Shown: positions 1-64,000 of the stretch, one piece after another
How positions within the stretch are numbered: position 1 is the stretch's first letter
How the letters are laid out: every line of letters starts with the position of its first letter
From: an uncultured delta proteobacterium
Lineage (GTDB): Bacteria > Myxococcota_A > Polyangia > Polyangiales > Polyangiaceae
Assembly (NCBI GenBank): GCA_963841435.1
Contig: CAWJCS010000003.1
Span: forward strand, 224,001 to 288,000
DNA: 64,000 nt
Direction: 5' to 3'
The notes under the pieces: generated by a model
Told to the model about the DNA's origin: nothing
Database searches by the model: none
The model's input: the letters and a program-made list of their open reading frames with translations, nothing else
Position numbers and translations under genes: made by a program

Positions 1-49
1 CGCGAGGCAGGCCGGACGCCGCTCGATCGCCCTCTGAAAAAGCTTTGGC

Positions 50-1093
50 TCAAAGCATGGCGAGCCATGCGGCGAGCTGGGGCAAAGGCAGGCTGCGCTG
101 TGCGATCTTCAAACGAACGACGGCGCCCGGCATGCCATACACGACGGCCGTCGCCTCGCTTTCGACCACGACCGTACCCCCCGCCTCCGCGATCTCCTTC
201 GCCCCGCGCGCGCCGTCGTCTCCCATTCCCGTGAGCACGACGCCGACCGCCCGGCTCCCGGCGACGCGCGCCACGCTCTTCAGGAGCGCGTCCGCGCTCG
301 GCACGTAGCGATCGTCGGGCGCTGCCGGCCGCACCCTGAGCCGGAAGCCCTGGCCGCCTTGCTCGACCTCGAGGCACTGCCGGCCCGGGCACACGAAGGC
401 GGTCCCCGCCTCGAGCAGGTCGAACTCCTTGGCCTCCGAAACGCGCAGCTGACTGCGCTTGTCGAGCCGCTCGGCGAACGTGCGGGTGAAGGTTTCCGGC
501 ATATGTTGGGCGACGACGATGCCGTGGGCGTAGCCGCGCGGCAGCCGCGCGAAGAGCTCGAGCAGCGCGCTCGGGCCGCCCGTCGAGGCCGCGATGGCGA
601 TGACCTTGGCGGGGGGGCCCGTCGACCCCGGCGCGGCGCCGGGCGCCACGGGCGTCGGGGCGTCGGCGAGCTTGCGGGGCAGCGCCGGGGCCCGCACGTT
701 GCGCGCGAGCGATACCTTGCGCAAAAGCTCGTCGCGTACGCTGACGAGGCTCGGGTCGATATAGCGGTCGGGCTTGGCGACGAAGTCGAGTGCCCCGAGC
801 TCGAGCGCCTTGAACACGTTCTCCTTCTGGCTGTAGCTCGAGATGACGATCACGGGCGTCGGCGTCCGGCTCATGAGGATGCGCAGGAACGTGAAGCCGT
901 CCATCTTCGGCATCTCGAGGTCGAGCGTGATGACGTGCGGCTCGAGCATGCTGACGAGCTTGAGCGCTTCCTCGCCGTCGGCGGCGCGCCCGACGATTTC
1001 GACGTCCGGCGCCGTGGAGAGGATCTCGACGATGCTGCGACGATTGAAGGCGGAATCGTCCACCACCAAGACCTTCAGCTTCTCGCTCGTCAT
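50..1093 (-). CDS. cheB: Chemotaxis response regulator / protein-glutamate methylesterase CheB
   Basis: Receiver domain (VLVVDDS, LDLEMP) followed by methylesterase motifs ASTGGP, QHMP and TGMGDDG; start set at MTSEKLK, overlapping the cheR stop. Confidence 0.95.
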   Translation of the reverse strand: MTSEKLKVLVVDDSAFNRRSIVEILSTAPDVEIVGRAADGEEALKLVSMLEPHVITLDLEMPKMDGFTFLRILMSRTPTPVIVISSYSQKENVFKALELGALDFVAKPDRYIDPSLVSVRDELLRKVSLARNVRAPALPRKLADAPTPVAPGAAPGSTGPPAKVIAIAASTGGPSALLELFARLPRGYAHGIVVAQHMPETFTRTFAERLDKRSQLRVSEAKEFDLLEAGTAFVCPGRQCLEVEQGGQGFRLRVRPAAPDDRYVPSADALLKSVARVAGSRAVGVVLTGMGDDGARGAKEIAEAGGTVVVESEATAVVYGMPGAVVRLKIAQRSLPLPQLAAWLAML

Positions 1094-1971
1094 CGTCTGC
1101 CCTCGCCGAAGATAGCCGTCGTGCGGGGCTTTCGATACACGAGATCCTCCCTCAGGTGAACGAGCTCGAAGGCCGTCGATAGATTCAGTAGCGATTCGGA
1201 GTGTCCGAGCAGCAAATAGCCCCCAGGGGCCAAGCGGTCGTAGAAGGCATCGATGACGCGCCGGCGGGATTTCACGTCGAAGTAGATGAGGACGTTCCGG
1301 CAAAAGATCACGTTGACTTGCCCCGCCATGAGGCCGTGGCCGCCCTCCATCAGGTTGAGCTGGCCGAAGTGGCAGATCTTCTTGATCTCGGGGACGACCT
1401 CCCATCCGTCGCCGTGCGCCTCGAAATAGCGCTGCCGAAGCTCGTCGGGCGTCGTGCGAAAGGCGGCCCCGCGGTAGACGCCGCGCCGCGCCGCGGCCAC
1501 GGAGCCGCGACAGATGTCGCTGCCGACGACCTTCAAATCCCAGCTCGAGAACAACCGTGACTCGAGCAAGAGCACCGCAATCGTGTAGGCCTCTTCGCCC
1601 GTGGCGCAGCCCGCGCTCCAGATGCCGAGCCGTTGCCGGGCACGACGGGTCTCTTCGAGCTCCGGCAGGAGCTGGTCGCGAAACGCGCGCAGCTGATACT
1701 CCTGGCGGAAGAAATAGGTTTCCTTGGTCGTGAGTCGCTCGATCGCTTCCTCGAGCTCGGTGAAGCCTTGCGGGTGGAAACGCATGTACTTGTAGTACGC
1801 GTAGAAGTCGTCGAGGCCGAGCGCCTCGACACGATCGACGAGGCGCCGCTCGAACAGGAACATCGCGTCGTCGTCGAAGTGGAGCCCCGCGTGCTCGTAG
1901 ACGCGGTCACGGAGCAAGCGAAACTCCTCGGCGCCGAGCTGAGCATGCGGCAAGAGGCGCGAGCCGCTCAT
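1090..1971 (-). CDS. cheR: Chemotaxis methyltransferase CheR
   Basis: C-terminal part of ORF 1090..3099: ETYFFR, IWSAGCATGEEAY, IFCRNVLIYF, GYLLLGHSE. Confidence 0.95.
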   Translation of the reverse strand: MSGSRLLPHAQLGAEEFRLLRDRVYEHAGLHFDDDAMFLFERRLVDRVEALGLDDFYAYYKYMRFHPQGFTELEEAIERLTTKETYFFRQEYQLRAFRDQLLPELEETRRARQRLGIWSAGCATGEEAYTIAVLLLESRLFSSWDLKVVGSDICRGSVAAARRGVYRGAAFRTTPDELRQRYFEAHGDGWEVVPEIKKICHFGQLNLMEGGHGLMAGQVNVIFCRNVLIYFDVKSRRRVIDAFYDRLAPGGYLLLGHSESLLNLSTAFELVHLREDLVYRKPRTTAIFGEGRR

Positions 1972-4055
1972 CGCGGGAAGTAGCTCCCCCGCGTCGGCGC
2001 GAGGCTGCGCCGGACGCCCGCCATCCACTCGAGCGCCCTCGCGATCGCCTCGCGCACGAGCGGATCCTCCTCGACGCTGAGCCGCGCGCGCAGCGGCGCC
2101 GTCCCCACGCCGCCACAGCTCGCGAGCAGGTCGGCCGCGAGGCGCCGCACGTCCCAGGCCTCGTGGTCGAGCGCCACACCGAAATGCAGGACGGCGCGCG
2201 GGTCCGCGCACTCGCCGAGCGCCCTGAGCGCCGCCTTGACGACCTCGACGGCCGGGTGCGAGAGGCCGTCGATGAGCGCGTCGAAGCGTCGTGACTCGGC
2301 GAACGCGCCGAGCGCTTCGATCGCGGCCACGGCCGCCTTCGGGTCGCCGGAGCGCACGAGCGGCCGGAGCACTGGCAGCGCGCGATTGTCCGCCGTCTCG
2401 CCGAGCGCGCGGAGCGAGCCCACACCGACCTCCTCGTCGACGGAGCTCTCTGCGAGGGCGACGAGACGCGGCAGGCCGAGTACCTCGCCCTCGGCCGAGC
2501 GCAGCCGGCCGAGGGCGCGCACGGCCGCGAGACGCACGGTGCGCTCCTCGTCGTAAATGGCAAGCTCGATGGGCTCGAGGGCAAACGCGCCGCCGACGGC
2601 CCCGAGCGCTTCGAGCGCAGCGCGACGCACGTCGGGGACGGAGTTGGTCATGGCCGCCGCGAGGAAGTTGACGTCCGCGGCGAGGCTCCCGCGCACCGGC
2701 GGACCGAGCACGCGGATCACGACGGCGCCGATCTCGGCGTCGGGTGCGCCGGGTGCCGCGCGCTGGGCGAGCAGTCGCGCCGGCGCCGCGAAGCGCGCCG
2801 CGAGCATGGCGAGCGCGCTCTCGGCGGCGCGCCGCACCGAGCTCGCCGTGGCTTGGGCGAGCGCCCCCGCAACGGCTTCGAGGCTCGTTTCGTCGCCGAC
2901 GACGGCGAGCGCTGCCAGCGCCGAACGCACGACCTCCGGTGCGGGATCGGCGAGGCGGGCGAGCGCCTCGGCGCGCACGAGCGGCGACGTCTCGTCGTCG
3001 GCGACCCGGGCGGCGATTTCGAGCGCTGCCGCCCTCCGCTGCGGCTCGGCCCCCGTCGCCTGCTTCAGCAGGGGTCGGACCGAAACGGGACCGACCCACT
3101 CCAGCGCCTCTTCGGCCGGGCCCTCGAGGGCTTCCTCTTCGAGCGCGGACGCGGCGCGCGCGGCCGCCGACGTGAGGCCGAGCGCTCCGATCGCAAGAAG
3201 GGCGACACCCTGGGCGTCGCCGTCCGAGGGCGCGTTCGCAAGCTCCATCAGGTGCAGCTGAACCGGGCGCTCGAGCCCAGCACCGGCGACCTTGAGCGCG
3301 GCGAGCCGTGCCGGACCGGAGCGCGCGAGCTCGACCACGGCACGCAGCGCCTCGGAGAGCGTGCCCCCACGCGCTCGCGAAAGTGCCGCGACCAGGTGCT
3401 GCGCAGCGCGTTCGTCACCGCTCCGGCCGAGCGCCGCAAGCATGGCCGGTGCGACCGCCTCGTCCCCCCGCAGCCGCTCGAGGCGCACCCACGGCAGCGC
3501 CACGCCGAGCCGGCCGAGACCGTCGAGCGCGGCGAGTCGCACGAAGGCGCCCGGTGCGTCGAGGCACGCGATGAGGATCGGCTCGACCTCCTCGGCGCAG
3601 GCGGCGCCGAGCGCCGAGAGCGCTTCGACCGCGGCCACGGCGACGTTCGGGTCCGGATCGCGCAGGAGCCCGCGCAGAACGGGCACGGCCGTGGGCTGCT
3701 CGGTGCGAGCCAGAGCCTCGGCGGCGAGCTTGCGCCCGTCACCATCGAGCCCCGAAAGCGCGCCGGCCAGCGCATCGACGGCGTCGGGGCCGTAGGCGGC
3801 GAGCGCCTCGACGGCCGCATTGCGCAGGCCCACGTTGTCCGAAGGCTCGAGTGAAAGGACCAGGGCCTTGAGCACGGCGGCGCCCGGCGCGAACGCTGCC
3901 GCCACGCTGACCGCTTCCTTTCGCACGCGCCAATCGTCGTCGCCGAGCGCGCGGACCACGAGCGGCGCTGCCTGATCGGGATCCGTGTCGCGCAGCGCAT
4001 GGACCGCTTTGCGCCGCGCTTCGGAATCGGGCGAATCGAGCGTCGCCCCGCTCAC
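1968..4055 (-). CDS. HEAT-repeat protein within the che operon
   Basis: Many (D/E)xxVRxxAxxALG repeats; GTG start overlaps the cheW stop and the stop overlaps the cheR start. Confidence 0.85.
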   Translation of the reverse strand: MSGATLDSPDSEARRKAVHALRDTDPDQAAPLVVRALGDDDWRVRKEAVSVAAAFAPGAAVLKALVLSLEPSDNVGLRNAAVEALAAYGPDAVDALAGALSGLDGDGRKLAAEALARTEQPTAVPVLRGLLRDPDPNVAVAAVEALSALGAACAEEVEPILIACLDAPGAFVRLAALDGLGRLGVALPWVRLERLRGDEAVAPAMLAALGRSGDERAAQHLVAALSRARGGTLSEALRAVVELARSGPARLAALKVAGAGLERPVQLHLMELANAPSDGDAQGVALLAIGALGLTSAAARAASALEEEALEGPAEEALEWVGPVSVRPLLKQATGAEPQRRAAALEIAARVADDETSPLVRAEALARLADPAPEVVRSALAALAVVGDETSLEAVAGALAQATASSVRRAAESALAMLAARFAAPARLLAQRAAPGAPDAEIGAVVIRVLGPPVRGSLAADVNFLAAAMTNSVPDVRRAALEALGAVGGAFALEPIELAIYDEERTVRLAAVRALGRLRSAEGEVLGLPRLVALAESSVDEEVGVGSLRALGETADNRALPVLRPLVRSGDPKAAVAAIEALGAFAESRRFDALIDGLSHPAVEVVKAALRALGECADPRAVLHFGVALDHEAWDVRRLAADLLASCGGVGTAPLRARLSVEEDPLVREAIARALEWMAGVRRSLAPTRGSYFPR

Positions 4056-4540
4056 CCGGCCCCCGCGCCCAGCCGCACGGCGACGGGCAGCTCGGATATC
4101 AGCACCTGGAAGCGGGACACGTCCAGCACGAAGACCAGATGACCCTCGTGGTTGGTCACGCCGAGAATGCCGCGCGCATCCTCGCCGCCACCGAGCGAGG
4201 GCGCGGGGCGAACCTCGACGCCACCCGTACCGAACACGTCGGTGACGCGGTCGACGGCCAGGCCGAAGGTCTGGTCGTCGAGCCGCACGAGAATCCACTT
4301 GGAACGATGCTGATCGACAGGGCGCGGCAGCCCGAAGCGAACCCTGAGGTCGACGATGGGAATCACCTGATGACGGTGATCGGCGACGCCGGCGACGCCG
4401 CTCGGCGAATGCGGAAGCTCGGTGAGCAGCGTGGGCGTCACGATCTCCTGCACGTCGCCGATTGGCACGGCGTAGTGAACGTCGCCGACCATGAAGCCGA
4501 CCAGGCTTTTCCGCGGGTCCGGTCGCTGCTTGCCGGTCAC
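4052..4540 (-). CDS. cheW: CheW adaptor
   Basis: YAVPIGDVQEI, IPIVDLRVRFG, GLAVDRV. Confidence 0.9.
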   Translation of the reverse strand: MTGKQRPDPRKSLVGFMVGDVHYAVPIGDVQEIVTPTLLTELPHSPSGVAGVADHRHQVIPIVDLRVRFGLPRPVDQHRSKWILVRLDDQTFGLAVDRVTDVFGTGGVEVRPAPSLGGGEDARGILGVTNHEGHLVFVLDVSRFQVLISELPVAVRLGAGAG

Positions 4541-4553
4541 GCCGATGCCTTTT

Positions 4554-5036
4554 TCATCCCGCCACCACCGCGGAAAGATCCAAGAGAACGATGAATTCGC
4601 CCTGCGGGCGTCCCACTCCGAGCACGTATTCGCTCACCTCGGCTCCCAGGCCGCCCGACGTGAGCTCCATGTCGTCCTCGCCGAGCCTCACGACCTGCCG
4701 CACCTCGTCGACCCAGAGTCCCACGGGTTCCCCCGACGGCGCAATGGCGAGAAGGATACGCGGGCGACGCGTTGGGACGCGCTCGGCGAGCTTCAGCCGG
4801 CGGCGCAAATCGACGACGGTCACGAGCAGCCCGCGCACGCTGCACACGCCGAGGACGTCGGCGGGCGCGCGGGGCACGAGCGTGATGGGCGGCGGGCTCA
4901 GGATCTCCTTGATGCGCGCGAGCTCGACGCCGAAGACGTCCTCACCGAGCGCGAACGTCAAGAACTCGCGAACGGGTCCGCGGCCCGTCGTGCGGCGCGC
5001 CAGCCGGTCTCCGCGGGCTCTGACCAGATCAGCCAT
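4554..5036 (-). CDS. cheW: CheW adaptor
   Basis: FLTFALGEDVFG, GVCSVRGLLVTVVDL, GLWVDEV. Confidence 0.9.
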   Translation of the reverse strand: MADLVRARGDRLARRTTGRGPVREFLTFALGEDVFGVELARIKEILSPPPITLVPRAPADVLGVCSVRGLLVTVVDLRRRLKLAERVPTRRPRILLAIAPSGEPVGLWVDEVRQVVRLGEDDMELTSGGLGAEVSEYVLGVGRPQGEFIVLLDLSAVVAG

Positions 5037-7125
5037 GTAGCATCCTGTGCTCGCCGAGCTCGCCACTCATCAGCACCTCGTCGACGATCGCGGCCGCGTC
5101 CACGACGAGCCCCACGCGCTGGTCGCCGAGCTCCGTCGCGCCCGCAAAGCCCTTGACCGCAGCGAGCGACGCGCCGAGCGGCTTGATGACGATGTCCTGC
5201 TGCCCGACGAGGTGATCGAGCACGAGTCCGAGCCGGCGGTTGCCGAGCGAGACGACCACGACGTACCCGCGTTGCGGAGCGGGCTGTCCCGGCGGCCGCG
5301 AAAGGCCGAGCACGCGCTCGAGACGGCAGATTGGCAGGGTCGCACCCCTGAGCGTGATCACCTCGCGACCGTCGAGCAGCTTGGTGTTGCGCGCTTCGAA
5401 GCTCAGGGCCTCGGAAACGGTCGACAGCGGAATCGCGAAGCGGTGCCCGGCCACGTCGACCATCAGCGCGCTCACGATCGCGAGCGTGATCGGCAGCGTG
5501 ATCGTCATCTTGGTGCCGATGCCCGGCTCGCTCTGTACGTCGATGATGCCGCCGAGACGCCCGATGTTGGTCTTGACGATATCCATACCGACGCCGCGCC
5601 CGCTCACGTCGTCGACCGTCGTGCGCGTCGAGAGTCCGGGCAGGAACACGAGCCCGAGGATTTCCTCGCGCGTCAGCGCGTCCGCGTCCTGTCGGGTGAT
5701 CTTGCCGAGGGTCACGGCCCTCTGCACGACGGCCTCGTCGTCGATGCCGCGGCCGTCGTCTTCGACCTCGATCATGACGTGATTGCCCTTCTGGTAGGCG
5801 TTGAGCGCGATGGTGCCGGCGACGGGCTTGCCGACCTCGACGCGACGCGGTGCCACCTCGATGCCGTGATCGATGGCGTTGCGGATCATGTGCATGAGAG
5901 GGTCGCTGAGCTCCTCCACGATCAGCTTGTCGATCTCGGTCTCCGCGCCGGTGATGACGAGGCGGATCTCCTTGCCGATCTCGCGCCCGATCTGCCGCAC
6001 GACGCGCGCGAGCCGGTCGAAAACCTGCCCGAGCGGCACCATGCGCACCTCGAGGATGCCGGCCTGCATTTCGGCGAGGCGCCGCTCGAAGCTGCGGTGC
6101 AGCCGCATCAATTCCGTCGTGAGCTTGCGCTCGCCGTCGGCACGCAGCCGGTCGGCGATGCGAGCGAGCGCACCGCGGACGATGGCGAGCTCCCCGACGA
6201 CGTTCATCAGATTGTCGAGCTTGCGAATGTCGACGCGAACCGTCTGCGTCAGCGAGCGCAGGCTCGGCCCCTGGTCGAGCGCTACGTCGGCGCCCCCCGG
6301 CGGCGAGCCCGACGGAGCGCCCGTGAGACTCGACGCGAGCACGGGCGTCCTCGGCACGGCGCTGCCCGAAACGCTCACGCGCCGACGCGGCAACTCTTCG
6401 ACCACGACGTTGTCGGCACCGAGCGAGCCGATCAGCGTCGCGAGGTCGTCGCGCGATGCCATGAGCAGGTCGAGCTCGATGGCGTCCGGCCGGGTCGCCT
6501 CGCCCGCGGGCAAGTAGGTGATGATCTCACCGTGGCGCTTGGCGCGGTCCTTCAGCTCCTCGAGCGCCTTGTCGATCGTCGCGAGGTCGAACTCGACGCG
6601 CAGCCGGTAGAGCCCGAGCTTCTGCTCGAGGTTGGTGCGTAACCGGTGCTCCTCGTACTCGGTGAGGACGGCGAGCAGCCCGGGGTCGAGCTCGTAGTCG
6701 CTGTGGGACGGCTGGCGGCCACTGCCCTGCCCCACGAGCCCGTCGAGCCGGGCGAGCAGCTCGTCGACGGCGGGGATCGAATCGTCGCTGCCTTCGCGCT
6801 CGGCGGCGAGCAGCCTGCCGTAGGCTTCCACGGCGCCGAACAGCACGTCGAGCACCTCGGGGTTGAGATTCATTCTCCCGAGGCGGAGGTCGTCGAGCAG
6901 ATCTTCGAGGCGATGGGAAACGTGGCCGAGCCGCGCCGCGCCGAACAGCCCGGCGAGGCCCTTGAGGGTGTGCACGGCACGGAACGCTTCGTTCACGAGC
7001 GCGGGGTCGGTCGTGCCCGCGCGCACCGAAGCGTCGAGCTCGAGCAGGTTGCGCGACAGCGTCTCGACGATCTCCTGCGCCTCGGAGAGGAACTCCTCGC
7101 GCGCCCGCTCGGTGGGGTCAGCCAT
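5029..7125 (-). CDS. cheA: Chemotaxis histidine kinase CheA
   Basis: HPt (FRAVHTLKG), dimerisation (VRVDIRKLDNLMN), HATPase (RNAIDHG, DDGRG, SGRGVGMD) and C-terminal CheW domain. Confidence 0.97.
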   Translation of the reverse strand: MADPTERAREEFLSEAQEIVETLSRNLLELDASVRAGTTDPALVNEAFRAVHTLKGLAGLFGAARLGHVSHRLEDLLDDLRLGRMNLNPEVLDVLFGAVEAYGRLLAAEREGSDDSIPAVDELLARLDGLVGQGSGRQPSHSDYELDPGLLAVLTEYEEHRLRTNLEQKLGLYRLRVEFDLATIDKALEELKDRAKRHGEIITYLPAGEATRPDAIELDLLMASRDDLATLIGSLGADNVVVEELPRRRVSVSGSAVPRTPVLASSLTGAPSGSPPGGADVALDQGPSLRSLTQTVRVDIRKLDNLMNVVGELAIVRGALARIADRLRADGERKLTTELMRLHRSFERRLAEMQAGILEVRMVPLGQVFDRLARVVRQIGREIGKEIRLVITGAETEIDKLIVEELSDPLMHMIRNAIDHGIEVAPRRVEVGKPVAGTIALNAYQKGNHVMIEVEDDGRGIDDEAVVQRAVTLGKITRQDADALTREEILGLVFLPGLSTRTTVDDVSGRGVGMDIVKTNIGRLGGIIDVQSEPGIGTKMTITLPITLAIVSALMVDVAGHRFAIPLSTVSEALSFEARNTKLLDGREVITLRGATLPICRLERVLGLSRPPGQPAPQRGYVVVVSLGNRRLGLVLDHLVGQQDIVIKPLGASLAAVKGFAGATELGDQRVGLVVDAAAIVDEVLMSGELGEHRMLHG

Positions 7126-7516
7126 CGCGCTGGCCGTCCGCTCGAGTCAAGTGGCGGAGCACCTCGCCGAGCAGATCCTTGGCGCCGAAGGGCTTGCCGA
7201 GGTACCCGTTCGCCCCGAGGCGCAGTCCCCGCTGTCGATCGCGCTCTGACGATTGCGTGGAGATGAGCAAAATGGGCGTCTGCTTGTGCTGCTCGCTCTT
7301 TCGCATGAACTGCACGAGCTCGAGCCCGTTGATGTCCGGCATGTTGATGTCGGTGATCACGAGATCGTAGGGGCCCCGGGGCAGAAGCCGAAGCGCGTCG
7401 AAGCCACTCGCCGCTTCCGAGACCTCGACGCCGACGACGCCCGCCTCCGACTCGAGCGTCGCGCGCACGAACGCGCGTGTGCTCGCGGAGTCCTCGACGA
7501 CCAGGATGCGAGGCAT
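7118..7516 (-). CDS. cheY: CheY-like single-domain response regulator
   Basis: ILVVEDS, TDINMP, YLGKPF; first gene of the che operon. Confidence 0.85.
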   Translation of the reverse strand: MPRILVVEDSASTRAFVRATLESEAGVVGVEVSEAASGFDALRLLPRGPYDLVITDINMPDINGLELVQFMRKSEQHKQTPILLISTQSSERDRQRGLRLGANGYLGKPFGAKDLLGEVLRHLTRADGQRDG

Positions 7517-7645
7517 GTGCTCTTCAGAATAGCCGAGTCGGGGCCGTGCTCAAAAGGGTGCCGCCCTCGGCAATTGCCCTCGGAAAGGCCGAGGTCGGCG
7601 CATGTCGGGAAACGTCGGCCACGCTTTCTGCTATGAGCCCTGACC

Positions 7646-10567
7646 GTGCGGGGCCTTTCGGCAGCGGCGTTCGGTCTCTTTCTGTCGTCAACCGGGTGCT
7701 CCACGGCGGAGGGGTGCCTCGGCGGCGACGACGGCCGTTGCCTGCCGTCGAGCGCCTGCGACAGGCTCGCCTTTTCTTGCGAAGACCCGAGCCTCGACGT
7801 TGCCTGGGTGAGCCCGGCCACGCCGCCCATCGACGGCCAGAAGGCGGCGCTCGCGTCGGGCAATCTCGTGCTTTCGAGCTCGCGCGTGCGCGCCGTCTTC
7901 GACGCGCTCGACACCCCCCACGCGCTCGCGCCGAGCGGCGGCTCGCTCGTCAACCTCGCACCGGCGGTGGGCGGTGACGACGGTCTGAACGAGGCGTTCC
8001 AAGCGGTCGGCATCCTGCCGGACGACGCCGTGCGCTATGTCGCCGTCAACGTTCTCGACGAGCGGCCGAAGAGCCTCTCGCTCGTGTACCGCGGGCATCT
8101 CAATCTGAGACCCGAGTTTTCGGTCGTGACGCGTTACGAGCTGCGGCCCTGCGAGCCCGGCTTGCGCGTCCGCACCGAGATCCACCACGGTGGGCGCGAC
8201 CCGTTGACGCTGTTTCCCGCCGACGCGTTCTTCTGGGGAGACCGCGGGCACCTGCCCTTCACGCCGGGCCAGAATCTCGGCTTCTCCCACCCCGAGGTCG
8301 AGCTCGAGACGCTCGGTGATTCCTTCGTCGAAGCGCGCTTCCTCACCGCCGCCGCGCCCGGTACGAACGACGCCGCGTACGCGCTCGTGCGCTGCGATGC
8401 CAGCCTGCTCACCGGCTTCCACAGCTCGACAATCTCGGCCGTGGGCGCCGAACGCCGCATCGTGATGCCCGGCGACAGCGCGGCGTTCGAGCGCTTCATC
8501 GGCGTCGCGGCCGGCCCGGGGCACGCCCGGGCGATCGACGTGGCGTCCGAGCTCAGGACCGAGCTCTACGGCGAGCGGTACGAGGCCATCTCGGGCTCGA
8601 TCGTCGACGAGCTCGGCCAGCCCGTGAGCGGCGACGGTGAGCGCGTCGCCGTGCTCGTGATCGACGCAGGACCGCGCGGCTCGGCCGCGCTCGACGGCGC
8701 GGTCGTCGCCGAGGCCGCGCCGGAGCCGGACGGCACGTTCCACGTGCGCGTGCCGAGCGGCCGCCGCTACGAGCTTTCCGTGCTCCTGTTCGGTCGGGTG
8801 CTAAAAGAGCGCTTCGGCGTCGATCCCGACACGCGCTCGGCGGGGACCATGGTCGTTCCGGCGTGGGCCAGCGTAACGGCGTCGGTCGTCAACGCCACGG
8901 GGGCGCCGCTCGTCGCCGAGATCGTGCTGGTGCCGGCCAATCCCGAGGCCGCTGGGCAAACGGCCGGTTCCTTCTTCGGCGAGCAACGCGAGGACCATTG
9001 CGCGCCGTTCCTCGGGCCGCCGCACGGCTCGTCGCCCGCCTGCAACCGCGTGCTCTTCGATGCTTCGGGCACAGCGTCCTTCGCGGTGCCGCCCGGTGAC
9101 TACTTCGCTTACGCGACGCACGGCCCGTATTTCACGCTCGGCCGACAGCGCGTGACGCTCGAGCCGGGCGACACCCGGGCCCTGGATTTTCGGCTGGAAC
9201 CGCTCTCGCTCTTGCCGACGGGCGCCCTCTCCGCCGATCTCCACGTGCACGGCGCAGCGAGCTTCGACAGCAGCCTGCCGGATCGCGACCGCGCGTTGTC
9301 GTTCGTGGCCGAGGACGTGGACGTCATTGCCGCGACCGACCACAACGTCGTGAGCGACTATCGCGCGGCCATTCGGAGCCTGGGCATCGGCGACCGCGTG
9401 CGCGTGCTGCCGGGCGTCGAGACCACGGGGCAGATCCTATTTTACGACCCGCCGGGCGCCGATGTACCGAAAGTCATCGGGCACTTCAACTTCTGGCCCC
9501 TTACGTACGACGCGCTCGCGCCTCGTCACGGCGCGCCGAACGACGAGCGGCTCGAGCCGGGGGCCCTCTTCGAGCGCATGCGCCCGCTGTACGACGGCAC
9601 GGGCGTCGCGCAGCTCAACCACCCTTACGCCGACGACAGCTTCGGCCGCGACCAGGGCTACCTCGCGGCCGTCGGCTACGATCCGCGCAAGAACGTGCCC
9701 GCGGCGCCGGACGGGACGCCCGAGGGGGAGCTTTCGCGCCGCGCGCGCGGCGGCACCTCGAACCTCGGCTTCGACATAGAGGAGGTCATGAACGGCGCCT
9801 CCGTGCGGCGTTTCTTCCACTATCGCGCGGCGTGGTTCTCGTTCCTGAGTCAGGGCATCCTGCGCGCGGGCACCGCCAACAGCGACTCGCACACGCTTTC
9901 GATCGAGCTCTTGGGCTACCCGCGTACGGTCGTCTTCGACCAGGGGGCGCTCGCCGATTTCGACATCGAGCGTTTCGACGCTGCCGTGCGGCAGGGTCGG
10001 AGCTTCGGCAGCAACGGGCCCGTGCTCCTCGCCTGTGTCGAAGACGGCGGCGATTGCCGGAGGCCGTCACTCGACGCGTTCTCGCCTTCCCGCGGCGCCG
10101 CCTTGCGCATCATGGTCTCCGCAGCCCCGTGGATCCCGGTCGAGGAAGCGCGCGTGTACGTCAACGGCAAGCTCGCGCGCTCGTTGCCCGTGGATGCAGC
10201 GCCGGACGACGCGTTCGGCACGTCCGGGCTCGAGCGGCTCGATGCAAGCGTGCCGCTGTCCAATCTCGCGGCGGCGGCCGGTGAGGGGCACGACTATTTC
10301 ATCGTCGTCGAAGCGGGCATGAAGCTTCCGCTCGCCTTCGACCTCGTCAACGACGACGGCCTCGTGGACACGACCGACAACGACGGCAACGGCCGTGTGG
10401 ACGCGGCCGACGGCGCCGGCACCTTTCGCGAGCCCGGCCGCGTCCCGACCGACAATCCGCGCTTCCACTTCCAGAGCGTGGCGCCGGGCGTGTTGCCGCT
10501 CGCCTTCTCCAACCCGTTCCTCGTCAACGTCGACGGGGGTGGGTTCCGCGCACCGAGGCAGCGGTGA
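7646..10567 (+). CDS. Secreted/lipoprotein PHP-type (CehA/McbA-like) metallohydrolase
   Basis: Signal-like N-terminus ending TGC; motifs DLHVH, TDHN, GHFN, QLNHP, EVMNG, NSDSH. Confidence 0.75.
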   Translation: MRGLSAAAFGLFLSSTGCSTAEGCLGGDDGRCLPSSACDRLAFSCEDPSLDVAWVSPATPPIDGQKAALASGNLVLSSSRVRAVFDALDTPHALAPSGGSLVNLAPAVGGDDGLNEAFQAVGILPDDAVRYVAVNVLDERPKSLSLVYRGHLNLRPEFSVVTRYELRPCEPGLRVRTEIHHGGRDPLTLFPADAFFWGDRGHLPFTPGQNLGFSHPEVELETLGDSFVEARFLTAAAPGTNDAAYALVRCDASLLTGFHSSTISAVGAERRIVMPGDSAAFERFIGVAAGPGHARAIDVASELRTELYGERYEAISGSIVDELGQPVSGDGERVAVLVIDAGPRGSAALDGAVVAEAAPEPDGTFHVRVPSGRRYELSVLLFGRVLKERFGVDPDTRSAGTMVVPAWASVTASVVNATGAPLVAEIVLVPANPEAAGQTAGSFFGEQREDHCAPFLGPPHGSSPACNRVLFDASGTASFAVPPGDYFAYATHGPYFTLGRQRVTLEPGDTRALDFRLEPLSLLPTGALSADLHVHGAASFDSSLPDRDRALSFVAEDVDVIAATDHNVVSDYRAAIRSLGIGDRVRVLPGVETTGQILFYDPPGADVPKVIGHFNFWPLTYDALAPRHGAPNDERLEPGALFERMRPLYDGTGVAQLNHPYADDSFGRDQGYLAAVGYDPRKNVPAAPDGTPEGELSRRARGGTSNLGFDIEEVMNGASVRRFFHYRAAWFSFLSQGILRAGTANSDSHTLSIELLGYPRTVVFDQGALADFDIERFDAAVRQGRSFGSNGPVLLACVEDGGDCRRPSLDAFSPSRGAALRIMVSAAPWIPVEEARVYVNGKLARSLPVDAAPDDAFGTSGLERLDASVPLSNLAAAAGEGHDYFIVVEAGMKLPLAFDLVNDDGLVDTTDNDGNGRVDAADGAGTFREPGRVPTDNPRFHFQSVAPGVLPLAFSNPFLVNVDGGGFRAPRQR

Positions 10568-11397
10568 GGCGGCTCTCGGGCTGCTTGTTCGCCTGCGGCG
10601 CCGTGCTCCGCGCGCCCGCGGCGTCGGCGGCCTGCGACCCGAGCGCACCCGACGCCGGAACGCCCGCGCGGATCGGAGCGGGCCCGGCCGGCTTCGGCGC
10701 GCTGCCGGAGGCCTGCGCCGGCACCGATGTCTCGCTTTCGGCCGACGGCGCGCTACTCGTCAACACCGGCAACTTCTACGGCTCGCTCGAGGCGGCGGCC
10801 GCGGTGCGAGCTCGCTACGCGTTCGGCGAGCGCCTCTGGATCTCGGCGTTCCTGCCGGGGCCCGATTTCCGCTACGTCGCCAACGCCACGGTCGACGCCT
10901 CGTCGCTCGACCTCGGGCCGATGGCGTTCGGGTTGCACGTGAGCGTTCCGTTCGCGCGCCGCGGCCGGCTCGCCCCGTTCGCGCGCGTGCTCGTCCCGAC
11001 CGAAACCGTGTTCGAGAACGCCGTCCGCTACGGCGTCGAGCAGGGTTTTTCCGTGGCGTGGCCGCTCCGGCCAGACCTCGAGCTGCTCGGCGGCGTGACC
11101 TTCCCGCTGCTCCTCACGGACGGCTCGGGCACCGTGCACGCGAGCTTCGGCCCGGGCGCGGGCGCCGAAGCCGTCTTCACACCGCTCCGCTTTTTCAGCG
11201 TGCTGGGCGGCTTCATGCTGCGCCTGCGCGGCGGGGACGACGCCGGCTTCGAGAGCTTCGATCCGCTGCTCGGCGTGCGCTTCTTCCCGTTCCCCGGATT
11301 CCACGTCGAGCTCGCCGCACGAGCGCCGCTCTTTGGCCACGACCGCACGGACCTAGCCCTTGCGCTGAACGTGGGTTACGCGTTCGGCGCACGCTGA
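10564..11397 (+). CDS. Hypothetical exported protein, possible outer-membrane beta-barrel
   Basis: Signal peptide, amphipathic beta pattern, C-terminal VGYAF; GTGA overlap with the upstream gene. Confidence 0.55.
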   Translation: MRRLSGCLFACGAVLRAPAASAACDPSAPDAGTPARIGAGPAGFGALPEACAGTDVSLSADGALLVNTGNFYGSLEAAAAVRARYAFGERLWISAFLPGPDFRYVANATVDASSLDLGPMAFGLHVSVPFARRGRLAPFARVLVPTETVFENAVRYGVEQGFSVAWPLRPDLELLGGVTFPLLLTDGSGTVHASFGPGAGAEAVFTPLRFFSVLGGFMLRLRGGDDAGFESFDPLLGVRFFPFPGFHVELAARAPLFGHDRTDLALALNVGYAFGAR

Positions 11398-11454
11398 GCG
11401 GACCGCGGCGAAGGCACGCCTTCCTGCGAAAAACGGTGCTAGGGAGCGCGCTAA

Positions 11455-12792
11455 GTGCCTTCTCCAGAAAGTCACCCCGAGGTGTGCGTGATCGGCGCCG
11501 GCTCGTCGGGCCTCGTCGCGATCAAAGCGCTCAAGGACGCCGGCGTGACGTTCGACTGCTTCGAGGAAAGCGATCGCCCGGGGGGACTCTGGGTATTCAA
11601 GAACCCGAACGAAAAGAGCGCCGCGTACCGCTCGCTCCGTATCAACACCTCGCGCGACCGCATGCAGTACGCCGACTTTCCGATGCCCAAGAGCTACCCC
11701 GACTACCCGGGGCACGCCGAGATCGCCGCCTACTTCGCGGCGTACGTGGAACGCTTCGGTCTGCTCGCGGATATCCAGCTCGGCACGCGGGTCGAGCGCG
11801 CGACGCGCTCGGACGACGGTCGCTTCGCCGTCGAGACGAGCGACGGCAAGCGTCGCTCCTACCGCGCGCTCATCGTCGCGAACGGCCACCACTGGGATCC
11901 CAAGCTGCCCGACCCGCCCTTTGCGGGGCATTTCAGCGGGGTCTCGTTCCACTCGTCGGCCTACGTGGACCCGCACGAGCCCCATGATCTGGTCGGCAAG
12001 CGCGTGCTGGTCGTCGGGTTCGGCAACAGCGCCGTCAACGTCGCGAGCGAGCTCGCGAAACCGGGCGGTGCCGCGCGCGTCGTGCTTTCCACCCGACGCG
12101 GCGCGTGGGTGCTCCCCAAGATGGTGTTCGGGCGCCCGCTCGACCAGCTCGGCGTGACGCCGAGCTTCCTGCCGCTGCGGGTGCGGCAGGCGATCGGCCA
12201 GGCGCTCTACCGCATCGTCATCGGGCGGCTCGAGGACTACGGGTTGCCGAGGCCCGACCACTTGCTCGGCGGCGCGCACCCCACGCTCTCGAGCGAGCTC
12301 TTGCCGTTGCTTGCCGCAGGGCGCGTGACGCGGCGGCCGAACGTGCGAAACCTCGCGGGGAGCACGGTCGAGTTCGAGGACGGCACGCACGAGGAGCTGG
12401 ATGCCATCGTGTACGCGACGGGGTACAAGGTGAGCTTTCCCTTCTTCGACCCCGCGTTCGTCTCCGCCCCCGACAACGACTTATCCCTCTATTTTCGTAC
12501 TTTTCACCCCGACATTCAATACCTTTACTTCGTGGGCCTCGCGCAGCCGCTCGGTGCGATCATGCCGATCGCCGAGGCGCAGGCAAAGCTCGTCGCGGCG
12601 CATCTCACGGGAAAGTACGCGACGCCCCCGGGCGAGGCGATGCGCGAGGCGGCGAGCGCCGAGCGCCGTGCCGTTGCCAACCGCTACGTGCGCTCGAGCC
12701 GGCACACCATGCAGGTCGATTTCGACGAGTTCATGCTCGCGCTCGCCCGTGAGCGTGTCGAAGGCGAGCGGCGCGCGCGTTCGAGGCGCTGA
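11455..12792 (+). CDS. Flavin-containing monooxygenase (class B FMO)
   Basis: GAGSSG FAD motif, FSGVSFHSSAY FMO fingerprint, GFGNSA NADPH motif, ATGY. Confidence 0.92.
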   Translation: MPSPESHPEVCVIGAGSSGLVAIKALKDAGVTFDCFEESDRPGGLWVFKNPNEKSAAYRSLRINTSRDRMQYADFPMPKSYPDYPGHAEIAAYFAAYVERFGLLADIQLGTRVERATRSDDGRFAVETSDGKRRSYRALIVANGHHWDPKLPDPPFAGHFSGVSFHSSAYVDPHEPHDLVGKRVLVVGFGNSAVNVASELAKPGGAARVVLSTRRGAWVLPKMVFGRPLDQLGVTPSFLPLRVRQAIGQALYRIVIGRLEDYGLPRPDHLLGGAHPTLSSELLPLLAAGRVTRRPNVRNLAGSTVEFEDGTHEELDAIVYATGYKVSFPFFDPAFVSAPDNDLSLYFRTFHPDIQYLYFVGLAQPLGAIMPIAEAQAKLVAAHLTGKYATPPGEAMREAASAERRAVANRYVRSSRHTMQVDFDEFMLALARERVEGERRARSRR

Positions 12793-12796
12793 GCGG

Positions 12797-14587
12797 TCAG
12801 CCGCGCAGCGCGGCGCTGGCGACGCGTGCGAGCCCCAGGGGACCCGGGGAGAGCGTGAAGTCGGCGAGCCGCTCGGCGAGCCGCCGCCGCGTGCGATGCC
12901 CGACGTACCAGACCGGCTTGGGAACGGCGACGAGAGGCCCCCGCAGCACCGTTTTCTCGACGTGCCGGAGCAGGAGCGCATTGTGGCCCCAGCCGAGTCC
13001 GCTCTGCACGTTCTCGAGCGTGCTCGAAGGGTGCCCTCCCCACGGCAGCGTGCCGAGCCCGTAGCTGACCGCGGGCCACACGTTGACGCACACGGAGCCG
13101 TAGCGAAGCGCCGCGACCGCGCGCTCGAGCGCGGCGGCCGTCGCGGCATCGGCCTCGATGGCGCTCGGCACGACGAGCATCGCGTTCAGCGTGCCCCAGA
13201 CGCGCTCGTTCACGAAGCGTGTCGCCTCGTCCAAGAACTCGAGCGGGTCGCCGCTGCCCACGGGCACCTCCGAGAGCACGGCACAGAACGGCTCGTCGGA
13301 GAAGCACGCGGCGGGCTCCGCGGGATCGAGATCGGTGACGAACGACCAGGGCACGACGGCGGGCGCGTCGCTCTTGCCGGCGAGCACGCGCTCAGAGCCC
13401 CCACCGAACGAGCGCAGCCTGCCCTCATGGCTGAAACGCCGGTATTTGGCGAGAGCGCCCGGATAATAGGCGAGCCGGGGCTCCGTCCGCTCGAGCACAC
13501 GCGCCATCGCCGCGAGCAGCCGCTCGCGAAGCTCCGTGCCATGCGGCGTGATGATGAGCTTGGTCGCGTTGCAGTTGAACCCGGCGTTGAACGCGAACGA
13601 GCCGACCAGGCTCTCGGCGGCGTGCATGAGCTCTCAATCCGTGTAGTGCCCGGGAACGACGAGCGCGGGGCTCACGTTGCCGAGCTCGCTCGTCACCGGT
13701 TTTTTCAGCAGCGGATCGCGCGCGGCCTTGCGCGCGGCTCGGCCTTTCGTCGGTCCCCAGACGATGGCCTCGTGGGTTTCGTAAGCGCCCGTCACGTGGA
13801 CGACGTCGACGGCCGGGTGCGCAACGAGGAGCTCGCCGAGCTCGCGTCCGCCGTAGACGAACGCGAGAAAGCCGCGCTTCACGAGCGGAGCGAACGCGAG
13901 CTCGAGCAATGGGCCGAGGTAGTCGTTGGCGGGGCTCGCTTTGTAAACGCACGCACGACCGTGAACGAAGATCTGCTGGAGCGCGTCGACGACGCCGATG
14001 GACGTGACGTTGCCGGCCCCGAGCACGAGCGCGACCGCGCTCGTCGAGGACGGCACGTCGCGGGGCGCGAGGGTCACCTCTTTCGGATCGACCTCGCGGT
14101 CGAGCAGGGCCGTGGCGCTCCAGCGCGGTGCGACGACGGCCTCGTAAGCGTCGCGCGGCAGCACGTCGACGACGGTACGGCCGCCCTCGAGACGCGCGTC
14201 CCCGGCACCGATGTCGCCGCGCCCCTCGAGGGTTCGCGCGAGCTCCACGGCGTAGCGGACGACGATGACGGGGCCGTCGAGGGCGGGCTCGCCGGAGAGC
14301 GGACCGTCGTTCGGGATGCCCTTCGCCTTCGCGTCGAGGGCGATGATGCGGGAGCCAACCTCGTGAAAACGACGCGCAGCGTCCCGCAACAGCGCGGCCC
14401 GTTCGGGCGCGCCCAGCCGAGCGAGCCGCGGCGCGGCAGCGGAGAGCCGGGCAAGCGCCGCATCGACCGCGGCAGGCTCCGTGGGCGGGGGCCGCGCGGG
14501 CCCGGGCTCCCGGGCTCCCGGAGCCACCCCGGGGGGCGGGTTCTCGGGGTCCGGGCCCCGGTGTTTCGAGCCAGATCCCGAATCCAT
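12797..14587 (-). pseudogene. Aldehyde dehydrogenase family protein interrupted by one in-frame TGA (13634-13636)
   Basis: LGAGN, SELGNVSP, GFNCNA, EPFC motifs across two ORFs in the same frame: GHYTD*ELMHAAE. Confidence 0.8.
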
Positions 14588-14694
14588 GGTCGAGCTCCCA
14601 TTGCCCGCCGCTCGCGGAGGTGCAACGCAGGGGAAACAGCGTAGCATTAGCGAGCGGGGGACGTTCCTTTTTGAGTCACGAAGAGCGCACACCG

Positions 14695-15897
14695 ATGGAG
14701 AGTCCCGTTTCTTCGAAAGAGCCCGACAAGGGGAGCGCGGAGCCCGTCGGCGCCGCCGTCGAACGCTCTCGTAGCAGCCGGCCCCCGGCCACCGCCCGGC
14801 GAACCAGCAGCAGCGCTCACATGCAGGCCGCGCTGAACGCCAGCGGTCGCGCGGAAGCGAGCCTCACCACGCTGATGCGCGCCATCCGCGACCTCAGCTC
14901 GGGCGTGAGCGGCGCGCGCGAGGCAAACCTTCAGCTCCTGCGGGAGCTCGAGGCCATGGCCGACATGCTCGGCTCCGCGAACGAACAGCAGCTCGCGATG
15001 AAGAATCGCGTCGCGCTGCTCGAGCAGACCCTCGAGCGGGTGCACCAGGAGGCCGCGGCCGAACGAGGCTACATCCTCGACCAGCAGGACGCCTTCATCG
15101 CCGCAATGATGGAGGACCACGAGCAGGTGCTCGTGGAGCTGCATCGTGAGCTCGAGGTCGCTCGCGCAAGGCCGAGCCAGCGCCCGACGACGCTGCCGGA
15201 TTTCCCCGGCGTCTCCGCACCCGGCGAGCAGAGCGATCTGCGCTCCGCGCTCGACGCGGCGGAGCGCACGATCGAAAAGCTCTTCGCCGAGCGCGATCGT
15301 GCACGCGAGACGCTACTCAAGCTGCAGGCCCAGCGCGACGAAGCGCAGGCCACCGTCGCGCGCCTCACGCGCGAGCGCGATCAAGCCCGCGCCGACCACT
15401 CGCACTCGCGCATCAACGACGCCATGCGCCAGGCCATCCCGCCGAGCACGACGCCGCTGCCCGGCTTGCGCGCCGCCTCGACGCTGCCACCCACGGAGGA
15501 GACGCCCCGGCCGCCGGAGCTCGGGCCCGAGAGCCCAGTGGCCGCGCCCTCGTCGGCACCCGTGCGGGTCGGCAGCATGTCGCGCCCGCGCGCCCCGGCG
15601 CTCGAGCTTTCCCCGCGCGAGGTCCCGAACCGGCCCTCGCCGCCGCCCGAGGAGCTTCGCGCCGCGCTCCACCCACCGAGCTCGAAGCCTTCGGGCGTCG
15701 CGCTCGGCGTGCCCGCCGCGGAGGAACAGCGCGACACACCGCCCGGCCCGCCCGTGCTGAGCGACGCGCCCCCGCCACCCGCGGTCTCGCCATCCAAGGA
15801 GCCGGGGCCGCGCAGCGGCGGCGGGTACTCGCTGACGAACAGCGTCGCGCCCGAGCACATTCCGACATCGCACGTCTCGCGAGCGCCACGGCGCTGA
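14695..15897 (+). CDS. Hypothetical coiled-coil / Pro-rich protein
   Basis: Long ORF with heptad-rich centre and Pro-rich tail. Confidence 0.65.
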   Translation: MESPVSSKEPDKGSAEPVGAAVERSRSSRPPATARRTSSSAHMQAALNASGRAEASLTTLMRAIRDLSSGVSGAREANLQLLRELEAMADMLGSANEQQLAMKNRVALLEQTLERVHQEAAAERGYILDQQDAFIAAMMEDHEQVLVELHRELEVARARPSQRPTTLPDFPGVSAPGEQSDLRSALDAAERTIEKLFAERDRARETLLKLQAQRDEAQATVARLTRERDQARADHSHSRINDAMRQAIPPSTTPLPGLRAASTLPPTEETPRPPELGPESPVAAPSSAPVRVGSMSRPRAPALELSPREVPNRPSPPPEELRAALHPPSSKPSGVALGVPAAEEQRDTPPGPPVLSDAPPPPAVSPSKEPGPRSGGGYSLTNSVAPEHIPTSHVSRAPRR

Positions 15898-15917
15898 GCC
15901 AGGACTCCGTCCCTCTC

Positions 15918-16724
15918 GTGTCGGGCCGGGCGCTTCCCAAAGCCGCGACGCTGTGGACCGCCGCAGCGTGCCTGCTCGCGCTCCTCGCGCTCTGCTTCCC
16001 GCTGCTGGCGCTGCCGGTGTCGCTCTTCGTGTTTTTGAGCTTTCTCGCGTCGCCGCGCGAGCCCATTGCGACACTGCGCGCGCGGCGCGTCGCACACGCC
16101 GCCGCCGGCGTCGTCGCGATGGTCGCCTTCGGCCTCTTCATGGTGCGCGAGGCCGTGCCCGGCATCGTCGAGGGCGGCACGCGGGCGGCGGGCGGGCGCG
16201 CGATCTCGCGGCTGCGCGAGATCCTCTTCGCCGAGGACGCCGCGCGCAAGCACCCGGGCTGGGATCCCGACCGCGACGGCGTCGGCTCCGCGCTGCTCGT
16301 CGGCGAGCTCAGCGGCGAGCTCGGTATGCGTGGTCAGGCGCGGGTCGATCCACCGCTGCTCGAAGGCTACCCGAAGAGCGAGCCGGTCTCGGCGGGGCGG
16401 GCCCTCGAGGTCGGCGAGTTCTGGTTCATGGTGTGCTTGCCGACGCGCGGCGGGCTGTCGAGCGAGCCGGGCGCGCCGTTCGACGACGAGCTCGCCGAAC
16501 GGCGCTTCGTCGCCTACGCGTGGCCCTCGGGCAGAGCGCCGGGGCTCTCGCGCGCTTACTTCATCGACGAGCACGACCGCATTCTTTCCGCGCACTCGGA
16601 CGCAGGCGTGCGCTTCGGCATGAATCACGCCCCGAACTGCGACGACGCGCTCGCCCCCGCGACGCGGGGCGACTGGTCGGTGTGGCGCGACAAGAAACCC
16701 CGCGACAAGCTGCCGGGCGGGTGA
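15918..16724 (+). CDS. Hypothetical membrane protein with a pilin-like/DUF2950-like C-terminal motif
   Basis: N-terminal hydrophobic helices; RFVAYAWP...RAYFIDEHD motif. Confidence 0.5.
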   Translation: MSGRALPKAATLWTAAACLLALLALCFPLLALPVSLFVFLSFLASPREPIATLRARRVAHAAAGVVAMVAFGLFMVREAVPGIVEGGTRAAGGRAISRLREILFAEDAARKHPGWDPDRDGVGSALLVGELSGELGMRGQARVDPPLLEGYPKSEPVSAGRALEVGEFWFMVCLPTRGGLSSEPGAPFDDELAERRFVAYAWPSGRAPGLSRAYFIDEHDRILSAHSDAGVRFGMNHAPNCDDALAPATRGDWSVWRDKKPRDKLPGG

Positions 16725-16746
16725 GAATGCTCGCCCACTTCGTGCC

Positions 16747-17928
16747 ATGAGCCCCGAGTACAAGAGCGAGGAGAACCGCGACGTGCCACCGGCGCGCCCG
16801 GGCGAGTTCGCGCCACTCCGGCTAGGCCCGCGGCTCGTCGTGTCGCCTCCGGTCGTGCTCGCGCCCATGGCTGGGGTCACGAACTACCCGTTCCGACGGC
16901 TCTGCCGGCGGTTCGGCGCCGGGCTTTACGTGAGCGAGATGATCACGGCGCGGCCGCTCGTCGAGGGCAACCAGAAGACGCTCAGAATCGCCGACTTCGG
17001 GCCCGAGGAGACGCCGCGGAGCCTGCAGCTCTACGGCGTGGATCCCTACTACGTGGGCGAGGCCGTGCGGCGCCTCGTCGGCGAAGGGCGCGTCGATCAC
17101 ATCGACATGAATTTCGGCTGCCCCGTGCGCAAGGTGACGTCGAAAGGTGGCGGCGCGGCGATTCCCGCCAAGCCGCGCCTGCTCGCGAACATCGTGCGCG
17201 CGGCCGTGCGCGCCGCGGGCGACGTGCCCGTCACCATCAAGTTCAGGCTCGGCATCGACGAGCGCGTGATCACCTACCTCGACGCGGGACGCGTCGGCGA
17301 GGCCGAAGGCGTCCGTGCCGTCGCGCTCCACGCCCGCACGGCCGCCGACCTCTACGACGGCGCGGCGCGCTGGGACGCGATCGCGGAGCTGAAGCGCGCG
17401 GTACGGGTGCCCGTGCTCGGCAACGGCGACATCTGGGAGGCCGAGGACGCGCTTCGCATGCTGCGCACCACGGGGTGCGACGGCGTGGTCATCGGGCGCG
17501 GCTGCCTCGGACGGCCCTGGTTGTTTCGCGACCTCGACGACCTGCTCTCGGGCCGCGAGGCCCGGGACCCGCCGCGCCTCGGCGAGATCGCCGCGATCAT
17601 GCACGAGCACGCGGCGTCGCTCGCCGAGTGGGTCGGCGAAAGCGCGGCCATGCGTGCCTTCCGCCGCCACGCGACCTGGTACACGAAGGGCTTCCGCGGC
17701 AGCGCCGCCCTGCGCGGACGTTTCATGCAAGTGACGACTCTGGGGGAGCTCGATGACCTGCTGGGGCAGCTTGACCCGAGCGAGCGATTCCCCCCGAGCG
17801 CCATGCGGGTCCCCCGGGGCAAGGCCTCGGGCAGGCAGACGGTGAGTTTGCCACCAGGCTATCTGGATGACCGGCAAGACCCCACACCACCGAGCGCAGC
17901 GGCCGAGGACGGCCTTTCCGGCGGATGA
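16747..17928 (+). CDS. dusB: tRNA-dihydrouridine synthase
   Basis: LAPMAGVT, DMNFGCP, LHART, GNGDI, GRGCLGRPW. Confidence 0.93.
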   Translation: MSPEYKSEENRDVPPARPGEFAPLRLGPRLVVSPPVVLAPMAGVTNYPFRRLCRRFGAGLYVSEMITARPLVEGNQKTLRIADFGPEETPRSLQLYGVDPYYVGEAVRRLVGEGRVDHIDMNFGCPVRKVTSKGGGAAIPAKPRLLANIVRAAVRAAGDVPVTIKFRLGIDERVITYLDAGRVGEAEGVRAVALHARTAADLYDGAARWDAIAELKRAVRVPVLGNGDIWEAEDALRMLRTTGCDGVVIGRGCLGRPWLFRDLDDLLSGREARDPPRLGEIAAIMHEHAASLAEWVGESAAMRAFRRHATWYTKGFRGSAALRGRFMQVTTLGELDDLLGQLDPSERFPPSAMRVPRGKASGRQTVSLPPGYLDDRQDPTPPSAAAEDGLSGG

Positions 17929-17931
17929 CCG

Positions 17932-18600
17932 ATGCCCGAGCTTGGAGTAGGCTTCGGCCGTACGGGTGGCGCAATGAAGGCACTTGCCAAGCTGCTCGCG
18001 GAGCTCGTGACGTGGCGCTGGGCGCCCACGGTGGGGCTCGTCTCGGCAGCGCTGCTGTTCGTGATGATCGTGGTGGGCATGGTGCCGGCGGAGATCGAGG
18101 TGCCGATGGCGAATCCGCGCTTCACGCCGAAGCCCGCCGCGACGCTGACCAACGCGTCGATGGACTCGATGCCGGAGCCCGTCCAGGCGGCGGCGATGCC
18201 CCCGCCCGCACGAGCGAGGCCGTTCGAGTTCGGCCGGCGTGGTTTCTCGCCGCCGCTCGAACGCCCCGACGCGCCACCGCCACCGCCGCCACCGGCACCG
18301 GCACCCGAGCCGGCGCCCGCCGCGCCGCCTCCGCCCGCCGAGGAGCCGGAGGCCGCGCCTCCCCCCATGCGCATGCTCGCCAACCGCGTCGGCGGGTTGC
18401 TCCAGAGCGTCACGCGAGTGATTCCCGGCGCAGCGCCCCCCGCTCCCAATGTGCCGCCGCCACCCGATGCACCGCCGCCGCCCGCAGCAGCCGAGCCGCC
18501 CGCGGGCGACGCTCCCGCGGAAGCTCCCGACGGGACCAATCCTGCGCCGCCCAATCCCGCGGGCGAAGCAGCAACCGAGACGCCGGCCGAAGCGGAGTGA
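17932..18600 (+). CDS. Hypothetical Pro-rich membrane-anchored protein (start may be 17974)
   Basis: One TM helix followed by Pro-rich sequence. Confidence 0.55.
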   Translation: MPELGVGFGRTGGAMKALAKLLAELVTWRWAPTVGLVSAALLFVMIVVGMVPAEIEVPMANPRFTPKPAATLTNASMDSMPEPVQAAAMPPPARARPFEFGRRGFSPPLERPDAPPPPPPPAPAPEPAPAAPPPPAEEPEAAPPPMRMLANRVGGLLQSVTRVIPGAAPPAPNVPPPPDAPPPPAAAEPPAGDAPAEAPDGTNPAPPNPAGEAATETPAEAE

Positions 18601-18624
18601 CGGCGCGCGCCGATTCGCGCGCCG
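18601..18624. terminator. GC hairpin between convergent genes
   Basis: cggcgcgc...gcgcgccg inverted repeat right after the stop at 18600; no U-tract. Confidence 0.3.
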
Positions 18625-18645
18625 CGGACGGGGTTCGGCAACCTT

Positions 18646-19228
18646 CTACGAAGACGGGCCGAGGCAGTGGCGTCGCACGTAGCGCCTGAGCGTCGAGGAC
18701 GTTCTGCGTGTCGTAGTAAAGCTCTGCGCCCGCGCGTGACTCGGCGCCGGGGTGCTCGAAGCAATCGAGGATCACCTGATACCCCTGCTGGAGCGAGTGC
18801 TCGTTCTCGGGGTACTCGCTTCTGTATTGTTCGAGCAGGCGACGTAGACCCGCCGCGTCCTCCACGTCGATCGCGCCGTCGAGCTGCCCCAAGAGGTTGT
18901 TCTCGTGGTAGATGCGAAGGTGCTTGGGCGTGACCGGGTGGGGGTGCATGGGACCCTCGGGCTCAGGGTCACGCGGGTCGTGGGGCTTGATGGGAACGCC
19001 GTCGTCGGCGATGTCGAGCGGCGCCGGAACGTGCACGGGTTCGGCGGGTCTCACTTGGAGGCTCGCGAGCGTGGCATCGGCGCGGGGAGCGGGCGGCGTC
19101 GCCGCGAGGGGCTCGGGGGGAGCCGGCGCCGACTCGAGGACGACGAGCGCGCCGAGCCCGAACAGCACGCCGAGCACGCCGAGGCCAAAAAGCGCCGTGG
19201 TCGAGCGTTCTTCGTGCGGGCGGGCCAC
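18646..19228 (-). CDS. Hypothetical membrane-anchored protein with a probable frameshift near 18700
   Basis: TM helix, HPHP motif; a plausible C-terminus (SSTLRRYVRRHCLGPSS*) lies in the adjacent frame. Confidence 0.55.
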
Positions 19229-19230
19229 GT

Positions 19231-20874
19231 TCAGTTCTTCGTGACCGTCCAGGTGACGGTCTGCTCGGAGCGCGGCCAGGACGTTGCGTGACAGTAGTTG
19301 CCCTTCACGGACGAGGGGCACGTGCCGCTGCGGTTCCGAACGAGATCCGTCGTGGCGTTGTCGTAGGCGCGTGCGGAAATCATGTGGGAGCCCGCGGCGA
19401 GCCCCGCTGTCGAGAAGGTCGTTCCGGCGTTTTCCGTGGTCGTTCCGTCGACCGTCCAGTTGACGTTGATGACGGCCGGGTCGATGACGTTGACGCGCAG
19501 CGTGTCGGGGTTCGTCACGGCGCCGGCGGGCGGCTCCGTCGAGTCGATGGGAACGACCGCGCGCCAGATCGAGAAGATCATCTGCTCGCGCGACACGCAG
19601 TTGAAGCTCGTGTTCACGTTGGTGCCAAATAGGCTGTTCATCATCGAGTTCGACGACGGGCGGTACTGGCCGGAGTTGACGTACCGGCTGCCGACGAAGG
19701 TCCCCTGCACACCCGTCGCACCCATGTCCGGGACGTTGAGCCCCTTCTGAACGAAGCCCATCCAGGCGTCCCACTTGCCACCCGTCGTCATGGGGTTGCC
19801 CGTGGAATTGACCTCGGAGTACTCCGTGCCGGTCGTGCCGCTGCCGTTGGTGTCGGCGCCGCAGCTCGCGCCGGTACCCTTTGCGCAATATTCGTCGGCG
19901 AGCTGGTGAAAGCCGTGCCCACCCTCGTGCAGGGCGGCGCCCGGCCCGTCCTGATTGCCGCCGGACCACAGCATCAAGATCGCGCCCGTGTTCTCCCAGA
20001 GGCTCTGGTTCAAGACGACGGCCTTCCAGTCGATCTCGAAGCTCTTCGGGACGTTCGCGTTGAGGTACGAAGTCACCTTCGATTCGTTGACGCGAGCGAG
20101 CCGGTCACCGCCATTGCCGCCGTCGAACGCCGTGGCCCCGTTGCCGATGCCGTTGCTCTGGCTCACGACCTTCTCGACGCAGATGTTGACGAAGTTTCGG
20201 TAACGCGCGTATGGCTGGCCGCTCTCGCTGTTGAAGCGGCGATCGAGCGCGTTGTTGATGTGCGTGACGAGGGTCGTGTTGATGCTCGTCGCGTCGTAAC
20301 CGTCACCGAGAATCACGTAGTTGACGCGGTTCGACGGGGGGCCGTGATTCTCGACGGCCCAGCCGTCGGGTCCGCAGTCGAGCGCGGGTGGCGCGCCGCC
20401 CGTGCCGCCCATGCCACCGAACGGCGAGCCCGCTGCGCCGCCCGCGCCAGCACCGGAGCCGGCCGAGCCTCCCTGCGCGCCGCCCGCGCCGGCACCCGAG
20501 CTGCCGCTCCCTGCGTCGCCCGCAATGCCGCCGGCACCTGCTCCCCCACCTGCTGAGCCTCCCGCGGCGGGACCGCTCCCGGCGTTGGCGCCGGCGCTTC
20601 CTGCACCGGCCCCCGCGCTCCCCGCAGTGGCGCTGCCGCCCGTACCGTTGCCTCCGGAGTCGACGCTGCCCGCCGTGCCGCCCGTCTGCGTACCGGTACC
20701 GCTGATACCACCGGTCGCACCACTTGCTCCGGCGCTTCCACCGGAGGCGGGCGCGGTGCCACCTGTCCCCGCGCCCGAAACGCCATCGGTTGTCGTTTCG
20801 AGTGAGCAGGCAGCGAGCAACACCAGAGCGACGAGAGAACTCCCGGCGCCGAGAACGCGATCAAATTGGGTCAT
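19231..20874 (-). CDS. Lipoprotein with Gly/Ser linker and M64 (IgA-peptidase-like) metallopeptidase domain
   Basis: LAAC lipobox; VILGDGY, PYARYRNFVN, HEGGHGFHQLADEY, YRPSSNSMM. Confidence 0.8.
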   Translation of the reverse strand: MTQFDRVLGAGSSLVALVLLAACSLETTTDGVSGAGTGGTAPASGGSAGASGATGGISGTGTQTGGTAGSVDSGGNGTGGSATAGSAGAGAGSAGANAGSGPAAGGSAGGGAGAGGIAGDAGSGSSGAGAGGAQGGSAGSGAGAGGAAGSPFGGMGGTGGAPPALDCGPDGWAVENHGPPSNRVNYVILGDGYDATSINTTLVTHINNALDRRFNSESGQPYARYRNFVNICVEKVVSQSNGIGNGATAFDGGNGGDRLARVNESKVTSYLNANVPKSFEIDWKAVVLNQSLWENTGAILMLWSGGNQDGPGAALHEGGHGFHQLADEYCAKGTGASCGADTNGSGTTGTEYSEVNSTGNPMTTGGKWDAWMGFVQKGLNVPDMGATGVQGTFVGSRYVNSGQYRPSSNSMMNSLFGTNVNTSFNCVSREQMIFSIWRAVVPIDSTEPPAGAVTNPDTLRVNVIDPAVINVNWTVDGTTTENAGTTFSTAGLAAGSHMISARAYDNATTDLVRNRSGTCPSSVKGNYCHATSWPRSEQTVTWTVTKN

Positions 20875-21059
20875 GTGAATCAAACCCTCGGATCGCGAGG
20901 TGACCGCCCGCGACGGAGGTGCACCAAAAAAGATGAACCCAAACGTCTTCTCCACCGCTGGTCGAATTTTTTTGCGACAGCTCGTGATCGAGCCGCGTGT
21001 CCTCGTCGCGGCACGCTCGTTCGTCGAACACGGGCCGAAATAGCGGGTGCGGTGCCGTC

Positions 21060-21431
21060 TCAGCGCGCGCGCAGGCGATCCAGCGCCCGCCGATCGGCCT
21101 TCGTGGGGCGCCCCGCACCGCGCTCACGGGCCGCGACGAGCGGCTCCTTCGGCGGCGGCGGCGGCGAGCGATCGACGTAGAGCAATCGCGCCTTGTCCGC
21201 CCCGAGGCGTTTCTCGGCGAGCGCCACGACCTCGAGCACGGTGAGGCCACGCGGCACCTCGGCGCTCACCTCGTCGCCCACGCGGACGAGATGGCTCGGG
21301 CGCACGGGCTGACCGTTGACGAGAACGCGCGCGGCGCCACACGCCTCCTGCGCGAGGGTGCGCGACTTGTAGACGCGAGCCGCCGTGAGCCAGCGGTCGA
21401 TGCGAACGCTGGGACCGGCGTCGGCTTTCAC
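21060..21431 (-). CDS. hslR: Ribosome-associated heat shock protein Hsp15 (S4 domain)
   Basis: RIDRWL..AR.YKSR, GRPTKADRR. Confidence 0.9.
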   Translation of the reverse strand: MKADAGPSVRIDRWLTAARVYKSRTLAQEACGAARVLVNGQPVRPSHLVRVGDEVSAEVPRGLTVLEVVALAEKRLGADKARLLYVDRSPPPPPKEPLVAARERGAGRPTKADRRALDRLRAR

Positions 21432-22907
21432 GCCACGTACTCGTAGTACTCGACCCCGAGGTCCTGGAACGCCGGGTCGTAGCTCTTGCCGACGCGCGCG
21501 ATGCAAAACTCGCGGCTCGGCCGGTACGTGAGGTTGGGCACGTCGTGCCCGTCGTGCAACGCCTCGTATTGCCCGCGATCGAGGTCGATGCCGCCCGACA
21601 GCGCGCGAGCAAAGCCAATGCGCGATGCGGCCGCGGTCCAGCCGGGAACGACGGAGAACGGGAGCGCCTCGGCGGCGTCGCCGCTGCCGTAGCCCACGGC
21701 GACGAGCGGCGCGCCTTCGAGCTCGACGGCACCCGTCGCTGCTTGCTCGAGGCCGGCCGCGATCCAAGCGGGGAGCGCTGCGCTGTAGAGATTACCGAGG
21801 TCCTTCGCGGCCTCCGACCCGAGGCTCATCTTCCTGGCGAGCAGCTCGCGGAAGGCCGCACGCTTGCGTAGCGTGCTCGCCGCGGCGCTCGTCGCAAGGT
21901 ACGGGTCCGCTCCCGTGCCCCCCAGGAGCAGTTGCGCGTACAAGTCCGGCGAAGAGACGGTTTCGGCGAGCACGTCCTCGACACGAACGCCCGCCTCGCT
22001 GCAGAGCTCGCGGAGCTCGTCGTGGCGATGGTCGCCGCGCGCGAGCCCTCGCACGTAGAGAAACGACATCGCCTGGACCGGCATGAGGTGATACGGCCGG
22101 TGGAAGAAGAGCGCGGCGACTTTTTCGTAGTAGGCGCCCGCCGAGACGTTCGAGCCTGTGCAGCATGTCCTCGACGGCGTGCACGGTCTCGTCGATGTAG
22201 GAAAACGTCGAGTATTTCCCGCTGAAAACCGGGAAATCCGCGCCGCGCCGCGTGTTCTTCGCGTACTCCTCGCTGAAGTGACGCGCGAAGGGCTTGCGAA
22301 AATCCGGGCCGCGGTAGTCGGAGGCTGTACCCGCGTGAGCGAGGTCGACCGCGAAGAGCCGCGGCCTCCGCTCGACGAGCAAGGCGACGGCGCCGGCGCC
22401 TTGCGTCTGCTCGCCCGTGCTGCCGCGCTCGTATTCCGCAACGTCGGCACTCACGACGATCGCGAGCCGGTCCGCTCCGTCGCATTGCGCGTAGCGGAGC
22501 GCGCTCTTCAGCGCGTACACACCCCCGAGACAGGCGTGCTTGAACTCGGGCACCTCGAGGTGCCGCGAGAGGCGGGGCAGGCCGAGCGCTTCGAGCGCGC
22601 GGTCGACCATGCCGCGCACGATCACGGCACCAGCCGCATTGTCCGTGCTCGATTCCGTACCGAGCCCGAGAAAGCCCACCTTCTGCGGATCGACGCCGTT
22701 GTCGCGGATCAGCGCGAGCACGGCGTTGGCGGCCATGGTGTAGACGTTCTGGTGCCGACCCGGGACGCGGAAGCTCCGCCCGACGACAGCGCTGATCTTG
22801 TCCCAATTATTCCCGGTCCATTGGCACCAGCTTTCGAGTGGCACGCGAAAGGGTGGGACGTAGAGGCTCATGGCGCTGACGCCGCAAAGACCCTGCTCGG
22901 AGGACAT
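21428..22907 (-). pseudogene. Hydroxymethylglutaryl-CoA synthase family protein, frameshifted near 22150
   Basis: GTESSTD, KHACLGG, GEQTQGAGA in the first frame; FHRPY, GNLYSA, GYGSG in the second. Confidence 0.85.
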
Positions 22908-23080
22908 GGCCGGAGCGTTTAGCACGGCGCGTTCCGGCATTCAGCCGTCGAGCCGAGAGTCCCGAGCCCGGCGCCCGAAAACCGGGCGAGCCCGCGCTTG
23001 AGCGTCGGCCCGCGACCGACCAGACTCCTCGCCGACACCTTTTTCCGTCGCACGGGAAACTACCCTCGTCACGCTTCGAC

Positions 23081-23722
23081 ATGAACTTCGTCGGACACGT
23101 CGCTCTCGCTGCTCGCTTCTCGGACGAGCCAGCCTTTTTCCTCGGGGCCATGCTGCCCGACTTCTCGAGCATGCTCGGCGTGCGGGCTCCCGATCGCGTG
23201 CCCGGAGCGCTCGGCGAGGGCATCCGCTTCCACCACCTCACGGACGAGGTGTTTCACGCGCTGCCGTGGTTCACCGAGCTGCAAGGTGAGGCGTTGCGCT
23301 TTTTGCGTGCGCGTGGCGTCGCGGCCGGCACGCGGCGCGCCGTGGCGCACGTCGGCGTCGAGCTCCTCCTGGATGCCGAGCTCGCCGAGGATCCCCGGAC
23401 GCGCGCGGCGTACCTCGGCGGCCTCAGCGCCGGGCGCGACCCGACCGTCCTTGGCTCGCTACCCTGGCCCGCCGTCCAGCGGGCACGCCTCCAGCGACTC
23501 GCCGCGATACTAGAAGAGCGAAGTGACAGTGCAAAAGCCGGCGCCGCCGTCGTGGTCGAGCGCCTGGCGCGCGCGCTTTCGAGCCACCCGCGGCTCGCGG
23601 TGGGACCAGACGCGCTAAAACCCGTGACGGACTGGGTTGAGCTGGGCCGCGCGCGTGTCGTAGCATCCGCGCCGGTGCTCGTTGCCAACCTCGCGCAAGC
23701 CATCGCCGGGCGTTTCACCTGA
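23081..23722 (+). CDS. Hypothetical protein, AcpH (ACP phosphodiesterase)-like N-terminus
   Basis: MNFxxH, LGxMLPD, GIRFHHLTDEVFH. Confidence 0.6.
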   Translation: MNFVGHVALAARFSDEPAFFLGAMLPDFSSMLGVRAPDRVPGALGEGIRFHHLTDEVFHALPWFTELQGEALRFLRARGVAAGTRRAVAHVGVELLLDAELAEDPRTRAAYLGGLSAGRDPTVLGSLPWPAVQRARLQRLAAILEERSDSAKAGAAVVVERLARALSSHPRLAVGPDALKPVTDWVELGRARVVASAPVLVANLAQAIAGRFT

Positions 23723-24350
23723 ACGGGCGTCCCCCGCGACCCGCGGGAAGCGCGTGCTCGTGGCGGTGCTCCTCGGGGTCGCCGCGCTCGTGCACACGGC
23801 GCCCGGCGCCGCGCAGATCAAGCAGCCCGGCGCGCATCCGCACTACGCGGTCGAGCTCGATCCGCACTTCGTGATCCAGCATTCCCAGCGCCCGTTCGGC
23901 AGTGCGGGGATCGGACTCGGTCTACGCGCGGCCGTGCCCTTCGTGCACAACGGCCCCGTTCCGCAGATCAACAACAACATCGGCATCAGCTTCGGCATCG
24001 ACTGGGTCCACTTCGGAGACGACGACGTGTGCCGCGTGCGCGGTGGTGTGCCGTTCTTTCCCGACCGGTGCAGTGGCGCGAACGTCTGGTTGCCCGCAAC
24101 CGCCGAGTGGAGCTTCTTCTTCACACCCGTCGTGAGCGTGTTCGCCGACGTGGGTCTCGCGCTACAATACGAGCACTGGTCGTGGGCCGGGGTCTGCAAC
24201 GGCGGCACGTGCAACACCTCGGACTCGAACGTGGACGTCGAGTTCGTGAGCTGGGTCGGTGGCCGATTCCTCGTGTTCGGCGATCGCGCGGGCTTCACGG
24301 TCCGCCTCGGTTGGCCCTACGTCGCCTTGGGCGGCGCCGTCCTGTTCTAA
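23682..24350 (+). CDS. Hypothetical exported / outer-membrane protein (start uncertain)
   Basis: Signal peptide, beta-strand pattern, terminal Phe. Confidence 0.6.
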   Translation: MPTSRKPSPGVSPERASPATRGKRVLVAVLLGVAALVHTAPGAAQIKQPGAHPHYAVELDPHFVIQHSQRPFGSAGIGLGLRAAVPFVHNGPVPQINNNIGISFGIDWVHFGDDDVCRVRGGVPFFPDRCSGANVWLPATAEWSFFFTPVVSVFADVGLALQYEHWSWAGVCNGGTCNTSDSNVDVEFVSWVGGRFLVFGDRAGFTVRLGWPYVALGGAVLF

Positions 24351-24372
24351 AACAGCTATTTTCGAGCCTGCC

Positions 24373-25158
24373 GTGGAACGCGACCGCCCCCAGCCGAGCA
24401 ACATCGCAACGACCATCTTCCGCGAGATGCGCCGTCGCATTCTGTCCGGCGAGCTTTCGCCCGGCGAGCGCCTGCCCGGCGAGCGAGAGCTCGCCACCGA
24501 GTACCGCACCAACCGCAACACGCTACGTGAGGCCGTGCGGCGCCTCGAGCAAGCGCGACTCGTCACCGTGCGGCACGGGCAGGGTGTCACCGTCGCCGAT
24601 TTCCGCAAGAGCGGCACGCTCGAGCTGCTCGCGCCGTTCCTCGAGTCGGCCGCCGAGCTCGGCGAGAGTGTCCACATGCTCGAGGACATCCTCCGCGCGC
24701 GGCTCCTCGTCCTCGAATTCGCCACGCGGCTCGCCGCCGAGCGCGCAGACAAGGAAGACACCGCGCGCCTGCGCGACATCACCGAGCTCGTGATCGCGGC
24801 TTTCGAGCGGCAAGATCCGGTCTTGATTGGCCACGGCTTTCAACGCTGGCTCGACGCGCTCGTGGACTCGAGCCACTCGGTGGCCGTGCGCTGGATCGCG
24901 AATCCGTTCCTGGAAGCGTACCGAGAAATCATCGATCGCTTCCCGACGCTCTGGGTGCTCGAGCCGAGCTTTCCGCAGTATTTGCGCGAATTCGGCGCCG
25001 CGCTCGAGAGCGCCGACACGGAGCGCGCCATCGGGCTCACGCGCGCCTACTATCAGCGCGTGGACCGTGCCTTCATGCAGGCGCTCGCCGGTTTGATGAT
25101 CGAGCTCAAGAGCGCGCCGTTCGCTGCGCCCGTGGCCGAGGACGAGACCAGGCACTAG
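24373..25158 (+). CDS. GntR/FadR-family transcriptional regulator
   Basis: GELSPGERLPGERELA..Y..NRNTLREA, RHGQG. Confidence 0.9.
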   Translation: MERDRPQPSNIATTIFREMRRRILSGELSPGERLPGERELATEYRTNRNTLREAVRRLEQARLVTVRHGQGVTVADFRKSGTLELLAPFLESAAELGESVHMLEDILRARLLVLEFATRLAAERADKEDTARLRDITELVIAAFERQDPVLIGHGFQRWLDALVDSSHSVAVRWIANPFLEAYREIIDRFPTLWVLEPSFPQYLREFGAALESADTERAIGLTRAYYQRVDRAFMQALAGLMIELKSAPFAAPVAEDETRH

Positions 25159-25173
25159 GGGAGGCTCGGTCGC

Positions 25174-26325
25174 ATGGCGCTCGCTCTCGCTCGCGTCGTC
25201 GCCCTGGTCGAGGCGCTGGCGCCGCTCCAGCATGCCGAAAGCTGGGACAACGTGGGGCTCTTGCTCGAGCCCGCGGGCGATCGCCGCCGCCCGCACGAGG
25301 AGCCCGAGATCGAGCGGGTGCTGCTCACGATCGATCTCACCGACGCCGTGCTCGACGAGCTCTCGTCGCTCGACGTGGACCTCGTCGTCGCGTACCACCC
25401 GCCGCTCTTCCACCCTCTCAAACGCCTCCGCGCCTCGGTGCCTGCCGAGCGGCGCGTGCTCGCGCTCGCGCGCGCCGGCATTGCCCTTCATTCGCCACAC
25501 ACGGCGCTCGACGCCGCACCCGGTGGCGTCAACGACTGGCTTTCGTCGGGCCTCGGTCCCGGCGACCGCGCGCCGCTCGTCGTCCTATCGACCCACGATC
25601 CGGCGCTCGAGCTCAAGCTCGTCACGTTCGTGCCCGAGAGCGACGTGGAGCGCGTCGCCTCCGCGCTCGCAAAGGCCGGCGCCGGCGTGATCGGCGAGTA
25701 CACCGAGTGCTCGAGCCGAGCGGAAACGACGGGGACGTTTCGCGGCAGCGAGCGGGCAAATCCCGCCGTGGGCGCGCGCGGACAGCTCGAGCGCGTGAGC
25801 GAAATCCGGCTCGAGATGGTGTGTCCGAAAAGCGCGCTCACGCGCGTCGCCGAGGTGATGCGCGACGTGCACCCCTACGAGGAGCCGGCCTTCGACCTCT
25901 ACCCGCTCGTGCCGCACCCCGCGCTCGGAACCGGCATCGCCCGCCGAGTCACGCTGAGCGACCCTGCGCCGCTCGCGACGCTCGTCGAGCGGCTCAAGGC
26001 GCACATCAATGTTCCGTCGCTGCGCGTGGCTGCCACGCCCGAACACGCTCGCGGTGCGGCGCTCGCCCGCGCGCTCGTGTGCGCCGGCTCGGGCGGCAGC
26101 GTGCTCCGCGACGCGCCCGCTGCCGATCTGGTCGTGACCGGCGAGCTTTCGCACCACGCCGTGCTCGAGCAGCTCTCGCGCGGCACGAGCGTCGTCCTTT
26201 GCGAGCACTCGAGCTCGGAGCGGGGCTATCTGCCGAGCTTCGCCGAGCGCCTGCGCGAGGCTGCGGGCGGTGCGATCGCCACGTTCGTCTCGGCCGAGGA
26301 CCGCGAGCCCCTCGAGCGCTGGTGA
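25174..26325 (+). CDS. Nif3-like dinuclear metal protein with YqfO/PII-like insertion
   Basis: WDNVGL, YHPPLF, HTALD, HPYEEPAFD, GELSHH, EHSSSE. Confidence 0.9.
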   Translation: MALALARVVALVEALAPLQHAESWDNVGLLLEPAGDRRRPHEEPEIERVLLTIDLTDAVLDELSSLDVDLVVAYHPPLFHPLKRLRASVPAERRVLALARAGIALHSPHTALDAAPGGVNDWLSSGLGPGDRAPLVVLSTHDPALELKLVTFVPESDVERVASALAKAGAGVIGEYTECSSRAETTGTFRGSERANPAVGARGQLERVSEIRLEMVCPKSALTRVAEVMRDVHPYEEPAFDLYPLVPHPALGTGIARRVTLSDPAPLATLVERLKAHINVPSLRVAATPEHARGAALARALVCAGSGGSVLRDAPAADLVVTGELSHHAVLEQLSRGTSVVLCEHSSSERGYLPSFAERLREAAGGAIATFVSAEDREPLERW

Positions 26326-26423
26326 AAGCTCTCGAGAAGGGGACGCGTCCCGAATCGCCACGCACGGGCTCGCCTCGAAAAGGGGCACGCCCGCGAGCCT
26401 GCCCCCGTGTGCTAAAGCGGCGG

Positions 26424-27086
26424 ATGGTGGCACGTTCCTTGGTCTTTTTCGCGGCACTCGTCGTCGCGCTCTCCGTTTCGGGCTGCAAGAAGAAGGAAGA
26501 GTCTGGCCTGCGTGGGAGCGGCGTGGGCGCAAAGGTCGTGCGCACCTTGCCTCCCTTCACGAGCGTGCGGGTCGGTGGCTCGTTACGCGCCGAAATCAGC
26601 GTGGGCAAGCCCGTCTCCCTGGAGCTGCGCGGGGACGACAATCTGCTGTCGCACGTCAAGCCCCGCGTCGAAGACGGCACGCTGGTGCTCGAGCCCGACC
26701 AGGTCCTCCGGACGACGCAGCCGCTCGTCGCCCGTTTCGGCGCGGAGAAGCTCGACGGCGTCGCACTCGTCGCGGCGGCGAGCGCCAACGTCGAGGGAGT
26801 GCGTGCCGAACACTTCGCCGTCAAGGGCACGGGCGGTACGCGCCTGGTCGCGAAGGGCTCGAGTCAGACGCTCGAGGTCAACGTGAAGTCTGCCGCGCGC
26901 TTCGACCTCTCGGGGTTCGCTGCAGGCGCCGCCAAGGTCACGGCGAAGGACGCCGCGAGCGTCAACCTCGGCTACCTCGAACGGCTCGACGCCACGCTGA
27001 CCGGCATGAGCCGCGTCGTCTTTCGCGGCGACCCCGTGATCAAACAGGACGTGAAGCGCCCCGCTCGGCTCCTGCGCGTTCCCTGA
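26424..27086 (+). CDS. DUF2807 (GIN domain) lipoprotein
   Basis: VSGC lipobox; GSG...R.LPPF, GDDNLL, VEDGTL. Confidence 0.75.
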   Translation: MVARSLVFFAALVVALSVSGCKKKEESGLRGSGVGAKVVRTLPPFTSVRVGGSLRAEISVGKPVSLELRGDDNLLSHVKPRVEDGTLVLEPDQVLRTTQPLVARFGAEKLDGVALVAAASANVEGVRAEHFAVKGTGGTRLVAKGSSQTLEVNVKSAARFDLSGFAAGAAKVTAKDAASVNLGYLERLDATLTGMSRVVFRGDPVIKQDVKRPARLLRVP

Positions 27087-27092
27087 GCCCGC

Positions 27093-27443
27093 TCACCAGG
27101 CGCAGCCGACCTCGTCGGGATGATCGGCGCAGTAGACCTGACGACACTGGTAGAGCCGCGCCTGCTCCCCCGAACAGGCCGAGGGTGCAGGATCGCAGAG
27201 GTCGTTCAGCTTCGCGAAGCAGTCGACGAGATCGGCGTTCTGGCTCGTGCAACCGAAGCGGTCCGCTCGAGCCGTGTCGTCCCCGCACGACTTGTCGCAG
27301 TCGCGCGTGCGCTCGTCCGGTGAGGCGTCGGGGCACTGTTTCCGATCTTCGCAGACGGATTCGCAATTCGCGCCGCAGCCGGAGACGAAACCAAGCAGGG
27401 TCAGGGCGAGGGCAAAGCCCGAGAAAACCTTCATGGATGACAC
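27093..27443 (-). CDS. Small Cys-rich lipoprotein
   Basis: VSGC lipobox and about 12 Cys in 116 aa. Confidence 0.7.
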   Translation of the reverse strand: MSSMKVFSGFALALTLLGFVSGCGANCESVCEDRKQCPDASPDERTRDCDKSCGDDTARADRFGCTSQNADLVDCFAKLNDLCDPAPSACSGEQARLYQCRQVYCADHPDEVGCAW

Positions 27444-27549
27444 GCGCGCGGTCCTATTTGGCAGGCGGAAGCCCGCTCGGCGAGAAAAATCCGAAGGTGA
27501 CTGTTGCCGCGGCGGTCGTTTGGCATCTTATTCGGGTTTCCGAGGACAG

Positions 27550-29511
27550 ATGCAGGCGGTCAAACCGGGTGCGGATCCCTTCATCGGGAGCACGGTCCCC
27601 TCCGAGCTCCGGACGGGCGTGGTGTATCGCATCGAACGCCGACTTGGCGAGGGGGGCACGGCGATCGCGTATTTTGCATCGCGTTTCGGGCCGGAGGGCA
27701 CCTCCCCCGCCGTCCTCAAGATCATCCAGCCTGCCATCATCGCACAGGCGGGCGACCGCGCCGAAATGATCGTGCGCAAGGAGGCGGTGGCGCTCGGTCG
27801 CATCAACGAGCGCGTGCCGTCTTGCCCGTCGGTCGTCAGGCTGCTCGACGCCGGCACGACCGAGTACTCGGGTCGAGGCTACGCGATGAAGCTCCCCTGG
27901 CTCGCGCTCGAGTACGTTCACGGGGGGCCGGAGGGCACCACGCTCGAAGAGCGCGTGCAGCGCACCGTTCGCGACCTCGGCTACGCGTTCCCACCGGAGC
28001 GCGCGCTCCGCTTGCTCGATCAGGTGACCGACGGGCTCACCGAAATCCACGCGGCCGGGGTCATCCACCGTGATCTGAATCCGAACAACGTGCTCTGTTG
28101 CGGGAGCGGCGCCTCGGAGATGTTCAAGATCTCCGATTTCGGAATCGCGCGGCCGCTCGGCATGCAGGCGACGTTCGGCTCGGAAGCGGTCGGCACCCCG
28201 GGTTTCGTCGCGCCCGAGCAGGTCGCAGAAGGCGCCACGGTGGGGTTCGTTGCCGACATTTTCGGCCTGGGCGCGATGTTTTACTACGTGCTCACGGGTG
28301 AGGAGCTTTTCGCCGCGTCAGGGCTCATGGCCATCGTGCACGCGCGCAGCACCGAGCGCCGGTCGATCCGTGAGGCCAAGGGCCTCTGCCCGGAGATCCG
28401 CGCCGACGCCGAGGTGTGCGACGGCATGGATCGCGCGCTCGCGCTCGCGACGTCACCCGACCCGAGCGCACGGCCGGCGACGCCACGCGCCTTCGCCGCG
28501 AGCCTGAAGAGCTGGCTCACGAGCTGTCCGCCCACGCGTCGTACGCACGTGCCCGTGGAGGCCGTGCCGGGTGCCTCCCTGCCGCGCTGGACGTTCACGG
28601 TACGGCACCCGGCGGACGAGCGCTGGTTGCTCGTGCGCATTGGCTGGGATTCCGACGGGCACGCGCTCGCGGCGACGACGGAAGGCCTCGTGTATTTCGA
28701 CGGCACCGCATGGAACGAGGTGCCGCACCAGACGCTCGGCGGCATTCGACCGATCCGCTTCGTGAGCTCGGCCGGCGCCGGACGCTGGTTGCTCGGCGGC
28801 GACGGCGGTGTCTTGGCCGAATACTCGAGGGCGGGCGTCACGCGCACGCTGCGCGGGGACGATCCGAGCGTCGTCCTGATGGACGCTTGCGGCGAGATCT
28901 CGGACCTGGCCGCCACGATCGGCGGCAAATCCGGCGAGCCACCCCTGCTCTGCGGGGTGAGCGGCGGCCGCTGGCTCAAGCCCTTGCCCGTGACGCAGGC
29001 GTCGAGCCTCGTGAGCCTCGCGCGGCTCGACGAAACGCGCTTCCTCGTGGTGGGGCGCGGCGTCAACGGCAAGGGGCTCGCCGGCATCTACACGCCCCTC
29101 CACTTTCAGTTCGACATTTTGCCACGCCCCGCCGGCCGCGCGCTCGTCGCGGCCGCGAGCCGACCCGAGCGCGAGCTGTCGTTCGCCGTCGGCTCGCAGG
29201 GTTCGATCCTGAGGCGCCACCACGAGCAGACGGAGATCGCCTACCTGCAGGAAGGCAACGACCTCGCGTCCGTGGCGATCGACGTGCTCGGGGGGGCCTG
29301 GGCGGGAGGCGCCGGGTGCCTCTGGTACGGGCCGTCGACGGAGGCCGGATGGACGAAAGTCTGGTGGAGCGCGGAATGGCGCGCACCCTTCGTCAGCATC
29401 TTCGCGGAGCCCGGGCTCGTCATCGCAGCGGCCGCGGACGGCGCCATCATCGAGGGCAGAGCCACCGCCGACCAGCGACCGAGCGGCGTCCCGTGGTCGG
29501 GCGGACAGTAG
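27550..29511 (+). CDS. Hanks-type Ser/Thr protein kinase with a C-terminal beta-propeller-like domain
   Basis: LGEGG, HRDLNPNN, DFG, GTPGFVAPE, DIFGLG. Confidence 0.88.
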   Translation: MQAVKPGADPFIGSTVPSELRTGVVYRIERRLGEGGTAIAYFASRFGPEGTSPAVLKIIQPAIIAQAGDRAEMIVRKEAVALGRINERVPSCPSVVRLLDAGTTEYSGRGYAMKLPWLALEYVHGGPEGTTLEERVQRTVRDLGYAFPPERALRLLDQVTDGLTEIHAAGVIHRDLNPNNVLCCGSGASEMFKISDFGIARPLGMQATFGSEAVGTPGFVAPEQVAEGATVGFVADIFGLGAMFYYVLTGEELFAASGLMAIVHARSTERRSIREAKGLCPEIRADAEVCDGMDRALALATSPDPSARPATPRAFAASLKSWLTSCPPTRRTHVPVEAVPGASLPRWTFTVRHPADERWLLVRIGWDSDGHALAATTEGLVYFDGTAWNEVPHQTLGGIRPIRFVSSAGAGRWLLGGDGGVLAEYSRAGVTRTLRGDDPSVVLMDACGEISDLAATIGGKSGEPPLLCGVSGGRWLKPLPVTQASSLVSLARLDETRFLVVGRGVNGKGLAGIYTPLHFQFDILPRPAGRALVAAASRPERELSFAVGSQGSILRRHHEQTEIAYLQEGNDLASVAIDVLGGAWAGGAGCLWYGPSTEAGWTKVWWSAEWRAPFVSIFAEPGLVIAAAADGAIIEGRATADQRPSGVPWSGGQ

Positions 29512-29559
29512 AGCGAGTGGCGCTGCTTCGCGGCGCGGCAGAAGCGCCCGCAGCGGCGC

Positions 29560-31467
29560 TTACTTCGGGGGCTCGACCTTGCAGGGGCCGCAGTCGAGCA
29601 CGGCCCCGCAGCCGTCGCCGCTGAAGCCGCACTCGGCGCCGAGCTCCTCGCAGGTCTGCGGGGTGCACTCGGGCGGCGGCGGTGTCTCGCCGACGCAGGC
29701 GCTGAGGTCGAAGAGCATGTAGAGCAGCACCTTCTCCTGCGCCGTGAGATCACCCGCGCAATGCTCGGGGAAGATGACGTTCGAGGCGTCGCCGACGCTC
29801 ACGTGAAAGCCGCTGTAGGCGACGCGACCGCAAACCGCGTCGTCGGGCGCGCCGTACGGCGTGTTGATCGAGAATTGCTGAACCCGCTGGTTGCCGTCTT
29901 CCTGGTACACGAACTCTTCGGCGCTCGCGCCGAGCGTGGCATTCTGGCTCCGGGGCTCGACGATCTCGAACGAGCTCGCCGGCGGCGTGGTGACGCCCTC
30001 GTTGGCCATCCAGTCCGCGAAGCTCTGGATGCGCGGGCTCGCCTGCGGCCGGCCGAGCGAGACGACGCCGGTACCGACCAGGCTCTGGCCGTCGATGTTC
30101 GTGGCCCAGGTCGCGGCCGGGCCGAGCCCCGTCGCGATGGGATCCGTCGCATCGTAGGGTGTGGCTCCGTTTTCGTGCAGCCAGGTGAACGACAGGTGGC
30201 TGCCGAACAAGCGACCGCCGCGATTCACGTACTCGCGCACCTTGTCGCCGTCGGCATCACGCTGGGTGAAGCGGGAATCGTAGCCCGCGCCCTCGCAATC
30301 GGCGATCACCATGTCGTAGCTCTGCAAGCGCGCCAGGTCCGAATAGAGCTCGGTATCCGGCGGCGTGGTGTCGTCGATGCGTGCACCGGCGCCCATCCCC
30401 GTCCCCATCATCCCCATCATCCCACCGTTGCCGCGATAAAGGTGCACGCGCGCCGGCGCCGTGCCGCCGGTGCCCGGATTGCCGAACTCGGCATCGGCAA
30501 TGCCCATTTTTTCGAGCACGCACTCGATCGCATCGACGGAGCCCGTGCTCACGGCGATGCGCGGGATGTTGACGCCGACGCCGTCTGCCATGTCGCGGGG
30601 CAGGCGCGCCGGGTTCTCGGGTAGCGTGGCGGGCAACGCGTAGGTCTGACAAGCCGCCGCCTCGGGCAGCGTGAGGGCAACGGCGCGGCGGAACCGCCCG
30701 GCCTTGACGACGAGCAAGAACTCGGAGCCGATCGGAATGTTGCCTTCGAGGGTGAAGTTGCCCGTTGCGTCGGTGAGGCCTCCGACGAGCACGGGGCCGA
30801 GGTCCTGCTCGCCGCAGCAATCGCAGCTCGTGCCGTCGGTGGGGATGCCGGCCGTGATCGCGGGCAGCGTGGTCACGTCATTCGAGCGCAGGATGTAGAC
30901 GAAGGCGTTCGGGACCCCGAGCTGGTTCGCCGCGTCCGCGTCATTCCGACCCGGCGTGATGACTCGACCGGTGAGCATGGTGAGCTGTGGGGCGGCCGAG
31001 CAATCGGGCACGTCGCCGCAGAGCGTGCAGCCCTCTCCGAGCGCGCTCTGACACACGGTCGGCGCGCCGACACCACCGGTGCACGCTTCGAGCGGACCGC
31101 AGGTGAGGCCCTCGTCCGCGCAGTCCACCTTGTTGCCGCACTCGTCAACGATGTACCCACACTCCCAGCCGAGCCCGGCACAGGTCACCGGCTCGCACTC
31201 GGGAGGGGGCGAGGGATCGGTCACGTCGATCGGCGTGGTCCCACCGACGCCGGTGCCACCGCTGCCGCCCGCCCCGCTGTCCGAGCCGCCGACGGCGGCC
31301 GCCGCCGCATCCCCACCCGTGCCGCGGCCCGTGCCGCCGCTGCCGCCCTGCAACGTGCCGAGTGTGGGAGGCGAGGCGAGGTCCGCAGAGCCCGACGAAC
31401 AGGCGAGCACGGCGCCGAGCGCCAGCGGCAAAACCCAGATGCGGTCCCTCACACGAATCCTGATCAT
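29560..31467 (-). CDS. Secreted Cys-rich lipoprotein with a carboxypeptidase-regulatory-like domain
   Basis: VLAC lipobox, Gly linker, CxPxTC..CG repeats at both ends. Confidence 0.75.
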   Translation of the reverse strand: MIRIRVRDRIWVLPLALGAVLACSSGSADLASPPTLGTLQGGSGGTGRGTGGDAAAAAVGGSDSGAGGSGGTGVGGTTPIDVTDPSPPPECEPVTCAGLGWECGYIVDECGNKVDCADEGLTCGPLEACTGGVGAPTVCQSALGEGCTLCGDVPDCSAAPQLTMLTGRVITPGRNDADAANQLGVPNAFVYILRSNDVTTLPAITAGIPTDGTSCDCCGEQDLGPVLVGGLTDATGNFTLEGNIPIGSEFLLVVKAGRFRRAVALTLPEAAACQTYALPATLPENPARLPRDMADGVGVNIPRIAVSTGSVDAIECVLEKMGIADAEFGNPGTGGTAPARVHLYRGNGGMMGMMGTGMGAGARIDDTTPPDTELYSDLARLQSYDMVIADCEGAGYDSRFTQRDADGDKVREYVNRGGRLFGSHLSFTWLHENGATPYDATDPIATGLGPAATWATNIDGQSLVGTGVVSLGRPQASPRIQSFADWMANEGVTTPPASSFEIVEPRSQNATLGASAEEFVYQEDGNQRVQQFSINTPYGAPDDAVCGRVAYSGFHVSVGDASNVIFPEHCAGDLTAQEKVLLYMLFDLSACVGETPPPPECTPQTCEELGAECGFSGDGCGAVLDCGPCKVEPPK

Positions 31468-31673
31468 GAGCCACGCGATGATACCGCGCGATGGAGCGCG
31501 GCGCGTTGTAGAAGTGGCGACGGCTCGCATTTGTGGCTCACACTTTGATCATCGACGTGCACTGGAAAAGACGACGGAGAGCGGAATGCTCTGCGGGGAG
31601 CGTCGTGTGCGCGAAAGTCGAGACGCAGCGCTTCGCGGAGCACGCACCGTCGAACTCGCCGTGTCGGTTTGCG

Positions 31674-32147
31674 TCACCCGCGGGTCATCTCGAGCATCGT
31701 CGGGCGAAACCCGTGAGCGCCGAAGAGCCGCTGTGCAGGCTCGTTGTTGACCATCGTCGAGAGCACGAGGCGCTGGGCGCCGAGCTCCTCCAGCGCCTCG
31801 ATCATCGCAACGAGCAGCCGGCGCCCGACCCCTTGCCCTCGCGCTGGCTCGTCCACGAAAACGTCGTGAATCGCGCCGTGCGCATCCAAGAGCAGGTTCC
31901 AGTCGCGCTCCTCCAGCGCTCCGTAGGCATAGCCGACCAGCGACCCCGCGCCCTCGGCGACGAGCACGACGGCTTGCTCGCGCCCGAGCTCGCGCTCGAA
32001 CCACCACGCGTACCCCTCTTCGACCCGCTCCGGCAGGAAGAAGCGCCGATGGTCGTTTTCGTGGTGGAGCCGCACCAGGCCCCCCGCGAGGCGCGCGACC
32101 CGGGGGAGATCGGCCGGGCTCGCCCGGCGCACGACGATGTCCGTCAT
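31674..32147 (-). CDS. GNAT acetyltransferase
   Basis: VFVDEPARGQGVGRRL, N..AQRLF...GF. Confidence 0.9.
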   Translation of the reverse strand: MTDIVVRRASPADLPRVARLAGGLVRLHHENDHRRFFLPERVEEGYAWWFERELGREQAVVLVAEGAGSLVGYAYGALEERDWNLLLDAHGAIHDVFVDEPARGQGVGRRLLVAMIEALEELGAQRLVLSTMVNNEPAQRLFGAHGFRPTMLEMTRG

Positions 32148-32304
32148 GCCGGGGAGTCTACGGCGATCCCTGGCCGCCGGGACTTCCGCCGGGGCCACCA
32201 GGGGTCGCGCGGGGAGCATCGCCGCCAAACCCGAGGGCTCCCGGCTGGCACATGCTCTGCACGGTTGGGCCGCCATGCGCTCAACGTCCACCGCGGTCGC
32301 CATC

Positions 32305-33855
32305 GTGCAGGGTCAGCCGCTCGGCCTCGCCGTGGCGAGCGCCAGCGTCGTCCTGGGGCTCGAAGCCCGGCCGATCCAGGTCGAGGTCTGCTCGTCGCGC
32401 GGGCCGTCCTTCTTTCAGCTCGTCGGCCTCGCCGAGGCGGCCGTGCGCGAGGCGCGCGTCAGGGTCGCGAGCTCCCTCGCGGGCCTCGACGTGCTGCTCG
32501 ACGAGTACGCCGTCACGGTCAACCTCGCCCCCGCCGATCTGCGCAAGGCGGGCGCCACGCTCAATCTCGCCATCGCCCTCGCGGTGCTCGCGGCCATCGG
32601 AAAGCTCGAGCGGAAGCGCCTCGAAGGCGTCCTTTTGCTCGGTGAGCTCGGCCTCGACGGTTCGCTGCGCCCGGTGCGCGGCCTTTTGCCGCAGCTCGAG
32701 GGCGCCCGCGGCCGCGGGATGCAGAGCGCGATCGTCCCCGCTGCGAACGCCATCGAGGCGGGCATCGCCCGCGGCATCGACGTGCGGCTCGCGAGCACCC
32801 TGACCCAGGCCGTGGCGCACCTCGAAGGCCGCGCCGAGCTCGCCGCCGCGCGCCCGACGAGCTTCGTGCCCCGTGCAGCCAAACAGAACGCCAATCTCGC
32901 CGACGTGCGCGGGCAATCGGGCGCCCGCCGCGCGCTCGAGGTCGCGGCGGCCGGCGCGCACAACCTCCTTTTCATCGGGCCTCCCGGCAGTGGCAAAACC
33001 CTGCTCGCGCGCCTGCTGCCCGGCATCTTGCCGCCACTCGAGTTCGACGAGGCCGTCGAATGCACGTCCATCCACAGCGTGGCGGGGCTCTTGCCGCCCG
33101 AGCAGGGCATCGTCACGGAGCGGCCCTTTCGCGCGCCGCACCACTCCGTGAGCGAGGCCGGCCTCGTCGGCGGCGGTGACGTGCCACGCCCCGGCGAGGT
33201 GAGCCTCGCTCATAACGGCGTGCTCTTCCTGGACGAGCTCGCCGAGTTTCGTCGTGGCGCGCTCGAGGCGCTCCGCCAGCCGCTCGAGGACGGCGTGGTG
33301 TGCATCGCGCGGGCACGGGCGCGCGCCTGGTTCCCGGCCCGGCCCGTGCTCGTCGGCGCCGTGAATCCCTGCCCCTGCGGCTACTATTCCCACCCGCGTC
33401 GCCGCTGCGTCTGCAGCGACGAAGCGCGCCGGCGCTACCGCGCCCGCCTGAGCGGCCCGCTCGTCGATCGGCTCGACATCCACGTCGCCGTACCGCCCGT
33501 CGAGGTCTCGGCGCTCACGGAAGCGCGGCACGGTGAATCGTCGGCGGACGTGCGCGCGCGCGTCGCCCGGGCCCGCGAGGTACAACGCCGCCGCGTCGAG
33601 ACGCTCGGTCTCTCGGCGCGCGTCAACTCGACCCTAAGCGGCCCCGAGCTCGAACGTGCGGCGCCGCTCGGTCGCGAAGCCCGACGCCTGCTCGAGCTCG
33701 CCGTCAACAAGCTCGGCCTCTCGGCGCGCGCCTTCGTCAAAATCCTGCGCGTCGCCCGCACCATCGCCGACCTCGAAGGCGAAGAGCGCGTCAGGCAGCC
33801 GCACGTCGCGGAGGCGATTCAGGGACGGCTGCTCGATCGGGAGGTCCCGCGGTAG
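32305..33855 (+). CDS. comM: YifB/ComM Mg-chelatase-like AAA+ ATPase (intact; start approximate)
   Basis: [66 protein letters not shown]. Confidence 0.95.
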   Translation: MQGQPLGLAVASASVVLGLEARPIQVEVCSSRGPSFFQLVGLAEAAVREARVRVASSLAGLDVLLDEYAVTVNLAPADLRKAGATLNLAIALAVLAAIGKLERKRLEGVLLLGELGLDGSLRPVRGLLPQLEGARGRGMQSAIVPAANAIEAGIARGIDVRLASTLTQAVAHLEGRAELAAARPTSFVPRAAKQNANLADVRGQSGARRALEVAAAGAHNLLFIGPPGSGKTLLARLLPGILPPLEFDEAVECTSIHSVAGLLPPEQGIVTERPFRAPHHSVSEAGLVGGGDVPRPGEVSLAHNGVLFLDELAEFRRGALEALRQPLEDGVVCIARARARAWFPARPVLVGAVNPCPCGYYSHPRRRCVCSDEARRRYRARLSGPLVDRLDIHVAVPPVEVSALTEARHGESSADVRARVARAREVQRRRVETLGLSARVNSTLSGPELERAAPLGREARRLLELAVNKLGLSARAFVKILRVARTIADLEGEERVRQPHVAEAIQGRLLDREVPR

Positions 33856-33869
33856 GGGGGCGCATCGTG

Positions 33870-34050
33870 TGCGATGGCTCGACGGCGGCGCCCGGCGAGC
33901 TCAGGCGCTGGCGCTCCAGCGGCGGCGCGCTCATGACGCGGGCGTCCCCGGGGCGGAGGGCGGCGTGCTCGCGTTCCAGCATCGCTTCGGCGGCTCCTTG
34001 AACCTCAACACGCATCTTCACGCCATCGCCCTCGACGGCGTGTTCTCGCC
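33870..34050 (+). mobile_element. IS91/ISCR-family rolling-circle transposase fragment 1
   Basis: QHRFGGSLNLNTHLHAIALDGVF (HUH motif). Confidence 0.8.
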
Positions 34051-34323
34051 ACCGGGTACGAAGCCTGCTCTCGGTCCCACCCTGGAGATCGCCTCGATCT
34101 CGGATGCGGTCGGCGTCGAGGTGTGTATTCAACCCGACGATCGGGACGCCTCGGCCAGCTTGCCGCCGGGCTCGACGTTGACCCTGGTGATCCGTTCGCG
34201 ACGGCGAAGACTCCGCCGGTTGCAGCGGGGGCGGCCGGAGGGGGGGTTAGTAGGGTCGGATCTTTCAGCCTCTACGGGCTGCCGCCCGACGGCGCGCCCC
34301 GCTGCCGGCGCGCAGCGCGAGGA

Positions 34324-34875
34324 TCACGGGCTCCTCGGAAGTGCCGCGAGGGCGTAGACCCCCTGCTGGACCTGGTACGGGCCGGCGAGCTCGCTGACGA
34401 CGGTGTCGGTGCCGAGCCAGGCGAGCTTCGCTTCGAAGTTGAGGCGGCTGCTCAGGGTGACGACCGGCGAGTCGTCCGCTGGCGCGACCCTTAGCTCTCC
34501 GCTGGCGTAAAATGCGAGCTTGCCGTCCGCAGAGGACACGGGAAAATGAGTGAAATTCGCGGCGGTGGCCAGGGTCGTCAGGCTGAAGTCGTCGAGCTTC
34601 ACGCGTTCGAGCTGGTAGTCGGAGCCGCGCTGGACGACGAAGACCGCCGACCGAACGTCCGGCGCGATGACGACCGGAAAGCTCCAGTCGAAATCCACCT
34701 CGATCAACTGCGACGCGAGTGTCTGCGTATCCCAGGCGACCAGCGAGTCAACCGCGGGATCGCCGGTCAACTCCAACATGAACAGCAAGCGCCCGTCCGG
34801 TGTCACCGCGTGGACTCCCGCCTCGAGCTCACCGAGTGAGTCGCCCGAGGCGAGGTCGTAAAGGACGGTGGTTCC
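34324..34875 (-). pseudogene. 3' fragment of a beta-propeller-like gene
   Basis: TPDGR/SADGK repeats; the 5' end is replaced by repeat copy A. Confidence 0.5.
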
Positions 34876-34892
34876 ACTCAAATTTTTTCGCT

Positions 34893-35006
34893 CACTACTC
34901 ACGAATTCCAGGCTCACTAAGAACGGGGCCCGCCGATTCTCCTCGTCCTCCCTGCTATTTCGCTCCACTACCCCCCTCCTCCCCATTGGTCTCCCTAGCC
35001 GCCGAC
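34893..35006 (+). repeat. Dispersed ~110-bp repeat, copy A (diverged)
   Basis: TCACGAATTCCAGGCTCAC identical to copies D/E, pyrimidine-rich body, ends gccgccgac. Confidence 0.75.
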
Positions 35007-35030
35007 ACCGAAACCGGGGCAGCCACGCCC

Positions 35031-35516
35031 CTACTCGGCTCGAGTGTAGTTCAGCGCGAGGTCGTCCTCCCACGCTCCACCGGCCTTCCGCATTTCACCT
35101 TTGCCGCGCATGCTCTGACCGTCCACACTGAGCGTCACGGTGAAACGTTGGGAAAGGCTCGCTGAGTCGCGCCTCCAGATAAACGCGTGGCCCGCCATAC
35201 TCGCGTCGTACCTGCGAGACACCCCGCGTTCGTCGAAGTACAACATCGAGTACCGACCCTCGGTGTCGTCCCCATCGCTGCCGAAGACGGCAACCCCGCT
35301 CGGGATCCGCGGCTCGTCGATTTCCGAGCGCATGACTAAGAACGCTCCGCCTTCTGCCCATTCAAAACGGGTTTGACCGTGAAGCGCCACGCCGGGCATG
35401 AAGGGATGGGCGCCTTCGGTTTTCCAAGTACCCACCAACGGCTCAAGCGGTTTCAGGGCTGGGTTTGGAATCAAGGCTTCTTGACCTATCGGCTTGTTCA
35501 TCGCGGCAAGATACAT
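35031..35516 (-). CDS. Hypothetical protein (DUF1579-like)
   Basis: LEPLVGTW, YFDERGVSR; apparently complete. Confidence 0.6.
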   Translation of the reverse strand: MYLAAMNKPIGQEALIPNPALKPLEPLVGTWKTEGAHPFMPGVALHGQTRFEWAEGGAFLVMRSEIDEPRIPSGVAVFGSDGDDTEGRYSMLYFDERGVSRRYDASMAGHAFIWRRDSASLSQRFTVTLSVDGQSMRGKGEMRKAGGAWEDDLALNYTRAE

Positions 35517-35605
35517 CTCTTGCCTCTGCTCGGGCCACGCCGTTCACACTGCACAATTGGCAATTCGAGGGTCTCGCTGCCTCGCGTGATCGGCTAGGTC
35601 GCTCC

Positions 35606-35815
35606 GTGACCCTGCTGAAAGCCGGCGAGACTCTTGAGCGCTATACGATAGAGGCCCTCATCGGACAGGGCGGCATGAGGTGCGTCTATCGCGCCTAGGA
35701 TCCGCGCCTCGATCGTCGCGTCGCGCTCAAGGTGATTCTCCGGGGGGGCAGCGACGGTGGCCGCGAACGCCCGCTTGTTGCGAGAGGCCCGCGCCGCGGC
35801 GGCGTTCGATCACGC
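35606..35815 (+). pseudogene. Ser/Thr kinase N-terminal fragment with a stop and a frameshift
   Basis: RYTIEALIGQGGM..VYRA*DPRLDRRVALKV...RLLREARAAA. Confidence 0.8.
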
Positions 35816-35884
35816 TGCTCGCGCCACCAGCCTGCCGAGCCCGCAGGCCACGTCACCACCGCCCGCCGCCGTCGCCCCCGCCAA

Positions 35885-36512
35885 GGGAAGGCTCATGGTC
35901 GTGTGGCCACAGAGCAACGGTGCACGCGGTGCACGCTCGTTTGACGGCAGTTGGACGAGCTGGGTGCTCAATGGGGGGTACGCCGTCGAGACGCCGGCGA
36001 TTGCGGCATCGGGCTCCGGGACGGTGCACGTGCTGATGCGCAACAACCTCGGCATGGTGTCCGCGCAGACCTTCACGGCACCGAACACCTGGTCCGCGAT
36101 CATGTCCACGGGCATGGTGACGGACACTCCGCTTTCCGCAGCGTCTTTTGGCATCGGGCGTGTCAACGTGTTCGGTCGTTTTGGGGTCACCAAGGGCCTG
36201 ACCCACGCTATCTGGAACGGCAGCTTCTGGACGACGGCGAACGATGGTGTCAACGGTCTCGCCACCGGTCCAGTCGTGATCAGCAATGCTCCGAATCGGC
36301 TGGATCTCGTCTATTACGAAGACGTGAGCGGCGTCATCACGTATCGGCACCGCCGCTGGAACGGTACCTCGTGGACCGTCCCAGGGTCGCCCACTCCGGC
36401 TGGCTCGATCACCACGGCCGTGAACGTCTACATCGCCGGCTTCGCGGATCCTCAGTTCGGGATCTTCCACACCAAGAGCGACAACTCGATTCGCGTGCGC
36501 CCGTTCTGGTGA
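35885..36512 (+). pseudogene. 3' fragment of a Trp-rich lectin/beta-propeller-like gene
   Basis: Repeated WNGxxW / DGSW motifs; no own start. Confidence 0.5.
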
Positions 36513-36715
36513 CATCTCGACCAGGGGCTCGGGGCTCTAGACTGCCAGACCTCCGCCGTCTGCACTTGAACCACGCCGCCGACCTGCGCGTGGTCCACGA
36601 GCGCGTCCGCGACGTGGACCGCCGCCAGCACCTCGGTCGCCTCCGGGCTGGTCGCAACCTGACTCGCGCTCCGAGCCTGGCCCTTCGCCCCGGAAGCCGG
36701 CTAGGATGGCCTCCC

Positions 36716-38164
36716 GTGACGCGCGATCCCTCGACCCGAGCGCCGATCCTGACGTTCGCGTTCAGCGCGGCCCTTGCTGCGGCACCGGCCTGCGGCAGCA
36801 AGGAGCAGCCGTCCGCGGCCGGACCAACCCGGGGCGCAGCGGGTGGCGTGCCGGGTGGAGCGGCGGGCGGCGGGCAGGCGAGCGTGCTCGGTGGAGCGAC
36901 CGCTGGGGGTGCGGGGCCTTCCGGCGGACAACGAGCGACCGCTGGAACGACCGGAAATGGCGCCAGCGCGGGCTCCATGAACGGAGGCTCGAGCGCGGAC
37001 AACGCGGGCGAAGCTGGCGAGCTCGGAACCGGGGGCAGCGAGAGCACAGCGGGAGGGGACGCGGGCGCCCCCGCGAGCGGCGTGGGTGGCGCCGAGAGCC
37101 CCGGTGGGTCAGGCCAGGGGGGCGCGAGCCTCGGCGGTCGCGGTGCGGCAGGCTCGTCCACGGGGAGTGGCGCCGGTTCGAGCGCTGGTACCACGACGGG
37201 AGCAGGCAAGGGTGGCGGCGCATCGGGCGCCGCCGGGACGAGCAGCGGCGACGCAGGCATGGGCAGCGGGGGCGGCGCGGGAACCGGCGCCGGCACGACC
37301 GGAGCCATCGACTACGCGTTCGTGATCACGATGGAGAACCACGACACCTCGGAGATCATCGGCAACGGCACCGACGCCCCGTACATCAACGACACGCTCC
37401 TACCGAGCTACGCTCAAAGTTCGAGCTTCACCGATCAATTCGCGCTCTCCGTCCCGAGCGAGCCACACTACATCTGGATGGAAGCCGGCACGAACGTCTT
37501 CTCTGACCACACGTTCTCGACCAACGGCGTACCGAGCGCCTCGAACAGCACGAGCGATACGAACCACCTGGTCACCCAGCTCACCACCGCGGGCATCAGC
37601 TGGATGAGCTACCAGGAAGACATCGACGCCACGGCCGGCGCGTGCCCGATCGCGGCCTCGGGCCAATACCATCCCCGTCACAATCCAGTCGTCTTCTTCC
37701 AGGATGTCGCGGGCAATCCACCGTCCAAGACGAACGCGTACTGCGCGGCTCATCACAAGAACTTCGACCTATTCGCGGCCGATCTGGCCGCGGAGACGGT
37801 CGCTCGTTACAACTTCATCACTCCCAATCTGTGCGATGACATGCATGGCAACACCGGCTGCCCGAGCGGCAACCTGATTCGCCGGGGTGACGACTGGCTC
37901 GCGGCGAACCTGCCTGGCCTCATCAGTTTCGTCACCGCCCGCGCGGGGGTGATCTTCATCGTCTGGGACGAAGGCGACGCCACGGCGACAATGCCGTTCA
38001 TCGCGGTGGGTCCAGGCGTGAAGGCGGGCTACACGGGCGGTGTCTCGTACAACCACGGCTCGCTCGTGAAATCGCTCGAGCTCATCTTCGACGTGCCGGT
38101 TTCGTCGCGCGTGAGCGCCGAGAGCGACCTCTCCGATCTCTTCAAGTCCGGGTTCTTCCCGTAG
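36716..38164 (+). CDS. Lipoprotein with Gly linker and phosphoesterase (acid phosphatase/PLC-like) domain
   Basis: PAC lipobox; VITMENH, PSEPHY, RHNP, TPNLCDDMH, WDE, NHGSL. Confidence 0.82.
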   Translation: MTRDPSTRAPILTFAFSAALAAAPACGSKEQPSAAGPTRGAAGGVPGGAAGGGQASVLGGATAGGAGPSGGQRATAGTTGNGASAGSMNGGSSADNAGEAGELGTGGSESTAGGDAGAPASGVGGAESPGGSGQGGASLGGRGAAGSSTGSGAGSSAGTTTGAGKGGGASGAAGTSSGDAGMGSGGGAGTGAGTTGAIDYAFVITMENHDTSEIIGNGTDAPYINDTLLPSYAQSSSFTDQFALSVPSEPHYIWMEAGTNVFSDHTFSTNGVPSASNSTSDTNHLVTQLTTAGISWMSYQEDIDATAGACPIAASGQYHPRHNPVVFFQDVAGNPPSKTNAYCAAHHKNFDLFAADLAAETVARYNFITPNLCDDMHGNTGCPSGNLIRRGDDWLAANLPGLISFVTARAGVIFIVWDEGDATATMPFIAVGPGVKAGYTGGVSYNHGSLVKSLELIFDVPVSSRVSAESDLSDLFKSGFFP

Positions 38165-38194
38165 CCGTCCTCGGCGAGTCTCGGAGGCGCCGCC

Positions 38195-38449
38195 TCACGG
38201 CAGGTCGACGCTGACGATGCCGGTGAAGGCGCCGCCGCCGGCCAGGAGCGGCTCGGGCTCGGAGCCGTCGAGCCGGACGCGACCCACGTCTCCGACGGCG
38301 CTCGTGTAGTAGACGAAACCACGTGCGTGATCGAGGGCGAGGCCGATCGCCTCACGCACACCGGAGACGAGGATCTCGCCGCGGGGCGCTCCCTCCGGAC
38401 GCTCATGTTCGACGGCAACCTGTCGCTTGGCGCCCGCTATCAGCTGCAC
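38195..38449 (-). pseudogene. C-terminal fragment of a YWTD-like repeat protein
   Basis: IGLALD...VYYT...V.LDGS. Confidence 0.4.
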
Positions 38450-38755
38450 GGCTTTTTCACAGGGGCCGCCTACAGTCCTGCCGTGGTTGGCGCTGAAGGG
38501 AGAAACTGGCGGCCGCCTCGCCAGCGCCCGGGTCGAATTCGGCTGTCAGCCGCCTGACGCATCGCGCGGCGGCGTTTACGGGGCCGCGACGACGCGCTGG
38601 TTCCGGGACGACCAGGTCTTTACCTTCGTGCTCGGCTACGAGCTCGTCTATCAGAAGGTGTGGGCGCCCCGAGCGCTTGGGCTTCGTGGGCTCGGAAACG
38701 GTGGGCACATTCTGATAGAGCGCGTGGATGGCTGCCTGACGCCAGAGACGCGACG

Positions 38756-39992
38756 CTAGTTACTCTGACAAGAGTACCGGCCGCAGCAGTAGGCGGCGCC
38801 GCAGGTGTCGTCCTGCTGACAGAACTGGCTGGCGCAGTCGTCGGCTTCCGAGCAGGGGGCCCCCGCTGCGCGTGGCTTGCCGCACGTGCCGAGCACCGGT
38901 GAGCTCGGATCGCTGCTCGTGGCCCCGGGCGCGGGATCGAGGCACACGAGGCCGGGCGCGCAGCTGACGAGGGCAAGAAGGTTGAACCGGGCTACACGCT
39001 GCGCCTTCCGAGCCGTCGCCGGCACGGTGGCACGTACCGCTCGTGCAGGCGTAGCCGGCGAGCAGATCGCAGAACTCCGTGAGCTTGTCGCAGGCGGCCC
39101 CCTCGTGCCCCGCGAAAGACGGGGTGCGGCAGCGGCCGTCAGTGCAGTACTGGTCCCCCGCGCACACGTCGCCGACGCTGCACGCGCCGTTCGCTGCAGC
39201 CGGCGCCTTGCAGACTCCGGTGCTGGCGGCTTGATCCGCCAGGGCGCAGAACGCGCCGACGGCGCACGGCACGATCGTGGTGGCGCCGTACGTGTCCCAG
39301 GTGCACGACTGGCCAAGCGCGGCCGGCGACTGAAACGTGATCCGCTGGCACGTGCTCGCGGTGTCTCCGTACACGCAGCGCACGATGCCATCGTGGTCGT
39401 CGCACTCGTCCGAGGACTTGCAGGTGGCGCCGACGGGCGTCCGTGCCGTGCAAATTCCCGGGCAGGTCGCGCCGGCAGCGCAGCGCGCGTCGCTCGCGCA
39501 GTCCTCCGGCCGCGAGCAGGAACCACCGAGCGGCGACGAGCCACGAAATACGGCTCGGCAGGGCGCCGAGTCGAGGCTCAGCGGATGGTCAGCGTCGCAG
39601 CTCGAGAGCGCGGCGAGGCAAGCGGGCACCTGATCGAGCCGGAGCTCGATGCTGCCGGCGCGTACCTTGGCGTCGAGGTCCTGGTGCGCGGGGGCGCTGA
39701 GCGGTGATCCGTTCAGCACCTCGACGCAGCGCGCCTCCGTCCCCAGCGCGAGCCTGGCCCCGACGTTGTCGTCGTTTTCGGACGGACACTCGAACAGGTA
39801 TCGGCAGAGCGCCTCGTTCAGGGCGCGCTCGAAAGTCGGCACATCGGTGACCGTCGTCATCGGCGGCGCGCCACCCCCGCCGCCCGACCCGCCAGCAACT
39901 TCGTGCTTGGCGCTCTTCGGTCCGCACGCCACCGCGCCGAGCAACACGACGCACGCCACACTCACCGCCACCGTCAGACCACGCTGCACCAT
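38756..39992 (-). pseudogene. Secreted Cys-rich lipoprotein, frameshifted near 38985
   Basis: AVAC lipobox; the Cys pattern continues in the adjacent frame (LVSCAPGLVC...YSCQSN*). Confidence 0.75.
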
Positions 39993-40169
39993 GCGGCCTC
40001 AGAGTAGCGCAGATCGTCCCGAACCTCACCGTTCGCCCGTGGCGCACGCGGTGCTATCGGCGCAGTGTGGCACGCAGACGTTGGCGTTTCCCGACTCCTC
40101 CACCGGCAGCGGTCATCCCCGCAGCGGCGGCGTTGCCCGCGTCACCAGCGGCGGCCACTATAGCGGAGC

Positions 40170-40280
40170 CACCACATCGCCAATTCCAGCATAGCTGCAA
40201 ATTGTGCCGCACTGAACCCTCGCCGCCCTCCGTCCGCTCCTCCCTGCACTACCGACAACACCCTTGCTTTTCCTGGTCGC
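40170..40280 (+). repeat. Dispersed repeat copy B (diverged)
   Basis: Starts caccacatcgccaattccag and ends ttgcttttcctggtcgc, matching both ends of copies D/E. Confidence 0.6.
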
Positions 40281-40498
40281 TCGACGACCTATGGAGTCGC
40301 ATGGGCGTCGGAAACCCACTGACCCGAGCGGCGAGCCAGACCGAAGGCGAGCAGCAGCAGCGACAGTCGAAGCAAGATTGAAACCAAGAGCGCGTGCCGT
40401 GTCGGCTCCATGGCATCTCCGTGCCAAACCACGACCAGCGCTGGGTAGGTAATCACGGCTGCCGCAGCACCCACTTCAACGAGTGGGTCACCGAGTCG

Positions 40499-41672
40499 TC
40501 AACGCAGGACAGCGAGTGCTAGAGCGGCCACCACGATACTGGCGTGGACGGGCCAGAGGGGACGTGCCCACGGGACGCCGAGCATCCGGAGAGCGCGGGG
40601 AACACGCGCGCCGTAACGGCTCACGTCACCGCCGAGCAAGCCTGGAGCGTTCTCGAGCGGCGGCGCCATCAGGTAGAGCGGGTGCCCGAGAAGGTACGCA
40701 ACGTAGACGCTTTTTCCCTCGGAGCTCAACCAACGCTTGAAATCGTCCAGCGCTGGGTCGCGTTCGTAGGCGCGGCGGGGCCGCCCCGGCCTCAGCGCGT
40801 CGGGGTGCGGCATGCCCTTGGAGACGAAGGACTCGAGCATCTCCTGGTCGTCGAGGGTCCGCATGACGACGACGTTCGTGAGCGGGTAGACCCAGCGACG
40901 GCCATGATTGGCCGACGCGTCAGTGGCGACGAAGATGCCGATGAAAGCGGCCCCGAGCAGCGCCGTCGTCACCCAGTGTTCGCGTCGTCGCAAGCGGACG
41001 AGAGCTCTGATGGCAAGAGCGAATCCGCACATCAAAACGACGTAAGCCTCGGCGTCCCGCGTCAGGGCGTGCATCGCCGCCGCCACGACCAGCGTGGCGT
41101 GAAGAGCGCGGCGGTTCGGAAAGCGCCACGCGAGCACGAAAATCGTGGCGAAGAGGACCAAGCTCGACACGCTCAGCGATTCGCTGAGAACCGCCTGATT
41201 CCATTGCTGGAACGTCCGGGGAGAGGCCGAGGGTCGCGACGGCCAGCGCCGCCAAGGGGCGGATTCGCCCATCGACGCAACATTGAAGGGCAACGGCGAG
41301 CGCTGTAAAGGCAATGGTAGAGAGCGCGGTTTGCACGAAGCAGATGGTCGCGGGCTCGAGCCCACAGAGCTTGAAAAGCAGAAGCGGGAGCACTGGTCGT
41401 CGGCCGGCCCAAAGCTCGAGCGTCGAGAGGCCGGCCTCCGCGTTGTGAAGAAAGAATTCGGTGTCGTGAAATGATTTCGGTGCGCTGCTCGTGTGAGCCG
41501 CTAGGCTCCCTGCGGCGACCGCGAGGAATGCGAGGCCCGACCAGAGGACTATGGACTTCGGTATTGGCGGGAGCGAACGGATGATTCCTGTTGCGGTCAA
41601 GCACGGTCCTGTCGTCGCTAGGAGAGGAATCGACCCAGCATTGGTACCACGGCGCCCCGCGAGCGCGTCCAC
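40499..41672 (-). pseudogene. Polytopic membrane protein (GT-C glycosyltransferase-like), frameshifted near 41210
   Basis: Multiple TM helices across two ORFs; W...LSESL motif. Confidence 0.5.
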
Positions 41673-41780
41673 AATGCGCCGCGAAGAGCACGCTCAGTGG
41701 TCCGGCCCGCAGGCTGAACGCGCCAAGATCACGTAACTCGCGATTACGTCAAGCCGGGGCGGGCTCTACCTCGGCGGAGC

Positions 41781-41801
41781 GCGTTTGAATGGCCTATCCC
41801 C
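41781..41801 (+). mobile_element. oriIS-like terminus of an IS91/ISCR element
   Basis: GCGTTTGAATGGCCTATCCCC resembles the ISCR oriIS end as I recall it (GCGTTTGAA...CCTAT.CCC). Confidence 0.6.
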
Positions 41802-41884
41802 CGATCATGAGCTCTTCTCCTCGCGTACAGGACCGTCACGTCGAGCCTTGGCGCGCAGGACGCCGCGCCGGAACGCATCGCGCG

Positions 41885-42506
41885 CGAGCCGGAGCCAGCG
41901 CACTGACGGCGCGCTCCGACTCAACGTGCACTTGCACGTGCTCGCGCTCGACGGCGTGTACGTGCGTCACCAAGGGAGCGGCGAGCTTCGTTTCCACGCG
42001 CTAACGTCGAGGACGTGGCGCGCCGGACGGCAGCTCGCATCGAGAAGATCCTCCGAGCGAGTGGGCGCACCTTCGGTCCTGAAGAGGACGACGCTCTGCC
42101 GCCGGAGCTGACGCTCGATGAGCCCGGGCTCGCCGCTTGCTACGCCGCTGCCGCGAAGGGCATTTCGGTCAGCGGCGACCGAGCGGGCCTGCCCACGCTC
42201 AGACTCGTCTTGCCGCCCGAGCGGCCACCTCGCGGCGCTGACACCGGCCCTCTCGCTGATGAGCCCGTCGCTGAGGTGCGCGGCATCAACGTGCACGCTC
42301 GGCAACTCGTGGACGGCCGCGATCGGCGACAACTCGAGCGGCTGTGCCGCTACATCACGCGGCCTCCCGTTGCGCAGGAGCGCCTCGAGCGGCTCGCCGA
42401 CGGCCGGCTCGAGCGCAGGCTCAAGCACGCGGTGGAAGGACGGCACGCGCGCCCTCGTCCTCGAGCCCGACGACTTGATGGTCCGGCTAGTCGCCGCGGT
42501 GCCCCG
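41885..42506 (+). mobile_element. IS91/ISCR-family transposase fragment 2 (degenerate)
   Basis: LRLNVHLHVLALDGVY, GINVHA, LERLCRYITRPP, WKDGT, LMVRLVAAVP; several frameshifts. Confidence 0.9.
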
Positions 42507-43079
42507 CTGCGCGCGGCTTGCCGCACGTGCCGAGCACCGGTGAGCTCGGATCGCTGCTCGTGGCCCCGGGCGCGGGCTCGAGGCACACGAGGCCGGGCGC
42601 GCAGCTGACGAGGGCAAGAAGGTCGAACCGGGCTACACGCTGCGCCTTCCGAGCCGTCGCCGGCACGGTGGCACGTACCGCTCGTGCAGGCGTAGCCGGC
42701 GAGCAGATCGCAGAACTCCGTGAGCTTGTCGCAGGCGGCCCCCTCGTGCCCCGCGAAAGACGGGGTGCGGCAGCGGCCGTCAGTGCAGTACTGGTCCCCC
42801 GCGCACACGTCGCCGACGCTGCACGCGCCGTTCGCTGCAGCCGGCGCGTTGCAGACTCCGGTGCTGGCGGCTTGATCCGCCAGGGCGCAGAACGCGCCGA
42901 CGGCGCACGGCACGATCGTGGTGGCGCCGTACGTGTCCCAGGTGCACGACTGGCCAAGCGCGGCCGGCGACTGAAACGTGATCCGCTGGCACGTGCTCGC
43001 GGGTCTCCGTACACGCAGCGCACGATGCCATCGTAGTCGTCGCACTCGTCCGAGGACTCGCAGGCGGCGCCGACGGGCG
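42502..43079 (-). repeat. Direct duplicate of 38861..39439 (part of the Cys-rich gene)
   Basis: ~578 bp with about 8 differences by eye. Confidence 0.95.
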
Positions 43080-43140
43080 GCCCCGTCCTTCGGCTTCTTC
43101 CGCGCGGCCCCCTGGTGACAGCGGAGCACATGCGGGGGCC

Positions 43141-43560
43141 TCAGCCAGCCCGGCGCTGTATCCATCCCTCAATGGCGTCTGCAAAGTCGCTGAAGTCGGC
43201 AAGCCGTGTTTGCAGCAGCTCTCGGACACGTTTCGGGTCAACTTCGGCGTACTCGTTCACGAGTAGATTCCTGAATCCAGCAAGGCCCCGCAGGCGATTG
43301 GCCAGGTCGTCGCCAATGACGCCGTACCTCGTGAGCTCCGACGGTACGTCTGCGTAGTCCTTCGGTCGCGCAGCGAACGCGCCGGCAAGCACGTGGTTGC
43401 CGACGTCGAAGAGCGCCTGTGCCGCCAGTTGCAGCCCGCGCTCGAGCGCCCATTCATCCCAGTCGTCGTTGAGCTCCTTCTGCGACGCCGCTCGAAGCCT
43501 CATCACGGTGCTGCGAAGCAGCGCGAGCCGCTCCGCCAACGCCTCCTCACGCAGAACCAC
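43141..43560 (-). CDS. hepT: HepT/DUF86 HEPN toxin of a type VII TA system, catalytic His replaced by Asn
   Basis: [17 protein letters not shown] (canonical RNxxVHxY); overlaps mntA. Confidence 0.85.
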
Positions 43561-43954
43561 GGGCGCCCTCGCGAAGCAGCTCGTGCTGAAGCCGGCGCAA
43601 CGCCCGGGTGTCCTCGAATCTACGAACCGCGGCCGTCTCGAAATCGAAGCGCACCAGCGGATCGCGCTGAAGGAGCAAAACCCCATCGCGCAAGACCTCG
43701 GCGGCCAGCACCGGCGGCGCCGCCCGCAGATCGACCACATCGACCGTTCGCCGAAAGGAGGTCGCGCGACCTAGGCGCTCAATCAACCGGCTCCGTTCCT
43801 CGATGTCAAGCTCGTGCGTTGCCAGAATCGCCACGTCCACATCCGACTCGCCCGAATCGTCCCCTCTCCCCACCGAGCCGAAAACGTACGCGAGCAACAC
43901 GTCCTCGTGGCTCTCGAGGGCCGAGCGGAGCGCATCGAGGGTTTCGTGGGCCAC
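43547..43954 (-). CDS. mntA: MntA minimal nucleotidyltransferase antitoxin
   Basis: FGS-X10-DVD motif, VDVVDL. Confidence 0.88.
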
Positions 43955-44118
43955 TTGACACGATACTATCTCCTCACCCTCCACGGTGCCAGCACCAGCC
44001 GTTCGGCGAAGCGGGCACGAGCTCCGGAAACGACTGGGGACGGGGCCGGTCGAACCGCTACGGCGCGTGCGCCTCCGTCTCGCTCGCCGGAGACACGGGG
44101 ACCGTTTGTGTTTGTGGC

Positions 44119-44265
44119 CACAACCTCCTCTTCATCGGCCCGCCCGGCAGCGGCAAAACCCTGCTCGCGCGCCTGCTGCCCGGCATCTTGCCGCCACTCG
44201 AGTTCGACGAGGCCGTCGAATGCACGTCCATCCACAGCGTGGCGGGGCTCTTGCCGCCCGAGCAG
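44119..44265 (+). repeat. 147-bp copy of the comM Walker-A region (32959..33105), probable att junction remnant
   Basis: 4 synonymous differences in the first 11 codons, then identical. Confidence 0.9.
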
Positions 44266-44289
44266 TCCGCGCTGCTTTCGCTCGCGATT

Positions 44290-45250
44290 CCCCGCGTCGT
44301 AACGGCCCTCCGAAGCTCAAGCTCGTGACGACGGAAAGCGATCTCTTGCCGCTGCTTCAGTTCGGCGAGGCGGTCGCAGTCTTGATGCCTGCACGTTGGG
44401 TCGGCGTGCTGCGGAAGAAGAGTAACCTGGACCTGAAGGTCACCGACCTCGCGAACACCGTGGAGCTCTGGAGCTCGTCCGAGTCGGTTCGCGCGTTGCT
44501 CGAGCCAAAAATCAAAGCCTGGAGGCCGGAGCTCGACGCCAGGCTCGGAGTAGATGCATGGAAGTGACGAGGAGACTCGCTCTTGTCGTTGCGCTGGCCG
44601 GAACCCTGGGGTTCTTCGGGCCTGCGGGCTGTTACAAGGAGCCCGGTGGAGCTCGCAGGACCGCACCGGCCGCGGTCAGCGACCCTCCGCCGGCGCCGGA
44701 TCGCCAGACGATGCGATCCTGATGCCGTCTTCGTCCACCGGATCGGGTGGTTTACCGAAAGGTCTTCGCCAACGTCGTGAAGTGGCAGACCCGACTGGCG
44801 GCCGTCGAGAAGCTCAGCATCGTCGGGGCCGAGGTCGGCGACAAGCCCTCGCTGAACTCGATCGACGACGCGCTCTATTTTCTCATCCACGAGCAGAAGG
44901 TCGATGCGCTGTGGGTGCTCAACGACAACTCGCTGCTCGGACAAGACGCGCTCAGCACCGTCTGGCTCCCGCGACTGCGGGACGAGCCCGTCCCCGTCGT
45001 GGTGGGAGTCGCGGCGCTCGTCCACCCGGAGGTGCACTTCGGAACCCTGGCGATGCTTCCCTACAATGACCGGTTGGGCTCGCAGGCGGCCGACATGATT
45101 TTCCAGCTGAAAGACAACCACTGGAAGATCGAGGATCCCGGCGTCGAGCTACCGCTGAGCGTCCGGACCGTGGTCAACGTTGCACAGTTACGCCACGACT
45201 TCGGCTTGCAGCCGCGCGCGCTCAAGAAGATCGACGAAGTGGTCGATTAG
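44290..45250 (+). pseudogene. Fragments of two adjacent genes; the second is ABC-type substrate-binding-like with an internal lesion
   Basis: VDALWVLND, LGSQAADM; signal peptide at 44564 is out of frame with the body. Confidence 0.5.
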
Positions 45251-45326
45251 GGACTGCTTCGAGGCCGACGAGCCGTCGGCCCAGCCGGGCGGCAGCGCCA
45301 GCGCCCTCCGTGCGGATCGGAGCACT

Positions 45327-46694
45327 CTAAAGAGAGACCGTCTGTCCCGTGCTCGCGGCTTCTTGGATCGCAGAAATGATGCGAACGCCCTGCAGACCTG
45401 CTTCGCCCGGTACGAGCACGGCGCGCCGCTCGATGATGGCGAGGGCATCTTCGTCCATCTGTTTGGCCTGCTGATTGGCGACCATCTGATTCAGCTGGGT
45501 CCCGTCGCTCGTTTGACCGCGAGTCCCGCTGGAGACGTACATCGGCGCCAGGCGGTAGCTGCCGGATTCGCAGGTCACGTCGAGCGAGTCGATGTATTCG
45601 CCGAAAGTCGTGCGACAGTGGGCGATGACTCCCGACGGAAACTCGAGCTCGAATTCGGTCCACTCATCCACCTCCGTGAAGACCTCGGGACGGTCGGTCC
45701 ACTGGCGGGCGTTTCTCACGCGGATCGGTTCTTCGCCCGTGGCGTAGCGGGCGGCGTTGATGGCGTAGAGGCCCATGTCGTAGAGGGCACCTCCTCCCAT
45801 CGCTCGCTTCAATCTAAAGGCAGTCGCATCGTCGGCGTTACCGAAGCCCCGAAAGCCCGCGTCCGCGACAACGTCCAGGATGGCTCCGAACGGCTTCGAC
45901 GACGCGTACCCCATGACGGTTTGCGAGTTGGGATCGTGGTCCAGGCGGTATCCGATGCAGAGCTCGACGCCGTTTTCGCGGCACGCGTCGATGATCGCCT
46001 GGCATTCTGGGGCGTCGAGCGCCATCGGTTTCTCGCACCAGACGTGCTTTTTCGCGCGCGCCGCCGCGATCGCATACTGCATGTGCACGTGATTGGGTGT
46101 CACGATGTAGACGACGTGGATGTTCGGGTTGTCGATGAGTCCCGCCATCGTATCGTAGCTGTAGACGTTGGCGCTCTCGATCCCATACTGGTCTTGCCAC
46201 ATCGGCACCTTGGACGGGGTTCCCGTCACGATGCCTCTCAGCTTGCAATGCTCGGTCAATTGCAAGGCAGGTGCGAGGTGGGTGCTCGCGTAGGTGCCGA
46301 GCCCCAGCAGGGCGACGCCGAGTGGAGAGGTGAGCGGCGGATTTCCGCTGCCGGCCTGACCGCCCGAGGCCCCGCCGCCACCCGTTCCTGCGCTGCCACC
46401 CGTTCCTGCGCTGCCACCCGTTCCTGCGCTGCCACCCGTTCCTGCGCTGCCACCCGTTCCTGCGCTGCCACCCGTTCCTGCGCTGCCACCCGTTCCTGCG
46501 CTGCCACCCGTTCCTGCGCTGCCACCCGTTCCTGCGCTGCCACCCGTTCCTGCGCTGCCACCCGTTCCCGCGCCCGCTGTTGCACCTGAACCTTCTGTCG
46601 TCGGCGCGTCTTCGGTCTGACAGGCGCCCGTCGCCGCCGCGGCCGCGGCCGCAATCGCTTGAAGGAACTCTCTGCGGTCCGTTCGCCGGCTCAT
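45327..46694 (-). CDS. Gfo/Idh/MocA oxidoreductase (glucose-fructose oxidoreductase-like), Tat-lipoprotein
   Basis: DRREFL Tat motif, TGAC lipobox, GLGTYA, CEKPMA, GGGALYDMG. Confidence 0.88.
   Translation of the reverse strand: MSRRTDRREFLQAIAAAAAAATGACQTEDAPTTEGSGATAGAGTGGSAGTGGSAGTGGSAGTGGSAGTGGSAGTGGSAGTGGSAGTGGSAGTGGSAGTGGSAGTGGGGASGGQAGSGNPPLTSPLGVALLGLGTYASTHLAPALQLTEHCKLRGIVTGTPSKVPMWQDQYGIESANVYSYDTMAGLIDNPNIHVVYIVTPNHVHMQYAIAAARAKKHVWCEKPMALDAPECQAIIDACRENGVELCIGYRLDHDPNSQTVMGYASSKPFGAILDVVADAGFRGFGNADDATAFRLKRAMGGGALYDMGLYAINAARYATGEEPIRVRNARQWTDRPEVFTEVDEWTEFELEFPSGVIAHCRTTFGEYIDSLDVTCESGSYRLAPMYVSSGTRGQTSDGTQLNQMVANQQAKQMDEDALAIIERRAVLVPGEAGLQGVRIISAIQEAASTGQTVSL
46377..46568. 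repeat. Perfect 18-bp tandem repeat, ~10.7 copies (encodes GTGGSA)
   Basis: Unit GCCACCCGTTCCTGCGCT. Confidence 0.97.
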
Positions 46695-47376
46695 GGTCGA
46701 TATACTAGCACTGCTGCAGGCGGCAGAGGTGTCCGCTCGGGCGCCGCTACGCCGCTCGCCCTACCGGCTCGACTCGGGGCGCTGGCTCGAGCTTGGCGTG
46801 TACGGAGATGAGCGCGAAGCTCGCGTCGAGCATGATGATTCCCGATTCTGAACATTTTCGAGCTGGGTAAAATCGGTTTCCCCTCGCCTCCCTCCTCCGT
46901 CCCTCCCCGACCCTGTCCCGGTAGGGACGGCTCTTTCGGGCCGCCCCCCGGACAGAACCCGGCGAACGGATTTCCCGTACCGGGCTCCCACCTTGGGTCA
47001 ACGGAGAGCGAAGCGAGAACTGGGCCAGGGACGGAGAATACGGGGAGACGGAAGCGGGAAGCGCTGCTCGAAGGCCCGCCAGCGCGCGCGAGCGGGGCCG
47101 ACGCGGGGCTGGAGCTTCTCGCCGATCCGAGCGGTCCGGACGTCGCACGCGCTCGCGCACAAGGAGAGACGATGATTCGTAGCTGCGATAGCTCGCTCGG
47201 CGTGGACGTCACTCGGCGGCGCGGCTCTCGCCGAGGCCGAACTCGACCTGGATGGTCTGCGCCGAGCCCGTGGGCGCGCGGCTGGGCATGCGCGCGAGCG
47301 TGCCGTGCTCGCGCCACCACGCCTCAGCCTGGCTGGCGTCCCAGGGCTCCGCGGGGACCTGCGCCAGGCGGGCCGC

Positions 47377-47449
47377 CTCCCTGCCCTCCACCTCATGCGC
47401 ACTCTCCCGCTCCCTTCCCTCCCTTATCCCAGTTGCTTTCCTTGGCCGC
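47377..47449 (+). repeat. Dispersed repeat copy C (5'-truncated)
   Basis: Near-identical to the 3' two-thirds of copies D/E. Confidence 0.92.
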
Positions 47450-47594
47450 GTGACGCAAGCGTCGGGGGTTTCACGGCGGCTGCAGGTACGTCGCCGCTCG
47501 TCCGCAGCTCCTCGAGCACGCGCCTTCTCGCGGCCGTCCGGTCACGGGGTGCGCATTTTCCAAATCAGAAACCGCCGCTCGCCGCATCGGGGGC

Positions 47595-48410
47595 ATGCGA
47601 CCCCTTCAGAAAAGCTTGCGATGGGTGTGTCTGCTCGGCGGCGCTAGCGCGCTCCTAGCGGGTTGCGGAAACAGCAGCGTTCCGGCTCCGGAGCCGAATC
47701 TCGGTAGCGAGCTTCCCCGCTACCAGGACCCTCGCTGCGACCGCTATGGCCAGATCGAGCTCATCGGCCAATACACGGTGCAAAACAACGTGTGGAACGA
47801 CGAGGCGGCGCTGCAGGAGCAGTGCGTGACCGCCTTGTGGGACGGCAGCAGCTCGGTCGCGGGCCTGATCGTGGATCCGGTCGATGTTTCGACCGAGGAA
47901 CTTCCCGCGTCGTATCCCAGCATCGTGTACGGCTGGCATTTCGGAAGCTTTTACGGGCCCTACCGTGAAGCGCGCCTGGTGACGGATGTCGCCGCGATCC
48001 CGACAACGTGGCGCTTCACGGTTCCGGGCGACGCTCGGTACGACGCGGCCTACGACCTCTGGTTCCATCCCGAGCCCGCGCCACCCGACGCCCAGGGGAG
48101 TCTCGAGATGATGATCTGGGTGGCCAGCCGAGACGCGACCCCCGTCGGGGAGCTGGTCAACCTGATCGACCTCGGCCAAGCGAGCTTCGAGGTCTGGTGG
48201 GGGCAAAACGCTGGATTTTCGACTCTGACCTACCGACGAACCGGCAGCGTCAGCGAAGTGACGATGGATCTCGTCCCCTTCCTTGCCGACGCCATCGGGC
48301 GCGGGGTGCTGATGTCGGACTGGTATCTGCTGAGCGTGGAATCGGGTTTCGAGCTTTGGCGCGCCACGAGCGCGGTCACGACCCATGCTTACGAGGTTCG
48401 CGTAGAGTAG
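47595..48410 (+). CDS. GH12 endoglucanase lipoprotein
   Basis: LAGC lipobox; NNVWN, YPSIVYG, YDAAYDLWF, EMMIW (nucleophile), SGFELW (acid/base). Confidence 0.9.
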   Translation: MRPLQKSLRWVCLLGGASALLAGCGNSSVPAPEPNLGSELPRYQDPRCDRYGQIELIGQYTVQNNVWNDEAALQEQCVTALWDGSSSVAGLIVDPVDVSTEELPASYPSIVYGWHFGSFYGPYREARLVTDVAAIPTTWRFTVPGDARYDAAYDLWFHPEPAPPDAQGSLEMMIWVASRDATPVGELVNLIDLGQASFEVWWGQNAGFSTLTYRRTGSVSEVTMDLVPFLADAIGRGVLMSDWYLLSVESGFELWRATSAVTTHAYEVRVE

Positions 48411-48416
48411 CGCCGC

Positions 48417-49441
48417 ATGAGCGGGCCGAGCCCTAGCGATCACAGGATCCGCAGAGCGTTCGATGCGCACTCCGAGCGAATGTTGCGCATCCTTTCGCGC
48501 ACGGGGCTGGGCAACGAGGACGCGGAGGACGTCGTCCAGGACGCCTTCTGCGTGTTCTCCCGACGGCTGGGCGACGTGCCCGAGCATGCGGAGCGAGCGT
48601 TCCTCGTGGAGACCGCTTTGCGGCTTGGCTCTGCGCTCAAGCGCTCGACGTGGCACCGCCGCGTGTCCGAACTGCCCGTTTTGGATCACTGCGGGCTCCC
48701 CGCGCCGCTCGTCGAGGAACAACTCGATGCGCGCAGCGCTCACGCGTTGCTCGAGGGTCCGCTCTTGGGACAGCCGGAAGAGGAGCGGTTGGTCCTGATT
48801 CTGGGCGAGCTCGAAGAGATGACCCGCTCGGAGATTGCGCGCGTGCTGTCGCTACCGGAGGGCACGGTCGCGACCCGCCTCGCGCGTTCGAGCGGGCGCT
48901 CCTCCGCCAGAAGCGCAGAGCGACGCCCCTGCCGTCGCCGCATTCGCGCACGCCGGAGAACGCCTGGGAGATGCGCGCGGTGGGCAAGCAGCGCTACGAG
49001 AACAACTCGTACGGGGCTGAGCGAGCCCGCGGTCACTTCGAGCAACGCCTCGTCACGCGTCGAAAGGAGGGAGTTGTGGAGACCGGTTGGACCTGGCGCT
49101 GGCCGAGTCTCAATGCCGAACCGTTCGCGTTCCCCGAAGTCGTGGTCGGGTGGAAGCCGTGGATCGGCGGCACCTCGACCGATCCCGAATTTCCGCTCTG
49201 CATCGACCGCGCACGGCGGCTCCTGTTGCACTACGACGCCGACACCGTCGCGTTCGGCAGCTACAACCTTTCCTCGGACCTGTGGCTCCTCGACACCGCG
49301 CCGTCCGCGATGAAGGCAAATCCCCACCTCATTGTCAGCGAAGTGATGGTGATTCTCGATCACCGCCCCGGGGCGCCACCACCGGGCGTACTCCTCGGAC
49401 GAGTCACGATCGATGGCGAGCCCTACGAGCTCTGGCCCTGA
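48417..49441 (+). CDS. ECF sigma factor continuing, via a frameshift at ~48885, into a truncated GH12-like domain
   Basis: DAEDVVQDAF, EIARVLSLPEGTVATRL; adjacent frame AFERALL...YENNSYG...FPEVVVGWKPW...YNLSSDLWL...SEVMVIL...VTIDGEPYELW. Confidence 0.75.
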
Positions 49442-49633
49442 CGGATCAGCGTGGTCTGCACGACCACGAGAGCAAACCAGCCCGTCATCAGCGCGCCGTG
49501 CAGGTAGAGGACCGGCGAGATCGGCGAAACGTCGAACACTGCACGCAGGTAGAGCGTGGGGCCAAAACCCAAAAGAACGATCGCAAGAGTACCGTCGCGC
49601 TATTTTTGTGGCATCACGAGACGTGTGCGTCAT
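49432..49633 (-). pseudogene. 5' fragment of a membrane protein gene
   Basis: LYLHGALMTGWFALVVVQTTLIRQG on the minus strand, abutting the GH12-like break. Confidence 0.55.
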
Positions 49634-49700
49634 GCCTTGCCGCCCAAACGTAACGACGCGGGTGGCGCAATACGCTAAGACTCGGGTACGTTCTGCCAAC

Positions 49701-50870
49701 ATGCCCCGGTTTTCCACCGTCTCGGTTCTCTCGGCTGTCAGTTTGGCGAGCATCACGCTGTTCGCGTGCGGCAACAAAGACACCGGCGACTCGGGCTCGA
49801 ATAGCGGCGGCGCGAGCGGCGGCTCGACGAGCGCTGGCGTGGGCGGCACTGCCACGGGCGGAAAGGAAACCGGCGCCGGCGGCACGAGCGCGGGAGCGGG
49901 GGCACTCGCTGGCATGTCGGGAGCGAGCACCAGCGGCGGAGCCAGTTCTGGGGGCTCGGCAGGTGTTGGCGGCTCCACCGCGGGCGACACGAACAGCGGG
50001 GGTTCGGCGGGCTCAGCGGGTTCGGCAGGTTCGGCAGGTTCGGCAGGTTCGGCAGGTTCGGCAGGTTCGGCAGGTTCGGCAGGTTCGGCAGGTTCGGCGG
50101 GTTCGGCGGGCTCAGCGGGTTCGGCGGGTTCGGCAGGTTCGGCGGGTTCGGCAGGTTCGGCGGGTTCGGGCGGCGCCTCCGACTGCGGCGCGGCACTCGT
50201 GTGCGACGACTTCGAGTCCTACACGGGCACGCCGGGTATGCCCTGGACGGTGCAGAAAAACGGGTCGGGCAACGTCGTGATCGACACCAGCAAGCACGTG
50301 AGCGGCAATAACTCCGTAAAGTTCACGACGACCGGTTCGGGCACGTACCAGCGGGCATACATGGCCATCGACCAGATTTTCCCGGTCATGAACAACGCCT
50401 TCTATGGGCGCTTGATGATCTACACCACGAAGGCTCCGAACAGCGGTGTGCACTGGACCAACATTCAAGCCGAAGGTACTGCCACAATGGGCATTACGAA
50501 GGCCGACGTGCGTTACGGAGGTCAGCAGCAACAGCGATTGATGGCAAGCTACGACACCACGGGCAAGGCCAGCGACTGTTGGGTACATTCCAATACGAAA
50601 ATGCCCGAAGGAAAATGGGCGTGCATGGAGTGGCATTTCGACGGCGCCGCGAACACCCAAAAATTCTGGCTCGACGGCGTCGCGATCGATGATCTCACCG
50701 TCACCGGTCAAGGCCAAGGCTGCCTCGACCACGATCTCAACGACATGTGGATCTATCCCACCTTCGAGCGACTATACCTCGGGTTCGAAAGCTACCAGAC
50801 CGACGATCCGCGAGAAGTGTGGATTGACAACGTCGCAATCGGGAACAGCAAGCTCGGCTGTCCGAATTGA
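49701..50870 (+). CDS. Lipoprotein with Gly/Ser linker and Cip1/polysaccharide-lyase-like jelly-roll domain
   Basis: LFAC lipobox; CDDFE, YGRLMIY, WACMEW, LGFESY, WIDNVAI. Confidence 0.65.
   Translation: MPRFSTVSVLSAVSLASITLFACGNKDTGDSGSNSGGASGGSTSAGVGGTATGGKETGAGGTSAGAGALAGMSGASTSGGASSGGSAGVGGSTAGDTNSGGSAGSAGSAGSAGSAGSAGSAGSAGSAGSAGSAGSAGSAGSAGSAGSAGSAGSAGSGGASDCGAALVCDDFESYTGTPGMPWTVQKNGSGNVVIDTSKHVSGNNSVKFTTTGSGTYQRAYMAIDQIFPVMNNAFYGRLMIYTTKAPNSGVHWTNIQAEGTATMGITKADVRYGGQQQQRLMASYDTTGKASDCWVHSNTKMPEGKWACMEWHFDGAANTQKFWLDGVAIDDLTVTGQGQGCLDHDLNDMWIYPTFERLYLGFESYQTDDPREVWIDNVAIGNSKLGCPN
50001..50168. repeat. 9-bp tandem repeat, ~18-19 copies (encodes GSA)
   Basis: Unit GGTTCGGC(A/G). Confidence 0.95.
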
Positions 50871-51292
50871 GGCGGAGCCGAACCCGCATGCGAGTTTGAG
50901 CGTGTCCAAGGAGAGAGGCTAGTTACTGGATGCCGTGTTCCCGTAGCCTGCGGTAAAACGTGCGCCGCGGGATGCCGCTCAGCTCGGCGGCCTTCACCCG
51001 GTTCCAGTTGCAGCTGGGGATCGTCGGGGTCGCAAGCTCGTCGCCTGGTTGAGCTTCCTCGCAAGCGAGGGCGAGGCTCACGCTCGGTGCAGACGTGCCG
51101 AATCCGATCGATTGCCTCGCCGTTCTTCAACACAAACACTCTCACTGCAGCTTTATGTTGAATACGAATTCGTGTCCGACAACGTCCGCGATGCTGCGAA
51201 ATTAACGGTATCCGTTCGCGCACGTTTCTCTTCAACGCTGTGCTGCGTGGCAAGCCCGTGCTAGAGAACGCCATGCCTCGGGAGGTTTGTTC

Positions 51293-52666
51293 ATGACGCG
51301 CTCTTGTTCGATTCCCCACCTTGTCTTTTGGTCCGCTCTAGCAGGGCTGTCGTTCGGATGTAGTTCATCCGATGGTCCCGGGCAGGGCACGGGCGGTACC
51401 GGTCAGGCGGCCACCGGAGGCACGTCCGGCTCGGCCACGGGCGGAGCCTCTGGGTTGACGAGCACCGGCGGAAGCTCCGGCACGACGGCGTCGGGCGGCA
51501 GCAGCATGAGCGGTTCGGGCGGAACTAACGCAGGCACCGGGGGCAGCGGTGGAACAGCCGCGGGCTCTGGCGGCATGGCGGGCTCGAGCGCCGGCGGCGC
51601 CTCAGCCGGCACGGCGGGCTCGAGTGCCGGCGGCGCCTCGGCCGGCATGGCGGGCTCGAGTGCCGGCGGCGCCTCGGCCGGCATGGCGGGCTCGAGTGCC
51701 GGCGGCGCCTCGGCCGGCATGGCGGGCTCGAGTGCCGGTGGTGCCTCAGCCGGCATGGCGGGTTCCGACGCGGGTAGCGCTGGGACGGCCACGGGCGGCA
51801 GCGCCGGCTCAGGCTCCTCGGGTATGTCCTCGGGCTGCGGCAAGATGCCGACCATTGCGAGCGGCATGTACAACAACGGCTCGACCATCTCGATCACAGC
51901 CGCGAACATCCAGCGCCGGTACATCCTCAACGTGCCGACGAACTACGACAACACCAAACCGTACAAGCTCATCATCGCGTTCCATCAGCTCGATGGAAAC
52001 GATGCGCAGATGTACGCGCACAAGTACTATCACCTGCTCGACCTGGCGAACAACAGCGCGATCTTCGTGGCCCCGAACGGGCAGAAGAACGGCTCGCCCT
52101 GTACTTCGACGGATCCCAACCGAGACAGCGGATGCGGCTGGCCGAACCCCCAGGGTCAGGACGTAGCGCTCGCCGACGCCGTCGTGGCCCAAATCGAAGA
52201 AAACTTCTGCGTCAACACGAATCGGATCTTCGCGACGGGTTGGAGCTACGGCGGCAGCATGTCCTACAAGACCGCTTGCGAACGCGGCCTCGGCGGGACG
52301 AAGGACGGCGTTCCAGGTTACCTCCGCGCCATCGCCGTCTATTCGGGCTCTCAGCTCAGCGGCAATTGCACTCCCACGACGCCCGTCGCCTACTTCGCCT
52401 CCCACGGAACCCACGATGGCGTGCTCAACTACAGTAACGGCGTGGGCCTGGCGCAGAACTTCGCCAAGGCCAACGGCTGCAACTGGATGACGCCGACAGC
52501 GGTCAATAGTGGCGCTCACGTCTGCACCGACGAGATGGGCTGCATGATGGACTACCCGGTGAGGTTCTGCTCCTTCAACGGTGATCACACCCCCGATCCG
52601 GACAATGGCCAGGGCGGCAACAGTTGGGTCTACCAAGAGGTCTGGGACTTCTTCAGCAAGTTCTGA
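51293..52666 (+). CDS. Lipoprotein with linker and CE1-like (feruloyl esterase/PHB-depolymerase fold) esterase
   Basis: SFGC lipobox; FVAPNG, RIFATGWSYGG, HGTHD, FNGDH. Confidence 0.8.
   Translation: MTRSCSIPHLVFWSALAGLSFGCSSSDGPGQGTGGTGQAATGGTSGSATGGASGLTSTGGSSGTTASGGSSMSGSGGTNAGTGGSGGTAAGSGGMAGSSAGGASAGTAGSSAGGASAGMAGSSAGGASAGMAGSSAGGASAGMAGSSAGGASAGMAGSDAGSAGTATGGSAGSGSSGMSSGCGKMPTIASGMYNNGSTISITAANIQRRYILNVPTNYDNTKPYKLIIAFHQLDGNDAQMYAHKYYHLLDLANNSAIFVAPNGQKNGSPCTSTDPNRDSGCGWPNPQGQDVALADAVVAQIEENFCVNTNRIFATGWSYGGSMSYKTACERGLGGTKDGVPGYLRAIAVYSGSQLSGNCTPTTPVAYFASHGTHDGVLNYSNGVGLAQNFAKANGCNWMTPTAVNSGAHVCTDEMGCMMDYPVRFCSFNGDHTPDPDNGQGGNSWVYQEVWDFFSKF
51572..51762. repeat. 36-bp tandem repeat, ~5 copies (GMAGSSAGGASA)
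   Basis: Directly visible in the sequence. Confidence 0.9.
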
Positions 52667-53099
52667 AACGTCCCAGGTCGACCGCTCCCGAGGCTTCGTC
52701 CCGCGCGCTGTTGATTTCGGGTGGCGGTCCCCGTTCACAACGTGGTTGCCTCGGCCAGCGATGCCGAGGAAAGCCGGGGAGCATGCGCGGGTCCTGGAAC
52801 AGATACGACACGGCGAAAAGCGGCGTCGCCGCGAGGCACGACAGCACGAGCGTCCGCTTCGCCGACGACGGAATCAGTACGGCGCGCGCCATCATCGTGA
52901 CGGCGAGCGCGAACATCCCCGCCATCAGCTGCATCTCGTCGGGCTGCGCCGCCATCGCGGCGAGAGCGCTGCCGGCGAGCACCAGACTTCCCGCATCGAG
53001 CACGCCGAGCAGACGACGACCGCGACGAGCGGCGACCAGTGCGTGCCAACCATGATAGCCAACAGCGTGGCAATCATCAGACCGATGAGCCCTTTCCAA
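52653..53099 (-). pseudogene. Fragment of a membrane domain resembling myxobacterial kinase N-termini
   Basis: Hydrophobic helices with RAVLIPSSAKRT; truncated. Confidence 0.4.
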
Positions 53100-53121
53100 T
53101 GCGTTGCCATATCGAACAGTG

Positions 53122-53139
53122 ACGCAACGGACGTGCCAA
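53122..53139 (-). promoter_or_regulatory. Sigma-54 (-24/-12) promoter
   Basis: TTGGCACGTCCGTTGCG on the minus strand, exact GG-N10-GC spacing. Confidence 0.6.
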
Positions 53140-53427
53140 GTCGCAGGGCGGCCCAGGCGCCGCTCGCGGCGTGCACCGGTGCCAGGCTCGCGCGCGGGCT
53201 TGGATAGACGGAAGGACGTGCGCGCTCGGCGTCTTCTGAGAGCGGCGAAACGGCCGACCCGCGCTCAGCCCCACCGTGCGTAGGCGTCCCGAATCAGCGC
53301 GTCCGACTCGAATGGCGCCTTCGCATCCGTTGCTCGGCGCCGAAAGCGCACCTTAGCACTGCCCGCCGCGGCTCCTCCGCAAGAGCCCACCATCACTCCC
53401 GCCGCGTGCGGCGACGGCCGCATCGAA

Positions 53428-54132
53428 ATGGCCGAAGAGTGCGACGACGGGAACATAGTCGGCGGCGACGGTTGCAGCATGCAGTGTCTCGTGGAGTGTG
53501 GACCGGAGTGCTATCCCGGCGTGACCCTCGTCGACCGCTGCGGCGACGGCTTCTTGCGCGTCGGGGTCGAGGCTTGTGACGACGGCAACACCATGGGCGG
53601 TGACGGCTGCTCCAGTGATTGCCACCTCGAGCCCGAGTGCAACGGCGCGTGCACGGCGCGCTGCGGCGACTTCGTCGTCGAGCCCGGGGCCGAAGAGTGC
53701 GACGACGGCAACCTCCGCCCCGGCGACGGCTGCTCGCCGGACTGCACGATCGAAGCCGGTTGGACTTGTCTCTCCGACGGCATGGAGGCGGCCAGCCACT
53801 GTGAGCCCTTGTGTGGCGACGCAATGGTCGCTCCGGGCGAGTCCTGCGATCCGGCGCCGGAGCCGGTGGATTACGGCCTCGGCGGCTGCACGGCGGTGTG
53901 CACGCTTTCGGCTTTCTGCGGCGACGGGATCGTCCAGTCGGCGTATGGCGAGGAATGTGATGCCGGCGTCGCCGGTAACCTCGGCGAATACGGCGGGGGC
54001 TGCACCGTCGATTGCCACTTCGGTCCACGCTGCGGCGACGGGCGCATCAACGTCATGTTCGGCGAACAGTGCGACCCCGGTGCCTGCAGTGCGCACGATT
54101 GCAGCACTGACTGCGCGCTCTTGGTGAAGTGA
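53428..54132 (+). CDS. Myxococcus cysteine-rich repeat (DUF4215) protein, probably 5'-truncated
   Basis: Repeated CGDG...EECDDGN...GDGCS; no signal peptide. Confidence 0.8.
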   Translation: MAEECDDGNIVGGDGCSMQCLVECGPECYPGVTLVDRCGDGFLRVGVEACDDGNTMGGDGCSSDCHLEPECNGACTARCGDFVVEPGAEECDDGNLRPGDGCSPDCTIEAGWTCLSDGMEAASHCEPLCGDAMVAPGESCDPAPEPVDYGLGGCTAVCTLSAFCGDGIVQSAYGEECDAGVAGNLGEYGGGCTVDCHFGPRCGDGRINVMFGEQCDPGACSAHDCSTDCALLVK

Positions 54133-54253
54133 GGCGGGCTCGGGCGCCGCGCGCTCACGCTCTCGGTTCGTACACGTCTCGAATCGACGCGTCCTTCTCG
54201 AACTGCGCCTTGGCGTACGGGCACGTCGCGCAGCGCCCTCAGCGCCATTTTGA

Positions 54254-54368
54254 CACCACATCACGAATTCCAGGCTCACAAAAAACCGGGTCTCCCTGCC
54301 CTCCACCTCGTGCACACTCTCCCGCTCCCTTCCCTCCCTTATCCCAGTTGCTTTCCTTGGCCGCCGAC
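54254..54368 (+). repeat. Dispersed repeat copy D (full length)
   Basis: caccacatcacgaattccaggctcac...ttgctttccttggccgccg. Confidence 0.95.
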
Positions 54369-54400
54369 GCGTATCGAGCGATTGTCGTTTGCGAGCAGGA

Positions 54401-55185
54401 CTAAGCGTCCGAGGCGAAGCCGGCAATCGGGAACGGCGGGCCCGGCTTGGCGAAGAGGTAGCCCTGCATGATGTCACAGCCCGTTCGGGCGAGAGCATCG
54501 CGTTCCCCAGGCGTTTCGATGCCTTCCCCGGTGACGATCAGGCCAAGCTCGTTCGACATCTGGACCATCGTGCGAACCAGGGTGAATTTGGTGGGCTCGC
54601 GATCGAGGCCGCGGATGAGCGCCATGTCGAGCTTGACCACGTCGGGCTCCAGCAGCGCGAAGCTGGTGAGCCCCGCGTAGCCCGCACCGAGGTCGTCAAC
54701 GGCGATCCGGAAACCGAGCTTACGTAGGGCCGCGACCCGGGATCGCACGTCCTTGATGGCGTCCAGCGTCAGGCGCTCCGTGATCTCGAGCACGATGCGG
54801 GGGGCAAGACGCGTCAGCGGAGCACTTTCGTCGAAGAGCTCCTCGTCGAGCAAGTCGCGGGGATGGAGATTGAGAAACAGCACGGCCTCTTGGGGGATCC
54901 GAGCCAGCGGCTCGATGGCTCGCGCCCGGATTTTCCGTCCGAGCTCGTGCACCCGGCCGAGACGCTCGGCGGCCTCGAGCATGGCCCCCGGGTGAGGCAG
55001 CGCGGGCTCGTTGCTGCGCAGAAGGGCCTCGTAGCCCCTAGCAGGTACTCGAGCGCCGCCTTCGCGTCTGGTGCCGTCTGGACGTCGTAGCCGGCTCTCG
55101 TCAGGGCGCGTGCCTCGATCTGGAGCAACGCGTCGTCGTCGTCGACGACGAGCGCGCGCATACCCTTGTGTTGGTCGATGATCAT
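54401..55185 (-). pseudogene. REC-EAL c-di-GMP phosphodiesterase with an internal deletion at ~55040
   Basis: Receiver start (LVVDDD) joined out of frame to GYEALLR; LEITE, DDLGAGY, VKLD, QGYLF. Confidence 0.85.
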
Positions 55186-57179
55186 GCACCCTCAGCTAAC
55201 GTGGGTGGCGGCCTGCTCGGGAAGGTCTTGTCATCGAGCACTTCCCGGACTTTTCTGCTGAGGAGCGCCGGTGTCACGGGCTTCTGGATGAAGGCCACGC
55301 CCGTATCGAGCACGCCGTGGCGCACGATGCTGTCGTCCGTGTACCCGGACATGCAGAGGACCTTCATCTCGGGGCGTATTCGGGCCAGGCGCCGCGCCAG
55401 CTCCGGCCCGCTCATCTGCGGCATGACCACGTCGGTGAGCAAGAGATCGATCCGCTCCTCGCGCGACTCGCAGAGGAGCAACGCTTCGCCGGCGTTTTGG
55501 GCGGGGATGACGCTGTATCCCTGGCGCCGCAAGAAGCTTTGGACGATCGCACGCACCTGCTCTTCGTCCTCGACGAGCAGGATGGTTTCCGTCCCCCTGA
55601 GCGTCTTCGGCTCCACTTGCTCCCTCGGCGCGTCGAGCGCGGCGTCCACCCGGGGCAGGTAGACCTTGAAGGCGGTACCCCGACCGATCTCGCTGTACAC
55701 CCAAATGCTCCCGCCACTCTGCTGGACTATGCCAAACACGGTCGAGAGACCGAGGCCGGTCCCCTTCCCGAGCTCCTTCGTCGTGAAGAACGGCTCGAAA
55801 ATTTGGGTCTGGGTCGCGCGGTCCATGCCCGTGCCCGTGTCCGTCACCGAGAGCATCACGTGGGGGCCCGCCTTGGCCGGCAGATGAGCGAGCGCGTACG
55901 CCTCGTCGAGCTCGACATTCGTCGTTTCGATCGTCAGCTTGCCACCCTTGGGCATCGCGTCGCGGGCATTGACGACCAGATTCAGGATGACCTGTTCGAT
56001 GTGGGTCGGATCGACTTTGACGCGCCCCGGAGCCTTCGGGGAAAGGATCACGAGGTCGATGTCCTCCCCCACCATGCGCCCGATCATCTTGTTCAACCCG
56101 GCGAGCACCTCGTCGAGGGCGACGACCCTCGGCTCGGCAACCTGCTGGCGGCTGAACAGCAAGAGCTGTCGGGTGAGTCCTGCGGCGCGATGCGCCGCGG
56201 CACGAATTTCCTCGATGTCGCCCCGCATGGGGTCCGCCGGCTTCAGGTCCTCCAGCAGCACTTCGCCGTAGCTCAGGATGACCGAGAGAACGTTGTTGAA
56301 GTCGTGCGCAACGCCACCGGCGAGCCGCCCAACCGCTTCCATCTTCTGCGCCTGCCTGAGCTGTTCCTCGCTCTTGCGCAGGGCGCTCTCCGCCTCGGCG
56401 CGCCCCCGCTCGGCTAGCTTGCGCTCGGTGAGATCGGCAATGATGGCGATGCATTTCGGGTAGTCGAGCATCGCCACGCCCACCACCACCGGCACGCGGC
56501 TCCCGTCCTTGCGAAACGTCTCGGTCTCCCAGGGACGCGCGACCCCCGAAGCCTGGAGCTGCTCCGCGGCGCGCTCGGCGAGCGGTCTAAGCTCGGGCGG
56601 CGTGAGGTCCGCCCAACGGACGGCGCCGCCCACGAGCTCCTCCCGCGAGTAGCCGATGAGGCTCAGGTAGGCGTCGTTGGCCTCGAAAATGGTGCCGTTC
56701 ACGTCGACGATCACGATGCCGATGATGCCCGACTCGGCGAGACGGCGGAAGCGCCCCTCGCTTTCCCTGAGCGCGTTCTCGACACGACGGCGTGCGAGTC
56801 GTTCCCTGTGGTCGGCGAGCTCGCGTTCGACCGCGGGTGTGAGCCTTCCGAGGCGGTCCTTGAGCACGTAGTCCTGCGCTCCCGCGCGCATTGCCTCCAC
56901 CGCCGTATCCTCCCCGATCGTTCCCGACACGATGATGAAAGGCAGGTCTCGATCCACCTCCCTCAAGAGCGCGAGCGCGTCGAGCGCGCTGAATTTCGGC
57001 AGCGACCAGTCCGAGATGACGATCTCCCAGGTATTGTCGGCGAGCGCCCTTCGCATGGCTTCCGCCGTTTCCACGCGCTCGAAGTCGACCTTCCGCCCCC
57101 CGCGGCGGAGCTCGGCGACGACCAGCTTCGCGTCGGTCGGGGAGTCCTCGACCAGCAAGACGCGCAGGCGAACGGTCAT
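55182..57179 (-). CDS. Hybrid sensor histidine kinase (REC-PAS-HisKA-HATPase-REC)
   Basis: AHDFNN, NARDA, DTGTG, FTTK, GTGLGL; receivers at both ends. Confidence 0.93.
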   Translation of the reverse strand: MTVRLRVLLVEDSPTDAKLVVAELRRGGRKVDFERVETAEAMRRALADNTWEIVISDWSLPKFSALDALALLREVDRDLPFIIVSGTIGEDTAVEAMRAGAQDYVLKDRLGRLTPAVERELADHRERLARRRVENALRESEGRFRRLAESGIIGIVIVDVNGTIFEANDAYLSLIGYSREELVGGAVRWADLTPPELRPLAERAAEQLQASGVARPWETETFRKDGSRVPVVVGVAMLDYPKCIAIIADLTERKLAERGRAEAESALRKSEEQLRQAQKMEAVGRLAGGVAHDFNNVLSVILSYGEVLLEDLKPADPMRGDIEEIRAAAHRAAGLTRQLLLFSRQQVAEPRVVALDEVLAGLNKMIGRMVGEDIDLVILSPKAPGRVKVDPTHIEQVILNLVVNARDAMPKGGKLTIETTNVELDEAYALAHLPAKAGPHVMLSVTDTGTGMDRATQTQIFEPFFTTKELGKGTGLGLSTVFGIVQQSGGSIWVYSEIGRGTAFKVYLPRVDAALDAPREQVEPKTLRGTETILLVEDEEQVRAIVQSFLRRQGYSVIPAQNAGEALLLCESREERIDLLLTDVVMPQMSGPELARRLARIRPEMKVLCMSGYTDDSIVRHGVLDTGVAFIQKPVTPALLSRKVREVLDDKTFPSRPPPTLAEGA

Positions 57180-57625
57180 CGCGTTTCGCGCAGCGCCGAC
57201 GCCGGCGCCGGCTCGTTCAAGAGCAGCCAAAAGAAGCCGAGCGCCTGAGCTGCCTGGGCGAACGCAGCAAAATCGACCGGCTTTCGCACGTACCCGTTGG
57301 CCCCGCTCGCGTAGCTCTCGAGCACGTCCTCTTCCTCCTTGGACGATGTGAGGACGACGACCGGAAGTAACTTGGTGTGCTGATGGGCGCGGATCCGACG
57401 CAGCACCTCCAGCCCGTCGATTTTCGGCAGCTTCAGGTCGAGTAGGACGAGCGCCGGCAAGCTCGGAACGTCCTTGGCTTGGTCCCTCGGTAGAAGCCGC
57501 TCAAGCGCCGCAGCCCCGTCCCGTGCGACCACGATTTCGTTTGCCACGCCGCAGTTTTTGAAAGCGAGGAGCGTGAGCTTCTCGTCACTCGGGTTGTCTT
57601 CGACCAGCAAGATCACCTTGTTCAT
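57176..57625 (-). CDS. Single-domain response regulator
   Basis: LLVEDN, LDLKLP, LTSS, YVRKPV. Confidence 0.92.
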
Positions 57626-59514
57626 GTGGGGTCCTCCTCGGCGCGTGCCGGCAACGTGAAGTAGAACGTTGCACCCGCGCCGACCGCGCCCTCCGCTCGA
57701 ACCTGGCCACCGTGACGGCGCACGATGCGTTGTACCGTGGCCAGTCCGATACCCGTGCCGGGGAATTCGGCTGCCGAATGCAGCCGCTGAAATGGTGAAA
57801 AGAGCTTCTTGGCGTAGGCCATGTCGAAGCCTGCGCCGTCGTCCCGCACGAAAAACCAGCGTGCCCCGAGCTCGTGCGTCGAGCCGACGTCGATGCGGCT
57901 CGAATCCTGCCCGGCCGTGAACTTCCAGGCATTGCCCAGCAGGTTGTCGAGCAGCGCGAGCAGGAGTCGCGGATCGGCATCGACGGTCAGGTCCGGCTCC
58001 ACGCGAACCGCCACCTGGCGCGCGGGCTCCGCGGCGCCGAGGCGCGCCGCCACGTCACGGGCGAGAGCCGAGAGATCGACGGGCTCACGGCGGAGCTCAC
58101 TGCGTGTCACGCGAGCGAGGGCGAGTAGCGCATCGATGAGCTCTCCCATCTTGTTCGCGTTGAGCAGGATCTCCTGCAGATAGTCGCGCCCCTCGGCGTC
58201 CAGCCTTTCTCGGTAGGTGTCGAGCAATACCTGGGCAAAACCGTTCATGCCACGCAGCGGCGCTCGGAGGTCGTGTGCGACCGAGTAGCTGAACGCCTCG
58301 AGCTCGCGGCTGGCGGCTTCCGCCAGATCCTTGGCGTGGGTGACGGCTGCTTCCGCGCGCCGGCGCGCGGTGATGTCACGCGCCACCTTGGCCGCGCCCA
58401 CGACGTTGCCACGGGAATCGCGCACGGGAGAGCTCGTCACGGAGACGTCGACCTTGCCCCCGTCCTTTTTCACCCGTACGGTATCGAGCTGCTCGATGCG
58501 CTCACCTCGCGACAGTCGGTCGAGGATGTCCGTTTCTTCGGCGCGGCGATCCGGCGGGACGAGGAGCGAGATCGATTTGCCGACCACTTCCTCCGCCGCG
58601 TAGCCGAACAGACGCTGGGCACCGGCGTTCCAACTGGTGATCGTGCCATCGAGTTGCTTGCCGATGATGGCGTCGCTCGACGACTCCACGATCGCCGCGA
58701 GGCGTGCGCGCTGTTCCTCGCTTTTCCGCCGCTCCGTCACGTCGCGGATGCTGCTCGAGACGAGGACACCGCCCGGCGTCTCGAGCGGACTCAAGCTGAT
58801 CTCCACCGGGAACTCGCTGCCGTCCTTGCGCAGGCCGAAGAGCTCGAGCTCGGTGCCCATCCCGCGCGCGCGCGGGTGGGCGAAGAAGCCCGCGCGGTGC
58901 TCGGGGTGGTGCCCCCGGAACCTCGTCGGGACGAGCACCTCGACCGCGTGCCCCAAAAGCTCCGAGCGAGCGTAGCCAAAAAGGAGCTCGGCCCGGCCGT
59001 TGACGAGCACGATCTTCCCGTCTGCATCGATGATGACGACGGCATCGGGCGCCGCTTCGAGCAGGCCCCGAAACATGGCTTCCGAGCGGACGTCGCGCAG
59101 CCGGGCGACCTCCTCCGCCGCCCGCCGGTTCTCGCTCAGATCGACGACGAACGCGAGCACATCCCCCTGGGTCCCCGCCACGAGCGCTGAGCCAACCAGC
59201 ACCGGAACGCGGGCTCCGCTCTTGTGCAGGTACTCCTTCTCGCGCGGCGCGATCACGCCCTTGGCGCGCAGCTCTCGGTCGGCTCGATCGTCGGCATCAC
59301 GCCACTCGGGCGGCGTGAGCGAGTGCCAGTCGACGCGGCCAGAAAGGACCTCGTCCCGATCGTAGCCGAGGGTCTCGAGCAGGGCGTCGTTGATCTCGAC
59401 GATGCGACCTTCGAGCGTTCCCACCGTGACGCCGATGACGCCGGTCGTGTATAGAGCCGCATGCCGCGCTCGGCTACGCGCCCGTGAGTCCGCAGTCGAT
59501 TTCCCGTCTCTCAA
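57622..59514 (-). CDS. Three-PAS sensor histidine kinase
   Basis: Three PAS repeats; [28 protein letters not shown]. Confidence 0.93.
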
Positions 59515-59719
59515 GGACCCTCCTCGTGAAGTCCTGCTCTGGCGCCGGCCCGCGTAGTGTCGTTTCCGGGCACACCTGGATCATGGATTACCACAGATGA
59601 GGGTGCCAGGCGGGCTTTGCAAGTCGTGAAGAATAGGCACGTATCAGCCATCTACGACCGTCGCGCGCGTGGCGGACCACCCCACACGGGCCAGGCACCA
59701 CTGCCACCCGGCGAGTGGC

Positions 59720-60080
59720 TCAGGCTTGGCCGACATGCCGACGTCGGCGGCCACGATCTCGGCGATCGCCTCGACGCCGGCGGACTCGTCGTCCAGGACG
59801 CGATGCAGCGCCGCACAGGACGAGGGCATGCTCGGCAGACCCGCCATGCCCCGATGAAACGGCGCATCTCCGCGGAGCTCAGCCGCGCGCGCAGATCGAG
59901 AGCGCGAGCGAGCGTCGTGATCAGCGACTCCGAATCGCAGGGCTTGGCGCAAAGCGCTCGGCTGCAGCTCGCGCACGCGCTGCAACAGCTCGGCCCCGTC
60001 CATTCCGGGCATGCGCATTTCCGAAACGACCGCGTCGAACTGCTCGCGCTCGAGCTCGGCGAGGGCCGCGGGTCCACCTC
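59720..60080 (-). pseudogene. REC-HDOD protein fragment
   Basis: MRMPGMDG, AKPC, LPSMP, IVAADVGMSAK spread over several frames. Confidence 0.65.
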
Positions 60081-60351
60081 GGCGAATGCCATGTCCCAGA
60101 TCACGCTACAGGCGAGCACGGCGACGATCTCGGTGGTACGACGAGCGACAGCGGAGCGGCGGCGCTCGCGGTCGACGACGGCGCCGAGCTCGGAGCTTGC
60201 GGTGCATCCGTCGGGACCGCGGGCAACCCCGTTGGCAGCGCCGACGCGGCGGGCGAGTGCGACGGCGCGACCGAAATCGAGTCGCCGTCCGTTTGTTCAG
60301 CGGACCCGGAGGAGCCTTCGCCATCGCGCGGCTGACGAGCAACGCGACGTT

Positions 60352-60461
60352 CACCACATCACGAATTCCAGGCTCACAAAAACCGGGCCTCCCGCCCTCC
60401 ACCTCGTGCACACTCTCCCGCTCCCTTCCCTCCCTTATCCCAGTTGCTTTCCTTGGCCGCC
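60352..60461 (+). repeat. Dispersed repeat copy E (full length)
   Basis: Near-identical to copy D. Confidence 0.95.
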
Positions 60462-60821
60462 ACCTCGACGCTCACCATCGCGTATTCGCGCGGCGGCGCT
60501 CGACAGACGCTCCTCTGCCGCATCGCGCATCGTCCCCGCAACCGACGACGACCGGCCCGTTGTCGACCGAAAAGCACCACCGGTCCTCGTGTACCGGGTA
60601 AGCGAGCAGAGCGCGGCCACACGCGCCGCCTTCGCCGCCGCAGGTCGTGGCACCTGCCGCCGGCGCGCCCGCGGCGCCGACACCACCATGCCCGCCGACC
60701 GATGCACCAGCGGATCCCGAAGTCCCCCAGGCGCCCGAACGCCCTGCTGAGCTCGTTCCCCCGGCACCGGTCCCTCCTGCCCCACCGCGGCCACCCTGGA
60801 CCCCACGCCCGCTGCTCTCAT

Positions 60822-61150
60822 CGTCGCATCTGCTTCGCTATTTTGGCGTCCTCTCGAGCCACTCGCGCTTGAAAAAAGAGGTCGTCCCGCGCCCGCTGCC
60901 CGAGCCGAGCGCTACCGCGCCGCCACCAGCGCCTGGGGATTAGCTCGAGCTCGAGCTCGACGCCGAGAGCAACGAGCCGACGGGGCGCAAGCGCTGGGCT
61001 TGGCTGCTCAGGCATGTCTTTGCCGCTGACCTCGACACTTGCCCCCGCTGCTCGGGACCGATGCGCTGGTTGCAGGCCGCGACCACCCCGGAAGATGCAC
61101 GCCACCTGCTCGCGCGGCTCGGCCTCGCGCCTCGCCCTCCGCCGACTCCG
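60822..61150 (+). mobile_element. IS91/ISCR-family transposase C-terminal fragment 3
   Basis: HLLRYFGVLSSH, in-frame stop, WAWLLRHVF..D..TCPRCSGPM. Confidence 0.85.
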
Positions 61151-61152
61151 CC

Positions 61153-61507
61153 AACCACGGGCGCCCTCGCGAAGCAGCTCGTGCTGAAGCCGGCGCAATG
61201 CCCGGGTGTCCTCGAATCTACGAACCGCGGCCGTCTCGAAATCGAAGCGCACCAGCGGATCGCGCTGAAGGAGCAAAACCCCATCGCGCACGACCTCGGC
61301 GGCCAGCACCGGCGGCGCCGCCCGCAGATCGACCACATCGACCGTTCGCCGAAAGGAGGTCGCGCGACCTAGGCGCTCGATCAACCGGCTCCGTTCCTCG
61401 ATGTCAAGCTCGTGCGTTGCCAGAATCGCCACGTCCACATCCGACTCGCCCGAATCGTCCCCTCTCCCCACCGAGCCGAAAACGTAAGCGAGCAACACGT
61501 CCTCGTG
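61153..61507 (-). pseudogene. Duplicate of mntA (43555..43909), 5'-rearranged, with no hepT
   Basis: 355 bp, 4 substitutions seen. Confidence 0.92.
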
Positions 61508-61595
61508 CCCACGAAACCCTCGATGCGCTCCGCTCGGCTCCCCAGTCGCTTCCGGAGCTCGTCGGATGCTTCGCTCGGGTGCGTGAACGCGGCGA

Positions 61596-63013
61596 CTACT
61601 CGAATCTCAGGGAGGGATAGGGCGACAGCCGAGCGTCGAATTGCCACACCGTCGCGAAATCCCAGCTGGAAAAGCTCGATGGCGAGCGCATCTGGGCGTC
61701 GGACAGCGCCGTGCCCAGCGTGCCGGGCAGCGTGTCGAGGAAGTAGCTCGAGGTGAGCACGTAGTCGCTGCCCGCATCGACGATGCCAATCAGCCCGTCG
61801 GGATTCGTGCTCGAGAGCACCGCCGCCGCAGCGTACGAATTCGTGATCACGATTTCGGTACCCGTGATGTCGCCCACCAAGCCGGCCGCGGCGTCAGGGC
61901 TCGTGACGGAGGGCGAGCGCGCGTAGCAGTTGACGACGTCACCCTGGAACAAGCTGCCAATCAGGCCGCCGACGGAGCCGTCGGTCCCCACCACCTCGCC
62001 GACCGCGAACGACTCCTCGACCAGCGCGGTGCCCGACTGCCGGCCAATGAGGCCCCCGACCCGGCGCGCGCCGTTGACCGTGGCCGAGCTCCACGAGCGC
62101 CGCACCTGGCCATTCTCGTTCACCCCCATCAGGCCGCCCACGTGATTGCCGCCGCTCGTGATGGTGCCGGCGGCCGAGCAGTCCTCGACCAGCCCGTGGT
62201 TGTTGCCGATGAGGAGGCCCCCGTGGTCGGGCAGAGCCAGGGTGGCGTCAACGTGCACGCCCCGGAGCGTCCCGCCGTTGCCATGCGCGAGAAGCCCCCA
62301 GCCGTACGACTCGGCACTCGCGTCCGCCGCGCCGGACAGGTCGAGATCACGCACGACACCCCCCGTTTCGAACGTCGTAAAATAGTGCCCAGTCGAACGT
62401 GCGAGATCCGGTGTCGGCGGCCGTCGAGCGTGCCGATGAAAGGATCCGAGACGCCGCCGATGCTGCCGAGCGGTGCCGAAAGCTCCGCCAGATCGAGGTC
62501 GTCGCCGAGCGCGTAATGCTGGTCGAGGCCGTAGCCACCGGTGCCCACCAGCGTGAGCTGAATGGGCAGGCAGACGAGGTAGGGCTCCGTTGTCGTCCCC
62601 GCGCCCTGCAGCGCGCTCGGGGTGGCGGTGTCGCAGCGCGCGTCGCGCATCGGTCCGGGCTCGCCGTCGCTGCCCCCTTCGCCACCCGCACCCGCGGAGG
62701 TGGGAACGCCGCCCTCCCCCGCGCCCAGGTTCCCGCCGCTCCCGGCGCCGCCGCCCCGACCGCCGCGGCCTCCCGCACTGTCGCCACCCTGAGGCTCGCC
62801 AGCCTCGCCGGCGGACGTGCCGGACGTTCCCCCGGACCCACCGGTCGTCGCGCCAGCACCCGACCTGCCCGCTGAACCGGAGCTTCCGGCCGTGCCTCCG
62901 GCGCCCGCGTGCGCGCCACCGGTCGCCAACTCGTCATCCCCGCACGCCGGGGCGGTGACGGCCAGTGCACCAACCATCACGACCCGTAGCTTCGCCGACC
63001 TGAGCCCTCGCAC
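61596..63013 (-). pseudogene. GLUG-motif lipoprotein with frameshifts at ~62360-62400
   Basis: PAC lipobox, Gly linker, GAGT..EPY, VGGLIG repeats, SWDFATVW. Confidence 0.75.
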
Positions 63014-63266
63014 GATGCCTCCTTCGATCTCACGGATCTTCCGCCTCTGCAACGGGAGCCCTGGACGGTCGGGCCTTCCCCACGACAACGCTACACGCGG
63101 GTTGGATCTCATCACTCGCGCGAGAATAGAGGGCTGCGCAGTGCCGTCTCCCATAGGCGACCCGGCCTATTGTCCGATACCGCAGCCGCGCGTAGCCACC
63201 CAGGTATGAGCCGGGCTCAGTCAGTGACGCGACGCCACGCGCCGGAGCGGCGCGAGAAGTGATGTG

Positions 63267-64000
63267 ATGAGAGCGCATTATCGAAGGTTTGCATTCTGGC
63301 AGCGGTGCGGAGGCCTGGGGTTGCTCTTCACGCTCTCGGGCTGCACCTCCGATGACGCGGGCACGTCGAGCTCCGGCGGAGCCGCCGCCACGGGTGGCAG
63401 CGAGACGGGCGGAACGGTCAGCTCCGGCGGAGCCACCGCCACGGGTGGCAGCGGGACGGGCGGAACGGTCAGCTCCGGCGGAGCCACCGCCACGGGTGGC
63501 AGCGGGACGGGCGGAACGGTCAGCTCCGGCGGAGCCGCCGCCACGGGTGGCAGCGGGATGGGCGGCAGCGCCGCGGGTGGTGAGAGCGGCGGCGGGTCGC
63601 CCGCGGGCGGCTCTGGGGGTGCGGCTCAGGGGGGCGCGGGGGCCATGGCGGGAGGCGGCGGCTCTTCGGATGCCGGTGCGGCAGGCGCGGGGGCCATGGC
63701 GGGAGGCGGCGGCTCCTCGGATGCAGGTGCGGTGGGCTCCGGCTCAGGCGGAAGCTCGGCGGGAGCCGGCAGCACCGTGGACGCCACCATCATCCCCGAC
63801 CCCGGCTGGGCGTGCGGCATGAAGGACGGCATTCCACCGCCCACGAAGGGCACGCTTGCCTTCACCATCACGCTGAACATCCGGGCCGAGCACGACGTGG
63901 GCAAAACGCCCTACGGCAACCGGCGCCTACTCGACGTGAGTGGCGGAACCATCGCGGGCGCCCGTCTCCAGGGGACGGTGGTGACCGGCGGTCTCGAATA
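63267..64000 (+). CDS. Lipoprotein with Gly/Ser linker and DUF3237-like domain (runs off the window)
   Basis: LSGC lipobox; VGKTPYGNRR...GG.I.G.RL.G.V..GG. Confidence 0.7.
   Translation, partial: MRAHYRRFAFWQRCGGLGLLFTLSGCTSDDAGTSSSGGAAATGGSETGGTVSSGGATATGGSGTGGTVSSGGATATGGSGTGGTVSSGGAAATGGSGMGGSAAGGESGGGSPAGGSGGAAQGGAGAMAGGGGSSDAGAAGAGAMAGGGGSSDAGAVGSGSGGSSAGAGSTVDATIIPDPGWACGMKDGIPPPTKGTLAFTITLNIRAEHDVGKTPYGNRRLLDVSGGTIAGARLQGTVVTGGLE
63369..63557. repeat. 51-bp tandem repeat, ~3.7 copies
   Basis: Encodes SSGGA(A/T)ATGGS(E/G)TGGTV. Confidence 0.9.

Follow-up and report, generated by a model that had tools for sequence, protein, structure and literature searches.

The window, i.e. the whole stretch of 64,000 nucleotides that was analysed, holds at positions 47564-49441 what is very probably the wreck of a two-gene operon, in which a gene for a secreted GH12 lipoprotein was followed by a gene for an ECF sigma factor fused to another GH12 domain (Table 1). 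The lipoprotein gene is the first of the predicted operon and matches Glyco_hydro_12 (PF01670) with an E-value of 4e-25 in Pfam, and the ATG of the sigma gene (48417) lies 6 nt past its TAG, in agreement with the earlier note on this DNA, which had placed an ECF sigma gene 6 bp behind a complete GH12 lipoprotein gene. The best explanation of the locus includes an original fusion in which the C-terminus of the ECF sigma factor led, through a linker of ~20-30 aa, into a complete, signal-less cytoplasmic GH12 domain.

Table 1 Features of the sigma-GH12 locus, with positions in the window
Feature	Position	Strand	Basis
Predicted ECF-type promoter, ATCAGAA-N14-CATC	47564..47588	+	Only exact genome match
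Secreted GH12 lipoprotein, intact, 271 aa, LAGC lipobox	47595..48410	+	Pfam PF01670
ECF sigma domain (sigma-2 + sigma-4) of the former fusion gene, frame A	48417..48886	+	Sigma70_r4_2
Frameshift site, 13-nt deletion relative to L052	48879..48887	+	DNA alignment with L052
Linker and N-terminal ~two thirds of the fused GH12 domain, frame B	48887..49441	+	phmmer, P0002, L052
Remnant of a convergent membrane-protein gene, 58 codons	49426..49599	-	Homologous open frames

The region 4.2 helix-turn-helix of the sigma part is recognised by Sigma70_r4_2 (PF08281, 33.2 bits against a cut-off of 25.7), whereas Sigma70_r2 (PF04542; 14.7 bits, cut-off 24) and TIGR02937 (37.7 bits, cut-off 42.9) stay below theirs. 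With P0002, the closest intact homologue, frame A (48417-48905) aligns to residues 4-166 at 63% identity, and frame B (48884-49438), which is -1 relative to the sigma frame, aligns to residues 164-346 of 423 at 51% identity, while frame A itself runs on past 48886 for ~140 further, Arg-rich codons to 49313. The homology thus crosses frames near 48885, where the earlier note had seen the switch, and the other sequence observations of that note hold as well. Slippage by a single base within the CG stretch does not account for the switch, however: compared with the syntenic intact locus L052, the window lacks 13 nt immediately 3' of CTCGCGCG (48879-48886), and all five closest fused proteins carry four extra residues between RLAR and F. 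Programmed frameshifting was considered and rejected, since 48879-48887 holds no slippery heptamer, the gap to L052 amounts to 13 nt and the gene is truncated besides.

The frame-B piece matches the GH12 xyloglucanase 2JEM in a phmmer search of PDB sequences (E 7.9e-11; query 10-154, chain 49-184 of 261), which bears out the GH12 motifs noticed earlier in this frame, although PF01670 gives no match to it in Pfam even at E 10; the profile search that had been proposed therefore recovers Sigma70_r4_2 above its cut-off, but neither Sigma70_r2 above its own nor Glyco_hydro_12 in this piece. We take the nucleophile Glu of GH12 to be that of an E-x-M-x-W-type motif and the acid/base Glu that of G-x-E. 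The catalytic pair is incomplete in the window: the nucleophile-position Glu is present (SEVMV), as first read, and the acid/base region is deleted. The copy ends with the TGA at 49439-49441, ahead of that region, so that the last ~77 residues, the acid/base Glu among them, are missing; the GH12 homology does not continue in any other frame. Here the GH12 remnant meets the convergent remnant tail to tail, with the deletion junction at ~49436-49440. The convergent remnant corresponds to residues ~48-103 of a 259-aa homologue, for which no Pfam family was found; in G037, G001, G011 and G018 the homologous frames are open over 241-285 aa. The alignments show that a second deletion took the 3' end of the fusion gene together with most of its convergent neighbour. 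By these comparisons two independent lesions make a pseudogene of the window copy, the 13-nt frameshifting deletion at the sigma-4/linker border and the 3' deletion, both of them anticipated in the caveat that this copy is frameshifted and truncated before the acid/base Glu.

Judged from its homologues, sigma plus GH12 is a genuine, conserved single-protein architecture. Intact fusions of 413-460 aa with a sigma-linker-GH12 layout occur in metagenomes and in Polyangiaceae MAGs. The homologue search returned 432 proteins at E<=1e-3, many of the top matches being ~415-455 aa long with the match starting at ~170-220; with our own HMMs both parts were found in 12 of its 150 listed representatives, and in 26 of 164 proteins, which gave 26 fused sequences, some of them partial. 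Ten of 12 clusters of 384-460 aa carry precomputed PF01670 and sigma domains. Among 40 hand-picked proteins scanned with Pfam, 12 have Sigma70_r4_2, and seven of these 12 also match PF01670 at E<=0.01. PF08281 scores in intact fusions range from 26 to 51 bits; the PF01670 cut-off is passed by three of the fusions scanned (P0002, 39.7; P0010, 28.8; P0007, 28.3 bits), with the remainder below 27 bits or undetected, and that of Sigma70_r2 is reached in P0019 (27.5), P0007 (26.3), P0020 (25.6) and P0010 (24.0), the others falling below. Past the linker the extension measures ~235-250 aa, i.e. more than 50 aa after sigma-4.

The arrangement that the earlier note proposed to look for, an intact sigma-GH12 fusion behind a GH12 gene, is exactly that of L052, where a secreted GH12 gene is followed after a 9-nt gap by an uninterrupted in-frame fusion. 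This synteny is confined to the window and L052, its closest relative, and other fusions lie in other contexts. A locus search with a 9-row alignment gave eight genome loci and ten metagenome loci, only a few of which are fusions (L042, L050, L051 and L052); G406 has an intact fusion ORF of 422 aa, and in G009 sigma and GH12 share one frame. In two of the three species-representative genomes carrying a fusion the gene is disrupted, namely in G000 and, by an in-frame TGA, in G009; the fusion protein may not be needed, or may be prone to decay.

Two fused clades, a core one (SH-aLRT 99) and a second one (SH-aLRT 99 and 97), are each present in both the GH12 and the sigma trees, i.e. these phylogenies show the two parts splitting congruently into the same subclades. 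The window sigma falls within the fused clade of the sigma tree; the upstream lipoprotein sits on a long branch of the GH12 tree, distant from the fused GH12 domain.

The GH12 beta-jelly-roll fold is seen in the AF2 model of the intact homologue P0002 (pLDDT 81.5), with helices at residues 9-176 and beta strands at 191-422. Foldseek matches this model to 2jem_A (E 1.5e-20, TM 0.86 normalised to the target), with other GH12 entries following, so that an intact member does model as a GH12 crystal fold, where a failure to do so had been named as grounds for giving up the idea. Linker residues 177-187 have pLDDT below 50 and are predicted to be disordered, and the inter-domain arrangement of the model carries no confidence (pTM 0.58). 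In an alignment of 19 fusions conservation of the nucleophile column is 90% or higher, and 16 members have the acid/base Glu, with replacements in P0005 and P0014. Hydropathy reveals no TM segment in the linker of 26 fusions, in line with the earlier reading: the maximum over 19 residues stays below 1.6 in 25 of them and reaches 1.62 in the remaining one, inside the GH12 domain, compared with 2.49 in the control P0043.

Chance could have brought a sigma gene next to an unrelated GH12 pseudogene, with frame B open merely because the genome is GC-rich, for example as an independent ORF from ATG 48971; stop-free frames are common here, the gene caller made a 156-aa protein (P0001) from that very ATG, and within the genus the fragment finds its homologues mostly in free-standing secreted GH12 genes. 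Such an origin is nonetheless hardly conceivable, given that intact in-frame fusions, including the syntenic L052 and G009, are joined at the homologous place, that homology to P0002 is unbroken across the frame switch, and that the sigma and GH12 trees are congruent. Unless they are all assembly artefacts, the intact fusion ORFs refute a chance junction, and they equally contradict the possibility that all homologues encode sigma and GH12 as separate genes. The occurrence of the same layout in metagenomes and Polyangiaceae MAGs, the synteny with L052 and the GH12 fold of the closest intact member thus establish that the junction is not accidental. It is also very improbable that the organism's own fusion gene is intact and that the lesions exist in the assembly only. 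The gap of 13 nt is no single-nucleotide slip, a recognisable remnant of another gene on the opposite strand stands in place of the 3' end and the missing 77 codons are found nowhere else in the genome, even though the frameshift falls in a CG-rich run of a 6-contig genome assembly and no read contig bridges 48879-48887 or 49436-49440, the read-derived cover being a single identical contig of 226 nt over 48896-49121. The search for sequencing runs gave one match, with a 0.12 share of words, and none among RNA runs.

The fusion lacks a neighbouring anti-sigma gene in the window, as noted before, and likewise in L034 and L051. Unfused orthologues of the sigma gene, in contrast, have an anti-sigma-like ORF at 12 of 13 loci, the thirteenth running off its contig. 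In these unfused ECF/anti-sigma pairs, which belong to the same Polyangiaceae genus (L015-L027), the sigma factor is 43-51% identical to that of the window and has no GH12 domain, and its stop overlaps the start of an anti-sigma gene of ~300-350 aa with one TM segment and an extracytoplasmic 'PLIDDFEDGDDA...FWRW' domain that has no Pfam match. The pairs share the promoter motif and start-codon spacing of the fusion clade, and those in G020 and G159 adjoin a secreted GH12 gene of the fused subfamily that bears the motif.

In the window this motif is preceded by TTTTCC, and the GH12 ATG lies 6 nt downstream, a leaderless-looking geometry. The exact ATCAGAA-N14-CATC occurs once in the 7.78-Mb genome (reversed control, 0), and a degenerate IUPAC pattern finds six sites (control, 0), of which just two, the window site and C6:22177, are suitably spaced from a start codon. 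With 0-2 mismatches the motif stands upstream of 12 of the 13 unfused orthologous sigma genes, of the G009 fusion and of the L052 GH12 gene, and also of secreted GH12 genes in G020, G159 and L053; across the sigma clade the start codon follows ~6-12 nt downstream. Directly upstream of the fused loci examined it was not found in three of six (L050, L051 and L034), L034 having a site with one mismatch ahead of the next gene. As the clade's conserved motif precedes the upstream secreted GH12 gene, these sequences fit autoregulated control of the enzyme.

It is plausible, at slightly under even odds, that the GH12 domain of intact members replaces the anti-sigma factor in cis and senses imported oligosaccharides. 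Regulating in cis instead of an anti-sigma factor, like the extensions of ECF41 and ECF42, it would bind, and perhaps cleave, imported beta-glucan or xyloglucan oligosaccharides and would thereby gate transcription of the secreted glucanase operon. In the genome of the window the sensor would be dead, with the sigma factor either inactive or uncoupled from its regulator. From the earlier description of this gene as a sensor sigma factor, the single-protein architecture and the lack of a TM segment and an anti-sigma gene stand, but the window copy, being a pseudogene with two independent lesions, cannot act as a sensor here.

Partial truncation of ECF41 extensions leads to higher activity, while their complete removal leaves the sigma factor inactive. 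The former precedent would favour a functional decay in which loss of the GH12 tail frees the sigma factor, leaving the operon with its intact secreted GH12 gene constitutive or under other control; the upstream gene and promoter motif are indeed intact, and the lesions look recent, since the three parts of the window are about equally similar to L052 (58% identity for the same-position GH12 lipoprotein, 61% for the sigma part and 62.5% for the GH12 fragment). The latter precedent argues the other way, as does the frameshift, which cuts short the last sigma-4 helix and appends ~140 Arg-rich residues, and we consider this outcome quite unlikely. Slightly less so, but still improbable, is a GH12 domain that senses no ligand in the intact family and is either an enzyme of the cytoplasm whose co-expression the fusion ensures or a large autoinhibitory domain that is cut off by proteolysis, to which the disordered linker would be suited. 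Both catalytic Glu are mostly kept, yet loss of the acid/base Glu in 2 of 19 members argues against obligatory catalysis, the pairing of sigma and GH12 subclades has persisted across deep divergence, and the anti-sigma gene is missing exactly where the fusion is present, which points to regulatory substitution.

A more far-reaching version of the sensor model, which we put forward tentatively and hold to be less probable than the in-cis regulation itself, is that ECF-GH12 proteins form a new one-component sigma class, in which a complete glycoside hydrolase fold with its catalytic pair senses imported beta-glucan or xyloglucan oligosaccharides in the cytoplasm and the sigma factor captured its own target gene. 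The captured copy would have been a secreted GH12 gene carrying the clade's promoter; by losing its signal peptide and disulfide Cys pair and displacing the membrane anti-sigma factor, it would have turned from regulon member into regulator. Such a history would trace, within one bacterial family, a path from sigma, anti-sigma and target enzyme to a sigma factor fused to the enzyme's domain.

To our knowledge, few ECF extension types have been described so far. A fused extension makes an ECF sigma factor the counterpart of a one-component system, and with GH12 the extension types would come to include an enzyme fold whose class of ligands is known, namely oligosaccharides of beta-1,4-glucan and xyloglucan. 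If the sensor model is true, a carbohydrate signal would reach RNA polymerase without a membrane anti-sigma factor, which is testable, and engineering would gain a compact sigma/promoter pair (ATCAGAA-N14-CATC) that responds to sugars and may be orthogonal. The interest of the window copy itself is confined to its having led to the fusion family and to its showing how a member decays.

In clostridial sigmaI/RsgI systems, carbohydrate sensors are wired to an alternative sigma factor. These systems figure in the abstract of PMC10575876, and the accessible part of PMC8999054 describes carbohydrate-recognising modules wired to an alternative sigma factor in actinobacterial ECF52/ECF53 (e.g. SCO4117). 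In both cases the sensor modules are extracellular, set off by TM helices, and pass on their signal by proteolysis or via an anti-sigma factor, whereas the GH12 module of the fusions, which lacks a TM segment and a signal peptide, is joined directly to the sigma factor. A GH12-type extension was not found in the available main text and supplement of PMC7826278 or in that part of PMC8999054, nor a description of one on an ECF sigma factor in the parts of the ECF literature searched, and the sigma-GH12 switch is apparently undescribed. The closest parallels are ECF41/56/294/295/205 (SnoaL-like), ECF42 (TPR) and ECF238 (Cys-rich), which likewise consist of a sigma-2/sigma-4 core with a C-terminal extension of more than 50 aa, without a TM segment or an adjacent anti-sigma gene. 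Sigma factors with the same GH12 extension group together in the core-domain tree, and such clustering by shared extension is also described in PMC7826278, as far as that text was available. Compared with ECF41-type extensions, the sigma-GH12 proteins carry a whole GH12 beta-sandwich of ~235 aa in which the catalytic Glu pair is for the most part preserved. Secreted GH12 endoglucanases and xyloglucanases (e.g. Bacillus licheniformis XG12, PDB 2JEM) match the fused domain in fold, are homologous in sequence and have the nucleophile-position Glu, but the fused domain lacks a signal peptide and sits on a transcription factor, and the Cys pair of its nearest secreted relatives (..DCxAW.., ..EQCLL..) is replaced in the window, in G009 and in the core fused clade.

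A GH12 lipoprotein gene is followed in the window by an open reading frame with an ECF sigma domain, in the order that the earlier note had described, and the genome (G000) is 7.78 Mb in 6 contigs. In the sigma frame (frame A) Pfam detects Sigma70_r4_2 with 33.2 bits against a cut-off of 25.7, while Sigma70_r2 (14.7 bits) and NCBIfam TIGR02937 (37.7 bits vs 42.9) stay under their cut-offs. Past about residue 157 this frame becomes an Arg-rich sequence without homologues. The second long frame (frame B) gives no Pfam match even at E 10. The GH12 identity of this fragment is instead provided by phmmer against PDB sequences, which matches 2JEM, a GH12 xyloglucanase from Bacillus licheniformis (E 7.9e-11). 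Residues 10–154 of the frame B piece align with chain residues 49–184 of 261, and the piece therefore covers about the first two thirds of a GH12 domain. A signal peptide is absent and, as previously claimed for the nucleophile, the piece retains the Glu that aligns to the mutated position of the 2JEM/2JEN pair.

Features of the sigma-GH12 locus in the window
Feature	Position	Strand	Evidence
Lipoprotein gene, 271 aa	47595-48410	+	Pfam Glyco_hydro_12, E 4e-25
ORF with ECF sigma domain (frame A)	from ATG 48417, six bases past TAG of lipoprotein gene	+	Sigma70_r4_2
Second long open frame (frame B), -1 register	ends TGA 49439-49441	+	ORF listing and raw sequence
58-codon stop-to-stop frame, abutting GH12 remnant	49426-49599	-	homology to membrane proteins in four other genomes

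The two frames could have come together by chance, and this was decided by searching for intact proteins with both parts. With the frame B piece, 432 matches were found among 1.84 billion representative proteins (E≤1e-3), and many top matches are about 415–455 aa long, with the match beginning at residue ~170–220. We picked 40 of the 432 by length and match offset for a Pfam scan; 12 carry Sigma70_r4_2 at the N-terminus, seven of which also have PF01670 at E≤0.01, three of them above its cut-off. A word-indexed search with P0002, the closest intact fusion (423 aa), gave 12 clusters of 384–460 aa, ten with precomputed PF01670 and sigma domains, named at source only 'RNA polymerase sigma-70 factor (ECF subfamily)' and similar. 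Two HMMs made from the halves of a 19-sequence fusion alignment both matched 26 of the 164 collected proteins. P0002 homology runs across the frame switch of the window, with 63% identity to frame A (residues 4–166) and 51% to frame B (residues 164–346), which places the switch between 48884 and 48905. The alternative thus fails, as one-frame fusions exist, and these comparisons show that the junction in the window is not a chance one.

P0002 then served as query against 383 species-representative genomes of the family, with four candidates scored in each (the unpublished G046 enters the tallies only). A match at E≤1e-45 is present in 29 genomes, 26 of which match only through free-standing GH12 genes of about 280–300 aa with signal peptides. 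The others are G406, with an intact fusion (422-aa ORF, query residues 11–419, no stops), G000 with its two-frame copy, and G009, where sigma and GH12 share one continuous frame with a single in-frame TGA in the GH12 part before the contig end. This TGA (L012 1888–1890; L012/L042, G009:C117) lies in a variable GH12 loop, after which the frame resumes with good GH12 homology, and it could be a pseudogene mutation or a sequencing error. The closest relative is a metagenome contig, L052, with the same synteny as the window: after its GH12 gene and a 9-nt gap, an unbroken sigma-linker-GH12 frame runs to the contig end, which is the intact architecture behind a GH12 gene that had been sought. Two further contigs (L050 and L051) hold intact fusions in different contexts.

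Both lesions suspected in the window copy are present in the assembled sequence, but the frameshift is a deletion: DNA alignment with L052 reveals 13 nt missing immediately 3' of CTCGCGCG (48879–48886), and each of the five nearest fused proteins is four residues longer at this point. The deletion shifts the linker and GH12 part to the -1 frame. GH12 homology then stops at residue 346 of 423 in P0002, with no continuation in any other frame at the locus, and the missing 77 residues are encoded nowhere else in G000. The convergent frame at 49426–49599 aligns to residues ~48–103 of membrane proteins of about 250 aa; it is a remnant of a multi-TM protein with homologues in G037, G001, G011 and G018, none of which has a Pfam match. 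Since it abuts the truncated GH12, a single deletion cost both of these convergent genes their 3' ends. The decay looks recent, because the lipoprotein (58% identical), the sigma part (61%) and the GH12 part (62.5%) are about equally similar to L052. The window feature is thus best described as a pseudogenised member of the sigma-GH12 family; in G000 the sensor is apparently lost, and the sigma product presumably either dead or deregulated.

A quick IQ-TREE was computed for 139 GH12 domains. One clade of 27 rows (SH-aLRT 87) takes in all 24 that are fused, plus three that are non-fused or fragmentary. Nested in this clade are two fused groups, a core of 19 rows (SH-aLRT 99) and a second clade with equal support (SH-aLRT 99); secreted GH12 proteins from the genus are the nearest outgroups, and the upstream GH12 of the window lies far from the fused domains on a long branch. 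The 48-row sigma tree gives the same split, with a core clade of 22 that includes the window sigma (SH-aLRT 99) and a second of five (SH-aLRT 97). The fused proteins may have a single origin; both trees are rooted at the midpoint only.

An AlphaFold2 model of P0002 on a 19-row alignment (mean pLDDT 81.5) comprises helices (9–176), a low-confidence linker (177–187) and an all-beta domain (191–422), without confidence in the inter-domain packing (pTM 0.58). Foldseek places 2jem_A on top (E 1.5e-20, TM 0.86 normalised to target), followed by other GH12 enzymes, so the C-terminal domain of this intact homologue does model as GH12. In line with the absence of a TM helix noted earlier, no TM-like segment was found in the linker of 26 fused proteins: the highest 19-residue hydropathy stays under 1.6 in 25, the remaining 1.62 lies within a GH12 strand, and a FecR-GH12 control reaches 2.49. 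Across the 19-sequence alignment, conservation of the nucleophile-position Glu is at least 90%, and 16 sequences keep the G-N-E Glu (Ala in P0005, Phe in P0014; P0020 is garbled there); from the family motifs, we take both columns to be the GH12 catalytic positions. Two Cys common to the nearest secreted relatives (DCxAW, EQCLL) are replaced in the window, G009 and the core fused clade, which would fit a domain in the reducing cytoplasm. Separately, P0043 (450 aa) combines a TM segment at the N-terminus and a FecR domain with GH12 at the C-terminus. It resembles a membrane-bound version of the fusion, an anti-sigma-type protein whose GH12 domain would sense outside the cell.

Among the 13 best unfused sigma matches of the genus (L015–L027, 43–51% identity), the sigma stop overlaps the start of an ORF of about 300–350 aa in 12 loci, and the 13th locus ends inside sigma. 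The N-terminal region of its product is charged, and the protein contains a single hydrophobic segment as well as a conserved 'PLIDDFEDGDDA...FWRW' domain that belongs to no Pfam family. Membrane anti-sigma factors that sense outside the cytoplasm are laid out in this way. The extracytoplasmic domain is well conserved (PLIDDFEDGDDA...FWRW...HVKGG...ARGPGRIY; e.g. L016:2013–2936). A related 'IDDFDDGD' secreted protein is encoded just downstream of the G406 fusion. In G020 and G159 such a sigma/anti-sigma-like pair and a secreted GH12 from the fused subfamily are immediate, divergently oriented neighbours, and in G053 about 2.4 kb separates the two. After the fusion no anti-sigma-like ORF was found in the window, at the G406 locus (L034) or in L051, which extends the earlier observation of a missing anti-sigma gene. 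A related 'IDDFDDGD' secreted protein is encoded just downstream of the G406 fusion.

The upstream sequences of the window GH12 gene, the L052 GH12 gene and the G009 fusion share the motif ATCAGAA-N14-CATC. The exact motif occurs once in the whole genome, at 47564–47588, six bases before ATG 47595 (reversed control, 0). With 0–2 mismatches it precedes 12 of the 13 unfused sigma genes, mostly with CTTTT before it and GTG or ATG 8–12 nt after it, a spacing that suggests leaderless transcripts. In G020, G159 and L053 it also stands, with at most one mismatch, before secreted GH12 genes, and a one-mismatch copy precedes the secreted protein gene downstream of the G406 fusion. No such site was detected immediately upstream of the L050, L051 and L034 fusions. 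Further sites in L049 and the L058/L059 pair (three) look like chance. A degenerate version gives six sites in G000 against 0 in the control, and a correctly spaced start codon follows only two of them: the window site and ATCAGAA-N14-CATT at G000:C6:22177–22201 (L072 278–302), which lies 7 nt upstream of the start codon (ATG) of a Gly-rich lipoprotein gene. The C-terminal part of this lipoprotein looks LamG/concanavalin-like by eye, and it may be a further regulon member. From its conservation, we infer that the motif is the autoregulated ECF-type promoter of the clade, with GH12 genes as regulon members.

The genes around the locus look like a plant-cell-wall degradation neighbourhood. They encode secreted proteins with long Gly/Ser/Ala repeat linkers (49701–50870, 51287–52666 and 45327–46694 on the minus strand), which comprise a Cip1-like polysaccharide-lyase-like lipoprotein, an esterase-like lipoprotein and a GFO/IDH/MocA oxidoreductase; the repeats also give long spurious ORFs on both strands.

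The comparisons demonstrate the architecture and its conservation, the lack of an anti-sigma gene next to it in the window, L034 and L051, a GH12 fold whose Glu pair is mostly retained, and the link between the predicted promoter and secreted GH12 genes. The oligosaccharide sensing raised in the earlier note can be put forward tentatively, as a joint proposal that we consider slightly less likely than not: like the extensions of ECF41/42, the GH12 domain would work in cis on the sigma core, an imported oligosaccharide in its cleft would change the contact with the core, and the secreted glucanase operon would thereby respond to its own products.

A GH12 extension of an ECF sigma factor is not described in the literature found by full-text search, and on that basis the sigma-GH12 family appears to be new among ECF sigma factors with fused extensions. 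The extensions listed in ECF reviews and the 2021 re-classification include SnoaL-like, TPR, Cys-rich, DUF1835 and multi-TM types (PMC7826278, PMC8999054). According to the same sources, actinobacterial ECF52/53 have extracytoplasmic carbohydrate-binding parts behind TM helices (PMC7826278, PMC8999054), whereas in the sigma-GH12 fusions the GH12 domain follows a linker without any TM-like segment.
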